From positions 130,530 to 194,529 of IMG/VR virus record IMGVR_UViG_3300012016_000001: DNA of 64,000 nt. One strand, 5' to 3'. This document shows positions 1-64,000 of the stretch, piece by piece (position 1 is the first letter of the stretch; every line of letters begins with the position of its first letter). Made by a program: the position numbers and the translations under genes. The DNA is from a virus (lineage: Duplodnaviria > Heunggongvirae > Uroviricota > Caudoviricetes). The notes beneath the pieces were generated by a model. It did no database searches, was not told where the DNA came from, and worked only from the letters and a program-made list of their open reading frames with translations.

Positions 1-1848
1 TATTTTAATAAACCAATGAGTAGGATTATCTTCAATATCTCCTTCTCCAATATATCTTTCAGCAACTATATCTATAGAAGTAAGGTCTCCCTTTGTAATA
101 TTAAGAGTGGTCTCCTATCTATTTACTACAACTTTTACTTTTCCAGCAGTTATTTCAATTCCTGCAACTATCTAATCATTTATATACTTACCTAGACTCA
201 TTACTACTGATGTATCATCAATATTAGCATCAGTTCTAAAAGTAGTAGAAATAGTGAAACCATTACCATTTAATAAGTTCACTTCATTACTTTGTGAACT
301 AAATAAGTTGAGTTCAAGTAAAGCATATGATTTACCTGTAAGGTGAACTCCTTGTGTGGAAAATCCATTACGTAAACCATTTACGTTATAACCAACTAAG
401 TCTATATATCTCTGTTGGACAATACCCTATCTATTATATGGGAATTGTGTATTTTGATTGTCATATCTCCAAGTAGATATATTACCAGTTGGTACACCCA
501 TTACAGGAGAATAATAACATATGAGGCTTCTATCGAAATTTGTAGCTGTAATATATTTTTCTATTGCCCTACTAAGAGTAAAGTAAATAACTTTAGTATC
601 TGTAATAGATGGATTATCAATAGATACCGCTATTAATGTTACCTTGATAAACTTATATTCATTGTTTTCAGTATCATAAATTGTATCATTTGGAAGAGAA
701 GCTGTACTAAAAGAAAATACTGATATAATTCCTTTATTTATACGAGTAACTTCTCCTTCTATAGCCTAATCCGTTCTAGTCACAAGTACTCCATCTTCAA
801 AATAACAAGGAGCCACACTATATTGTATATTATATATAGGATAATTGTTTTTTGAAAAGGACAATGCATACTCAAATTGAACACTCTGTCCATATACAAA
901 CTAATTAAGTATTGCAAGATCTCCTATCTAAGAAGGAGCACTTTTATTTACTCCGTATGTAAGTATATAAAGAGTATTAGGTTGTATTATAGCAGTATTA
1001 AATGTAATTGTATTTGATTTAAGTACATTATCATTAAGTACTCCCTATGCATATACATTAAATGTGTAGGTTTCCCCTATATTTATCTATGCCTATTCCA
1101 TTAGAAACGAAGCCACTAAAGGAATAGTAAAATCTTGTGTAAGAGAACTAGTTTTTTCTATATCAAATTCTGTAAGTGTATGATAATCTACATTATTAGT
1201 AGTATAGGTAACTACCACTTTTAGGTTACTATCTGTACTATTAGTTACTTGAAATACAGGAGCGTTAACTACTGATGTAGGAAATATTTCAGTTGGAGTT
1301 ACTCTAGTACGAGAAAGTTTAATAGCTCCAGCTACTACGGTTAAAATAAAATCACTTGCATAATATAATCCTGTATGTGCTGATATTTTGAGTACCTATG
1401 TACTTTCACTAAGTCCATTTATCGTAATTTCAGTACGAGTAAGGCCAGTTACAACGGGAGAAGCTAATCTTTCACCAGTCTAAGCATTACTTACTTCTAC
1501 CTAGAATATTTTACGTAAACTACCACCATTAATAGTAATGTGTATAGTTACAGAAGTTCCAGCTGTATATACTCTATTACCTTCTTCAACAGAGATGGTG
1601 TATTCAGTAGTGTCTACTCCACCACCTCCACCTCCGCCGCCTCCACCTTTGGCGCCGTTTTGGTATATCCATGCTAGATTTCTTTCAAGTTTGTTCATTC
1701 TATTATCTAGCTTAGTAAAACCCTAATCTACTGATATTGAGTCACCATTCTCGTCTAAAAAGCCGGGATTGGTGAGCTCAATATTAGCAGCATTAGAAGC
1801 TCCGTCAATAACCCACTATTGACCGTTCCAATGTTTTATTTTACTCAT
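1..1848 (-). CDS. Large virion/tail-associated protein, N-terminal part (runs off the left edge; TAG=Gln)
   Basis: ATG at 1848 (MSKIKHWNGQQWVIDGASNAANIELTNPGF...). In frame with ORF 1501-1698, which contains a poly-Gly linker. Beta-rich composition; the frame is broken by TAG. Confidence 0.65.
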
Positions 1849-4800
1849 AAGATTGTTCTATAATTATATTATCATTTATAGTACCTAAGCCTATTGCTCC
1901 AGAACCATTACCTCCAACCTTTTCTAAGTCAGAAGCACTGTAGGGTTTGTTATAAGTATAAACCCATCCAGATGCATCATTTATACTAAGATTATTAGGC
2001 TTAACCTTATATACTCTTCCAAGTATTCTATCTCTTGCTTCCGTAGACGATGTTGGGTCTGTTACTTCTGTTCCTTTTCCCACTCTCCATAATATATAAT
2101 GTGGAAAGTTCTAACCACCATTCTTTGAATCAGCTTTAAATCTATCACTTGTTGTATTTTTAGCAGGATAGTAATTACATAACCAAGGTACATTCTCATG
2201 TGGAAGTTCCTTATTAGAAGTAGTTTTATACCCAGAAGCTTGTAAAGTTACATATCTTACATAGTTAAGTTCTTGTCCATTTCCATCTTCAAGATTTCCC
2301 CACTACATTAAATGTGTTTTCTAACCACCAAGATTCTCATACCATGCAGGTACTGTATCTTCAGTTTTTTCTGGATCATAAACAAATGGTTTCATTCTAT
2401 TGTCAGGGTTATCCCTCATAGGACGTGAGCAAGTATAAGTATGTTTATGCCCTCCTATACAAACTCTAAACCAATTATCTTCTAAGAACTTACTAAACCA
2501 GTAGCCTCCTACAGAATTAAGATGTGAACCTCCTCTACTATAACTTAAAATTTCATTATAGTTTTCGTCTAGATAGTTCCACTTGCCTGCAGCTGTTCCA
2601 TATATCTATGCTTTAGTAAGTAAAGTAAATGGATTATCATGTGTAAATGCTACTTTCCATTTAATATTTTCATCTAGATGAGTTAATTCATTATCACACC
2701 ATGTTTTTACACAGGCGTATATTCCTTTAGGACCGTTATCTTCCTCTTGATAATCGGCATCCACATTAAATAATTTTACCTAAGAGTCTTTGGTAAATTC
2801 TGAATTCATACCTAAGAAATAAGTATCTCCATATATAAAGGAGAATACTGATGGTATATATTTTCCAAATGGAGTTTGAGGTATTCCAAAAGGATGCTCG
2901 TATGTAAAAAAGAAATTAATATTTTCTGGATTAACTTTATTTATATCTTCTCCTGTGCCAAGAACTTTAGAATCTGCAGAACATAGGTCATTGTTTCCAA
3001 TTACAAACATTTGTTCTTTATCTCTATAAAACTCAGAAGAATATCTATAGTAAGCAAGCCATTCATTCATTCTATTACCATTTTGAGTTTGGTCTCCAGT
3101 GTTCATAACGAAATCATAATTCTTGTCAGGATCGTTATCTGCATCGTTCTTTATAAATTCAGAAACAATTCCCCAGGTTTTATATTCTTCATCATGAAAT
3201 CCTTGCTAATCTGTAACTTGTACCCACTAGAAACCATTTTGTAATACACTAGCTCTACTTCTTAAAGTAAAGGAATGGGTGGAACTCCAATGACCTTCAC
3301 GTCCTACTCTAAAGTAGTAGCGTTGTGAGGATACTCCAGTTGGTAAAGTAAAGTCCATAATAAATTTATGAACAGTGTAAGCCACACCGTTAGTAGCCAC
3401 ATTACGAATACGATTATATATAGGGGAATCCCAATAACGACCTTTAGAATTACGGCCATCACCTTCTTTAAAAGATTCATAAATTTCTGCATTTTGTTCA
3501 TTATCTGTCCAAATTTTTATAAATTCATCATAATAATCTTTTGAAATCCAATTAAAGCATCTTGTTTTATGTGCATCATATCCAAAAGTACAAGTAACAA
3601 CATTAGGACCTTCTACTAATTCAGCCTTATTAAAGAAAATATTTTTTCCTTGTTTACTATTTTTAGGAACATATTGTTGTATATTAACTTCACTATTAAT
3701 TTTAGCTAAATCAAAATAAGTCCATTGTGTGTTATCATTATTATTTAATTTGTTTGGAGCTTTAAGAGCCTATTTAACTGGATCCATATTATAGTAACGG
3801 AAAATTAAACAATTCTAAGGAAGCATTCCTCCTTTAATATTACTAAAAGGAGTTCCACAAGCAATTGCACCTTCTCCTATTCCAAGTAAATCTATATAAT
3901 ATTTAGCAACATTGCCTTGAGCATTCCATAAGCTATTCTTTTCTAAAGGAGCATTATCAAATGGAGTAGATAAACTTAAAGCATAATCTTGCTGAGTAGT
4001 TTCTTCAAATCCTCCACTTAGATATATAGAACAATTATAGGCTAACTTTAAGTATCCTTCACTATCCCAAACAGAATGTTGATAGTTATCTTCATCTATT
4101 TCAAGAACTAAAGGATTTTTAGTATCTTCTCTTGTCCAGCACATATCAGGTTCTCCTAACTTAATAATAGTTGTATTTGTATCATATACAGCACACTGTG
4201 CACCTCTTACTAAGAAAGTTCCTCCTGCTGGAATAATTCCAGTTAATGGTAAAGTAATCCATTGTCTAGGAGTTGCTGAACCTTCAGTATAGTGTAGGTA
4301 CAATCCATTTAAATTAAGAGGTTGTGTAGATATATTACATAATTCTATAAAGTTATGGGATATAGGATTATAACTATATTTATCAGAATCGCCTCCACAA
4401 TATACCATATTTATATAGACTAATGGACTTTCTACAGATGACTTATCACTTAATGGATAGTACATAGGGTAATAACTACCATCACTTTGTACAGCTTGCT
4501 ATGTATTAAGGACTGAAACATTTTTATCTATTAATTTTAATTCTCCATTCTTTACACGTAGCATATAAAGATTAGATGTATTTGCCATATCTGCAAACTC
4601 TATACCTACAATACGTTGTTTGCTGGCAATAGTTTGTTGAATAATTCCATCCATAATGTCTTGTGTTTCTGGTTCTTCTTCACCACCTCCGGTAGCTCCG
4701 ATTTTAATAAGTTTATATGTTTTAGGATCTTTAATCCATAATGTTTGAGTATCATAACACCAAAGTAATTCTCTTTCAGCAAAATCATCTTCATGAGCTT

Positions 4801-5566
4801 TCATATAAGCCTAAGTTCCACTCTTTACTTTAATTACTTTAGTATTAGGTGAATAGTTTAAATCATCAGGTTCTGGACTATCCTCTAATTCAACCTATCC
4901 ATTGTCATATTGTGTTTGATTATCTTCTTCTTCTGAGGTACCATAGTGAGGTTCTTCTGCCTCATTATGATTCTGAGATGTAGTCATATTATTTGTAAAG
5001 TCTCCTGGATCTATCTCAGTCCTCATATATTCTAGTTTTGCTACTTTTTGCTATAGTATGTTAATTACTTTTAGCATTTCCTATATAACATCAGTACTTC
5101 TAGTAAAACCTTTTTCAGAAGTATCTATCCATATACCACCTTTGTCATCAGGTTCTGTATCCTATATATAGATTTTTCGGAAAGACTCCCAGTATTGTCC
5201 ATTCCAAAAACGTAAATCATCAATATCATTTACATAGACAATTTGTCCACGTATCTAAAGTCCAGTCTTAGTAGCTAACTCTTCAAGATTTTCTACTGTT
5301 ACTAGACTTATTCCTCCTCCTGAGCCTCCTTGACCTTCCCATATTTCCCATTGTCCCCTATAAATATACATATGCATATCGTCTGGAACTTCTTTTACAT
5401 AACAAAGCATTCCATATTTTAGCTTATTTGTAGTCAAGAGGTCTTGCATTTCACTTAAAGAAGTTACTTGTATATATCCTCCACGTAAATCATTAACATC
5501 AGCAATAGCAAATTTCTGACCATTTTTTGGTTTTAACTCACTTATAATTTCTAAATAACCATTCAT
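1841..5566 (-). CDS. ~1241-aa protein with a lamin-tail-like domain and a calcineurin-like metallophosphoesterase (purple acid phosphatase-like) domain (TAG=Gln)
   Basis: ORF fragments 5255-5596, 4499-4804, 3815-4465, 2780-3106 and 1841-2083 share one frame. LTD-like motif NFIELCNISTQPLNLNGLYLHY. Phosphoesterase motifs VTD-Q-QG, NTGDQTQNG, IGNNDL, HDNPF, GGHKHTY. Confidence 0.75.
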
Positions 5567-5573
5567 AAAATAT

Positions 5574-5603
5574 AAAAGGGAGATGCTGAATAGCACCTCC
5601 CTT
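5574..5603 (-). terminator. Probable intrinsic terminator hairpin
   Basis: aagggag-atgct-gaat-agca-c-ctccctt inverted repeat flanked by A/T runs, between two genes. Confidence 0.5.
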
Positions 5604-5610
5604 AATTTTT

Positions 5611-6066
5611 TTAAGCTTCGTCTTCAACGAAAAGACTATATATTGCTTCCAAGAAGTCGGGTGCAGAAAGTTTCTGTCCATTAATTTCAACGTCGTTATC
5701 GGCATTGACCTCTAGGATTTGAGCATATTCATCTTCTGTAAGAGTAGCAACTACATCAACTTGGTCTTTACCTCTTTCAATTACAAATGCTTGATAATCC
5801 TCATTTAGCTTCTTGTTCATTTCCTGGAATTTAGCTTCCTCTTCTTCTGTACGTTCAGTTTTCTGAGCAAGTTCTGGGAAACCTTCAGGAGTTAAATCTT
5901 TAATTGCTTCTTGGACATCGTTGTCAAAATCTTTTCTTACCTTACCTAATTTAATTCTCATGTTCATTACCTTAACCTTTAATTCTTTGGATAAGGACTC
6001 ATTACCACTCTTTAGCAAGATTCTAGTAATAAAATTTTGTTTTACTAAAGCTTCATTTGTTGTCAT
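5611..6066 (-). CDS. Hypothetical acidic helical protein (possible tail-fibre/assembly chaperone)
   Basis: Uninterrupted 151-aa ORF with no internal TAG. Function is inferred from position only. Confidence 0.7.
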   Translation of the reverse strand: MTTNEALVKQNFITRILLKSGNESLSKELKVKVMNMRIKLGKVRKDFDNDVQEAIKDLTPEGFPELAQKTERTEEEEAKFQEMNKKLNEDYQAFVIERGKDQVDVVATLTEDEYAQILEVNADNDVEINGQKLSAPDFLEAIYSLFVEDEA

Positions 6067-6343
6067 TGATTAATTCTGTATTTATAGCGTTAATAGTTTT
6101 ATCTAATAGGGCTTCAGCCTCTACTCTAAATACTTTTGGAAGTGCTCCTAAGTTCTTATCTGTAAGTCCATTCTCAGATTCGTTATAACTAAAATTACCG
6201 AGAAATGCTTGTTCTGTACCTTCAAAAGACCCATAGAAATTTAGAGAGTTATTCTATGAATCAATAACTAGTTCTCCTTTAAGAACCATGTTTTGCCCAG
6301 TTTCCTCAACTGAATACGAAGTACGTTTATTTGATAAAGTCAT
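6053..6343 (-). CDS. Hypothetical protein (~96 aa; TAG=Gln)
   Basis: ATG at 6343 (MTLSNKRTSYSVEETGQNMVLKGELVIDS-Q-NNSL...), TGA at 6053. Confidence 0.6.
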
Positions 6344-6461
6344 AATTCCTCTTAAATTGCATTACTGATTAAAAATAATACATATATTTAATTATTACAA
6401 GAAATCAGTAAAAATTATTGATTATTAACTAAATTTTAAAGAAAAAGAAAGACTTAATTTC

Positions 6462-9400
6462 TTAAGCCTTTTCTTTCTCTAATTTATTTAATTTATCTTC
6501 TAAGTCCTTTATTTTGTTATATAAGAAACTACAAAGTGCGGATAAAGCAGTCTTATAATTAACTGTTTTTCTTCCATCTTCATTAGTACCAACAGCTTGC
6601 GGACACCATTCTTCTAATTCTTGTGCTATAAAACCTATATTATCTTTTCCAGTACCATCTTTCCAATCAAACTATTTAATAGGATTATCCTTTATAAAGG
6701 TAGAGTAATCTTTAATATTAGTTTTTAGATTTCTATCAGAAGAGTAGAATACACCAGAATTGTTTACATAGAAATTAGTGTTATAGTGTACCGTAGATAT
6801 ATTTCCTCCATTAGTTGGATCAGTATAGAAGAGTATTTTCTATGTAGTTTGAGAATTAAATGATGTTGAAGTAGTAGTTATAGAACCTCCCCCAATTGAG
6901 CTTAACGCAGCAGTTCCTCCTCCTGCTAAAAGTACGTGAGTATCATTTTTTCCTGTAACTTTGAATCCTGTAGATTGTACATAACTTGGGAATACTCCAG
7001 TCATATCTAAGTTTACAGTATATAGATGATTATTAACAGCTATGTTGGAAGGAGCTGTATACGGTTTATCACCAATAAGTCCGAGTCCACCAATTCTTGG
7101 TATTTCTTTAGTATATGAGGAGTTTATACTGCTTATATAACTTCTTATTCTTATTTTCCTAACACGTGAAGTCTATCCTGTATAACCTCCTATAATGAAT
7201 GGATTTATCCAGTATATATTAGGACCAGCCCATCCTTTTAATTGACTGTTAACAATATTAGTCCATGTAGAAGCATTACATGCTTGAGTATCAATAGTAA
7301 GAGTACAAACATGTCCACAGTTAGCCCCAAAAACATAGATAGCTCTTATTGTTCCGTATATTAAAGAATTGGCATTAGAAAAGTCTCCAACATCTATTAT
7401 AATCTACAGTCCGTCATATAAAGCAACAGTTGTAGTAGAACTAGGAGTTTTGTTTGCAAAGCGGAAAGAATAATCCCACATAGTCATCTATTTTTTCTAA
7501 TCATCAGTTCCTAAACTTGTACTACTGTATGTAGTTGAATCAGAACCACTTCCTGGATTTATAGTTATATTTGCTCCGGGAAGTCCATATAAACGATTTC
7601 CAGGATAGAAATTAGTAGTAGTAAATAGGTCTGATTTATCAAGTAAATAGTTTCCTGTCATAGATGCAGGATCACCATCTAATAATCTAACCCAAGGTTT
7701 CCAAACACTAGACGTTTTACTACGTACATATAGTGCAGCAGTATCAGTCATAGGAATAGCTAATTCAGTTGCCTAAGTGTTACTAAAACCAACAGTAGTA
7801 TAGACGTGATAAGAATTGTTAGTTGGTAAATTATAAGCTGTTCCTGCAGTATGTTCTCTTACTCTAAATCTATTTAAACTAGGAACGTTATCCACAGATT
7901 CTGTAACTCTTGGAACATAAAGTTCAGCAATAAATGATCCTGGATCTTGCCACTCTGGAGTCGAAGTAGAACCTACAGATTTTAGTACTTGTCCAGATGT
8001 TCCTCCGCTAGTTGGAGCATACCAAGAACCTAGTGATGTACCATAAGGGTCTCCATGTTCAGTATTATTTAAAGTAGTTTTATAAAACGAACCGCTTTGT
8101 ATACTTATTTCAGAGTTTTCCCATCCTGCAAAATTTCCATCGCTATCAAAAATTGGAAATGTAACTACATCTCCACTCACTGTAACAGCCTAATAAGAAG
8201 AAATAGTATTAAGAGTCGAAGCTATACTATTAGTAAATGTTATGACTCCTCCTGTTGAAGAAGATATAGACATCCCAGTGCCAGCTTTAAACTGAATACT
8301 TCTATTTACAGTTGAACCTTCTACTAAATTATAGTAAGGGTCAGACTGAGCAGCAGTAATTTGTGTTTTTCCCGTAGAACTACTAGATACATAAGCTGCC
8401 GTACTTACATTAGATGTAGGTTTAGCTACCCAGTTCAGACCATTACCACTTGCATTTGTAGCTAATATATAGTTAGCTGTTCCATATCCAGTGGGAGCTA
8501 GTATTGTAGGTAAACTTGTCGATGATGTATAAACATTATAAGCAGTTCCATTTACTGTAAGTGCCTTTGTAGATGGAGCATCAGATATTTTACTCATTGT
8601 TAGAGTTGGAATATCTGCTGCAACTAATGCCCTAAATGAAGCAGCACCGTTACTTCCATTTGGAGCCGCAAGTACGGTATTCTTAGTTCTACTAATTGTA
8701 GCATCATATACTCTACTAGAAAAATTAGTTAAATTCTGAATTTCATGATTATGTCCAGAAGTAGCAAAAGCACTAGCATGATTTCCATCCAATAAGTCTG
8801 CATTTAAATTTGTTACAACCTCATTACTAGATATAACGAATGGAGCAGTTCCTGAAGGTGCTGGTACTGTTAATTGTCCATTAGCTACGTTATAGTTCAT
8901 TGTATACTAGCCATACCAAGTAGTGGCGGGTTTAATAACTTTAAAACCAGTCCAAATATTTGAATCATTAGAACTAGACCTAGGAGTAACAACATACATT
9001 CCTATTGAAGTTTGTCCATCGGTACTTGCATCATATTCTATCCATCCACTAGTAATACTATGAGCATCTACAAAGGGATAAGCTGCAACTTGTCTTGTAC
9101 TAGGAGCTATACCTCTAGTGTAATCAACCAATTTACGCTTTAGATTTCCAGTCATTAAGTCTCCACTAATATTAACATAATCACTATCATGGTTATGTCC
9201 TGACGCTGCAAATCCTGAAATAGTATGTGTGTGAGTACCATAACCTGTAACATGCCCTGCTGCATTTACTGTTACATAGGGAATAGACAATGAAGAGCCG
9301 CTTGTTGCACTAGAAGTACCAGCTGTACCAGCTGTTATACCAGAACTTGTGTGGTCTACCTTAGCAGTAATATTTACACCTCCTATAGTTGCTATAGTTG

Positions 9401-10727
9401 TATTTGATGTTCCTAAAGCGCTTGTTGTACTATCTGTAACAGAAGATGAAGTTAAGTAAGTGGAACTATCAACACTTCCATCAGCTTTAAGAAATTGTGC
9501 TGAAGTTCCTCCAGATTTTATAATAGAGGCAGCTGTTATATTCTTTGAAAATGCTATATTTCCATCCTATTTCACTGTCATTGCTGCTACTTGTGTACCA
9601 GTTTGATTATCAGAGTATAAAACAAGGTCATTATTATTATAATCACCAGTACCTAAATATTTAAGCCCAAATCCATATACTTTAGATGTATCTGTTGCAA
9701 CTCCAGTTCCCTAGTCTTTAATTCTCCACAACCATACATCTTGATTATTAGATTCTAAACTTAACATCGGAGAGTTAGAAGCCTCATTATATACTCGTAT
9801 TATACCTCCAGATACATTAATATTAGCTGGAAAAGTAGCATTCTAAGAAGAATCATATGAATATAAGTGCCCAGTTTTAGCCATATTAGATGGTGTAGTC
9901 CAACCTATTCCTCCAAATCCGAATATTTTATTAACTGCTAATCCTGCTGCACTTGCATAATTACTATCATGTCCTGTACATCCGAAAATGAATTGCCATT
10001 CTCCATATTGAGAATTCTTATTATTACCATAAGTTCTAGTATTAGCTACATTAATTACATTATATCCGCCCCATCCTGAAATTGGAGTATGATCAGCTAG
10101 TGTAACCCATGTATCTACCTCATTTTCATAATTTGACTATGTTCTACATCTTATAGTGCAATAAGTACCTATAGAACCCTAAGTACTTACATATATAACA
10201 AACTTATTAAGAACTGTATATACATGTCCAACCTTTGTTCTCATCGTTACACGTAACATATTGTTTGCTGAAGTTGCGGCATCTTTACCTATTATAAAAT
10301 TTGCACCACTAGAAAATAGACCAACTTTCTATGAAGCTGTTGCACCGTAGTCAATCCAAGTAGCACCAGCATCTATAGAATATTCTACTACTATACCTGC
10401 AACATCTAAAAACATAGTTCTACAAGCACCTAATTCAGATACCATTGCAGCATCTATAGGTCCATAGTCTCCAGAAAAGTTTTTACCGCCCCATAATAGA
10501 TAGGCTTCATGTAATGAATAAGAATCAAGACTAGACTAAAGAGCCAAGCTACCAAATGTTACTAAGTTTATTGCACTACCTCCTACAGGAGTATACTTTA
10601 TCTTTCTACTTGTTGCATCCCAGGAGATGGAGCCTATAAAATCAGACAAGGGTTTATCTCCACCTCCTGAGAGCAATACATTAGTATCAGTTAATGTTCT
10701 TTTAGCATAACCCAAACTAGTATTCAT
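6462..10727 (-). CDS. Tail fibre/spike (~1421 aa) with C-terminal peptidase S74 intramolecular chaperone (TAG=Gln)
   Basis: Fragments 10536-10727, 8907-9290, 8190-8900, 7773-8180 and 7497-7751 are in one frame. Fibre motifs NLNADLLDGNHASAFA and GHNHD. C-terminal SDRNLKTNIK...IGFIAQELEE followed by a coiled coil is typical of S74. Confidence 0.8.
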
Positions 10728-11611
10728 ATAATTCTCTTGTATTTAATAGTTAAAGTATAATTAGTTGCAGAAGCATCCGTTGAGGCTAATTGCAACTTAC
10801 CTTGATTTATTGCTGCATATATACGCTTTGTATCAGCAGTAGTTGTAGCTGTAGTAGCCCAATGTAGAGGAATTTCCTCTAGTTTTTCTTTTGCTCCTCC
10901 TTCTACTGCAAATATACCTGCATAAGAGCCATTTGTACTATCATCTATATAAAGAGCATAAGTTCCTGCCTATGTTGGTAAAGCGGTAGATACAGGAGTC
11001 CATGTGGATTTAGATAATCCATAAGTTTCTGCTGCTATAGGAGTTGTAAGATAGTTTTCTACAGTAGTCCAAGCAGGAATTCCTGAAGAACCCCACCCTA
11101 AGAATTGTCCAGATGAACCATTAGCTAAAAATGCTGTATTATTGGCAGCACTCTAATATAGTAAATTACCTTTTGCTCCTCCTTTTACATCTACTGCATA
11201 TGTAGCATCTCCTCCAACAGCGCTAGATACAGCATATTTTGTAGTACTAGGTAAATAGGTTGTTGTATCAAATGATATACTAAATGCTCCTGCAGAAGTG
11301 TAAGTACATTTAATGAAGTTACTAGTACCATTAGCAGTTGGAGCAGCTACAGCTGTAGTATTAGCAGCACTATTATATAGGACTCCTACTCCTTTACTTA
11401 TATTAACTGCTAATCCAGTTACTTCGTCTTTACTCATAAATATATCTCCTAATCCATTTAAAAATTTATCTAGTCCGTATGAAGTTCCTGAAACAGGATT
11501 AGTTATCTTTGTAGCATCACTTGGATTATAAGTGTAATGTACAGCACTGGCATCAGTAATAGGCCATATATCTGTACTATCATTCCATTGAAGTTGTTTT
11601 CTTACTGCCAT
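10724..11611 (-). CDS. Tail fibre-associated protein (~295 aa; TAG=Gln)
   Basis: ORF 11153-11611 extends through TAG to TGA at 10724. C-terminal domain (EIPLH...RIYAAI...TIKYKRII) is shared with genes at 20592 and 21215. Confidence 0.7.
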
Positions 11612-12803
11612 AGTATATTGTAATATGATTTGGTAACCTTATTCTAAAAATATATCTTAAAATCTATTTACATCTAATAAAACTAACGTATGGCTAATTT
11701 TTGTATAAATAGTGTATCTCTAAGTATCTTTTATGTATTATGTATTCTATAATATAAATACTACAATTATAAGGAAATTTTCTTAGATATCCATCCCAAT
11801 TAGACATTTTAAATAAAGAATTTTCCTATATCTTATTCATTAAATTTTTAGAATTACAATATTTCAACCAACCTTTATATGAAGTTAGTCTATTATATAA
11901 ATAATCTAAATATAAATTATCATTTTTATTAAAGTTAGATAAAACTTTAAATATTTTATTTTTTATAGATTTTCTTACTAATATGTACTAATGTCTAAAT
12001 ACATACCCAACAAAGTCTATACCTCTATCTTCTATAGGAAATATTTGATAGTTAGATTTTATCTATAGTTTTAACACTATAGAAAGATATAGTTTTATAC
12101 TTACCAAAACGTTGTGTAAAAAGTCTTTATTATCATGTAATATAACTATATCATCTGCATATCTATAGTAAAACTTACATTTTAGTTCTTCCTTAATCCA
12201 ATGATCAAAATAAGCTAAGTATAAATTAGCAAAGAACTAAGATAGGTAATTACCTATTGGTACTCCATAAGCAGAATCTATTATTTCATACAATGTAGAT
12301 AATAAATATTTATCCTTTATTTTCTTCTATATTATATCCTTTAAAATCTAATGATCTAAAGAAGGATAAAACTTTCTTATATCGAGCTTTAAACAATAAA
12401 CTGTTTTATCTGGATATTTAGCTAAATCCTTCTTTAAATCTTTTAGAAGCTTATGTATACCTCTTCCTTTTATACAGGAATAAGTATTTTTTATAAAAAT
12501 TTTCTTCCATATAGGCTCTAGTATGTTCATAAGAGCATGATGAACTATTCTATCAGGATAATATGGTAACTTAAAGATTATACGCTCCTTTGGTTCATAT
12601 ATTTTAAATGTTTCATACTATGAAGTTTTATACTAACACTTACTCAAATCCTTCTATATCTACAATATATGTTCATCCTTTTGTAAATCATGTTGCTTTA
12701 CACTTTTTCTTCTACTCTTATTCTTCCTAGCATTTATATCAGCCTTTAATATATTCTACTAAGAACACACTAAACTATGTAAATTATTTACTCTAGTAGG
12801 CAT
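11580..12803 (-). CDS. DGR reverse transcriptase (~407 aa; about 14 in-frame TAG=Gln)
   Basis: MPTRVNNLHSLVCSQQNILKADINARKNK; KERIIFKLPYYPDRIVHHALMN; YSCIKGRGIH; LKLDIRKFYPSLDH; GVPIGNYLS-Q(TAG)-FFANLYL; YYRYADD; GIDFVGY. Lies next to a TR/VR pair. Confidence 0.95.
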
Positions 12804-12936
12804 TTAATTTTAACATTAACGAGTGGTCACAATACGTTACTGACACGTCTCCCTCCTTGGGAACAAATTCTTAACTACGATATCTTTAACCAAGTGGTTA
12901 GGTAATATAAAACAAAAATAAAAAAAAAAATTAAGC

Positions 12937-13040
12937 GACGGAAGCTGACATTCGAATTCGTAGTACTAACTCCATTATTAGAATTCAAGTAACTAAGACT
13001 AGCTTTGCTACCATTATTGACGTTACTGCCTACTATGAGC
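12937..13040 (-). repeat. DGR template repeat (TR), 104 bp
   Basis: Ungapped alignment to 13089-13192 has 20 mismatches, all at TR adenines on the minus strand. Non-coding; rich in AAT/AAC/AGT codons in the target frame. Confidence 0.95.
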
Positions 13041-13071
13041 TTTTCCTTATTTTATATTACCTTTATAATCT

Positions 13072-16000
13072 TTAAACTACTACTATAGGACGGAAGCTGA
13101 CAGCCGAACTCGCAGTACCAACCCCACTATTAGAATACAAGTAACCAAGACCAGCTCTGCCACCAGCATAGACGTGACCGCCCACCAGGAGCCATCTAAA
13201 AGACGTGTTTTTACTTCCAGTGTAGTTATAGTCACACTTATATGTTGTTTCAGTTCCTCCAACTGATGCTGCAAATATATTACCAGTAGTACCTAAATCG
13301 AACTCTTTTACATATCCGTCTGAGTGAATTATATGCCCAGCAAGGGTCATATTAGATGTAGTTCCATCTGCATACTTTGTTGGATCAGTAGTAGTATATA
13401 CATTCTTAGGATTACCTTCTGCATCACCTTGAACATTACATCCATCAAGATTTGTCCAAGTATCTCCAAATGGATTATCAAAGCCTCTCCACCTTGGAAC
13501 ATAAAATATTTTTGATGCTATGGTATTACTTCCGTTTACTGTCTATGGAATAATAAGAGCTTTTGTACCAGTTCTATTACCAATATCATTACAATAACCA
13601 TTAGGAGTTATTGGGTAAGTTGCATTATATCCAGACCATGAAGTAGCGGTATTAGACCATGTAGTTACTCCACTTCCAAGTCCTCCCTATCTAAAGCCCT
13701 CATTAGTAAGCATACTATTAAATGTTGCCTAACAATTAAAGTTAGCATATTCTATTACATAACACCAATAGAATATCCATTTATAATACTCATAATTAAG
13801 CATTTCCATATTATTGTTTCTACAATAAGTACGCATGTTAGCTCTTGATAGATTAGTTCTAGGTTTACCAAGATCACTTCTAAATGGGTCTGAACTTAAA
13901 TAAGTATCATAAGCACTTCTATTATTTCCTCCTCTAAAAGCTGCAGTTGTATTAACAACGGAATATGCTTTACTATTACTTACAGTAGCTCTATAAGCTC
14001 CTACAAACATCTCTGGAATTTCTTGCCAAGTAGAATTTATATATTTGGGTGATATTTTAACCCAGCAAGTTGTTCCCGTTTTTCCTGACTTACCCCAGAA
14101 TCTTGGAATATGCACCATTACCTACCCATCAGTTCCATCTAATATAGAAGGTGTTCCATCAGCTTTCTTTGACCAATCATTTTCATCTAGCCAATATATT
14201 ACTTGCTTAGTAGAGGGATTAACTACACAACCCTTAAATTGAGACTATATAGGTAGTTCTCTATGTAGATTATGACTTCCTATGCGTAATAAAGTAGTAG
14301 AAGACTAATTTTCAGTCCACTGTACTCCATAGGCAGAAGCTTCAGTAACAGGATAAATACCACTTGCTCTTTCAGGACCTAAAGTAAAACTACCAGAACC
14401 AGCATTTGCATAGAATTTCCATTCTACTTTATCCCATAATCCTGGAGTTCCGTTGTAAGAACAAGGAATATAATCTCTAATTAAATGACTATCATCATAA
14501 ATTTTTAAATAATAGACTTTCTTTACACATTTATGTTGGTATTGAGTATCTATAGTACCTGCTACATTCCTTGAGAACAAATATAATGAATAATTTGGGA
14601 AAGTTTCTATTCCTGGAGTTGCCTAAACATTATCATTTAAATATAAAATTGAATTTTTAAGTTTTATACTATACTTAGTATTAGCTATTATAGCCGAAAT
14701 AGGATTACCATAAGTATTGGCAGTTTTAGCTAATCTTATTTGCACTTTATTTACGGCGTTTAGTTCTAGTGAAAAGTTTTTACCAGATGCATAAGGTAAA
14801 GTTTCGGAAGCTGCAAAAAATATATCTTCAGTATTTGGCAATGTATTAAAAGAAATACCTAGATCAAACTCAGTGCTCGGAGTAGGAATAAAATTAGTAT
14901 CTATATATGCTGCAGAACTATCTTGTAAATACTCATACTCTTTCAAAGTAATCTTATTTCCGAGAGTAAACTACCCAGTTCCTTGATTTCTGTAGAACTT
15001 ATTTTCTACAGTATCCCACATTCCTGGTTCTCCTAGATAGGTACAAGGAAGAAAGTTTCTTACTAATGTAGACCCATTCCAAATTTTACAATAATAAAAT
15101 TTTCCTACGAAATAATACTAACCTATGTAACCTGGATCTCTAAATAACTTAATAGAAGCTCCTGAAAAAGCACTACCTGAAGCAGTACTATATGAAGTTC
15201 CATTAATTGTTAATGAAGTATGGGTATGAACAGCAGTATACACGGTATTAACAGAAGGACTAAACACATTTTGAGTTCTATCCTTTCCAGAAGCTGCATA
15301 TAAATACCCACCTAAAATAAATAATCGGAAGTTAGCTGACGTACTACTACTGCCACCATAAAACTCGATAGGGCTAGTAATACTACTGCTTATTTGAGTT
15401 TCTATTTTAGTATTAGAATTACTAGCATAACATGTATCTATCCATTGAGACCCATTATTCCCTATATAATCATATAATTCAACTCCAGCAGGAAGAATAG
15501 AACTTGTTCTTCTTACTTCATAAATCTCATCATAATTCTTTATTTCTGGACCTACTGTAAATGAACCTGTACCTGCATTTCTATAGAATTTATCTTCAAC
15601 TAAATCCCACATACCGTATTCACCATTGTATTGAGCTGGAACCATATGGCGGATCAAATTACCATTATTATCAATATCTTTATACTCATAAATCTTACAT
15701 TTAGCATTATCAGATGGAGTGGTATTTGCAGGATTGATAGTAAATAAAAATAAGTTATATTTTATGGAAAGATTAGAATTATGTCCAGATATAGTCTCTT
15801 TAGAAATATTATCAAAATAGCAATGCCCATTAACCACTTTAAGTGTATGTTTATTAGTATTTATACTTGCTAAGGTTATATAATTATATCCAGAAGAAGT
15901 ACTATTCCATCTTAATAACCAAGTACCAGAACCATAAGTAAGAGACATATTATAACCAATAAACGAAGACTACCCAAATACTCCCCAAGTTCTGTAATTT

Positions 16001-16176
16001 CCTGTATCAATTTGCTAAAAAGTTATTTCATATGTATGATTCATATACCCATATACTCCAGTATCAATATATGAATTACCATCTCCCTAAAGGTATTCAA
16101 ACCTTTTCCATTTACGAGGTCTTCTAACATTGGTGACCAGTTTGACCTGGCCACCACTATCAACGCGTTTAATCAT
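13072..16176 (-). CDS. DGR target protein (~1034 aa), putative receptor-binding protein: three tandem beta-sandwich repeats plus a C-terminal CLec-like variable domain (TAG=Gln)
   Basis: ATG at 16176. Fragments 15118-15948, 14623-14946, 14305-14580, 13729-14118 and 13072-13350 are all in frame. Repeated motif Y-x-IDT...(L)IR-x-x-x-P...G-x-WD-x-VE-x-KFY-x-N-x-G-x-G-x-FT-x-G occurs three times. Ends in the VR (...SFRP). Confidence 0.9.
13089..13192 (-). repeat. DGR variable repeat (VR), 104 bp, at the 3' end of the target gene
   Basis: Encodes LLVGGHVYAGGRAGLGYLYSNSGVGTASSAVSFR. Differs from TR only at TR-A positions (14 A>G, 4 A>C, 2 A>T). Diverges from TR after GTCAGCTTCCGTC (IMH/IMH*-like boundary). 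Confidence 0.95.
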
Positions 16177-16179
16177 AAA

Positions 16180-19100
16180 TCATTCAGTTATATAATAAGT
16201 AGTATTTGAATCTAAAGAAGAAAGAGCATTAAATTGTGCCTCAGTTCCAAACCATTCTTTTGCAATGGCTGAAATTACTCCATCATTACTTATAGTAATA
16301 CCTGGACCTGCAGTGTAATTAGTAGCTCCTCCTGTTGGTGTTCCTGATGTTGTCGAACCATTCCAGTCGTCTGTAGTAGAATTATGAGTCTTAACATTAG
16401 TGAACTTGACAGATTTAACATCATTGCCTATATACTTTGTAGTACTTGATAGATAGAATAAGTCCTCATATAATCCATAGGTGTTTTCAGAGCCATTATA
16501 TCCTATATAAGGTATTCCTATTTTTGTTGCAGCATTTACTGAACCTATTCCTGTACAAGCTGTTGTAGGATTAGCACTTTGATATAAGTAACCTCTATTA
16601 GTTCCAGAAGTTTTGCTTAAGTTAGTTGCTGTATTAGCATTACCACTTAAGGCTCCCACAAATGTTGTAGCTACAACTTCACCATTGTCCTTAATAGCCA
16701 TTAAATCTGACCAATTAGCTCCAGAGTCAGAACTCTATTGGAATGTAAATACTGCTGTGTCTGCAGTTGTATCATCTTTTAAGAAAATTCTTTGATGTAC
16801 ACTTCCACTGTTCCATAATATATGATTTACTGTATTAAATATCAAGTCTCCATTACTAGATGTAAGTCCTGCGAACGTACCTCTACCTAGAGATACTACA
16901 TTACCTGTCGAAGGCTGAACAGTAAGATTATTTGATGTATATACAACATTAGTAACAGTATCAGTAATTCCTGTATTTGCAGCTGCATTACTATTATAAC
17001 CAAGAACAACACCTCTATAATTATCAGTTGTACTTTCACTTTGCTGTACCTTACTGTCAGTATTAGTAGTATAAGAAGGTAATTTCCAGGTTCCATCTTC
17101 ACAAAGAAATTTAGTAGTTCCTGCAGTTGTGTCTGGTTTTGGAACAAGACCCGCTGCTGCAGTCGAACCGGACTTAACAAAATTTGAGTATCCTGCACTA
17201 TTAATAGTAATAGTTCCACTAGCATCTGAAGTCACAGTAGCCCTTCCAGAACCTGTTATCTTATATCTTGTATAAGAACTTCCTTCTTTTAAGATAAGAT
17301 GCACATTACCATTACTTGATTGAGCAGCAGTACTTGTACCATTAGAAGCTCCTATATAAAGAGAAGTAGTTACATTACTTGTTGGCTTAGTAACCCAAGC
17401 GAATCCATCTCCATTTGCGTTTGTTGCTAATATCTAATTTGCAGAACCATATGCAGTAGGAACCTTTATAGTTGGAAGAGAACTAGCTGAAGTATAAACA
17501 GCATAGTCAGTTCCATTAATATTTATATTTTTTGTTGAAAGTCCATGTGCAACAGAAATTATCACACTATTAGTTCCATCACCTACCTTAAATTGGTTTG
17601 TACCACCTTCAAATATTATACCAGCAGAAGAATTAGCACTTATTAGAGTATCATCACTTATATTTGTAGCTCCGGCAGTACCTTTCTTTATTGCAGTTTT
17701 ATCTGTATTTGTAGTATAACTTGGAGCTGCCCAAGTACCATCTTCACGTAAGAATTTAGTACTCTGAGTTTGTGAAGAAACAGCTGTAGATAAAGCAGGA
17801 CCGTCGGTTATTGTATTTGCTCCATTCCATTTTGCAAGGCTTCCACTAGTTCCAGAACCTGTAATATTATTCGTAATAGAGATTGTTATAGGAACTTCTA
17901 TATAGTTAGTTCCATTTCCTATTAAGAATTTATTAGTTCCTCCTTGTATTTGTAAACCTGTAGATGAACCTGCAGATATAAGAGTACTATCTGTCTTTTT
18001 TGTAGTTCCTGGAGCACCACTATCAGTTTTCAGCTTAATTCCAGTTGTATTATCATTTTTATATGCATTAGTAGGAAGTTTTCTCCATACTGGAGTAGTT
18101 GTTCCATTTACATAAGCTAATACATAATCAGTAGAAGAAGCTGCTAATGCTGCACCTCCAGTAACAAGTTTAGGAACATAACCTGCTGCACTTGTTGAGG
18201 CTGCTGTCCATGTATTTGTATCTATTTCAGTATGTGCAACAATCCAATTTGAAGAAGTACCTGGAGTATTATTAGTTAAGTAAACTACATCACCAACATG
18301 AGCAGTAACTGAAGCACCTGTTGCATCTGTAAATGAGAATTCAGTTATTACTCTAGCAAAGTCACCTTGTCCTGCGTTTGTAAGAGCTATCATTGCTGCT
18401 TCAGAAACTACAGTTCCTAAGTATTGTACTGCACCTGCAACTGAATTAGCTATAGCAGTATATACACCACCAGAGGTAATAAGTTTACCTGAACTTTCAG
18501 TTACAGTAGTATCATATTCTCTCCAAGCTGGTGCTCCTGTGTTATCAGTCATATAAACTCTTGAAGCTACACCTTTTGCAACAATACCTGCTGCATCTTT
18601 TGTATTAGAGGGAATATTACCAGAATGGTATACTGTGTGCCCATTATATGTAAAGTTGGTAGAAGATATTATAAGTCCATTAGAAGAACTAAATTGATCA
18701 TTACTAATTGTTTCGTTTGGGTGAAGATATATACCTCCTGTAGAATATATTCCTAAATTACCACTAGCAGCTATACGTGCTTTTGTTCCAAAATTTAATC
18801 CTTTATCAGTTGTAGTGGTAACAGAGCCAGTACCAACATCTATAGGTCCAGTCATAGTACCTCCACTTAATGGCAAATAAGCAGTAGAATCAAACGCTCT
18901 ACTTCCTAAAGTCTTAAGAGTCCATCCATTTGCTGTACCATTAGATACTATTGCTTGGTTTGCAGTTGTTGTACTACCTGTCAAGTCGGTATAAGCATGT
19001 TTATGTCCAACAAGTGAAACATTAGTTCCATTTACATTTGGAGTAACTGCTAATGTAATTTTACCTGTCTAATCCATTGTCATAGCGGCAACCTACGTAC

Positions 19101-20595
19101 CAGTTGAATTATCTGCATAAAGTACTAAGTTATTATCATTTCCTGCTTCTGAACCTATGTATTTAAGGCCAAATCCATAAACACCCGAAGTTGATACATT
19201 GGCAGCTGAACCATGATTGATTCTCCATAACCAAATGTCTTGATTATTAGAAGATAAAGCTATCATAGGATCATCTGAAGCTGCACTGTAATATCTCTTT
19301 ATAGCACCGGTCATAGTACCTCCAGCAAGAGGAAGCTTAGTATTATCTCTAGCTGAACCATTAGCAAGCAAATAACCTTGTTTTGCACTAAGAGATTCAG
19401 TAGTGTTTGTACTACTTGTTAAATTATCTTGTATACCTCTCCATGTATTTTGATAGGCTTTAGCTGGAAGTTTCTTCCAAGAAGGAGTTAATGTTCCAGA
19501 AGATGAATATACAAAAGCCAATACATAGTCATTTGTAGAATCAGCTAATTCATCCCCTCCATTTACTAACTTTGGAACTACGCCACTCTAACTACTATTA
19601 GCAGAATTAGCAGCAATAGTCAAAGTTCTATTCGTAGCATCATTAGTAAATGTAATATTATCACCTTGTATTAATGTAAAGTCATCAGCTGTACTTTGAT
19701 TGGCGGTAAAATCACTTAAGGTTGTAATAGTATCACCTATCTTAGATTTAATACTGTAAGTTCCATTATTTACAGTATATGTATTGTTTAAATAGGCATT
19801 AGCAGGTAACTTTTTCCAAGTTGGAGTAAGTGTTCCTGATGCAGCATAAGTAAATGCAAGTACATAATCGTTAGTACTATCTGCTAGTGTAGCTCCACCA
19901 CTTACTAACTTGGGAGCATATCCAACTTGTGCGCTAGTAGCTGCTTGCCATTTAGATGTTATTGTAAGTATTCCATTTTTAGCCTTTACTGTAGTACCAG
20001 TTCCATCACCTATTATCTGTACTCCTCCGGATTTAGCACTATTTTCTACTATATTCAGGTAAGTTGCATTATTTGCTGTATCTGAAGTAGCATTAGATGT
20101 TGCAGCAGATCCCCCAAGTACAGGGATTGCTGTATAATGAGTATTATTTTCCCATGGTACATCTACATAAATCTTTCCATTACCATTCATCTTAACCCAG
20201 TACTATTTACCTGAAATATTTGTAGTAGAATCCTAAGCTACTCCTAATACAATTGCACCTTTTGCAGAATCAGTTGCTAAAGGTAATCTAGCTGCATCAA
20301 ACTCTCCATTAGTAATCTTAGATGCATTTAAACTAGGGATATCAGCAGCTACTAAATATCTAAAACTAGGAACTCCATTCTAAGATGATGGTGCAGCTAA
20401 TACCGTATTTTTAATCTAAGAACCAAAAGAACTAAGTCCTATTGTTATAGGTATTACTGTGTCTGTTGATCCTTCCTAAGCCCAAGTAATAGTAGCTACC
20501 AACTTTCCAGCATTAGTTCCATCAGCAGGATTACTAAATTGTATGTCTTTGACTACATGGGTACCACCATGTAGGTAACTATCCTTTATATTCAT
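16180..20595 (-). CDS. Long repetitive tail fibre (~1471 aa; TAG=Gln)
   Basis: Fragments 19588-20190, 19093-19521, 17434-18984, 16735-17304 and 16180-16701 are in frame. G/S/T/A-rich, with fibre motifs YLPLSGGTMTG, LPLAGGTMTG and TKFLREDGTW. Confidence 0.8.
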
Positions 20596-21218
20596 ATTAA
20601 TTTTTTATATTTAATTGTTAAGTTAACATTACTTTCACTTTGCGTAGTAGCTAGTTTTAGGTAACCAGTTCCAGAAGTAGTACCTATTTTAGCATATAAT
20701 CTACCTCTATTTACTCCACCTACTGAGTCAATTTGCCCCGCCTAGTGTAGTATTATCTCGTCTTCTACTGTTCCAGTAGCTACATATGAGAATACTCCTG
20801 TGTAGATACATGAAGCATATGTTATTTGTATTATATAAGATCCATCAGATAATCTAGAGTTTATAGAATCCACGTTAGTCCAACTAGTAGTAAGATTTAT
20901 TCCTGATAAAACTGATTGAACTACATTAGATCCTGACATATCTAAATCACTTGCGTCTTTCCATTCATATCCATTTTCTAAAGCAGTTAAAATTTGTCCA
21001 GCTGTACCCTTTTGAATATAACTAGTTACCTAAGAAGCTGATTGATAAGGAATACCATATACCGTAGTTCCTGACAAATATTTAGCATAGACATCTTTTG
21101 CAGCATCAGTAGGACTACTATATCCAGCTCTAGTTACAGAAATAGTTCCATCTGAATTAATCTCTAACTCCTTTAGTAATGTTTTGTCAATGTGCGAATA
21201 ATCATGTATTAAATTCAT
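20592..21218 (-). CDS. Tail fibre-associated protein (~208 aa; TAG=Gln)
   Basis: 21030-21218 and 20742-20939 are in frame. C-terminus DEIILH...RLYAKI...TIKYKKLI. Confidence 0.7.
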
Positions 21219-22507
21219 AACAATTTCCTAAAGCTAACAGTTAAAGAATAATTATTTAAAGGATTACTAGCAGCTAACCATAAACTTGCTTTAGAATTCA
21301 CAGAGCTAGGAGCTATCTTAGCATATAAATGTACATTACTATTATTACCGCACTCATGCATTAGTACTTCTTCGTCAGAGGAAATAGTTGTGTCTACTAT
21401 TATTGAGGCTACTCCAGAGTAAATAGAGCTACCATATAAAATGTTAATAGCATAAGTTCCAGTTTCTTCTAAAAGTTCACTAAGATTTATTTCAGTTACC
21501 TCTGCCCAACTCGTACTAACTGCAAAAGCTATAGGACTAACACTCTTAGTTTCTTCTGGAAGTGTTATACTTACCCATTCTAAATTACCTTGCTAGTTTC
21601 TATGAAGATATGTATCTACACTGTTAGAAACAGGTAATACTGGACTCCAAGTTCCATCTCCTTTTAAAAAGGTATTTGTATTTGTAGGTGCTGGAACTAT
21701 ACCTGAAGTACCGCTAGTTGATCCAGAAGGTCCTGTAAATATATCATGTTCAGAAATTAACTTAGTAAATGTTGAATAAGATGAACCTTTTATATAGAGC
21801 GACGGATAACTTAAATTAGTTAATTTTAGTTGATAATAATTAGCAGATGTACCGTCATCATTAATATTCATTACTATCCATCCTTCTTCAGAATTTCCTC
21901 CAAGTCTAGAATTAGTAACAGAACTATTCTAAGGGGCAATACTACTTTTATCATGCTAAGCATAGTATATAGTTCCTTTATATACTTCAGCAAAATTATA
22001 CTATATTGTATTATTAGCTACAGTTATACTAACATTAGTAGAATCAAAAATAGGAATGTTTTTCGTAATAGAGCCCTCCTAGTATATCCTACTCAGCGAG
22101 TACTTAGAATCAAATATAGTTTTATCATTAGCATTTCCTATATGTACTCCCGTATGAGGGTCTGCTTTCTAAGAATACCTTAATAAAGTGTGTGTATCAG
22201 CTACTATGCTATAAGAAGCTGGATAAGTAAGTATTCCTTCGGTATAAGAATGTAGCCCTAGATCAACATCCTAAGTTTTCTTATGGTAATAGTCGCCTAG
22301 GGCTACGTTATAATCAACTCCTGCAATTCTTAAAGTTACATTTGGGTTATTTGCGGTAGAAGTCACTCCATTTATAAAGATACCATGTGTCCAAATTTGA
22401 CGAGTGTCTTCAATTACTACTATGCTGGATTGAGGAAAAGGATTTTCGCCTTGTTGTATTAACTCAAATTGAGCTTTTGTTTCTACCGAAATTAGTTTTG
22501 AATACAT
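21215..22507 (-). CDS. Tail fibre-associated protein (~430 aa; TAG=Gln)
   Basis: 22271-22507 and 21593-21871 are in frame. Contains GIVPAP..FLKGDGTW and ends EEVLMH...HLYAKI...TVSFRKLL. Confidence 0.7.
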
Positions 22508-22509
22508 TG

Positions 22510-24678
22510 TTATTTTACATATGTAATATTACCAGATGCATCTATTTCTGTCCAACATAGACCAAGGTCATTTTCATCTACTAGGAAATCTTTACTAAAT
22601 GTTAAAGATGAAGAATCATTTAATTGTCCTTGTGTAAGATTGGTTCCTCCCTGACTATATACATAAATAGGTCTCCAAGAAGAAGATATTGATAATACTC
22701 CATCATTTTCATTAGTAAGAGTAATGTGAGTTCCTTGCTTTAATTTAAGAGCTCCTGACTATGTATTGGTTAACAAGTCAGTCTAAGTAAAGTTAGATCC
22801 ATTAGGTGTTAGTATACTTATTGGACGATACTTATGTGCGAAACTAATTGTTAAGTCAACTACAGCTGTTTTATTACTTCCAGAGTAAACCATTCCATTG
22901 TCTACATTTCTTGAAGCTTTTGAAATAGTTACATCAGTTCCAGACTTAAAGTTATATCCAACTTTTGCAGAACCGTTATAAGATAAATCAGTTACTTCTC
23001 CATTTACTCCTATATAAAGAGAATTTGGATTTGGAAGACTAGTAACTTCTGCAAACGAAGTAACATGTCCATAAGCGTCAGTAGTAATTTTACCTAACTT
23101 AGCAGTACTTACCTAAGTATGAGTTGCATGGTCTAATGTCCAAGTATCATTGCTTAAATTAAGAGTAAGAGCACTTCCAATATTTAATATTTTTTCTGTA
23201 GTAGAATTATATTCAAATTCTGTACTATTTTGTACTAATTTAAGTTTTTCAGAAGCATTTGATACAATAGCTTTTGGATTGATTGTATAGGTTATTGTTC
23301 CATTTGCTCCTTCTGTTCCAAAAGATATAAGTAAAGGATCAGTTGTACTAGTACCTGTTACAGTCTTTAGTATTATATTCTTATTAGATATAGTTGAACC
23401 TGAAGTAGAACCTTGATAGAAAGTTCTCCATAATGTACTCTTAGCAACCCATTCTATTGTTTCAGAACTTGCATTAAATTTTAGATATCCATCTCCATCA
23501 GTAGGAAATGATAAAGATTCAATATTTCTAGAATTGTTGGCATACAAAATACCATTCAGAACATCTGCACTAGTTAAAGCTCCATCAATATTATTTTGTA
23601 TTACAGTAAAGTCTGAACCTTTAAATGTGCTACCTTTATCGTTTATACATAGAAGTATATCTCCTGGTTCTACTGTATAAGTTACTTGATATCCAGGTTC
23701 TCCTAACACTAAGTTACCTGCTTGGGTAAACTTCATTGTATAACCAGCCTTATAAGAGAAGCTTGATGAATTTATAGTTGTTGTTCCATCAATTACATTA
23801 CTAAGAATGGCTGAGTTATGTGATACAAATGTTCCAGATGCAGTAATTGTTCCTACAAATATTAATGCATCATTCTCTGAAAATAGTTGTTCCGCATAAG
23901 AATTTGCAGATTCTATAGCATTTTTAACAGCTAATGGCGTAGCAGCTGTATGTCCTGTCTCTGCATCCTAGGTTCCATCTATTGCGTCAGATAGTTTAAC
24001 TGTACCAGTTAGTACATCAGTAGCTTCTACTTTAGCTGCATATTTATTGACTAGAGACGTACCGTTTTCGTATATTTCAGCAGCATAAAGTTTTCCATCT
24101 TTATTTATCTTTATAGTAGAACTATATTTAGGCTATTCTACATTTGTACTAGAAACTCCTATTAAATAATAATCTGCAGCTTCGTTAGTTAGTGCAGCTG
24201 CTTTTACTTTAGTAGCATCTAATGTTAGATCTTGAATAGCTGTGATATGTCCATAAGAATCAACTGTAATCTAAGGTATTTTTGCAGTGTTTAAAGGAGT
24301 ATTACTTCCATAGGTAGCAGCTACTAAGTTTTCTGGCTGTTTATGAGTAATAGTATATGCTTTTTCATCACTACTACTTCTAGTAGCCGTTATAATAGAA
24401 TCTCCTGTGATATTACCTACTACTGATATAGCAGCAAGTTGTGTATTACCGTCAGTTAATTGCAGCTTGCCTGATGAAGCAGCCCATGATAATCCAAGAC
24501 CTTCAACGGTATTATTTATTACCTTATATAATCTAAATTTCTATCCGTGTGTATAAAAGTATCCATCATCTGTAATAGAGATACTTAGAAATCCTTCAGC
24601 ACTAGCATTACTACCTATTACTCCAGGAAATTCTTGTTCAAGGATAGTTGAAGACGCAGCAAATATTAATTTTCCCAT
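22510..24678 (-). CDS. Tail fibre-like structural protein (~722 aa; TAG=Gln)
   Basis: ATG at 24678, in frame with 23113-23736. Motifs ITVDSYGHIT, GTVKLSDA and AATPLAVK are typical of tail fibres. Confidence 0.7.
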
Positions 24679-24688
24679 TATTTAAATA

Positions 24689-25744
24689 TTAATTAACTTC
24701 TTTCCATCTAATCTATACTATACTATTTTTTGCAACGAAATCTTCTCCAAATTCCCAAGTAGAATCAAGTTTATTAGTAATTAGCTGTTCATCTTTAGCT
24801 TTAACAACCATTTTATGTTTTTGAAAATAGTCATGTACTGCATAAGGAGAAGCAGCTAATGCAATAACATTTTTGTTTAGTTTATCAGTATTAGTACTTG
24901 AACGTTCTGGGTTATCTGGAATTTCGTCTACTAGCATAACATGTCCATAAGTATTTAAGGAAGCACCTCCATAATCAGGAATATCAGATATATGAATTTT
25001 AGGAGTAGCTGTACCTTCAACTTCACCTTTAATTTTACCTTCAATTACTCCGTTTTTAACTATTACATTTCCATTATTAACAACGAGAACATTAGTATCT
25101 TCGACACCTTTTATTATCATTTTAGGTACTGTCAGTTCTCCAGTAGCATTATTAAAAGTGGCCTGTGCTTTTCTTGTTATATTAGTATCATCTTGAGACT
25201 CACCTCTTTCAGCAAGTAATAGCTATCTATTTTCATTCTTTGAATCAGATTCCCTCTATTCAACGTAATCTCTTATAGTTGCTGTTTTCTATTTTATACT
25301 AGTAATATGTCCTGCAGCATCAACATCAATTGAAAAAGTTGGAACTGCATTAGTACCAAATAAATCAACATTAGTTCCATAGTTTCCAGCTTCTACGCCA
25401 GTTTTCTTATGGTAAAGTTTATTGTCTTTCCATTCTAAAAAATCATCAGTGTCTATTCTTGTTAGAGCATCACAAGAAATAATAACACTTTTACCTTGAC
25501 TTTTTAAAGATATACTTTCTGAACCTGGAACTATATTAAAGCTATCTTCTGATAAGGACACATTAACAATATTATCCATTTCCGAAATCCTTATACTTTC
25601 ATGTCCTGCCTAGAAAAAATGGTTATTAAACCAAATTTCATTAGTGTCTTCTATAAAGCATAAAGGGCTTAGATTGGACGGAAAACTTTCATACATATTA
25701 TTAAAAGTTTCCCTTTTTATGAAATATAAAAATTTACTATCCAT
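24689..25744 (-). CDS. Tail fibre-like structural protein (~351 aa; TAG=Gln)
   Basis: 25289-25579 and 24713-25120 are in frame. Motifs VDAAGHIT, YGHVML and AASPYAV. Confidence 0.7.
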
Positions 25745-26078
25745 ATACTTTAGTGGTCATCAATGCATCCAATGTAGCTAAGGATTCATCTATTGTAAAG
25801 TCTCTTTTTATATAGTTACCATCAAAGTTTACTCTTATATCCTATCCGTTTAATTCAGGTGAATCAAGAATTGGATATCCGTTTACTTTAATTTTTGCTA
25901 ACTATTCTAGAAACTATGTTATTTTTTGATCTAGGTTAGCACTATCTAGAAATACTACCCATTTTGCTTGAGTATCATCATATCTAAGAAGTTCAGATTC
26001 GTTTCTTAACCATATATGATACAGGGTAGGAGGCTCAGAGTTTCCTCTCCAAATGCTTACTTGTTTATTCTGAATCAT
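25734..26078 (-). CDS. Hypothetical virion-block protein (~114 aa; TAG=Gln)
   Basis: MIQNKQVSIWRGNSEPPTLYHIW...; overlaps both neighbours at start and stop. Confidence 0.6.
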
Positions 26079-27027
26079 GTATAGTTACTGTTGTATTACC
26101 TAATCCTGGATTCATACTTCTGTATATATAGTACTTTCTACTATTTATATAGGTAACTCCTTCATAAAGGAATCCCCCAATGAGTCCATTAACTGAAAAA
26201 TCAGAAGGATTAGCAGTTAATATATAAATAAATTGATCTTCTAGTGCATTTATTTTAAACTTATTTTGCATTGTCTACTGACAATCCTCATAATTATCAG
26301 AAATACCATAATAGGTAGGAGCATATACTGTAAAAGTTACAGTTCTACTCATCCATACTCCCTATAAAAGATAAGAAAGAGTAATATTCTTAGTTTCTGT
26401 AATTCCTTCTATTAGAAAGTTTCGTATAGTAGGTTGTATTTCGTATCCATTGATTTTTTGGGATTCAACCTCGTTAGCATATTCCCATGAGACTAAAACA
26501 TCTACAGGAGTCTTTGTAACAGATTCATACATAGGATTAAGAGTAATACTAGTAATATTACTAGCTCTTGATTCTATCTTATTCTCTATGTGATTTGACC
26601 AATATTCTAATTTTAAGTTTAAAATATTAATGATTTCATTTACATCAGCTTGTGCTATCTCTTTTACGAATCTACATAAATCTTCCTGGTTAGCCAAGTT
26701 TCCTTGAATCTTTCCCCAAAGTAAAGACTAAGAATCACCTATTCCTAAATTCTATCTTATGACAGCTCTCTAATAATCGGTAGTAAGTTCTGAAAATAAG
26801 TTTTCAATACTAAAAAATCCAGATTCGCTTGGACAAGCATAATGATTTTCAATACTACAATTCTCTTGTACACATCCTTCATTTTCTTCACTTACTATTA
26901 TTTTTTGTGTAGGACTTTTAATACATATAGGTTCTTCTTTTTCTCCGTCAAAATTTATTTTAATATTAGGGAGATGAATATCATCAGAATCTTGTTCAAT
27001 AATTATAGGGTCAAAATTCTTTATCAT
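26065..27027 (-). CDS. Hypothetical virion-block protein (~320 aa; TAG=Gln)
   Basis: 26770-27027, 26362-26697 and 26065-26271 share one frame. Confidence 0.7.
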
Positions 27028-27965
27028 ACTAGAATAACTTGATATGTATATGTAATTGGATCAAGGAATGAAACTATTGTAGCTTCATTAACCTTATGAA
27101 TTGTTTTAGATATAGCTGTAGATAGAACTGTATCACCAGTTTCAAATTCTTTATTATAAATTGAACCTGTAAGATATGTTACTGGTTCATTAAATCTATT
27201 TCCTGTAGTATTCCATTTAATAAGGCAGTCATGTGCACCTTTTGCAAAAATATTATTTTTACAATCGGGCTCTAATATGTTATAGTAAGTATCTCCTATA
27301 AATATATTATTAGTACACCCAGGACCTATAACATTAAACTTAGTATTATGTAATTCAGAAGAATCTATAATTTCTCCATTAACAATGTCGCTAAATGTAT
27401 AAAGGTCTAAGTCCTGTGTTGCTCCTATTCCTGCATTATTAAGTAATTGTCTAGTACATCTAAACCTTACGTTTTTGAAATCATAAAAAGCTTGGTTTCC
27501 ATTATCATCCTTTAAAAAGATAATAGTTCCCTTGTTTTCTACTCCATCTTCTAAAGTTTTTCTTGTTATATCGTATCTTACTTCCCATTTCTTTCCTGCA
27601 ATAGAGATTCTCTAATCTAATTGATTCTTAGAAATAGCCCTTACTAATAAAGTATAAGTTTTAGAAGGATTAATATTTAGTCCCCATGTTATTTTTTGTC
27701 CAGCATTATTCTCAACATTTGAAGAATAAATTGTCTGGAAATCAGTTATAGCATATACTGTTCCTGGAGAAAGCTAACTATTACGTAGCTTATCCCATAC
27801 ATTGGCATAAGTGGTTTCTACAAATTTTTCTATTTCTCCTTCGTAATCTTGTATTCCTAGATTTATTCTAACCTATTCTTGCTCTAACGGAGTTAATCCT
27901 CCAAGTAATTCAGACTTCTTAAAGTAATTACTTAAATCCTCTAAACATGCATACCTATTTCTCAT
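27024..27965 (-). CDS. Hypothetical virion-block protein (~313 aa; TAG=Gln)
   Basis: MRNRYACLEDLSNYFKKSELL...LSPGTVYAITDFQTIY...; missed by the standard-code track; TGA at 27024. Confidence 0.65.
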
Positions 27966-28121
27966 ATCAAGTTTTCATAAATAAGTCCTACTTTATCAAA
28001 TTTGGAGGCAAGCTAAATAAAGGATATTATTTGTAGTATATTACAATAATCCACATCTGTATATCCTTTATTTAACTTACATAGTAGAGCTTCAAAGTCA
28101 TTAATGGCTTTTGTTTTTAAA

Positions 28122-28865
28122 TTAGTGATTGCATCCACAGTCGTATCCTCCTAAAATTGTTTTCTTATCTAAATTACCACAAATTCCCCAACATGTATCT
28201 ATTTGCTCAAGTATTGACTATGCTTTAAAATATTGTTCTCTCTATAGGAGATATTGTATAACATTTAAAGCCATCCATATTATGTCTCTATTTAGAATGT
28301 CCTATTTAAAGTCTTTAGCATTAGTACATTCACAAGGAAGATTGTCCAATAAATATTTACAAAGTTTAAAGAAACACTCTTTTAGATGACATAGATTGAA
28401 TGTATATCTTTCATTCTTTATACATGTTGCATCATCTAAGTTAGCTTCTATTATTTCATTAACACTAACTTCTTCTATTGTTCCTAAAGAGAATTTATAG
28501 AATTTATCATTACTAAAGAAATATACTAAAGAGTATTCATCAAAATGACTTTCATCTCTTTCTCTAACATAATTCATCCATTCTTCTGTAGGAACTATAA
28601 TATGTAATACTTTATAAAGTCCATCTTTTTGTAAAGTGAATTCATCTGAATCTATATCTGTATGTGGAACTACTTCATAGTCTTCAAAAGTTTCTTCTTC
28701 TTTTGAATTTACTTTAATTACAACATTTAATGTAACTGTATCATCCCAAGTGTAGTTTCTTATACTAACTTGTCTTTCTGTAAGATACTATGAAGAATCT
28801 TGTTCTAGTCCAACTATACTTACGGCGCAATCGCCAGCACTACAAATTTTAAAAATTGAGTTCAT
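28122..28865 (-). CDS. Structural protein with Cys-rich C-terminus (...DCGCNH), possible head-tail ring/collar protein (TAG=Gln)
   Basis: ATG at 28865, in frame with 28302-28577; TAA at 28122. Confidence 0.6.
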
Positions 28866-29857
28866 TGTGCAGCAGTTATATCAGTGGAAATATTTCCAGT
28901 AATTAAAGTATTTTTACTTAAAGTATAAGTTTGTCTCCAGTTACCTATCCCTAACTATATAGTAAAATAACGATTGTCAATTAACTAATCTGTAGCTGAT
29001 GGATAATCCCAAGTTGGATTGTAAGTTCCAACTATTCCAGAATCAAGAGTTATGCTATCATTTAAAATTGAAGTTACATCCCATGAAGGAGTTATTTTTA
29101 TACTAGTAGTTATATTTCCTCCTGTATAGTTAGTCATTGTTCCTTGAGTTGGTTTACTTAACTGTAAAGTTCCAATAGATATAGTATACTTTGCACTATT
29201 AACATCGTAGGATGCTCTTACTGCAGTAATTAATTCCATATGATACATTGCAGTAGCAAGTTCATCAGTTCTTAATACTATTACTCCAGTATTTGGTAAA
29301 CTAGAACTAGATATGTCACTCTTTAATCCTTCTTTAGGAGAATAAGAGTAAGCTCTTATAAATTGGTTCTATTTATCAACTATCTCTATATAGAACTTAT
29401 TATCAGTATACTCCTTTAAATTGGTAACATCATCATTTAACCCACTTAAAGAGGACTGTACTCCAGCCATGGCTGTAGGATAAGTACTATCCCTAAACAA
29501 AACAAAAGCATTATTTAAATTATCTCCAGAAGAAAATGGATAATAATTAGTATTTAGATTCTATATAAAGTTTTCTACTGTCGTTACTCTAGCACTTAAT
29601 GCCTCTATATCTTCTGAAGGAGTGTCTCCTCCTCCTTCTCCTCCTCCTTCATTAGAACCTCCAAAGTTATAAGTACTTTTGTGAAGTTCACACTCATCAG
29701 CTACCTTACGTTGTAATACATTTGTCCAGTACTACAATAATGTAAATTTTCTATTTAGTTTATTTCCAAGGGCATCTTCTATTACAATAGGAATAAGGCC
29801 CTCTTCGAGATTGTCTGTACTTATTACAGACCTAAGTTCCGAAATTTTTGATCCCAT
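28862..29857 (-). CDS. Hypothetical structural protein (~331 aa; TAG=Gln)
   Basis: MGSKISELRSV...; in frame with 28985-29248. Confidence 0.6.
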
Positions 29858-32043
29858 TATGATTTACGTACTGTATCATTATAAGGATTACCATCTGATA
29901 ATTGCATAATTTCAATACGAGTACGTTGGTCTTCAATTCTATTCTTTTCAGTCTAGTATTTGTCAGTAGCCTCAGCTTGAAATTTCTTAACTTCGTAATC
30001 CTTTTGTGCCTTATCTCTTTCTATTTGTAATTTAGCTTCATTAAGAGCTTCTATTTTAGTTTGAGCTTTCTACAACTCAGTCTATAACTCTTGTAACTAT
30101 TTAGTAAGCTGTTCGTTCTACTAGGTAAGCTACTACATCTAACCCATTTCTTGTTTTTGTTTCTAGATTGCTTTACGTATTCTTTGTTTCAGCCCAGATA
30201 AATCCTTGGTAGTCATAATATCTATTATAACTTCTGGGCTAAGCAACTATGCTTTTACAAGCTCAGGGACAAGTGCACGTAATTGTTCAGAATCCTTTAT
30301 AAGGTCAGTAGATGTAGTAACGTGTACATCATAATCTGTAGTAGTAAAGTTTTCTGGAAGAGCAGTAAATATTTTTTGTAGTTTGTCTCCAAGAACTATA
30401 GTTCCTGTTACTCCTTTTTTAAATACTCTCTTAGCACAATTAAGAACATCAAGCATTATTTCCTCTGTAAGACAATCCATCTACTGATAATACTGTTTAG
30501 TAATTATAAAGGAGTTTTGAACGCCTTGTTTGATATTTGTTACTGCATCTTTTTGCTCAATACCATTAAGTCGTTCTCTGAACACTCCAGTAATTGAAGA
30601 GGTAGTTTGTTCCACAGCATCTATAGCTGTTTGAATGGCTTGGATAGTAGGCAGTTTTACAGTATCATCATAACCATTATAAATGGTATTCATAGGTTGT
30701 TGTCCTGCACCTAGTCTTCCTTCTTGTGAAGAGTCTATAAGTGCAACACCTGACTTTTTATAAGCTAACCATTTCTAGACTTTTTCTGGAAGTGTAACTC
30801 CTAAGAATTTAGGTAAAACAGAAATATCTAAAAAATCACCAGTGTTACCAGATGATGCTATCAAGTTATCTCTATAGAAATGTAATAAGTCATATTTATC
30901 CTATAAAGAAGCACAAGCTAAAACTAAAGAGAAGGGTTCTTGACTTCTATTGGTAAAGTATAATCCATTAACCGTAAGACAACATTCAGTTGGATGGTCT
31001 TTACTTCTTACTACGTTTTCGTCTTTACCAGTTAGTATGTAAATATGTTCTCCAATACGTGTAGCTTTATACCTCTACATTACATGGTCTTTATCAGCTT
31101 TTAAAAACTCAACATCATATACAGGAATAAGTTCAAAATTAAAACTTGTATAAGGTTCCACAGGGTAACCAGGAACTATTTCTTGTCCTGCTCTTATTCC
31201 TTTCGTAGCTGGACGTCCATCACAATAAGCAAAAGAACGAACATAATATGCTGACTAAGAGAATGAATCTCTCCACTGTTCATTGAGTTCTGCTATATCT
31301 TCTTTACTTAACTATGAACCATATATATTAAGACATTGTTGTCTTGTAAGCCATTTACGCACTACTACTCTATAGGAATCCTTTACATATGGACTTTCTG
31401 GATTCCTATCTATAAAGGTATTCAATGGATTAAGTATTTCTATAGAAACATTAGAACCACTAGTTGTAGGTTTAGTTCTATAAAAAGTATATCCAGTTAT
31501 AAGCAAGTCTAGTAAGAGAGTTTTATGTTTTGTAATTATATCTGCTTCTCTACTTTGTAACACATACTATATTACATCCTGAGCTGCAGTTTCAAATTTA
31601 GATACAAATCCATTGTCTAAGTCTTCAACTAATTGTTTTAAGTCTCTTTCTATAGACTAATCTACTACTTGTTGGTTTCCTTGTATGGCTTCCATAATCT
31701 TACTCTTATATCTTTGAACTAAGAATTTCTTTACTTCCATAGCTATATAAAGTTCTTTTTCTCTAGTCATTTTTGTAACTGTTTCAGAATCTTTACATGT
31801 TACACGTGGTTGTAAAGGAACTCCTAAATATTCTCCAACTAATGCATCTATATGTTTCTTTATAAGAGGAATAAACTATACAGAAGTAGGATTTCCTATT
31901 CCATAATTTTCCTCAATATAACGGAACTATTCAGCATCTCTTTTACCATTATAATAATTATATGCTTTCTATAGTTCCCATTTAGGATAGACTAATTCTG
32001 CAATAGTTCTATCAGTGAAATCAATTAATTCTTGGTCTGACAT
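29857..32043 (-). CDS. Portal protein (~728 aa; TAG=Gln)
   Basis: 31312-31563, 30481-30693 and 30247-30480 are in frame. N-terminal KAYNYYNG...FIPLIKKHIDALVGEY, ITGVFRERLNGIEQKDAVTN, Gln-rich coiled-coil C-terminus. Lies just downstream of terminase. Confidence 0.8.
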
Positions 32044-32327
32044 GCGCAACTCTTATTAAGGTTTTCACATTGATCTGGAAAAGACTAGAATCCTGTGTAC
32101 CAATGGCTATGGTCCCAATGCATTACTCTAAGTTCTTCTTTGAAAAACTTGATAAATTTCTCTAAAGGTAATTGTGCTGACACACTTACAGGATAGCAGT
32201 CATTCTATATATACATTCTAACTCTATATCCTTCAGGCTAAAGTTCATCAACTTTTAAGTGCCCTGTGAATTCTTTTTTATATACCTCCTTGATAGTATC
32301 GTGGATTACTTGTTCTATTTTCGTCAT
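32025..32327 (-). CDS. Hypothetical protein between terminase and portal (~100 aa; TAG=Gln)
   Basis: MTKIEQVIHDTIKEVYKKEFTGHLKV...; TAA at 32025. Confidence 0.55.
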
Positions 32328-34602
32328 TTGGTACTACAGTTACCTATACTTTAGGAGTTTTTAAAACATCATCTTTCGGTATTATTCCCCATCTTTTAAC
32401 ACCATATTCGTCTGTATAATAACCAATATCTTGAAACTAATTCTATTCTTCAGGTTCTATTTCAGTAGCAACTACACCATTCATTTCTTCGTCTCCAAGT
32501 TCTGCCATGCCCATAGCGGCTACAATATCGAACTTACGTTTATTTTCTTCACTATATGTAATAAGTTCATTAAGCATTTCTGGAAACCATATATTCTGAC
32601 TATAGTCTTCTACATAGTTAGCTATTAAATCAGTTTGATGTGCAATAACTGCTTTAGTAGCTGGTGTACCATAAGAAGTTTGTATTTTCTTTGAAGCTTC
32701 TGGATATGTAGCTCTAGGTCTCTTCATGAAATAATCGACCCAACCTGCATTTTTAGCCCAGTTAAACATAGATAAACGAGTAGCCTCTATATTACATCTA
32801 CAATTATAATACATCATGAGTTGCATAGCTGTACGATATGCTTCACGTTCATCCTAAGGTCTATCCCTATAGTAAGCCACATACATTGGTTCTTGAGTTC
32901 CAAAAACTCTTTTCTTTATAACTATACAGAAATCAGAAGGGTCTTTGGTTTCTGTTGAAGTTTGTTCCATTCCTATGTCAATACCGTCTATTCCTGCTAC
33001 ATATAAATTACGCATTTCTCTGTATGACATATCATCTTCATTTGTTAATTCCCATAGTGGAGGCTCTACTATATGTACTTTTCCATATGGAGAAGGTATC
33101 CATCTAGCACCTGTTATATTTTTTGGATTAGAATGGTCACCTTTATATATAAACTGTAAACCTCCTGTTTGTATTGGAAGTCCCTGTTTGAGAACTTTAA
33201 TTCTAGTAACCTAGTCTACAAGTAAAACTTTATTAAATTTATTTGTTCCCTCAAGAGCAAAAGCTTCTTCTGCATTAAAACAATACTCAGCAGAATATTC
33301 CATTAAAGCCTTTGGACTTCCTGCTCTCTTTTGTCTTTCTTCTTCATAAAATTTTTTTCCTCTTTCCCAATCACAATAGCCTCTTTCATCCATATAATCT
33401 CCATTATATAGGGCTATATAAGCTGGAATAAAGAAACAGGTCTCTACCCACTCTCCATCCTATGTATAGTTATGATAGTATGGTAGAACATCATGACCTT
33501 TAGGGTCATAATACATATCATGTAAACCTTCTAGATTAGGTCCTTTATCACCTCCAGTTCCACCGGCTAATATTATACCGAACTTATTACCACCAAGTGC
33601 TACAAGAGCTTCTCCTTTAATGAATGACTTTCTAAAGTTTGGATTAGAACCTGCTTCCTCAAGTACTAATAAGTCTACACGGTCACCTCTTATTTTAGCA
33701 TCATCGTCTGCTACTATTCCTTCTATTTGTGATTTCCATCCATCTTCAATTTTCTGTCCTTGTACTATCTTGTAGAAAGAAGCTCTTTTCTTATACTAAG
33801 TATCAACTACCTATCTAAGTTTGAAAAATCCTCCTTCTGTAGAATTATTAAGGAAGTTAAGTTCACTCCAGATTTTTTCAAGAGTTTTGTCTACATAGTT
33901 TTTAGATGCTGCAGTCATTAGAGTATTTGAAGCTCTAAATACACTATACATAGCTGTACATAGACAAGCGTTAATTTCTGAAAAACCACATCCTCTGGAT
34001 TTCATTAGTCCACAATTCTTTTTAAGAACTCTACATAATTCATAGTAATGAAAAAATTCATACTAATATACATAGAAATTCGGATATATAATTCCACGAG
34101 AACTACCAGCTTTTTCAGCATCTGGATTTGGAACTTGATAATAGTTAAGAAAGAAATAATGAGGGCCTGTTACTGTATATCCATTAACAGTAAGTCCTTC
34201 TCTACATCTTACATATTCTTGATGCCAAAAATCAACGTATGCTTTTGAACCAGGTACATAACCACAGTATTTACCTGTTTTTATCTTAGTATCTCTAGCC
34301 TCAGTAAACCATTCAGGTCTGAAATCTAATCCTTTATCCTATGTAATAGGTTTATATCCAGTAATCTCATAGGATAATCTCTTATCGAAAAAAGAAATAG
34401 CAGCATCCTTAGGGACATCCCATTCAGAACGCTGCTACTGCTTTACTTCGGCAACGACCTGTTGCACATATTCCTCTTCATCCTTTTTCTCTTGCTCTAT
34501 TATCTTCTTAACTGTCGCAGCGATTGCTTGCGCTTCTGTTGCTATTTCAGGTAATAAAGCAGATTTCTTTTTAGGACGACCTCTTTTCTTCTATTCGGCC
34601 AT
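32278..34602 (-). CDS. terL: Terminase large subunit (~774 aa; TAG=Gln)
   Basis: 33811-34005, 33211-33393 and 32443-32826 are in frame. ATPase motifs MKSRGCGFSE, LLVLEEAG (Walker B) and AGTGG. Nuclease motifs VAGIDGID and FDIVAAMGM. Confidence 0.88.
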
Positions 34603-35189
34603 TACATATCAGTTGGTAAGTAGCCTTCCACAGCACCAGCACGTAATTGTGAAGCTTCTTCCATCTCTTTCTTAACTTGAGCTTCAAGAGCTTTCAATTC
34701 GTCTAGTACTTTATCAAGGCTAGAAATTTCAGCCATAATATCTTTTACTTTATAGATAGGTTTACCTGTTTGAGCATCCCTTTCTTCAGGGTCTATATTA
34801 GTAAAGTAATCTATAAACTTATCTACAGTTAATTGTGCTGCATGTAAAACTCTAATACTTCTATTACTTTCTTGTAATGCTCTGTATCTTCTACATGCAG
34901 CTCTAAATAACGGATCGTTAAATTCTTCTTCAGTAAGACCAGAATCTTTGAGAGCTTCATTATGTCTCTCTTGCTCTGTATATCCAGCATATAAAGACTG
35001 CCAATCTAAGGCTAACCATATATAGGTGAATTCTTTAAATGCTCTTAAACACTTTTCTCCAGTAGCATCTTCCTTACATACATTTCTACTTTTCTGGACT
35101 AGTGCCCTAAATTCACTGATTAAAAGAATCTCAGGTTTTTCTAGTTCAACCTTACCATTTACACTATTATACTGGAAAATATGTAACAT
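34602..35189 (-). CDS. Phage protein immediately upstream of terL (candidate small terminase)
   Basis: Uninterrupted 195-aa ORF translationally coupled to terL. Function inferred from position. Confidence 0.6.
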   Translation of the reverse strand: MLHIFQYNSVNGKVELEKPEILLISEFRALVQKSRNVCKEDATGEKCLRAFKEFTYIWLALDWQSLYAGYTEQERHNEALKDSGLTEEEFNDPLFRAACRRYRALQESNRSIRVLHAAQLTVDKFIDYFTNIDPEERDAQTGKPIYKVKDIMAEISSLDKVLDELKALEAQVKKEMEEASQLRAGAVEGYLPTDM

Positions 35190-35191
35190 AA

Positions 35192-36148
35192 TTAATTACC
35201 TCTTTGTGCTCTTCTTAGTGGAGCGGCTTCCGTACCATGAGCAGGTACAAATTTATTAGTTCTTAGTACATTATAGAAATTACGTCTTGCCCCTCTCTCT
35301 GGAGAACCTACATCCATAAATCCTCCTTCAGAATCAAGCCATTTGTTAGGAGTTTTCCAAAAGATTGTATCATTTCCTCTTGGTCCTTGATATATTGTAC
35401 GTCCTCCCTTTACCTCTGCTAAGTCTCCTAAGTAATGATTTCCTCCATTATAATAATCATAAAGTACATCACTTATAACTCTATGTCCGTTTCCTAATTC
35501 TGAAGTTCTTCTATCAAAACGAAGACGTCTGTCAATACCATTTACAGTAACTTCTGGTAGAACATTTGTTTTTGGAGCTCCTCCAAATTTAGTTCCTTGT
35601 TGAGCTTTAATTAGACTTTTTTTTTCAAGACCTAAAGATTCTCTTAGGGTCTCTATAGTTCCACCAATTTGATGTTTCTTCATCTTGCCACCACATTTAT
35701 TCATCTTTGCTCCACCACAATCTTTCTTTACTTTATTTTTATATTGTGATAAAACTCCACCTTTCTTTTCTTGTTCCATCTCTCCACCTTCTTGATTTTT
35801 CATACATTTCTTACAAAGTCTTCCACCTGCTTTATAGTATTCAAGATGTGTACCATCTGGACAAGTACCTTTAAGGTCTTTAATATACTGAAGTTTAGCA
35901 CCTCTCTTCATTGCAGGAGTACCTCCAGCTAACTGTTGAATCATTTGTTTAGCAGTTTGAGTATCTCCTTGTTGTAAAGCCTGAATTACTTGTTTGAAAT
36001 TTTCACCTCCAGCTTGTATAGCAGCCATTACTGTTTCTGGTTGCTCACCAGTCATCTAAGAAATCTACATTACAACTTCTTGAATTTGTTGCTCCTAAGA
36101 TGCTTGAGGAGCTGCTCCTCCTGTCTAATATTTTCTTGTATTAATCAT
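35192..36148 (-). CDS. Basic protein with repeated x-x-GG motifs (possible internal virion protein; TAG=Gln at the N-terminus)
   Basis: ATG at 36148 (MINTRKY-Q-TGG...) in frame with 35192-36055. Motifs YQTGG, YKAGG, NQEGG, KKGG, KCGG, HQIGG. Confidence 0.7.
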
Positions 36149-36354
36149 AATTTAACTAAATCCTTTGTATTAAATACTTCTTCTTGTAGAATACCGTCTT
36201 TTGTAAACCATCTACAACGAATACCCTTTAAAGTCTGATCTTCTTTCTTATATATATAGGTTTCTTTCTTAACCACTAGCATTATTGGTTTATTAGGAAT
36301 ATCCTATTTAAGGGTTACTAAATCCCCTGGCATAAAAAATATTTTCTCATCCAT
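36145..36354 (-). CDS. Small YodC/DUF2158-like protein (TAG=Gln)
   Basis: FMPGDLVTLK-Q...P-x-MLV...IRCRWF...EEVF pattern. Confidence 0.5.
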
Positions 36355-36949
36355 TATTCTTAAATCTTTCTGTTAATCCTTGATTGACTACACACATTAT
36401 ACTATTTTCATTTACTAAAAGTAGTCCTTGTTTGTAAAATGGTACGGGAGTTTCCGAAACTTTTCTCCACATAACTATGTCTCCATCACGTATCCATTTA
36501 CAGGTAGGGCCAGCATCTAGTACGGTTCCTACATGAATAAATTGCTCTTCTTCTTCGAAATCCCCAGTTTCATTACTTTTATAAGTAGGTTTCATACCTC
36601 CTAAATCAGTAATTATTGCTCCAACTCTTTTGATAGTTTGGAAAGGATTTTCATCAAAAGGCTTAATTAACAATCCGTCTTTAATTGCTTTTATTTCTAG
36701 TTGGTTTAAGTCTTCACAGAGTTTGTCTTTATATTGTTCTAACAACTCTGCATGGTCTTCCATCTTTTTTACGTATTGTTCTACTTGATCGTTAAATTTT
36801 GCCTTGGCTGTATCTTCAATTACTTGGTCTACTGTATTTTTGTTTGCATAGAAAAGTTGACCGTCTGAAATTACTCTTGCAATTTTTTCCTTCTCTGTAG
36901 GAATGTTACTAAAATCATGTCCATTAATAGTTTCCATATTCATTACCAT
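36347..36949 (-). CDS. GroES-like co-chaperonin
   Basis: IKAIKDGLLIKP...GAIITDLGG...GTVLDAGP..KWIRDGDIVMW...LLVNENSIMCVV matches the GroES fold pattern. Confidence 0.65.
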   Translation of the reverse strand: MVMNMETINGHDFSNIPTEKEKIARVISDGQLFYANKNTVDQVIEDTAKAKFNDQVEQYVKKMEDHAELLEQYKDKLCEDLNQLEIKAIKDGLLIKPFDENPFQTIKRVGAIITDLGGMKPTYKSNETGDFEEEEQFIHVGTVLDAGPTCKWIRDGDIVMWRKVSETPVPFYKQGLLLVNENSIMCVVNQGLTERFKNNG

Positions 36950-37209
36950 TTATGTGCAGGACATCTAGCTGTTACTAATGTTGTTTTAGCACTTAGCCTG
37001 CATCCACATCCTCTAAAATAACCATCTTTTGTATCTGTGCTAATATCTCCTGTTTTTGGATTTAGCCATAACTAACTATTACATATTCCTCCTAAAATAT
37101 CCTTAAATATAGGACATTTACGACATATCTCCATTCTTTTTGCTTTTAGGTCTACATTAAGTCCTAATACTTCATTTACATGTCCCTTAACAATATTCCC
37201 AATTTCCAT
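36943..37209 (-). CDS. Small Cys-rich (Zn-binding) phage protein (TAG=Gln)
   Basis: RMEICRKCP...GICN...GCGCRLSAKT..ARCPAHKW. Confidence 0.65.
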
Positions 37210-37279
37210 AATAAAAATATATTAACCTTTTCAATACTGATATGATTGTAATAAAGCCTTTATAAATAGGATTATAAGA

Positions 37280-38182
37280 TTAATATTCTATTCTTTTATG
37301 TTTAGCTTTTTGCTTATCTCTTACAACTTGCTTTTTATAATGATTAAGCATTTTTTCTACTTCATCCTTTAAATAGTCTAAATGATAAACTGTTTGTTTA
37401 TTATTATGATCAAAATGTACCATAATTAAGTCCTTAATCTTAAAATTAGGATTTACTTGCTGTATCATCCAGGCATAAGTTGACAGTTGTAATGTATAGT
37501 GGTAATAATTACAGTCATCTAAATTTCCTAAAGGATAAAGCATTTTTGCTGTGCTCTTAGTTTTAGTGTCAAATCCAGATTTTGTTTTGATTTCTTTATT
37601 AGTTTTCCAGTCCATAATAATAATATTATCACCTTCTTTAACTAATAAATCAATCTGTCCTGCTAATCTTAGTAGGTTATCTTCGGACGTGTTAGAAATT
37701 AAATATTCTGGATATACTCCGTTTTCTAAGTCAAGAAGTGTACGACCTTTATCACATATAAACTTACCTCCAACTCCGAACTTCTTTAGTGAGACATTTG
37801 CTCCCATATTATACATACTTTGTTCTATAGCAGCATGTATTTTAGTTCCTCGTTCACATGATTCTCTGTTTGTTTTATCCCACTCATCTAGAATTCCTTG
37901 TTGCGCTTTGTTAAAATCTAATTCAGAAATGTCATATGTAGATAATATTTCTTTATCAAACTTGTGACTACTGAGCAACGATCTTTTCTCTACAGCCCAG
38001 GCATAATCAGGAATAAGTTGTTCTAGTGCTTTGTATGCACTCCAAAACTCCTTGTCAAAAGGCTGTCCGTATCTTTCAATTAAAGTAGTAACTGAGATGT
38101 ACTTTGCATTATCATTTTCATTCCAGTATGTGTGTGATTCCTCATTAAAACATACTGCTCCATTTTGTTTATCAACTTTCAT
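37280..38182 (-). CDS. PD-(D/E)XK nuclease (Cas4/RecB-like exonuclease family)
   Basis: SVTTLI, RGTKIHAAIE, PEYLI, LAGQIDLL, IMDWKTNK, YTLQLSTYAW. Confidence 0.85.
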   Translation of the reverse strand: MKVDKQNGAVCFNEESHTYWNENDNAKYISVTTLIERYGQPFDKEFWSAYKALEQLIPDYAWAVEKRSLLSSHKFDKEILSTYDISELDFNKAQQGILDEWDKTNRESCERGTKIHAAIEQSMYNMGANVSLKKFGVGGKFICDKGRTLLDLENGVYPEYLISNTSEDNLLRLAGQIDLLVKEGDNIIIMDWKTNKEIKTKSGFDTKTKSTAKMLYPLGNLDDCNYYHYTLQLSTYAWMIQQVNPNFKIKDLIMVHFDHNNKQTVYHLDYLKDEVEKMLNHYKKQVVRDKQKAKHKRIEY

Positions 38183-38184
38183 AA

Positions 38185-38457
38185 TTAAGTTTCTCTATTA
38201 TGTCTATCGAACTAATCTCGTACTTCTTCTCGTATTCTATCTCTAACTTGACTGGTAGCTTCTCCTAACTTCGATTTAATATAAATACTAACACCGAAGA
38301 TACCACCTGCATAAGCTAATGCTTGAGCTACGTACCACAAAATACTAGCCTCGATTGCCTTTATAGCAAAAAATGATAAGAAAGCTAGAACAATAGCACT
38401 TAGAATCATTGCTATGGCCGAACCATACTGAATCCAATCCTTTGTATTACTTTGCAT
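38185..38457 (-). CDS. Putative holin (two transmembrane helices; one TAG near the C-terminus)
   Basis: MQSNTKDWIQYGSAIAMILSAIVLAFLSFF...ILWYVAQALAYAGGIFGVSIYI followed by a charged tail. Confidence 0.6.
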
Positions 38458-38619
38458 AGTGTGATTTATAAATTTTGAGAAGTCCAAAGTGTGTCCTACT
38501 AAGATTTAGCACATTTATCTTTAATGATTATATAATCTATACCGTCCATTTTGGACTATTCAAACTTAATAATATTTTTATAATAGTCAAAGTAATTAGT
38601 AATATAATTAAAAATATTT

Positions 38620-39324
38620 ATGAAAATTAAACTATTTAATAAGGATAAAGGCATGTCTCCGCCTTCTGGGGCATTCGACTTTAGACCTAATCGCACTGTA
38701 GACTCAAATCCTAAACTAGATAATATGAAGGGTGACTATATGAGTCCTAAAAATAGAAGAAAAAGAAAGTATTACGTTGGTGGTAGCTTTGATAAGTATA
38801 TAAGTTAGTACAATCAAATGAATGTAGATACTCCAACTACTAATATTAAATTATAGGAAGATGATATATTTATACCTAATAGATTTTTTGATGATTATAA
38901 ACCCAAAGAGACTACTGAACCTAAATATTCAGTATATTGGGGAGAAGGAGTTGATGAAGCTCCTTATGATAATTTAGTAGACTTATTAAATGCAGAAGGT
39001 TTTAAGTTTAGAGTTACAAGTGACTATAGACCTGGAGCACTAACTTCAAAAGGAACTCCAAGTAACCATAGTCTTGGAGATAAATAGCATCCAGGAGCAT
39101 ATGATATAGTTCCATCAGATGGTAATTTTACTGCATTTAGATAGGCTTTATATACTAATCCTAGAGTCGTCAACTGGCTTAGAACCCACGACTGGGGTAT
39201 ATTGGAAGAAACAACGCCTGAAGTTAAAAAATAGACTAAGGCAAATGGTAATCACTTCCACTTTGGACCAGATGATTGGGCTAAGTAGATGTCTGAAAAA
39301 GCATATAAGGAGTTTGGAGTATGA
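38620..39324 (+). CDS. Peptidase M15-like (LAS/Hedgehog-fold) peptidoglycan endopeptidase (~234 aa; TAG=Gln)
   Basis: Read through TAG to TGA at 39322-39324: RVTSDYR...SNHSLG...AYDIV...GNHFHF, giving His/Asp/His zinc ligands. Confidence 0.7.
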
Positions 39325-42300
39325 ATACAGAAAAATATAAAACTGGAATAAGAAAAATGCAAACGGCAGCTGGAGGACCATTGTTTCCATGGCAGTAGAA
39401 TACTGAATGGCTTGATAATTGGAAATTTAGAATGACTCCAGCTAGTAGATCTAGAGTTTTATCAGGAAAAGGTGTTGAAACTGATAAACAATATACAGAG
39501 CGTAGAAAAAAGGAAACTACTAAAAGAACATGGAGAAGTGATGCAGCTGATATTGCCCATGGAATAGGTGAAGGAATTTTAGCTTTACACCCATATACAG
39601 CTATTCCTTATTTTGGTGCTAAAGTAGGATAGGACTTTTTAAATGGAACTTATGGATGGCATACAGCTTTAAATGCTTCTGTTCCTTTATTTCATTTAGC
39701 TCCACAAGCTGTAGGATTAAGAGAAGCAACAAATGTAGCATTAGAAGATGCAGCAAATGCTGGCAGTAAAACAGCAAGAAATTGGAGAGTTGCTAGAGAA
39801 ATTAAGTAGGCTACTAAAAATAAGTTCAAATATCCAGAAGAACAGTATATACTAAGAGATAATACTGGAAGTAATTCTAAAATTATTGCATCTGATGTAT
39901 ATAAGTCTTTAGCAGAGGCTAAAAAATATAAAGACTCTGAAGGATATGCAGAGTTAGTACATAGGGCTCAAAGAGAAGCTGAAGAAATGGGATTGCCTTT
40001 TGGTTCCGACTTATACATTGGAGTTAATAATGATTTTCCAAGTATAAAACTAAATTCACGTCCTAAAGGAAAATTAGGTGGATATAAAAAATCTACTAAT
40101 ACAATAGAGCTTGATCCAGATTAGTTAAGTCCAATAGAAGGAAAATATGTTCCTTTTCATGAAGGATTGCATTGGTAGAAAGTTGGAACTCCAGAAATAA
40201 ATTCTCCTTTATATAATAGATGGAAAAGAAATATGTAGGATGATTAGACTTGGAGAGAATTTTATCAATCTGAAGAATATAAAAATCTAGCATATGAAGA
40301 TAATGCAAAAGCTTATGCAAGAAAAAAAGTAAAAGAGGCTTTATACGATGATGCAGATTCTTATCTATCTATTCCTGGAGAGCTTTAGGCTAACGGTTTA
40401 GAAGCAGGTAGAGCAATCGGATTAGAACCTTTTGCAGAATATCCTGGATATGGTAAAGCCCTTAAAGCTTCAGATAAAGCTAGAAATTATAATAAGTGGC
40501 TCTATGATGTAAAGGCTGGAACTGCTTAGGAGATGTAGAATTTTTGGAAAATACTAACTGGTAATTATCTGCCAGCAGTCTCTACACCATTTATATTTGG
40601 TGGATATAATTTATTTAACCAACCATAGCAGCAATTACAATATTAGAAGCAAGGAGGTAAAATGAATACATTAGACTTTTTAAAAAGTGGAGACAGTATT
40701 CATATTAAGAAAAAGAATAGAGGTAAATTCACAGATTACTGTGGAGGACAAGTAACGTCTGCTTGTATATAGAGAGGAAAAAATAGTTCCAATCCAGCAG
40801 TAAGAAAGAGAGCTACATTTGCAGCTAATGCTCGTAAATGGAAACATAAGGACGGAGGAGTACTAAAAGGACAATAGGAAACCCCTATTGGTAGAGTTGT
40901 TGGTTCTGCATAGGTAAAGAAATTTCAATACGGAGGTGCACCAGCAGTATCTACATATGTATATAGACAACCTGTCTTACCCAGAATACAAAGAAGAACT
41001 CCAATTTATCAATCCACTCAAGCAGAGTTTAGAGCGGATAATCGTTCTTCTTGGGAAAGAAAACAAAAATAGTTACAAGCTGAATAGGCACGTAAGGATT
41101 ATTATAAATAGCAATAGGATTAGAAGGCTCAAGAGGGTTTCGATAAATTAATGCACATCATAGCGCCATCTACCTATGTAGAAAATATAATAGGATAGGA
41201 TTTAGGACCAGTAGGTAGGTTTGTAGTAGATATAGCTACACCTGGAGTCGTAGGAGGAGCTCGTAGATTATTAACTGCTACTGGTAAAGGTGTTTTTAAA
41301 AACATGAGAACTAGAGTTGTGGCTAATGAGATGAATAAAACTTTTAATAAAGGAATTAGGACAACTCCTGCAAAGACTAACTGGGCTAGTTATGAAGACT
41401 TTAGATAGAATGGATTAACAGGTTAGTAGATGTTAGAAAGAAGCTGGTTAGATAGAGAACTAGAGACGGGTAATCCTAATAATATGGTACATTATGATTT
41501 TGGAGATCATAAATCCTCGTTTAGAAAAAATAATGGAGCCTATGTATAGAATAACCAGTTGATTCCTGGATAGAGCAGTCAAGCGAACTATGTATGGTGG
41601 GGCAGTGAAGGTCCTTGGCAACATTCTTAGTGGATGTTTATTAATCCAAAATTATAGACTCCTACAAGATATATAAGTACTCCTAAAACTAAACAATTCT
41701 TAAGAGTAAATGATCATCCTGAAAAAGCTATAGGTTAGAATTAGATAGCACCATAGACTATAACGGATAACGAGTTTGTAACTGAAGGACCAGTAGATTT
41801 ATCTAATGCTTCAATAATATAGAAAGATCCATTAGGATGGTGGGGAAGAGTAAAATATACTACTAGTTCACCACAACAAGCTACTCATCCTTGGCAATTA
41901 TCCAATTCAAGATATGGTAGATTTCAATAGCCTAATGGCAAAATAAGATTATAGTTACCTTCACATACTGAAACTACTCCAAGACAGTTTGTTCTTGAAC
42001 CATAGGGTAATAATAAATATTATGTACATATGCGTACTTGGGATGGAGATAAAATTCCAGCTAATATGAGTTCTGCAGAGAAAAATACTTTATTTGAAGC
42101 CCTATATAATGAGTTACCTAATGGAGCTGAAATATTATTTCCACAATCTGGGCCAGGAAATTATGCTACTAGAGGAACTGTAGCAGGTCTTTAGCATTTA
42201 AGTAGAGACTCAAGATTTACTCCAGGAACTAAAGGCACTTTATATTATCTTGATAAAGATGGAAAAACTGTAAAAACTTATGAAGGAACTTCCTTTATAA

Positions 42301-43244
42301 AGAGCAGTGAAAACTAGTATTCTAAAGAGCCAGTAATTAGAGGTAAAAACTACGAAGACTATGTAACTGGATTAGGTGATAATTTTTTAAATCATGGAGC
42401 AAAAGTAAAACTTGTAGAGCCTAATCCAGAATTAACTAAGATTACTGATAGAATTGGGTTTACTCCTATATTCTAGATGTGGCCAGGAAAAAGGTTAAGA
42501 GCACAGGCAAAAGAAATAACTAGAAGACTTGAACAACAAGGTATGGACGTTGATAAACAAACTGCTAATTTACCTGGAGTAGGGGAAGGAACTGTTCGTG
42601 AAGTAATTGATAAGAATGTTGGCCTTCCTAGTTATATAGGATATTTCAAAAAACCAGGTGTTTCTGGTTCATATAATAAGAAGACTGGAATAACCTTAGT
42701 TGACCCAACAGAATATGATAAAACTGTTACTACTATGTAGCATGAGAGGAATATGCATGGTACAGAGAGAATTCTTACTGACAAAATGTGGGAACCTTAT
42801 TAGAATTTCTTAAATAATATTTTTAATGGTAGATCTTTTAATACTACAACAATAAATAATAAAAAATATTATAGTGTTACTGACCCAGATAATGCAATGC
42901 AAGAATTTCCAATAACAAGTTCTGCCCTTAAAAAAGAAGAACTACGTGCAACATTAGGACAGTATAGAAAAGACTTATATGATTAGGTTGCTTATCCAAA
43001 AGCAAAAGCAGCAGGACTAGATATTAAACCTGATGATTTAGAAGGTTTACGTCCATTCTTCGAATAGGCAGTAGATGAACTTACTATACCTTAGGTTAAG
43101 TTAGATTTACATTCTATAAATGCTTATGGAAGAACTTATGCAAAGCTTGGACCTAAATGGAATCCTAACTTCTTGGAAGAACTTAAACAATTGTTAAAGT
43201 ACTCTCCAGGAGTTTTACCTTTTATGTACAATGAAGAAAAATAA
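39321..43244 (+). CDS. ~1307-aa multidomain protein with a zincin-like HExxH motif (TAG=Gln)
   Basis: Read by hand: no TAA/TGA in frame from 39321 to the TAA at 43242, with many TAGs. HEGLH near 40158 with downstream E (GELQA); second HERNMH near 42741; basic module IHIKKKNRGKFTDYCGG...RKRATFAANARKW. Confidence 0.8.
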
Positions 43245-43509
43245 ATTCTATAAAGAAAATAAAAGGATACTATAGGAACATAAAACTAAATGTTGTATTT
43301 GCGGAGAAGATGCTAAATGTTGTCTAGAGTTTCACCATTTAAGAGATAAATTATATAATATATCAGAGGCAGCTAGTCATATACCTACAGACTTATTCTT
43401 ACAAGAATTAGATAAGTGTGTATGTATATGTTCTAACTGTCATAAAAAATTACATAATGGATTATTTGAGTTACATAAAGAAGTTCACTCCGATGACTGT
43501 ACTTCCTAA
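43231..43509 (+). CDS. Small HNH endonuclease (92 aa; TAG=Gln)
   Basis: CCICGE...LEFHH...KCVCICSNCHKKLH. Confidence 0.8.
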
Positions 43510-44200
43510 TGATAAGACTACAGTAAGTAAACCTTTATTGGAAATGTATATTCCTACTAGAAGTATAGATGCTAAAAGAGCTCTACCATCTAAATAGGAA
43601 TATGATGATACAGAGTATAAAGTATACTGGGGACAAAGAATACAGAATAATATTATTAGGAGTGGAGGAATTAAAGACCTATATAAATAGTTTGTAGGTT
43701 CTTGGGAAGGTAGAAAGATGACTAATACTTCTGGAGATAGAGGAGGTCTTACTAATAATGGAATAACATTAAGTACATGGAAATCAGTAGGTAAAGATAA
43801 AAACAATGACGGAGTTGTAGATGCAAAAGATTTAGCTTTAATGACTTAGGCTGACCATGATAATATACTAGAGGAAAGATTCTGGAATGCAGCTAGAGCT
43901 GACGAAATAGTTAATCCATATCTTGCTGCTTATGTAGTAGACTGGACATGGGGAACAGGTCCTACTGCATTTAAAAAGATGCACCAGGCTTTTGGTCTAA
44001 AACCATAGTCTAAAATGACAAATGAATTACTGTCCCATTTAAATGCTAATCCAATTTCTTCATTTAATACTCTGGTTAAGGCACGTATAAATTTTTATAA
44101 AGACTTAGTACATAGTAATCCTAGCCAATAGAAATTCTTAAAAGGATGGCTTAAACGTGCTAATGCTATTACCTTAGAAGGTCTAACATTCAATAAATAA
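43457..44200 (+). CDS. GH108 lysozyme (endolysin) with C-terminal peptidoglycan-binding domain (~247 aa; TAG=Gln)
   Basis: WEGRKMTNTSGDRGGLTNNGIT...DKNNDGVVDAKDL...FWN...RINFYKDLV.SNPSQ-Q-KFLKGWLKR. Confidence 0.85.
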
Positions 44201-44338
44201 TAAAAGTGCTTCTAAATATAATTTTTAAAAATTTTGTTAATTTTATTTGGAAGCCTATATAAAGTTATATATAATACTATTGTTATAATAATGCATTATA
44301 TAATATAGAATAAAACAACCTTTAAAATCGCAAACCTT

Positions 44339-45277
44339 ATGGAAGACAACAAAGTACTGACAGTTCCAGTTAATACTGGATTAGATGCTGCTAGCATGAT
44401 GGCTATGTAGCAGAACTAGATGTTTAATAATCCTTGGGCATATCTTATCCTCTTATCTATTTTCTAGAATGGGGGTTTCGGTAATAGGCTAGGAAACAAT
44501 AATGGAGCAGCAGGTGCCGTAATTGCCACTGATGTTGATGCCAAACTAAATAATCTAGCCGCTCAAATCTCAGATAATAAAAATACCGATACTATTTTAA
44601 ACGCATTACAGGGAAATGCTTTTGCGCAGTCTCAATTAGCTCAAGATCTTAATGTAAGTAGAAGTGCTCTATTAGAAGCAGTTAATACTGTAAATATGGG
44701 AATTGCTCAGTTAGGTGCTACAACAGGAATGGGAATAGCAGGAGTACAGAGTGCTATATCAAACGGTAATCTAAATATGATACAGCAGATGAAAGATTGC
44801 TGCTGCACTCTAAGAACTGAAACTCAAAGAGTAGGTTTTGAAAATCAACTACAGACTGTTGAACAGACTAATACTCTCAATACAAGTATTAACTCTCAAG
44901 GATTTCAAAATCAGTTACAAATTGAGAGACAGACAAATGCCCTATCTAAAGGGATTAGTGACCAGGGTTATGATAACTAGATAAGAACTATAAATCAGAC
45001 TCAAGATATTCTTACTGGAGTAAGAGCAGAAAATACCTTAACTCGTGCATCTATTGACGCTTTCCGTGCAGCATGGGAAAATGGACGTTATCAAGATTTA
45101 CTACAGAAGAATAATGCTTTACAAGATAAACTAAATCTATTAGAGGTACAGGCTGCAACTAATGCTACAGTAACAGCAGCAGTAGCTCCTATACAAGCAC
45201 AAGTATCATCTATTGCCGCACACCAGCCTCTAACATATCCTCAGGTCTATACACCTGGAACAGCTACAAATTCTTAA
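44339..45277 (+). CDS. Gln/Asn-rich protein with an N-terminal hydrophobic segment and a DCCC motif (~312 aa; TAG=Gln)
   Basis: MEDNKVLTVP...NNPWAYLILLSIF-Q-NGGFG...QQMKDCCCTLR; in frame with 44696-44980. Confidence 0.75.
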
Positions 45278-45279
45278 TA

Positions 45280-45309
45280 AAAAAGGGAGGCTTAGACCTC
45301 CCTTATTTT
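45280..45309 (+). terminator. Intrinsic terminator-like hairpin
   Basis: aagggagg-cttaga-cctccctt followed by atttt. Confidence 0.6.
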
Positions 45310-45313
45310 GTAT

Positions 45314-45799
45314 ATGAACTTTAAAGAACTTAAAAAAGGTTTTCCTGTATATGTCCTTAATAAATAGACACTGGAATACAATTAGGGTAAAGTAATACAG
45401 GACGCTACTCCGCCTAGACTTAACCAATAGTTTGGCTAGAGCTTATTAACAGATGTAAGTATAGAAACTAATGGATAGTCAAAAATATGGACACTTCCTG
45501 CGGATTAGAAAGTAGCAGAAATGTAGAGTGATAGTGAAGTAATAATAGCTACAGATAAGAATACTATTATAACAATGATTAAGTCTATAAATGCTGAGTG
45601 TTAGTCCTATTTAGATGGGGTAGAAACTTATCAGAATAAATTAGAACTTAGTAAAAAGCTAATAGCTGAATTAGATGTTACATATAGACAATAGCAATAG
45701 ACTGAGGAAAGATTTACTCGAATTGAAAGTGCGATTGAAAATATAAATAATAAATTAGATAACACCTTAAATAAAATCCTTAATGCAGTTAGTAAATGA
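45314..45799 (+). CDS. Hypothetical protein with C-terminal coiled coil (~161 aa; TAG=Gln)
   Basis: MNFKELKKGFPVYVLNK-Q-...TEERFTRIESAIENI; many in-frame TAGs, TGA stop. Confidence 0.7.
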
Positions 45800-46251
45800 T
45801 TTACGATATATTGAAACAATACGGAAGTGGAGACGAAGTACTTAAACTCCTATCTAATAAGCTATGCAAATATTTACCTGATGAAGAGCATATAAAGGTA
45901 GCAAAAGAACTTTATGAAGCTAGTTAGGGTAAACATTTTGATGAATGCTTTGCCAAAGAATAGGAAAGACATATGTATTACGAAGACAATGGAAGAAAAA
46001 TATATGCTCCTTATTGGGATGATACTACTTCTATATATAATTAGTATAAAAGAAGAATAAGTTCAGCTTATAATAAGTGGGATTTTGATGTAACTATGAA
46101 TATGATTAAAAGTGATTATTATCCCTTATTAAAAAGATGGTTTCCAGAAGAAAAAGATTTAGATGAAAAGATAATAGAACTCACCGTAAATTGGTTAAAC
46201 GATGATGATAATCCATTTGGTGATTCTAAAATATGGTGTTACTTTAAATAA
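45796..46251 (+). CDS. Hypothetical phage protein (~151 aa; TAG=Gln)
   Basis: GKHFDECFAK...YNKWDFDVTMNMIKSDY...NWLNDDDNP...KIWCYF. Confidence 0.7.
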
Positions 46252-46283
46252 AAAAAAGGAGGCTCTGTTGAGTCTCCTTTTTT
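46251..46283. terminator. Bidirectional terminator between convergent blocks
   Basis: aaaaaaaggaggctc-tgtt-gagtctccttttt. Confidence 0.75.
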
Positions 46284-46473
46284 ATTTTGAGTAAATTCCA
46301 CAATGACAAATGGTTCCTTTTGGTGCATCTCTAAATTCTCTACACATACATATAGTATCTTTATTCCTTACTAAAGAGCATGGACAGTATCTCTTCCCGT
46401 ACTTTTCCTTGTTCTTTGCTAGTCCCTTTTGGATTAGTTCCCAAAGTTCTTTGTCTTCAGTTTTCTTTATCAT
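46282..46473 (-). CDS. Ferredoxin-thioredoxin reductase catalytic-subunit-like protein
   Basis: KYGKRYCPC...ICMC.EF...CHCGIY matches the CPC/CxC/CHC Fe-S and disulfide motif. Confidence 0.75.
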   Translation of the reverse strand: MIKKTEDKELWELIQKGLAKNKEKYGKRYCPCSLVRNKDTICMCREFRDAPKGTICHCGIYSK

Positions 46474-46634
46474 ATCTTACTGATATTTCATTTAGTTTAT
46501 CTTGCCAATCAATAAATTCTTGTGAATCGAATAAATCGTGTTCCTGCACTAGTCTGTAAATTGCTTCTGCTTCATCAATATGAGCTTGAAAGAGCTGTTT
46601 CCATAATTCCATCATACATTTTCAATTTTATAAG

Positions 46635-46721
46635 TTCCCCCCGTAGGATTCGAACCCACACTTACGCCTTCAGAGGGCTACGGATTTAGAGTCCGCTGTG
46701 CTACCATTACACCAGAGAGGA
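46635..46721 (-). tRNA. Amber suppressor tRNA (anticodon CUA), Gln-like body with an extended variable arm
   Basis: TCCTCTC TG GTGTAATGGTAGCAC A GCGGA-CTCTAAA-TCCGT AGCCCTCTGAAGGCGTAAGT GTGGG-TTCGAAT-CCTAC GGGGGGA A. Anticodon at 46687-46689. Confidence 0.9.
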
Positions 46722-46790
46722 AAGTTGAACTTGGAAGTCCAAGTTCAAAGCGTGAGGAAGAAAGTTCTTCCCGACTTCCAAGTTGAAGCC

Positions 46791-47138
46791 TTATACTCCA
46801 TACTTACTTTGTAGTTTAGAAATTTTCTGTGCAACTACTTTTCTAACTATATTCTTAAACTTATTAATTAGTTCTGGAGTAATATCTTTAATCTTAGCTA
46901 AGTCTTGTCCAGTTACATGCGTATAGTACTCACAAGCAGCTATAAAAATGTCATCATCTAGGGTCTTTAAATATTCTTCAAATTGCCCTTGATAATCTTT
47001 CTCCTTAATTTCCATAATTAGTTTATTATTTTCTTGAGAAATATTTACATCATACTCTCCATTTCCAAAAAGAGTGGGGCATAAATCGTTTAGGGTCTGA
47101 CCTAAAGCAGCAATTTCAATTTTTTCTAATTGTCTCAT
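46791..47138 (-). CDS. Hypothetical protein
   Basis: Uninterrupted 115-aa ORF upstream of the suppressor tRNA. Confidence 0.65.
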   Translation of the reverse strand: MRQLEKIEIAALGQTLNDLCPTLFGNGEYDVNISQENNKLIMEIKEKDYQGQFEEYLKTLDDDIFIAACEYYTHVTGQDLAKIKDITPELINKFKNIVRKVVAQKISKLQSKYGV

Positions 47139-47333
47139 AACTGAAACTAATATAACTCCCCCTCCCCCCCTTTGGAAAGAAATTTAAATTTTTTAACTAA
47201 TTTCAAAAATTTTTTTGAAAAATTTTTTTGAAAAATTCTGAGAGGGAGAGTACAGTGCCCCTTTAGTCCCCCCCTCATTATTGAGTAAAACTCAAGACAA
47301 AATTACATTATTAACACTAAAAACGTTACATTT

Positions 47334-47810
47334 ATGGAACAAGCAATTAGAGATGCTATGCGCGCTTCTATTAGAAGCATCGTAGCAAATGCTATCGCAG
47401 AGGGACAGAACAATCCGTTGAGTCAGCAGGCTCGTCGTTTGTCACTTACTGAGGGTCAGGTCGTGCACATCAAACACACTATCGACCCTGCGACGGGTGA
47501 ATCAACGTTGAGACCTGACCACGTAACTAATGCTGACGGTGCACAGGGCAATGCCTTCTTTGGTTACGATACTGAAGAAGAGATTCTTGTGACTATCAGC
47601 CAGCTATGTCGTCGTGGTAATGGCTTGAAACTCAAAGGTGAACTCACAGAGGATATGCTCGTGGACTTCTGCGAAAAGGTGGAACAGGCTTACGAAGACC
47701 ACAAAGACCAGCCCGACTACAAGGGTCCAGCTATCAAGGTACTTGAGCTCAAGACACGTCCGAGTCGTACTGGCCTGCAAGTCATCCCGATGTGGCAGCC
47801 TACTTGGTAA
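47334..47810 (+). CDS. Hypothetical early protein (first gene after the strand switch)
   Basis: 158-aa ORF, visibly higher GC, no TAG, AT-rich leader typical of Bacteroidota translation initiation. Confidence 0.75.
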   Translation: MEQAIRDAMRASIRSIVANAIAEGQNNPLSQQARRLSLTEGQVVHIKHTIDPATGESTLRPDHVTNADGAQGNAFFGYDTEEEILVTISQLCRRGNGLKLKGELTEDMLVDFCEKVEQAYEDHKDQPDYKGPAIKVLELKTRPSRTGLQVIPMWQPTW

Positions 47811-48311
47811 GGGTAGTGGGGGAAACCCCACACCCTTCGGGTGTGTGTAGCATGCACTTGTCGAAGTCAGCAGGTGTATGCTGCACACTTTCTTTATTGT
47901 TTGTTTTTTCGTTTTTATGTTTTTCAGTTGTCCAGCTAAAGTTGTGAGTAGGGAGATGATTGAGCTCCCTTGCGGTCGAGAGTTTCTTGACCATCCAACT
48001 ACTGCTAAAGGAGATGTGTTTGTAACTGCATACTTTGATAGTAATAGTGCAATACATCTTGTGAGGGTAGTGGATATGAGTAGATTACATGAAAAAAATG
48101 AGATAAGAGATTGGCTCTAGGGGTACTGCATGCAGGCCCTAGGCCATTCTCACCCATTTCCACTTGTTCTAACCCATTTCATTTTCTTCATTTTAGCATA
48201 ATGTATAGGATAGCCAATGTGTGTAGTTTGAGTATTACTTGCTGGTTTTAAGCCAGGATAAATAATTTAGTCAAGAAGTTTAATAACCTAAAATAAAGAA
48301 AGGGAATTTGT

Positions 48312-48698
48312 ATGTATGCAGTTCAGCACAAAAGCTCAGGTCAGCTTATAGACCTATGTGAACTTGAAGAACAGACCAAGTTTTGGACTGAGAAATACCC
48401 AGAAGTAGAAGTAGTCAATACTCAAAATGCATCTAAAATAGAATTGCACTATATTGAGCTTGGTGGACCTTGGGGATATGGATGTAATACGCCGGAATTC
48501 ACCACTTACGGTGGACTTCTTAAATGTATCCGTCATCTCATTCAGTATCTACAGGATTCAGCACGCACTTTTGGGCCAGACCCTAGAGACATCAAAGACT
48601 ATTTTCGTCACTGTCACCTTTATGTGAATGATGAGGATAAGTCACAGTGGCTCTGGAAACAAGTTGACAAAATAGACATTAAAACTATAATAGTATGA
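48312..48698 (+). CDS. Hypothetical early protein
   Basis: 128-aa ORF, standard code. Confidence 0.65.
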   Translation: MYAVQHKSSGQLIDLCELEEQTKFWTEKYPEVEVVNTQNASKIELHYIELGGPWGYGCNTPEFTTYGGLLKCIRHLIQYLQDSARTFGPDPRDIKDYFRHCHLYVNDEDKSQWLWKQVDKIDIKTIIV

Positions 48699-48866
48699 AA
48701 GTAAGTTACAAGGGTGAAACATTCGAATGTAACAAAGTATCCTTTAATATATCCAGTGAGCTTGGTGTTTGTGTTTTCCTGCAAGGAGAGCACAACACCT
48801 TGCTTGAGGGTGTAGAAATAGGTAAACTTGTAATTTCAGATGGCACACTTTAATCCTTTCGAGCCT

Positions 48867-49007
48867 ATGCGCATTCCTTGTGAAGGAAGAGGCTGTGCAT
48901 ACTTCCGTACAGACGATTACGGACATACGTATTGCACTTTTGCGCAAGAGATTTATGGACATTCCACTTTAACCTCACAAGTGGTAAGCTGTCCTAAGTG
49001 TATGTGA
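48867..49007 (+). CDS. Small Cys-rich peptide (46 aa)
   Basis: MRIPCEGRGCAYFRTDDYGHTYCTFAQEIYGHSTLTSQVVSCPKCM. Confidence 0.45.
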   Translation: MRIPCEGRGCAYFRTDDYGHTYCTFAQEIYGHSTLTSQVVSCPKCM

Positions 49008-49053
49008 GGGACAAAACCTTTTGGTGTATAGGTGAACCATACTATTAGCAAGT

Positions 49054-49542
49054 ATGTGGAAGGTACAAAATCTGCCGTTTGAATTGGAGCTTGAGGAAGG
49101 AATGGTTTGTTCCGTCCTCAAGAACTCCGATGGAGAGATTGAGTCTATCTCAATCACAACTCCAAAGCCATACAAGCCTGACCCAACCTCACGGTCATGC
49201 TTACATATTAACAAAAGGATGAGTGAAAAACTTGTGGAAGCAATTGAATCTGGCCAGTTCTGGACAAAGTTCAATCATTGCATTTACTCTATAGGGGACG
49301 ACAACATCCTTTGTAAGTGGCTAGGAAAGTACGTATGCGAGATCCAAAAATTCTCAATACAAAAGTATTCAGACAAAAAATATCATTTCTCTCTGGAAAT
49401 AGATTCTGATTCTGGTTTCGGGCCTAGAATCAATGTGAAAGAGGAAGAGATTGAGGATTTCTTACAGGGGAAACCCTGCTCTGATGGTTCTTATCTGTGT
49501 GGAAAAGGAATAGCTAAGTTTTTAGAAGAGTTAACAAAATGA
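49054..49542 (+). CDS. Hypothetical early protein
   Basis: 162-aa ORF coupled (ATGA overlap) to the next gene. Confidence 0.65.
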   Translation: MWKVQNLPFELELEEGMVCSVLKNSDGEIESISITTPKPYKPDPTSRSCLHINKRMSEKLVEAIESGQFWTKFNHCIYSIGDDNILCKWLGKYVCEIQKFSIQKYSDKKYHFSLEIDSDSGFGPRINVKEEEIEDFLQGKPCSDGSYLCGKGIAKFLEELTK

Positions 49543-49793
49543 CAAAAAGAGAATTCCCATACAGAACCACCATTGAGGTGGACTGCGACCCGTGGACAGG
49601 CATGGGTCGTCAGGAAGTCCATTATAAGGCTGCTTGCGAGGCAGCTGGACTTGAACCTCAAGAGCGTATCTCTGCATCTTTTGGATGTTGGACTTGGCCG
49701 GTTGAATACCAGAACCAGGAACAGCAGGATAAGGTAAAGGAGTATCTAACTGGCCTCTACAATCAAGGGCGAATCCGTTATGCATCATGGTGA
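49539..49793 (+). CDS. Hypothetical early protein
   Basis: 84-aa ORF, ATGA overlap. Confidence 0.65.
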   Translation: MTKREFPYRTTIEVDCDPWTGMGRQEVHYKAACEAAGLEPQERISASFGCWTWPVEYQNQEQQDKVKEYLTGLYNQGRIRYASW

Positions 49794-50044
49794 ACACAAA
49801 AGAACTATTGCAGGAGTTTGAAAGCAAATGGAACGAGAAGTTGTCTGTGTATGATGAGAAGTCCTACATAGACTTCTTCCAGTTTCTAAAATGGAGAAAC
49901 ATCTTCCAAGAGAAGAAGTGAACAGAGTTCTCAATGAAGCAAGAAGCATTGTGTATCAGACACAAAAGCCCTTTATAATAAATGGGCGTCTTGTGCTTGC
50001 TTCATCTCTGGAAGAAGCAAAGTCACGTTTGCAGGGTTGAAATT

Positions 50045-51045
50045 CCCGGAAGAACAGTGTTCTTCCTTAAATGTCTATAGTGTAATTACCTCTACGTGGT
50101 ATAGATAGATATTCTCAGATTTACGTAAAGACGGAATAGGAGATAACTAAACATTACACCGGCGGGCTTCTCGTCGTACAGTGTGTTGCCAAGCACACGA
50201 TAGGATAAACTAGCAATAGTATAAAGTGGCACAATAGTGTGCTGCACTCCTCCTTTATAAAGGGAGAAGGCCAAAAGAAAGCTAAGTAGCAAACAGCAAA
50301 GTTGGTGTATTGGACGGGCAGTTCAAGATAGACTTTGCGTTGGATCTGAACAGTCCAACTTAACTCGTGAGAGGGATAATTTGCTTCTTAAATACATGTC
50401 CGAAGACGTGCAAGGTCTAAGAGCGTGTATAATCTAAACGTGTGTATCTCTAAATGCTGTGAGCAAGACAGCACTTGGCTTTGCAACCAAGCAGAAATGG
50501 GAGATACTAGCCTACAGAAATGAGTAAGCGTTGCGGCTGAAAGTAAGAAGGGGTTGTAACCTGCAGCTACTCAAAAGGTAGTATGGTTATCAAGACCAAG
50601 CTCCTCTTCTATGAACGTTCCTTATCAATCTCAGTTAGTTCAGAGGTAGAACGAGACGCTCTAAACGTCCAAACGATGGTGCAATTCCATCACTGAAATT
50701 AAATTAAATCGATAAGTATCTAAACAAGCAAAATGCTTGGTCACGCATAATGACAATGCAGTTGTTCCTCTGTAATACGAGGACTTTTGAGTAGGACGCA
50801 ATCCCAAAGAAAGAAATGAAACAAGTATGTAATTGGGCGCCAGGAGGCATCTTGGTTAAAACCGCAAAACCCAAGACAGAAAGAAGTAATTTACTTATTT
50901 ATGCGTAGTGGAAATGCAATTCACATTGCATCTGCATGCTGGCTACTTTGAGAAATCGAAGTGTGACTTTAGTCTGAAAGGATTATAATGCCAGTGGAGA
51001 CAAAATCTCCTTACTAAAGGGTCAAAAGCCTCAGCCCTTTATTCT
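50045..51045 (+). ncRNA. Putative large structured ncRNA (GOLLD/ROOL-class candidate) containing a tRNA
   Basis: ~1 kb without a credible ORF. Dense nested helices, e.g. gtatctc 50444-50450 / gagatac 50501-50507 and agaagggg 50546-50553 / cctcttct 50603-50610, plus many short hairpins. Boundaries are approximate and family identity is not established. Confidence 0.6.
50629..50699 (+). tRNA. Second amber suppressor tRNA (anticodon CUA), non-canonical
   Basis: TCTCAGT TA GTTCAGAGGTAGAAC G AGACG-CTCTAAA-CGTCC AAAC GATGG-TGCAATT-CCATC ACTGAAA T. Anticodon at 50661-50663. One acceptor-stem mismatch, one anticodon-stem mismatch, TGC in place of TTC in the T loop. Confidence 0.75.
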
Positions 51046-51109
51046 TTTGTACATTCTTTTTTATCCCAATAATAAGACCCTTCGTGATGAATCGTCTTTT
51101 CTATGGTAC

Positions 51110-51193
51110 TCTCACTAATATTATCCACTTGTGAAAGCCGATATTGGAACTAAACACAGCAATGTGCGTCTGGTTCGAATCCAGAAGTGAGGA
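51110..51193 (+). ncRNA. tRNA-like element (acceptor stem plus T arm, no normal D or anticodon arm)
   Basis: TCTCACT/AGTGAGG acceptor; TCTGG-TTCGAAT-CCAGA T arm; CACA-GCAA-TGTG hairpin. Confidence 0.55.
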
Positions 51194-51211
51194 CTTAACA
51201 CCTTTAAAATT

Positions 51212-51496
51212 ATGAAGAAACTTGTACTAGTTCTTGTAGCATTGTTTACATTGTCTCTTTCGAACAGTGCGCAGGAAGTAAAACAGCAGGGAAAGACCTT
51301 TGAGGTCACTAAGAAAGAGAAGGTAAAGAGTGAACCCAAAGATACGGGCTACACAATTACCATTAATGGTATCACGTATCCCATTTATAAAGGGGAACGT
51401 GGTGGTTACTACTACATCATTGTGGTAAATGGAGAGAAAAAGAAAAAGTATGTTCCAGCTGAAGTAAAACGTAAACTAAAAGAGGCTGGAGTATGA
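51212..51496 (+). CDS. Small protein with an N-terminal signal peptide
   Basis: MKKLVLVLVALFTLSLSNSAQE..., a Sec-type signal followed by a basic body. Confidence 0.7.
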   Translation: MKKLVLVLVALFTLSLSNSAQEVKQQGKTFEVTKKEKVKSEPKDTGYTITINGITYPIYKGERGGYYYIIVVNGEKKKKYVPAEVKRKLKEAGV

Positions 51497-53501
51497 ATTT
51501 GTTTGAAGTTGTGCCGTGTGGTCAGGGATACTTGGCCATTACGGCAAATAAATGGAAGAAGAATGCTGGAGAGATTGATACAATTGACCCATTCACTTTC
51601 TGTCCAGGTATGCGTGTTGTAGACTGCTTTGGAACTGTTGTACACATCAAGGAAGTTATTCCTCCTAAGACTCGTGTTCCAGGACAAGTTCCACAGTACT
51701 GCTACGAAGTTGAAGAAAACGGTAATACCTATTTATATAGGGAAATCTCTGGTGAACTTTTAGCTGTAGTTTCAAAAGAAAACTTTAAAGATTACTTAAA
51801 ACAACATGAAATCATCGACTTCAAATAACAAAGAGCTATTCATACCTCTGCCCGACAATGAGTCTGCATTCTATGCATACATAAATTTGATTATTAATAA
51901 CAATCATAACAAGTATGTAGATAGACCAGATGCACGGCCTCACCACAATATTGGTCCAGTGAAAACATTCTCATACACTCGTAACGAAGTGGGAGAGAAC
52001 TTTATCGTAGTATATGACCAAAAGTCATATAATATGATTCAGTTATTTATCCATCAGTTTTGCCTTCTCAGAACCTATTGGAAGGACATAGAAGAGTGTG
52101 TTGAATATCTAACGTCAGATAGATATGACAAGAAACACTAGATTGTTGTGTTCTCGTTGTTCCTCAGTGTGTAAGTTGGAATCAATGGGGCATTCGGTGT
52201 ACGCAAAGACTGCGGAGGGGGACGAAGACAGTAGTCCCCTTTTTATATGCGCCGAAGAAACAAAAAGAAAAAGAAATATGAGACTGCTAACCAACTCAAA
52301 GAAGCAGCCTTTGCTTCAGACTAAAGATGGAAAGATAATAAATCTTAACACTCTTAAGCCTGAAAGCACCGAAAAATTTGTGCTGGTTAGACCCAGCAAG
52401 GATACGCACCTTAGTTCTCATAAGAACAATAGGTTCTTGGATAAGGCAGGAAGACTATTTAAAGTGTCTAAGTTAGCAACATTACCATGTGTAACTTATT
52501 ACTTATTAGATGCTCATATTAAGTTGTTCTGCATTATCAAAGGTGACGAATTGCAGTTGATTGGAAATTATCCCATTCACTACATTAAGTTACTTTACCG
52601 CTACGTAAATTCACTTTGATTGTTTTCCCTTGCAGGTGGTAGGTTAACCTGTACATTTTACATACATTGATAGCAACTGTATGGGTCTGCTGGAAATACG
52701 ACTAGTAGATTCGTAGTAAACAATTAACATGGAACAGATATCGAAAAGTTTAGTAGGCAATTCCGTCTTTGATACAGTCCGGAATGTCTATAATCTAATA
52801 ATGCTTAGTAAGGAGTTAAATAAAGCTCCTGAAGAGCTTACTGACTGTATAAATCAGGCTAAGAATGTAAAAATCGATAAAATCTTCGTAAAGCACTTAT
52901 TCGAAGCCTTTGTGGATTGTTCTTCAGTAGAGGAACAGTCAGATCTTATCTCTCTCATTCTGCATCACTTTAATCAGACAGGTGATAATTTCTCAGCACT
53001 TTCTAACGCTTTAAATGACCTTGAACTATGGCATATAAGAGATATGAAATAAATATAACTCAGGCATTGTATTCAGACTATGATAAAGTTCGTAAGAATT
53101 TTATTGGAGATAAACTGAATAGGGAAGATATAGCTACGGCTATGGAAATGTGCCATATTCCTATAGAAAGTCCAAAAATCTGGAATCTACTGCTAAAGTA
53201 TGAAATAATCTTAAGGTTTGGTAAAGCTTCTGGTACATATTATATGATGCCAAAAGATTTGCCTCCGTATACTAGGTTTGAAGGAATCGAAAGGGAATTT
53301 TATGGTTCTAAGCCAAAGAAATTACTTCAGAAGCCAGTTGAAAGAGAGATAGAAAGAACACCTTTAACTGAGGAGTACTGCATAGAATTCTTAAAGAAAA
53401 GGAATTATGTAATTTTTAAAATCGAGCCAGACTTTAATAAATTGTCGGAGATTCTTAATCCAGAGTTTTTATTGCAGAACTCTAAAGCAACACTAAAATA
53501 A
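51493..53501 (+). CDS. Run of hypothetical early genes (51493-51828, 51806-52141, ~52278-52619, 52729-53052, 53028-53501)
   Basis: Overlapping or coupled standard-code ORFs; no recognisable motifs. Confidence 0.6.
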
Positions 53502-53547
53502 ATTTATAGGGGCATACTGCCCCTTAATTTTAATTATTATTTATATT

Positions 53548-54159
53548 ATGATTCAATTATCGAAAGGCGGGAACATTAATCTCGCAAAAGAAGCTGCAGG
53601 AATCACCATCTTTAGAATGGGTTTGGCTTGGGACGCCAACTCAGGAGCAGGTGCTGATTTCGACTTAGATGCAGCAGCTATTCCTCTTAAGGAGGATGGC
53701 AAGGCCGTAGATGGTGATGCAATCTGTTTCTATGGTCAACTCGATTGGAAGGGTGCAATCAAGCACTCAGGTGATGAACGTACTGGTACAGCTGAGGGTG
53801 ATGATGAAACAATCACCATTGATACCAGCAAAATGCCGGCTGAAGTTGCTAAGGTTATTGTACTTGTGAATATTCACGATGCAAAAGCCAGACAGCAGAA
53901 CTTTGGCATGGTAAAGAACTCTAAAGTTACCCTTTATAAAGGTGCAGAAGGAGTTACTGGTGATGCAATCCTTGCCAAGTACGATCTTGAGGAAGATGCA
54001 AGCATGTCCCGCTGCTTAGTCTTCTGTGAACTCTACAAGAAGGATGGAGGTTGGAAGTTTAAAGCCATCAATGAGTCTAAAGGCTCAGCTAATGATGTGA
54101 TTTATCGTGACATTCTTCGTTCATATGGTCTTTCAGTTGATAATCAGCCTGCTATATGA
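53548..54159 (+). CDS. terD: TerD-family stress protein
   Basis: LSKGGNINL, GLAWD, DFDLDA, HSGDERTG..EGDDETI, QQNFGMVKNS, ELYK..GGWKFKAI. Confidence 0.92.
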   Translation: MIQLSKGGNINLAKEAAGITIFRMGLAWDANSGAGADFDLDAAAIPLKEDGKAVDGDAICFYGQLDWKGAIKHSGDERTGTAEGDDETITIDTSKMPAEVAKVIVLVNIHDAKARQQNFGMVKNSKVTLYKGAEGVTGDAILAKYDLEEDASMSRCLVFCELYKKDGGWKFKAINESKGSANDVIYRDILRSYGLSVDNQPAI

Positions 54160-54779
54160 TAAACTTATCTAAAGGAGGTAGAATTAGTCTCTCGAAGGAC
54201 GAGGACGGTAACAGTCTTGACCATATCTTTTTCGGAGCCAATTGGGGAATGATTAGAGGAGGAATATTCGGTGGCAAAACTGCTGTAGACTTAGATGCCT
54301 CAGTTATACTCATTGGTGGAGGAAGATTGATTGATACTGTTTACTTTGGACATAAGGATGCACCAGGCATACATCATTCTGGAGATGATTTAGTTGGAGA
54401 TGCAGATGGTGACGATGGAATGGATAATGAAACTATTTCTGTTCAACTGTCTAAAATCGAAAACAATGTAGAACACGTGTTCTTTGTATTAAATTCTTAT
54501 CGTAACCAAAAGTTTGATAAGATTCCTTATATAGGAATACGTATCTATACATCTCCAAACAACAAGCCTAAGACGCGTGTCACTGACCCTGTAAATGTTC
54601 TTGCATCTTACTCTTTAAAGAGTGATAGTGAGGATTTTAAAGGCAAGTTGTCTGTTATTCTTGGTGAAGCTTATCGTCGTAATGGCGAATGGAAGTTCAA
54701 AGCTATAGGTGAGTTCGGTATGGATGGAGGTTCATCTGGAATTTCCAACATGCAACAACGTTGTTTACAATTAATTTAG
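54156..54779 (+). CDS. Second TerD-family protein (TerZ-like)
   Basis: LSKGGRISL, VDLDASV, HHSGDDLVGD..DNETI, YRRNGEWKFKAIG. Ends TAG-TTA-TGA. Confidence 0.9.
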   Translation: MINLSKGGRISLSKDEDGNSLDHIFFGANWGMIRGGIFGGKTAVDLDASVILIGGGRLIDTVYFGHKDAPGIHHSGDDLVGDADGDDGMDNETISVQLSKIENNVEHVFFVLNSYRNQKFDKIPYIGIRIYTSPNNKPKTRVTDPVNVLASYSLKSDSEDFKGKLSVILGEAYRRNGEWKFKAIGEFGMDGGSSGISNMQQRCLQLI

Positions 54780-54781
54780 TT

Positions 54782-55132
54782 ATGAAAAATTTAGTGGATT
54801 TAATCCTAGCAGATGGAAAAATTGAAAGTGAAGAAGTACAGAAACTTCGCGAAACCATCTTCGCTGACGGAGAAGTTGATAAGGAGGAAGCCGAAGCACT
54901 CTTCCAACTCAATGATTCAGCAACTGAAAAAGATCCTTCTTTCAAAGACCTCTTTGTAGAAGGTATCAAGTCGTACATCCTTGCCGATGGTGAGATAGAT
55001 GAAGAGGAGGAGAAGTTCCTTCTTGAACATATCTCTATGGATGGACAAGTTGATGGAAATGAAAGAGCATTGCTTGAAACTTTAGCAGCTGAAACTGAGC
55101 TGCCGGAATCTCTCGCTAGTCTTATTGACTAA
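54782..55132 (+). CDS. TerB-like acidic metal-binding protein
   Basis: Repeated ADG-x-I/V-D/E-x-x-E motifs (LADGKIESEE, FADGEVDKEE, LADGEIDEEE, MDGQVDGNE). Confidence 0.75.
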   Translation: MKNLVDLILADGKIESEEVQKLRETIFADGEVDKEEAEALFQLNDSATEKDPSFKDLFVEGIKSYILADGEIDEEEEKFLLEHISMDGQVDGNERALLETLAAETELPESLASLID

Positions 55133-55196
55133 ATTTTAAGAAACTTGGGGCGGGATAAGACCTTGCCTGTCCCGCCTCATTTAAAAACAATTAAAG

Positions 55197-57647
55197 ATGA
55201 ACAAAGGATTAACTCGTGCTAAAGCAGAGGAACTATTGCTTGCACAGGGAGAGAATGTATTAACTCCCGCAAAACGTGACCCATGGTATGTAATATTGTT
55301 GGATGGTTTTAAAGACCCTTTAATTATTATATTGTCCGTGGCGGCAGTCTTGTCCTTAATAATAGGAATTATTAGGACTGAATATATGGAACCCATTGGT
55401 ATTATTATAGCTATTGCATTGGCTGTTGGTATTGGGTTCTGGAATACTTGGTCAGCATCTAAGAAGTTCGATCTACTTCTTTCTTATGCTGATGATACTC
55501 TCGTAAAATGCTATCGTGATGGTGAAATTACTGAAGTTCCACGTCGTAGTCTTGTTGTTGGTGATTTGATTATTCTTGAAACAGGTGAAGAAGTTCCTGC
55601 AGATGTCCTTATTATGGAAGGAGAATGTAGGGCAGATGAATCCAGTTTTACAGGTGAATCTACGCCAGTACATAAAAGTCAATACAATATAAACAAGAGT
55701 TTTTATCCAGCTAATGAGTTATTAAAAGGTTCAACTATTCTAGAAGGAAGAGTAGAAGCAACTGTAACTAATACTGGAGATAGAACTATCTTGGGAGGTA
55801 TGGCTAGAAAAGCATCTGAACTTACAGACGTTGAAACTCCACTAAATAAGCAGCTTAATCGCCTTGCTGGACTGATTAATAAGATAGCTTTCTGGTCTGC
55901 AGGAATTTTACTTATTGCTCTTGTAGTTAAGTACTTCTTTATAGATGGTGCTGCAAGTGAGATTCTTGAGATTGTAAACGACTTGCTTCAGTTCTTAATG
56001 ATTGCTGTTGCTCTTATAGTTGTTGCAGTACCAGAAGGTTTACCTATGGCAGTAACTCTTGCACTTGCATACTCAATGCGTAAAATGGCTAACGAAAATA
56101 ATCTTATTAAGAAAATGCATGCTTGTGAAACATTAGGTGCTACTACTCTTATTTTAACTGATAAGACAGGAACACTTACTGAGAACAAGATGTCTGTAGT
56201 CTTTAAGAGTAGTGGAGTTAGCAATTTTGATATTGTACTTAATACTACAGCTTTTAATCATGTTGGTAACCCAACTGAACAAGCTCTCTTACGTGACTTA
56301 CATATTTCTGATGAAGAAATAAAGAGTATAAGAGAAACTGATCCAGTTGTTTACAGAGAAGAATTCAATTCTGATCGTAAATACATGAAGTCAATATTTA
56401 AAGCTGGAGATAAGTACATGGTTCGCATTAAAGGCGCTCCTGAAGTTATAACTCAAATGTGTTCTGAAGGATCAGTAGAAAACTTTAAGGACGACCAAAT
56501 TAGAGGTAGAAGAGTAATATCTTTTGCTCGTAAGGTTGTGAACTCTCCAGAAGAATTTGCTAATCTTGAAGGCTTTGAGTATTTAGGACATGCAAGTATT
56601 GAAGATCCTGTGCGTTCTAATGTTCCAGATGCAATCCGTCAAGCAAAGGCTGCAGGTATAAAAGTAAAGATTGTCACAGGTGACAATGCTGCTACTGCAT
56701 CTGAAATAGCTAGGCAAGCTAAAATAGCAGACTATCCTATGGTTACTCTCGGACGTGAAATAGACAATAAGAATCTTGGTGTTATTGCCAATACTGATGT
56801 CTTTGCACGTACTAGACCAGAAGATAAGCAGTCTTTGGTTAAGAAGTTCCAATCTCTTGGAGAAGTTGTTGCAATGACAGGAGATGGAACTAACGATGCA
56901 CCAGCTCTTAACCATGCTGAAGTTGGAATAGCAATGAACAACGGCACAGATATAGCTAAGGAAGCTGCAGATGTTGTACTCTTAGATAATTCATTTCCAT
57001 CTATTATCACTGGTATTAAATGGGGAAGAAGCCTATATAAGAATATACAACACTTCATACTCTTCCAACTTACTATCAATGTTGTAGCTATTCTTACTGC
57101 TATAATTGGTCCATTTATTGGAGTTAATTTACCATTTACTGTAACTCAGATGTTATGGGTAAACCTAATAATGGATACATTTGCAGCACTTGCTCTTGCT
57201 ACTGAACCAGCAAATGATGCTGTTATGTCCGAAAAACCCAGAGATCCAAAGTCCTTCATTATTACTAAGGATATGTGGATAAACATATTTGGAATGGGTA
57301 TATTATTCTTCATTATCTTAGTTGCACTTTTAGTTACAAAAGCATGTTCTCTTACTGAGTTCTTTACTATATTTGTAATGTTACAGTGGTGGAACTTGTT
57401 CAATGCAAGAGTATTTGGACAGAAACGCTCTGTATTTAATGGTCTTGGCAAGAATATAGCTTTTATTGCTATTGCATCTATTATTCTGATTGGACAAATT
57501 TTGATTGTTGCTTTTGGAGGTGAAATGTTCCGTACAGAACCTTTAAGTTGGCAACAATGGCTCTTTATAATTGGTATTACTTCTCCTGTCGTAATAATAA
57601 GAGAGATAGTTTATCAGTTAGGAAAAATATTTACTTCTGAACAGTAA
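55197..57647 (+). CDS. P-type ATPase, PII (Ca2+-transporting, PMCA-like)
   Basis: TGES, VAVPEGLP, DKTGTLT phosphorylation site, KGAPE, VTGDN, MTGDGTNDAPAL, QMLWVNLIMD; about 10 TM segments. Confidence 0.95.
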   Translation: MNKGLTRAKAEELLLAQGENVLTPAKRDPWYVILLDGFKDPLIIILSVAAVLSLIIGIIRTEYMEPIGIIIAIALAVGIGFWNTWSASKKFDLLLSYADDTLVKCYRDGEITEVPRRSLVVGDLIILETGEEVPADVLIMEGECRADESSFTGESTPVHKSQYNINKSFYPANELLKGSTILEGRVEATVTNTGDRTILGGMARKASELTDVETPLNKQLNRLAGLINKIAFWSAGILLIALVVKYFFIDGAASEILEIVNDLLQFLMIAVALIVVAVPEGLPMAVTLALAYSMRKMANENNLIKKMHACETLGATTLILTDKTGTLTENKMSVVFKSSGVSNFDIVLNTTAFNHVGNPTEQALLRDLHISDEEIKSIRETDPVVYREEFNSDRKYMKSIFKAGDKYMVRIKGAPEVITQMCSEGSVENFKDDQIRGRRVISFARKVVNSPEEFANLEGFEYLGHASIEDPVRSNVPDAIRQAKAAGIKVKIVTGDNAATASEIARQAKIADYPMVTLGREIDNKNLGVIANTDVFARTRPEDKQSLVKKFQSLGEVVAMTGDGTNDAPALNHAEVGIAMNNGTDIAKEAADVVLLDNSFPSIITGIKWGRSLYKNIQHFILFQLTINVVAILTAIIGPFIGVNLPFTVTQMLWVNLIMDTFAALALATEPANDAVMSEKPRDPKSFIITKDMWINIFGMGILFFIILVALLVTKACSLTEFFTIFVMLQWWNLFNARVFGQKRSVFNGLGKNIAFIAIASIILIGQILIVAFGGEMFRTEPLSWQQWLFIIGITSPVVIIREIVYQLGKIFTSEQ

Positions 57648-57770
57648 AACTGTTAAGATGTGTTAAAGCAGTTGTAATTTAGAAATTTTTCTATTATAAT
57701 TGTTTGAGAGGGTTGAAATATATCCTCTCTAGTCTGGCGTGATGGGGGAATTGGTAGACCCGGCAGACTT

Positions 57771-58512
57771 TGAAGAAACAAATTAGGTATCTTCACATTT
57801 ATTTACATTAATTATTCATTTTTAAATGGTAGACGTAATCTTTTAGTGGTATATTCATACCATGAAAAAGGTTAATTATACTAAAGAACTCCTAGAAGAG
57901 AATGTAAAGGATTGCTATTCATTTGCAGAGCTCTGTAGAAGACTAGGATTGAAGCCTGAGGGTTCTAACCCTAAGACTTTAAGAAAAAAGATGGATGAAT
58001 TTGGTGTAGATTATTCACATTTTACTGGACAGCGATGGAATACAAATCCTAACAATCCAGTTTATAAAGGTAGATATTTACCTAATCTTTGTAAACATAG
58101 CTCTCTAAGTACTGTTAATACTAAAGCAATGCTTTATAGGCTAGGTTTAAAAGAAAACAAATGTGAAATATGTGGATTGTCTGAATGGCTCGGAAAACCT
58201 ATACAATGTGAATTACATCACATTAATGGGGATTCAACTGATAATAGAATAGAGAACTTGCAGATTCTCTGTCCAAATTGTCATAGTCAAACAGATAATT
58301 TTAGGGGTAAGAATATCCCGAAGGTAATGAGTGCACAGAGGGAAACTTCTGATGTAGAAGCAGGCTAACTCGGTGAAAGCAACAGCCTTATAAGTGTTGT
58401 CAACGCCGAACTAAATTCACGTTTGTGATAAATGCGTACAGACTATACACCTGCAACCTAAACATTTATATGCATGGTTTAGACATAGTCGGGGGAGAAA
58501 CCTAACTTCCTG
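57771..58512 (+). mobile_element. Group I intron with homing endonuclease
   Basis: Exon ends in U and intron ends in G. IGS gagt 58329-58332 pairs with exon ACUU (G-U at the splice site). P3 gcagg 58360-64 / cctgc 58450-54; P7 gacta 58441-45 / tagtc 58486-90; P4-like ctcggtg / cgccgaa. Confidence 0.85.
57862..58368 (+). CDS. Intron-encoded HNH homing endonuclease
   Basis: KCEICG...ELHHINGDSTDNRIENLQILCPNCHSQT, with an N-terminal helical DNA-binding repeat. Confidence 0.9.
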   Translation: MKKVNYTKELLEENVKDCYSFAELCRRLGLKPEGSNPKTLRKKMDEFGVDYSHFTGQRWNTNPNNPVYKGRYLPNLCKHSSLSTVNTKAMLYRLGLKENKCEICGLSEWLGKPIQCELHHINGDSTDNRIENLQILCPNCHSQTDNFRGKNIPKVMSAQRETSDVEAG

Positions 58513-58663
58513 AAAATCTTCTGACCAGTAATGGTCGTGCGGGTTCGAGTCCCGCTCGCGCTACAAGGATATTTTCTTGATTTATATAGGTTGTAACCTG
58601 TATTAATATTTATTAGAGTAACTTAAATTATTTTTAAATAAAACATTTTAATTTTACAAGATT

Positions 58664-59077
58664 ATGAACGAATTAGAACAAGATTTGAAGAAGTTAGTTA
58701 ACCACGTTGACTGCTTCCAAGAGAAGTACAATTGCTGTATGTTATCAGCTATGACTGTTTCTATTGATGAAAAAAGGGCCGCATGTCAGGTCTATCTAAA
58801 GGGAGGTGAAGCTCAAGACTTGCATATGCTTTGTCACGGTTTGCTCAAGTCTCCAAGGTTTGTAGATGAGATGTTCGATGCTATCAAGTGTGTAATAAAC
58901 AAAGCTAATCCAGAAAAGGAAGACACTTTTAAGAATTTTCTTATCGATTCATCACTAGAGTCAATCAAAAAACTCGTTCTTTTAATAGCTGTTAAGGAGG
59001 CTAAAGAACGTGAGGCTGAAAGTGATGCAGAAAACACAGTAAAGAAATTTTTAGATGGATTCTATCACGAACATTGA
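58664..59077 (+). CDS. Hypothetical protein
   Basis: 137-aa ORF, standard code. Confidence 0.65.
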   Translation: MNELEQDLKKLVNHVDCFQEKYNCCMLSAMTVSIDEKRAACQVYLKGGEAQDLHMLCHGLLKSPRFVDEMFDAIKCVINKANPEKEDTFKNFLIDSSLESIKKLVLLIAVKEAKEREAESDAENTVKKFLDGFYHEH

Positions 59078-59151
59078 ACTCTTTTGTGACATATTCCAAT
59101 TCAATGAAGAGGAACGACAACGTGTATTAGATAAGTATAAAAATAAAAAAC

Positions 59152-59178
59152 AGAAGGGAGAGTAATCTCCCTTCTTTA
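59152..59178 (+). terminator. Terminator-like hairpin before the recoded island
   Basis: agaagggaga-gtaa-tctcccttct followed by tt. Confidence 0.6.
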
Positions 59179-59189
59179 TATATTGAATT

Positions 59190-60509
59190 ATGGGAAAAAT
59201 AATCTCTAATTTACATAAAAAATATTACTATTTTAAAGATGTAAACGCAAAGTTTGATGCCACTCCAGGAACTTCAATAGGAGCAAGTAGTAACATTACT
59301 AATAATAATTAGCTATAGGTTGGACCATATGACATAAATGGTAACGCTTATAAATACACTAATACTAATGCGCATAAACTAATGTTAGATTCTGATGTAA
59401 CTAAAAAGGATTTTGTTATATCTATAGGAATACCATCTTATGCTGAAGGTTATGATGCGAATTATTGTATAAGCTCAACAGGAATGGACCCTTCTTAGAC
59501 TAGATCTAAATTAAAAGATTATCGTGTTACATAGAGTCATCACAGTGATGAATAGACTGGATGGGGAGGAACTATTGAAAATAAAGGAGCTCCATTTATA
59601 ATTAAAGGAAATCCTAATACTCAAGTATTTCCATATTTAAACTAGTATTGTCTAGGTAGTACAGATTATAATGGAAATGGGAATAATTGGTATTATTGGA
59701 ATGGAAGTTCTTTTGCTAATACAAGCTGGATTAATATACCTTACTATTACTCGGGAGGGCATGGATCTGGTATAGAAACTCCTGGTAGAGAATTACATGT
59801 AATGGGTTGGAAACTTTATGTTATCAACTATTCTGAGGATATGATAGATTATTATGATTATGTTGCAAGCGAAAGTATTAATAGTTTTAGAGCAACTCTT
59901 GATTAGTATGAGTATGAAACTTATGGTAGTGGATTTATAAAAAACTGGGTTGATAATGACCCCATAGAAGACATTTTAGAAGTTAGTGATTTAATTCCTT
60001 ATAACTAGGTTTGGCTGAAAACAATGGGTACTGATAATGTTGGTAGTATATATAATTAGGCTTTAACTACTATAGGCCCATATTTGTCTGGAAAGACTTT
60101 GTTAGGTTTAGAGTTAGCAGTAGTTGATAAGACAATTGGTACAAGTATTGTTGTTCCATTTGATCAAGGAAATGTTACACCAGTTATTCCTAGTAATAGT
60201 GTGAATGGGTATTAGTCAATATCTACTAATCCATATGAAGTGGATTATTCTCCTATATATATAGCTCCAGAAGTATTAACTAATCCATCTTATTATTATT
60301 ATTATGGAAAGAGTTGGCAAGAATATTATGGTATGACAAGTGCAGGAGTTCCTGAGTATGGAAATGTTAACATGTATGGTTTATTCTATTTAATACCTAT
60401 ATGTCATTACCGTCTAAATGTAGGAAAAGATATACATAACTTAGCTTATTCAACTAATAGTCTTTGTATTACAATGCACAAGATGGGACCAGCAGCAACA
60501 TGGTTTTAA
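59190..60509 (+). CDS. Hypothetical Tyr/Asn/Gly-rich protein (~439 aa; TAG=Gln)
   Basis: ATG at 59190, in frame with 60240-60509; several in-frame TAGs (e.g. NNN-Q-L-Q-VG). Confidence 0.65.
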
Positions 60510-60518
60510 TAGATAAAT

Positions 60519-60601
60519 GCGCTTATGGCGGAACGGTAGACGCCCTAGACTTAGGATCTAGTGCCCGCAAGGGCGTGAGAGTTCGAATCTCTCTAAGCGC
60601 A
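60519..60601 (+). tRNA. trnL: tRNA-Leu(UAG)
   Basis: GCGCTTA...CTAGA-CTTAGGA-TCTAG, variable arm GCCCGCAAGGGC, GAGAG-TTCGAAT-CTCTC, TAAGCGC A. Confidence 0.93.
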
Positions 60602-60607
60602 CAAGTT

Positions 60608-62080
60608 ATGAAGAAATGTGTTTATATAGTAATTGCGGGTAAATATGATTACCCTTTTGCTCATTCTATAAGAAGACCTGATTTTGATTATATATGCTTT
60701 ACTGATGATGAAACTATATAGAGTGATTTTTGGGAAATAAGACCAATACCAGAAGAGCTCAAAGATTTATCTCCAGTTAGATAGAATAGAGCAATTAAAA
60801 TAAGACCACATTTATACCTTCCAGATTATGAATACTCTATTTATATAGATGCTAATTATGATTTAGTTACTTATCCTCCTTATTTAAATACTATTCTATG
60901 TGTAAACGGACACGAGAAAAGAAAATGTTTATATAAGGAAGCAGAAGTATGTATAGTAAAAGGTAAAGATGACCCAGAGATTATAAATAGATAGATTGAA
61001 TTCTATAGAAAATGTGGAGTACCGTAGAATTACGGGTTATGGCATTGTCATTATATAGCTAGACATCATAATAATCTTACTTGTATAGCTATGATGGAAG
61101 ATTGGTGGGAACAAGTAGAAACTTACTCTTTTAGAGATTAGATATCTTTTCCATATATAATGTGGAAATATAAATATTCTCCAGGAATAATAAACTATAG
61201 TTATTAGTTTAATCCTCATTGTAATTATGGAAGAGAAAGAACTTATATTCAGCCAAGAACCTATAATGCTGAAATTAATCCACGTGTTGCAGTTTGTTGT
61301 GTAGAAAAACTTGAAAATCAGTATATAAGGGAATTTGTAAATCATTATCGTTCTCTAGGTTTTGGACATATATTTATGTATGATACAAATAGTCCAGAAT
61401 AGGATGATGTGTTCGAAATAATAGGTGACTACATAGCTAATGGATATGTTACACTTATTAAATGGTCAGGCAAACCTATGTTAGAAGTAAGAAAAGCCTT
61501 TCAAGACTGTTATACTGAAAGGTTAAAGGATTATGATTGGTGTTTATTTGTTGACCCAGATGAGTTCTTAGAATTATATAAAGACGATAACATTACTTCC
61601 TATTTAAATAGGTTATCTGATTATGACATCATTCGTATAAATTGGAAGACTATGGATGACAATGATTTAATAGAGAATAGTGGTTTACCTCTTAAATAGC
61701 GTTTTACTAGAACTGCTAATCATGAATCCGATAGAAGCTACAAGTCTTTATTACGTACTAATCTATCTAATATTGATTTTGTTCGTTTTGGTAGTGCGCA
61801 TGGACCTTATTCAAAAGAGCATCTAATATGTGATAATACAGGAAAAAGAATAACTAAATATATAAATAGGCCTTTCACTCCAGAATGTAATTGGGATGAT
61901 GCTGCATTATTACATTATAGGTGTAAAACGATGGAAGAATATATAAAGAATAAGATTCCTAAATTATAGGGATATAATTTCTTGAACTTCAATATGAGGT
62001 TTTTCTTCCAATACAATATTCCTACTGAAAAGAAAATAAAAGCTTATAAACAACTTGAAACCGAAAATGAAAGATTTTGA
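60608..62080 (+). CDS. Fused glycosyltransferase: DUF616-like domain plus GT2/GT92-like domain (~490 aa; TAG=Gln)
   Basis: DYICFTDD, IKIRPHLYLPDYEYSIYIDAN, SFRD-Q(TAG)-ISFPY; then YIREFVNHYRSLGFGHIFMYD...WCLFVDPDEFL. Confidence 0.85.
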
Positions 62081-62876
62081 AGAACAATGGGATGGTTCTG
62101 TCCGTTTAGCACAGGGCGCCCCTCAAACAGTTAATTTAATGGATTATGTGAGAGATCCTCTTGAAAGAAATACGGTTGCCACTCTCATTAGATTGTTTGA
62201 CATTATTCCAGAAATGGAACTAACTCTTCTAAATGAAGTTAAAGACCGCTTAGAGAATGGAGGATTCTATGTTCAAAAAATGAAAAAAGATTATCCTAAG
62301 ATAGTTGATTTTCTAACACCTTCTTCTAGACAAAACGCAAAGCGGTACAATGATGACCAAGCAAAACATAACTGTAAAACTGTTCTCGGAGAATTAGATA
62401 TTCAAAATAGAATATTTGATGACTTATCTAGGGACATTAATACATTATGCCCTCCATCTAATGCTAAACCTTTTACTAAGGCAATGGCTAAGGCTAAACG
62501 TAAAGCTTGGCTATTACGGTTTGTTTCTATGCTGGCAATCTATGAAGGAATTTCTTCTGTACAATCTTTAGAAGATTTTAAGAGAGAAATTATGGATAGA
62601 TGTAAGCCAATTGGTCAATTAGAAGTAGGTGACCAATTCATGTTTGCTAATGTTGAACATCAAATGGATATGGGAGGACAAATGTTTACGTATGTAGGTC
62701 TAGCAGAGGAACCAATTGCTGAAGACCCAAAAAACACGAACGTTATTGCCCATTATAGAAAAATATCTGATTCTATGGCTATAGTCTATATTGAACGAAA
62801 TCCATTTAGACCTGTAATTCCTTTGCCAAAAACTTGTGCAAAAGGAACTTATAAGGCTTCTAACCCGGAGGAATGA
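62067..62876 (+). CDS. Hypothetical protein
   Basis: ~270-aa uninterrupted ORF, standard code. Confidence 0.7.
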   Translation: MKDFEEQWDGSVRLAQGAPQTVNLMDYVRDPLERNTVATLIRLFDIIPEMELTLLNEVKDRLENGGFYVQKMKKDYPKIVDFLTPSSRQNAKRYNDDQAKHNCKTVLGELDIQNRIFDDLSRDINTLCPPSNAKPFTKAMAKAKRKAWLLRFVSMLAIYEGISSVQSLEDFKREIMDRCKPIGQLEVGDQFMFANVEHQMDMGGQMFTYVGLAEEPIAEDPKNTNVIAHYRKISDSMAIVYIERNPFRPVIPLPKTCAKGTYKASNPEE

Positions 62877-62925
62877 GGAGTGCTTCGGCACTCTTCATTT
62901 TAAGGTTCGACTCCTTATTTAGGAA
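62858..62925 (+). ncRNA. tRNA-like element (acceptor stem, one long hairpin, T arm)
   Basis: TTCTAAC/TTTAGGA acceptor-like stem (6/7); GAATGAGGAGTGC-TTCG-GCACTCTTCATTT hairpin; TAAGG-TTCGACT-CCTTA T arm. Confidence 0.45.
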
Positions 62926-62942
62926 CTAAAACAACTCTTAAT

Positions 62943-64000
62943 ATGAAAAAAGTTACAAGTTTATTTTCGCAGAAGGACACTAGGGATGTCCTCGACAAAG
63001 ATGCTAATATCTTTGAAAAAGAGAGATTTGCACGTGAGCATAGTACTCTCTCTGAAAATGGTAGTTATAAATATACTACTAGCGGTAATCCATTTTTAGA
63101 TGATTTTGCTAAGTTATCCCTCTATAAATCACCAAGAGATGTGGATAATATCTTTGCAACAATGGATGCGTTATGGGCACATGACCCTCTTCGTACATTG
63201 CAGATGACTGTATTTCTAAGATTGATTACTCGCAAGACTGTTTTGTTCTCTGGGGAGAAACTATCTACTCAAAGAGGACAAGGACTAAGGCATGAATTCT
63301 TAGGTAGAATATTATGGTTAGCTTACATGCAACCTAAGACATTTGAGAAGAATCTCGAGTATTTTGTAGTTGCAGGTAGCTGGAAAGATGTATTTGACCT
63401 TATGCGTTATGACTTAGCGTATAATGGAAAACAGCATCCTATGCTCAACTGGCCATATATGCTATCCTTTATAAAGGCAGGGCTTGTTGACGATAGTCAG
63501 ACTAATTTAGTCAAGAAGTATCTACCTCAGATTAAATGTGCTAGCCAATGTAAAACTTTACAGCAACAAGCCAATTCTGTAATAGGAAGACGTATTGCTC
63601 GTGAACTATTTGGAAATCCATCTAATGATAAAGAAAAAACTTACATTTATAGGCAATATCGTAGGCTTAAAGCATCTGGTACGGCTCACGATTGGCAAAA
63701 GAAAATTGCTCAAGGAGATTTTCTCAATATTAATTGGAATACCGTTGCAGGAAGAGCTTTACAGAAATTAGTGAATTCTAAGTTCTTGGAGAATCACAAC
63801 TTAGAAGAAATATTCTCAATGTGGATGCTTAACCAAGATACTGTAAAGTTCACTGGATATGCTTATGAACTATTTAAAGATGGAGGTAGCTATGGAAAGC
63901 CAGATGTTAAAAGTTTGTATCCAAAAACTTATCAAAGAGAATTGGTTAATAAACAATTTAATCAACTCATTGATGTAGCTAAACAGGATATGAATCGTTA
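62943..64000 (+). CDS. DUF2828/TROVE-like protein, N-terminal part (runs off the right edge)
   Basis: Open from ATG 62943 to the edge: TLSENGSYKYTTSGNPFLDDF...LWAHDPLRTLQMTVFLRLITR...RGQGLRHEF...AGSWKDVF...LVKKYLP. Confidence 0.65.
   Translation, partial: MKKVTSLFSQKDTRDVLDKDANIFEKERFAREHSTLSENGSYKYTTSGNPFLDDFAKLSLYKSPRDVDNIFATMDALWAHDPLRTLQMTVFLRLITRKTVLFSGEKLSTQRGQGLRHEFLGRILWLAYMQPKTFEKNLEYFVVAGSWKDVFDLMRYDLAYNGKQHPMLNWPYMLSFIKAGLVDDSQTNLVKKYLPQIKCASQCKTLQQQANSVIGRRIARELFGNPSNDKEKTYIYRQYRRLKASGTAHDWQKKIAQGDFLNINWNTVAGRALQKLVNSKFLENHNLEEIFSMWMLNQDTVKFTGYAYELFKDGGSYGKPDVKSLYPKTYQRELVNKQFNQLIDVAKQDMNR

Follow-up and report, generated by a model that had tools for sequence, protein, structure and literature searches.

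A divergent GOLLD RNA with an amber-anticodon, tRNA-shaped insert in a UAG-recoded crAss-like phage

About one kilobase of a phage genome that appears to read UAG as a sense codon lacks a credible reading frame and encloses a tRNA-shaped sequence with the anticodon CUA; the locus raises the question of what this RNA is and whether the enclosed tRNA is the one that recodes the phage. The original prediction, drawn from the letters of positions 50045–51045, proposed a giant, ornate non-coding RNA, possibly of a new class, hosting the tRNA that flips the genetic code. The window, i.e., the whole stretch of DNA analysed here, comprises the last 64 kb of a virus record of 194,529 bases, whose first 50 bases are repeated at its end.

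The record contains 25 tRNA genes and a tmRNA, and the sequencing runs containing the stretch are mostly bovine gut metagenomes. The terminase and portal are of the crAss-like type, the terminase being 27–30% identical to those of named crAss-like phages, and the phage resembles the Zeta group (Crassvirales) by size, tRNA load and recoding, as these features are given in the accessible text of PMC7886860 and PMC12386605. Long structural ORFs stay open only with TAG read through. In 26 conserved-context columns, taken genome-wide from two relatives, the residue opposite the TAG codons was Q in 14, E in 6, TAG in 2, G in 2 and K in 2; UAG is, judging by these alignments, decoded as glutamine. 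A tRNA-Leu(UAG) (60519–60602, +) sits where two long TAG-containing frames meet (59190–60509 and 60464–62080), with an HNH endonuclease gene (57826–58368) nearby.

Identity of the RNA

At the gathering level, the Rfam search reports nothing but tRNAs in the 64-kb window; GOLLD surfaces only in E-value mode, where RF02032 was aligned over model positions 1–416 of 416 at 50546–51012 (56.6 bits, E 9.8e-14). The gathering cut-off for GOLLD is 150 bits, and the score of 56.6 bits includes a penalty for a 58-base insertion. None of the 14 control genomes gave a GOLLD match. The CUA tRNA falls in the unstructured variable linker of the model, and the + strand is assigned to the RNA by the model match rather than by reads. 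GOLLD had been named for comparison in the original prediction and turned out to be matched by its whole model; of the other families named there, neither ROOL (RF03087) nor tmRNA, RNase P RNA or group I/II introns matched, and no Rfam family besides GOLLD and tRNA was found at 49900–51300 with E up to 10. No Rfam ribozyme family matched next to the tRNA insert. The longest + strand ORF in the region has 75 aa with TAG read as Q, and rumen alleles insert 17 bases or 1 base within this frame, so the region is unlikely to be coding, in agreement with the original prediction.

Homologues were collected by pattern scans. A first broad sequence pattern gave mostly chance matches (only 6 of 120 loci had a match to the region with E <0.01); in one scan, 15 of 16 loci were GOLLD-like by eye, and another added 31 loci, on partly shared contigs. 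The RF02032 scores of the homologues were 93–118 bits for six of nine in one, insert-free set and 54–115 bits for five of eleven in another set. Three narrow patterns scanned over viral contigs revealed no further full-length CUA-bearing GOLLD copy, and L138, one close metagenome homologue, stops before the linker. A blastn search of the region against annotated phages gave no match, and the same search with the GOLLD homologue of the relative G002 gave tRNA-sized matches only. No related loci were found for the 94-aa protein encoded downstream of the RNA.

Architecture, covariation and expression

The features of the locus are listed in Table 1. The 3'-domain alignment included the window and 22 full-length homologues, with duplicates, near-duplicates and truncated loci left out. 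Both-side changes were found at 56 of the 60 named pairs in these 23 sequences, and 89% of the cells were paired; shuffles gave 65.5% (none of 500 reached the observed value) and slid controls 33–52%. As four of the ten helices counted use registers from RNAalifold on the same alignment, the figure for the 60 pairs leans upward. One 3'-domain helix is paired in just 62% of the alignment. In the 5' domain, of which several subtypes exist among the homologues, double changes occur at 40 of 51 predicted pairs (50200–50625, nine sequences). The conserved motifs and helices of GOLLD thus covary among the homologues, and the proposal of one giant structured non-coding RNA hosting a tRNA-shaped element is borne out.

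Table 1. Features of the RNA locus and two further genes in the 64-kb window
Feature	Coordinates	Strand	Evidence and remarks
Divergent GOLLD RNA, ~1.0 kb	50034..51040	+	Rfam RF02032, covariation, RNA-library contig; 5' end between ~50034 and 50085
Variable 5' domain	50034..50545	+	Outside the Rfam model; starts with a short hairpin, the loop of which recurs in L138, G001 and G002
Long hairpin with which the Rfam model starts	50546..50610	+	Conserved UCAAAAG-loop stem at 50567-50581
8-bp pseudoknot spanning the linker	50594..50742 (50594-50601 with 50735-50742)	+	23 homologues
Predicted 6-bp stalk beneath the tRNA	50621..50716 (50621-50626 with 50711-50716)	+	Prediction, z-scores not significant
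tRNA-shaped insert, anticodon CUA at 50661-50663	50629..50699	+	ARAGORN; Rfam tRNA 52.6 bits
Conserved GOLLD 3' domain	50726..51040	+	AAGCAAAA motif; helices 50743-50750/50899-50906 and 50756-50761/50932-50937; terminal hairpin 51016-51040
Free-standing CUA tRNA	46634..46721	-	Full 7-bp acceptor stem, A73, D arm matching the tRNA-Gln of the genome
Terminase large subunit	32278..34602	-	12 in-frame TAG codons; marks a recoded, crAss-like genome

All 11 pairs of helix arms that had been named from the letters are present in 50045–51045, and two of them need a comment. The arms tcttgg and ccaaga exist, but the homologues favour the pairing of tcttgg with 50840–50845 (helix 5) over ccaaga; the ggaga/tctcc hairpin is present as well, but as an insertion found only in this genome among the 23 aligned sequences. 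The terminal hairpin, which is the true 3' end of the RNA, was missed by the Rfam model owing to an inserted hairpin peculiar to this genome. The proposed bounds also hold in part: the RNA does occupy the region, but it probably starts slightly upstream of 50045, its 5' end being confined by a conserved hairpin (50034–50047) on one side and by position 50085 on the other. No sigma-70-type promoter was found for the RNA, and the 5' hairpin motif, considered as a repeated promoter, found no support, occurring once in the genome.

The pseudoknot that spans the linker had a longest run of 7–9 bp in all 23 homologues, with a mean duplex energy of -11.9 kcal/mol for own pairs versus -6.0 kcal/mol for cross-pairs; it would hold both domains together around the tRNA. 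The distance from the hairpin to the 3' domain is 69–99 bases in 21 homologues and 155 and 164 bases in two with a tRNA. A stalk under the tRNA is predicted in G001 (8 bp), and none is clear in G002. The folding z-scores of three parts of the RNA were -4.0, -2.4 and -1.8, and those of six control windows ranged from -0.9 to -3.6, so that folding energy by itself does not separate the RNA from the coding flanks. A perfect 11-base complement joins the UCAAAAG hairpin and a 3'-domain stem (50567–50577 and 50784–50794); the homologues do not conserve it, and it was discarded as a candidate structural pairing.

Just 3' of the RNA, at 51096–51194 (+), lies a degenerate tRNA-like element with an acceptor and a T arm and without a normal anticodon arm, called by ARAGORN only at a relaxed threshold; tRNA-like calls occur at a similar place in G002 (L165), L140 and L152, and the element may serve the maturation of the 3' end. 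Self-cleaving ribozymes lie near several homologous GOLLD RNAs (pistol at L025, L033, L150 and L159; hatchet at L158), that of L033 directly after the 3' end of GOLLD.

Expression was judged from contigs of the RNA runs X2, X3 and X6, which belong to three rumen RNA studies, and of the DNA run X4. In X2, one contig of 979 bases covers 50085–51065, including the tRNA, at a depth of 27, with flanks at 2.6–4.6; the contrast between region and flanks is similar in X3 and X6, whereas the depth in X4 is flat (2–5.5). These data support an abundant 1-kb transcript and fall short of proof: assembled contigs show no strand, ends or true level, a small excised tRNA would escape them, DNA may be present in RNA libraries, and this stretch was itself used to find the runs.

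A new class of giant RNA that only looks like GOLLD could find support in the 56.6 bits against a cut-off of 150, in homologues without the insert that reach just 93–118 bits, and in a 5' domain of which ~510 bases are not covered by the Rfam model. The whole model is matched, however, with the invariant motifs of GOLLD in order, and the helices of the model covary; moreover, variability of the 5' domain belongs to GOLLD as described, and the threshold for collecting members in the cryo-EM study was E 1e-5 (10.1101/2024.12.08.627333, accessible text), which the present match passes. The novelty supposed in the original prediction is thereby largely refuted, and such a class seems to us hardly credible. 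Given the whole-model match, the covarying helices and the matching 3'/5'/linker architecture, the RNA is, as far as comparison of sequences tells, a divergent GOLLD of a UAG-recoded crAss-like phage; it is regarded as a divergent variant and not as a typical member since its whole subfamily scores under the Rfam cut-off.

The linker insert and the other CUA tRNAs

The presence of a CUA tRNA inside the RNA was confirmed (Table 1). The insert has its anticodon flanked by U33 and A37, and it deviates from a regular tRNA in the mismatches C2.A71 and A27.C43, in G55 in the T loop, in U73 and in having no encoded CCA. It is unlike tRNA-Gln, with U73 and a different D arm, and its best alignments are weak, to Arg, Asn and Val tRNAs. 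Among 31 loci scanned, a linker tRNA was present in two, those of the relatives G001 and G002; in G011 and G012, GOLLD is present and its linker has no tRNA. Across relatives the slot holds CUA, AUU, other sequence or nothing. The G001 and G002 tRNAs (G001:C1:243-317 and G002:C1:73489-73564) have the anticodon AUU (Asn, A34; unusual for bacteria), and that of G002 is closest to tRNA-Asn genes. By eye, the G012 linker (L266) holds a long hairpin in place of the tRNA.

A survey of 90 tRNA genes in this genome and six relatives indicated that pair 2-71 is broken in three of three GOLLD-embedded tRNAs versus 1 of 87 others (Fisher p 3e-5, or 8e-4 with the two AUU cases taken as one; the genomes with embedded tRNAs number three, and two may share one origin). 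The lone free tRNA with a broken 2-71 pair is probably a pseudogene or a mis-parse.

Four further tRNA-bearing alleles of 50590–50770 were found in sequencing runs, together with two in which 60–61 other letters stand in place of 95–98 bases of the linker. One of the latter comes from RNA run X3 and one from DNA run X4, so the replacement is genomic and not a product of splicing; the alternative linker (50626–50725) could be another tRNA-like form. Around 24 of the 71 insert positions vary among the five alleles, while the D stem and the 7-base anticodon loop are unchanged in all of them (p ~0.05 for the loop, 0.28 for the anticodon alone). The constancy of the loop is no more than suggestive and fits decoding as well as decoying. 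Six double compensatory changes were found at five pairs (27-43, 29-41, 31-39 twice, 51-63 and 52-62) and maintain the anticodon and T stems, pair 27-43 being restored or kept in three alleles. In none of the four other alleles do both of the top two acceptor pairs form, and three alleles have lost 1–2 bases at the 5' end of the acceptor. Three alleles have a broken pair 50-64 and one a broken pair 29-41, and G18 is missing from three; to judge by the broken pairs, plain decay accounts for part of the change.

The insert might be a passenger, a decaying tRNA gene that once entered a linker tolerant of it and whose fold persists only because, being compact, it does not disturb GOLLD. This would suit the variable presence and identity of the linker tRNA, the replaced alleles, the non-canonical D- and T-loop bases and the concentration of 9 of the 27 listed X2-contig substitutions within the 71-base insert. 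Yet the compensatory changes, with the unchanged D stem and anticodon loop, argue for selection on the whole cloverleaf, and unrelated tRNAs in the same slot show the same 2-71 break, which leaves simple decay an improbable explanation of the insert.

Perhaps the insert is instead a processing site, where an RNase P-like enzyme reads the elbow and cuts GOLLD, the pieces staying joined by the pseudoknot and the anticodon being incidental. G19 and C56 are constant across all alleles, the T stem is compensated and a covarying clamp crosses the linker, as this explanation would have it. The anticodon stem is not needed by bacterial RNase P, but here it is the most compensated arm. In addition, the RNA-library contigs run across both ends of the tRNA, the depths of the X3 linker alleles (20.5 + 27.5) sum to the flank depth of 45–47, a weak hint of little cutting, and the clamp also occurs in homologues without a tRNA. 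Taken together, these data make a cutting site a rather doubtful role for the insert.

The genome has two CUA tRNAs besides the embedded copy. The free-standing one (Table 1) is preceded by a perfect 10-bp hairpin (46725–46748, -), located 2–3 bases 5' of it, with a competing complement ~40 bases further upstream; hairpins of different sequence occur at the same place in G001, G002, G006 and G008. The third CUA tRNA (G000:C1:7229-7302) lies outside the window in the main tRNA array, which is ~16 kb from the GOLLD RNA across the joined ends; its acceptor stem is intact, and its position 33 is G.

Of 80 terminase relatives, 40, mostly the longest, were taken for the GOLLD search and 37 were searched; by the Rfam model and nhmmer profiles, GOLLD was found in 4 of the 37 and in 1 of the 19 near-complete ones. 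The closest relatives, G006 and G008 (terminase 72–74% identical), have no GOLLD at the syntenic site, and none was found in two GenBank relatives, which are partial sequences. The terminase genes of all six relatives compared (G001, G002, G006, G008, G011 and G012) contain TAG, with eight such codons each in G001 and G002; the TAG-recoded G002 also has a UCA (opal) tRNA (L179:5881-5953). A counterpart of the free CUA tRNA is present in six of six recoded relatives, in five of them beside a homologue of ORF 46791–47138, and the copies of G001, G002 and G008 are nearly identical to that of the window. An exact Gln-type suppressor pattern matched 3 of 29 genomes and was too strict, since ARAGORN found CUA tRNAs in three genomes that the pattern had missed.

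Since GOLLD and its insert vary among the relatives and the free CUA tRNA is constant, recoding tracks the free tRNA, not GOLLD or the insert. It is likely that the free tRNA supplies the working amber suppressor. The claim that the embedded tRNA flips the genetic code is consequently unlikely: an intact Gln-type tRNA with a counterpart in each of the six recoded relatives compared exists elsewhere, whereas the acceptor end of the embedded copy is eroded and these relatives have another tRNA, or none, in its place.

A related proposal, close to the sequestering or timed release suggested in the original prediction, is that GOLLD stores a working amber suppressor, which is cut out late for the TAG-rich virion and lysis genes. 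In this case, the cage would shield the CUA tRNA, and the giant RNA would contribute to the timing of the code switch and, through it, of virion assembly and lysis. The CUA anticodon with U33 and A37, the loop constant in five of five alleles and the TAG-to-Gln recoding of late genes are consistent with this proposal; the pseudoknot would keep GOLLD whole after excision, and poor charging could be compensated by the presence of very many GOLLD copies. Release and storage of linker tRNAs ("inhibited storage") has already been proposed for GOLLD generally in the accessible text of the review PMC12990946. On the other hand, pair 2-71 is broken and 1–2 bases are lost in the acceptor end; U73 and the D arm are unlike those of the tRNA-Gln of the genome, which has an intact suppressor elsewhere; four recoded GOLLD-bearing relatives have no CUA insert and two closer ones no GOLLD; and no Rfam ribozyme match was found beside the insert. 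Storage of a working suppressor is, on these grounds, an unlikely function.

Possible role of the insert and relation to known systems

As the amino-acid-accepting end of the insert is broken, it is likely a built-in mimic, and the separate intact tRNA is likely the one that recodes. The explanation that we consider probable, with some reserve, is that the CUA insert is a swappable, shape-conserved tRNA module retained in GOLLD and probably uncharged, with the free tRNA as the likely suppressor. If it behaves like the solved GOLLD members, the RNA would form a cage of several copies that encloses the linker. The insert would stay attached to GOLLD, and an abundant multivalent RNA would thus display many tRNA shapes, which may serve as a handle or a decoy for host tRNA-binding factors; for example, a host anticodon nuclease aimed at the real suppressor might be soaked up by the insert. 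An anticodon-nuclease decoy is a concrete possibility because the insert shares its 7-base anticodon loop with the free suppressor. Glutaminyl-tRNA synthetase (GlnRS) prefers a weak 1-72 pair and mischarges CUA tRNAs, so slight charging of the insert is possible.

The RNA shares with known GOLLD members (RF02032) its phage origin, a length of ~1 kb, a 3' domain matching the whole model, a variable 5' domain, a linker capable of holding a tRNA and apparent abundance; the accessible text of 10.1101/2024.12.08.627333 depicts GOLLD with a 3' region that is conserved, a 5' region that is variable and an unresolved linker, situated within the cage and with tRNAs "sometimes present" in it. It differs in scoring below the gathering cut-off, in being longer than the solved members of 700–833 bases, and in residing in a UAG-recoded crAss-like gut phage with an amber anticodon in its linker tRNA. 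GOLLD is known to travel with tRNA clusters (PMC9569102, accessible part). Mycobacterial GOLLD holds tRNA-Phe in J13/15, according to the accessible text of PMC12990946, and in one report, again as far as its accessible text goes, a pseudo-tRNA inside mycobacterial GOLLD had no separate expression (PMC6582537). The slot is the same here, but it holds CUA and AUU tRNAs, its content differs between close strains, and all three genomes have a broken 2-71 pair; PMC7549688 may describe similar defects.

The amber suppressors of recoded crAss-like phages (accessible parts of PMC7886860, 10.1101/2021.08.26.457843 and PMC12386605) likewise carry CUA and serve genomes with TAG read as Gln in structural and lysis genes, whereas the embedded copy has neither an intact acceptor end nor a Gln-type D arm, the conventional suppressor being the free tRNA. 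A further parallel is offered by the theta ribozyme-suppressor tRNA pairs, for which the accessible text of PMC10879173 gives a structured RNA in cis with a suppressor tRNA, recoded gut phages and a proposed timing of the code switch; there, however, a small self-cleaving ribozyme sits at the 3' end of the tRNA, and here a 1-kb RNA without an Rfam ribozyme match surrounds it. ROOL (RF03087) is also a large cage-forming phage RNA found near tRNAs, but it gave no match here with E up to 10.

Accordingly, tRNAs in GOLLD linkers, an unexpressed inner pseudo-tRNA, suppressors in recoded phages and theta ribozymes beside suppressors are already known. An amber-anticodon tRNA in a GOLLD linker and a GOLLD in a UAG-recoded crAss-like phage are apparently new: no report of an amber-anticodon GOLLD or of GOLLD in crAss-like phages was found in searches of the openly accessible literature on GOLLD together with tRNAs, phages, crAss-like phages and suppressors, on GOLLD by itself since 2020, and on tRNA-like decoys of anticodon nucleases, and the 806 GOLLD sequences of the cryo-EM study (10.1101/2024.12.08.627333, accessible text) may include crAss-like cases.

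These results indicate that a GOLLD subfamily in crAss-like and other phages escapes standard Rfam annotation, and they caution against taking every CUA tRNA called in a recoded phage for a working suppressor. For the proposed release of GOLLD linker tRNAs, the locus would offer an easy test, because the amber anticodon gives a zero-background reporter and natural alleles (CUA, AUU, replaced linker and no insert) are ready controls. The 2-71 break common to the embedded tRNAs suggests that GOLLD linker tRNAs are selected for shape, not for charging.
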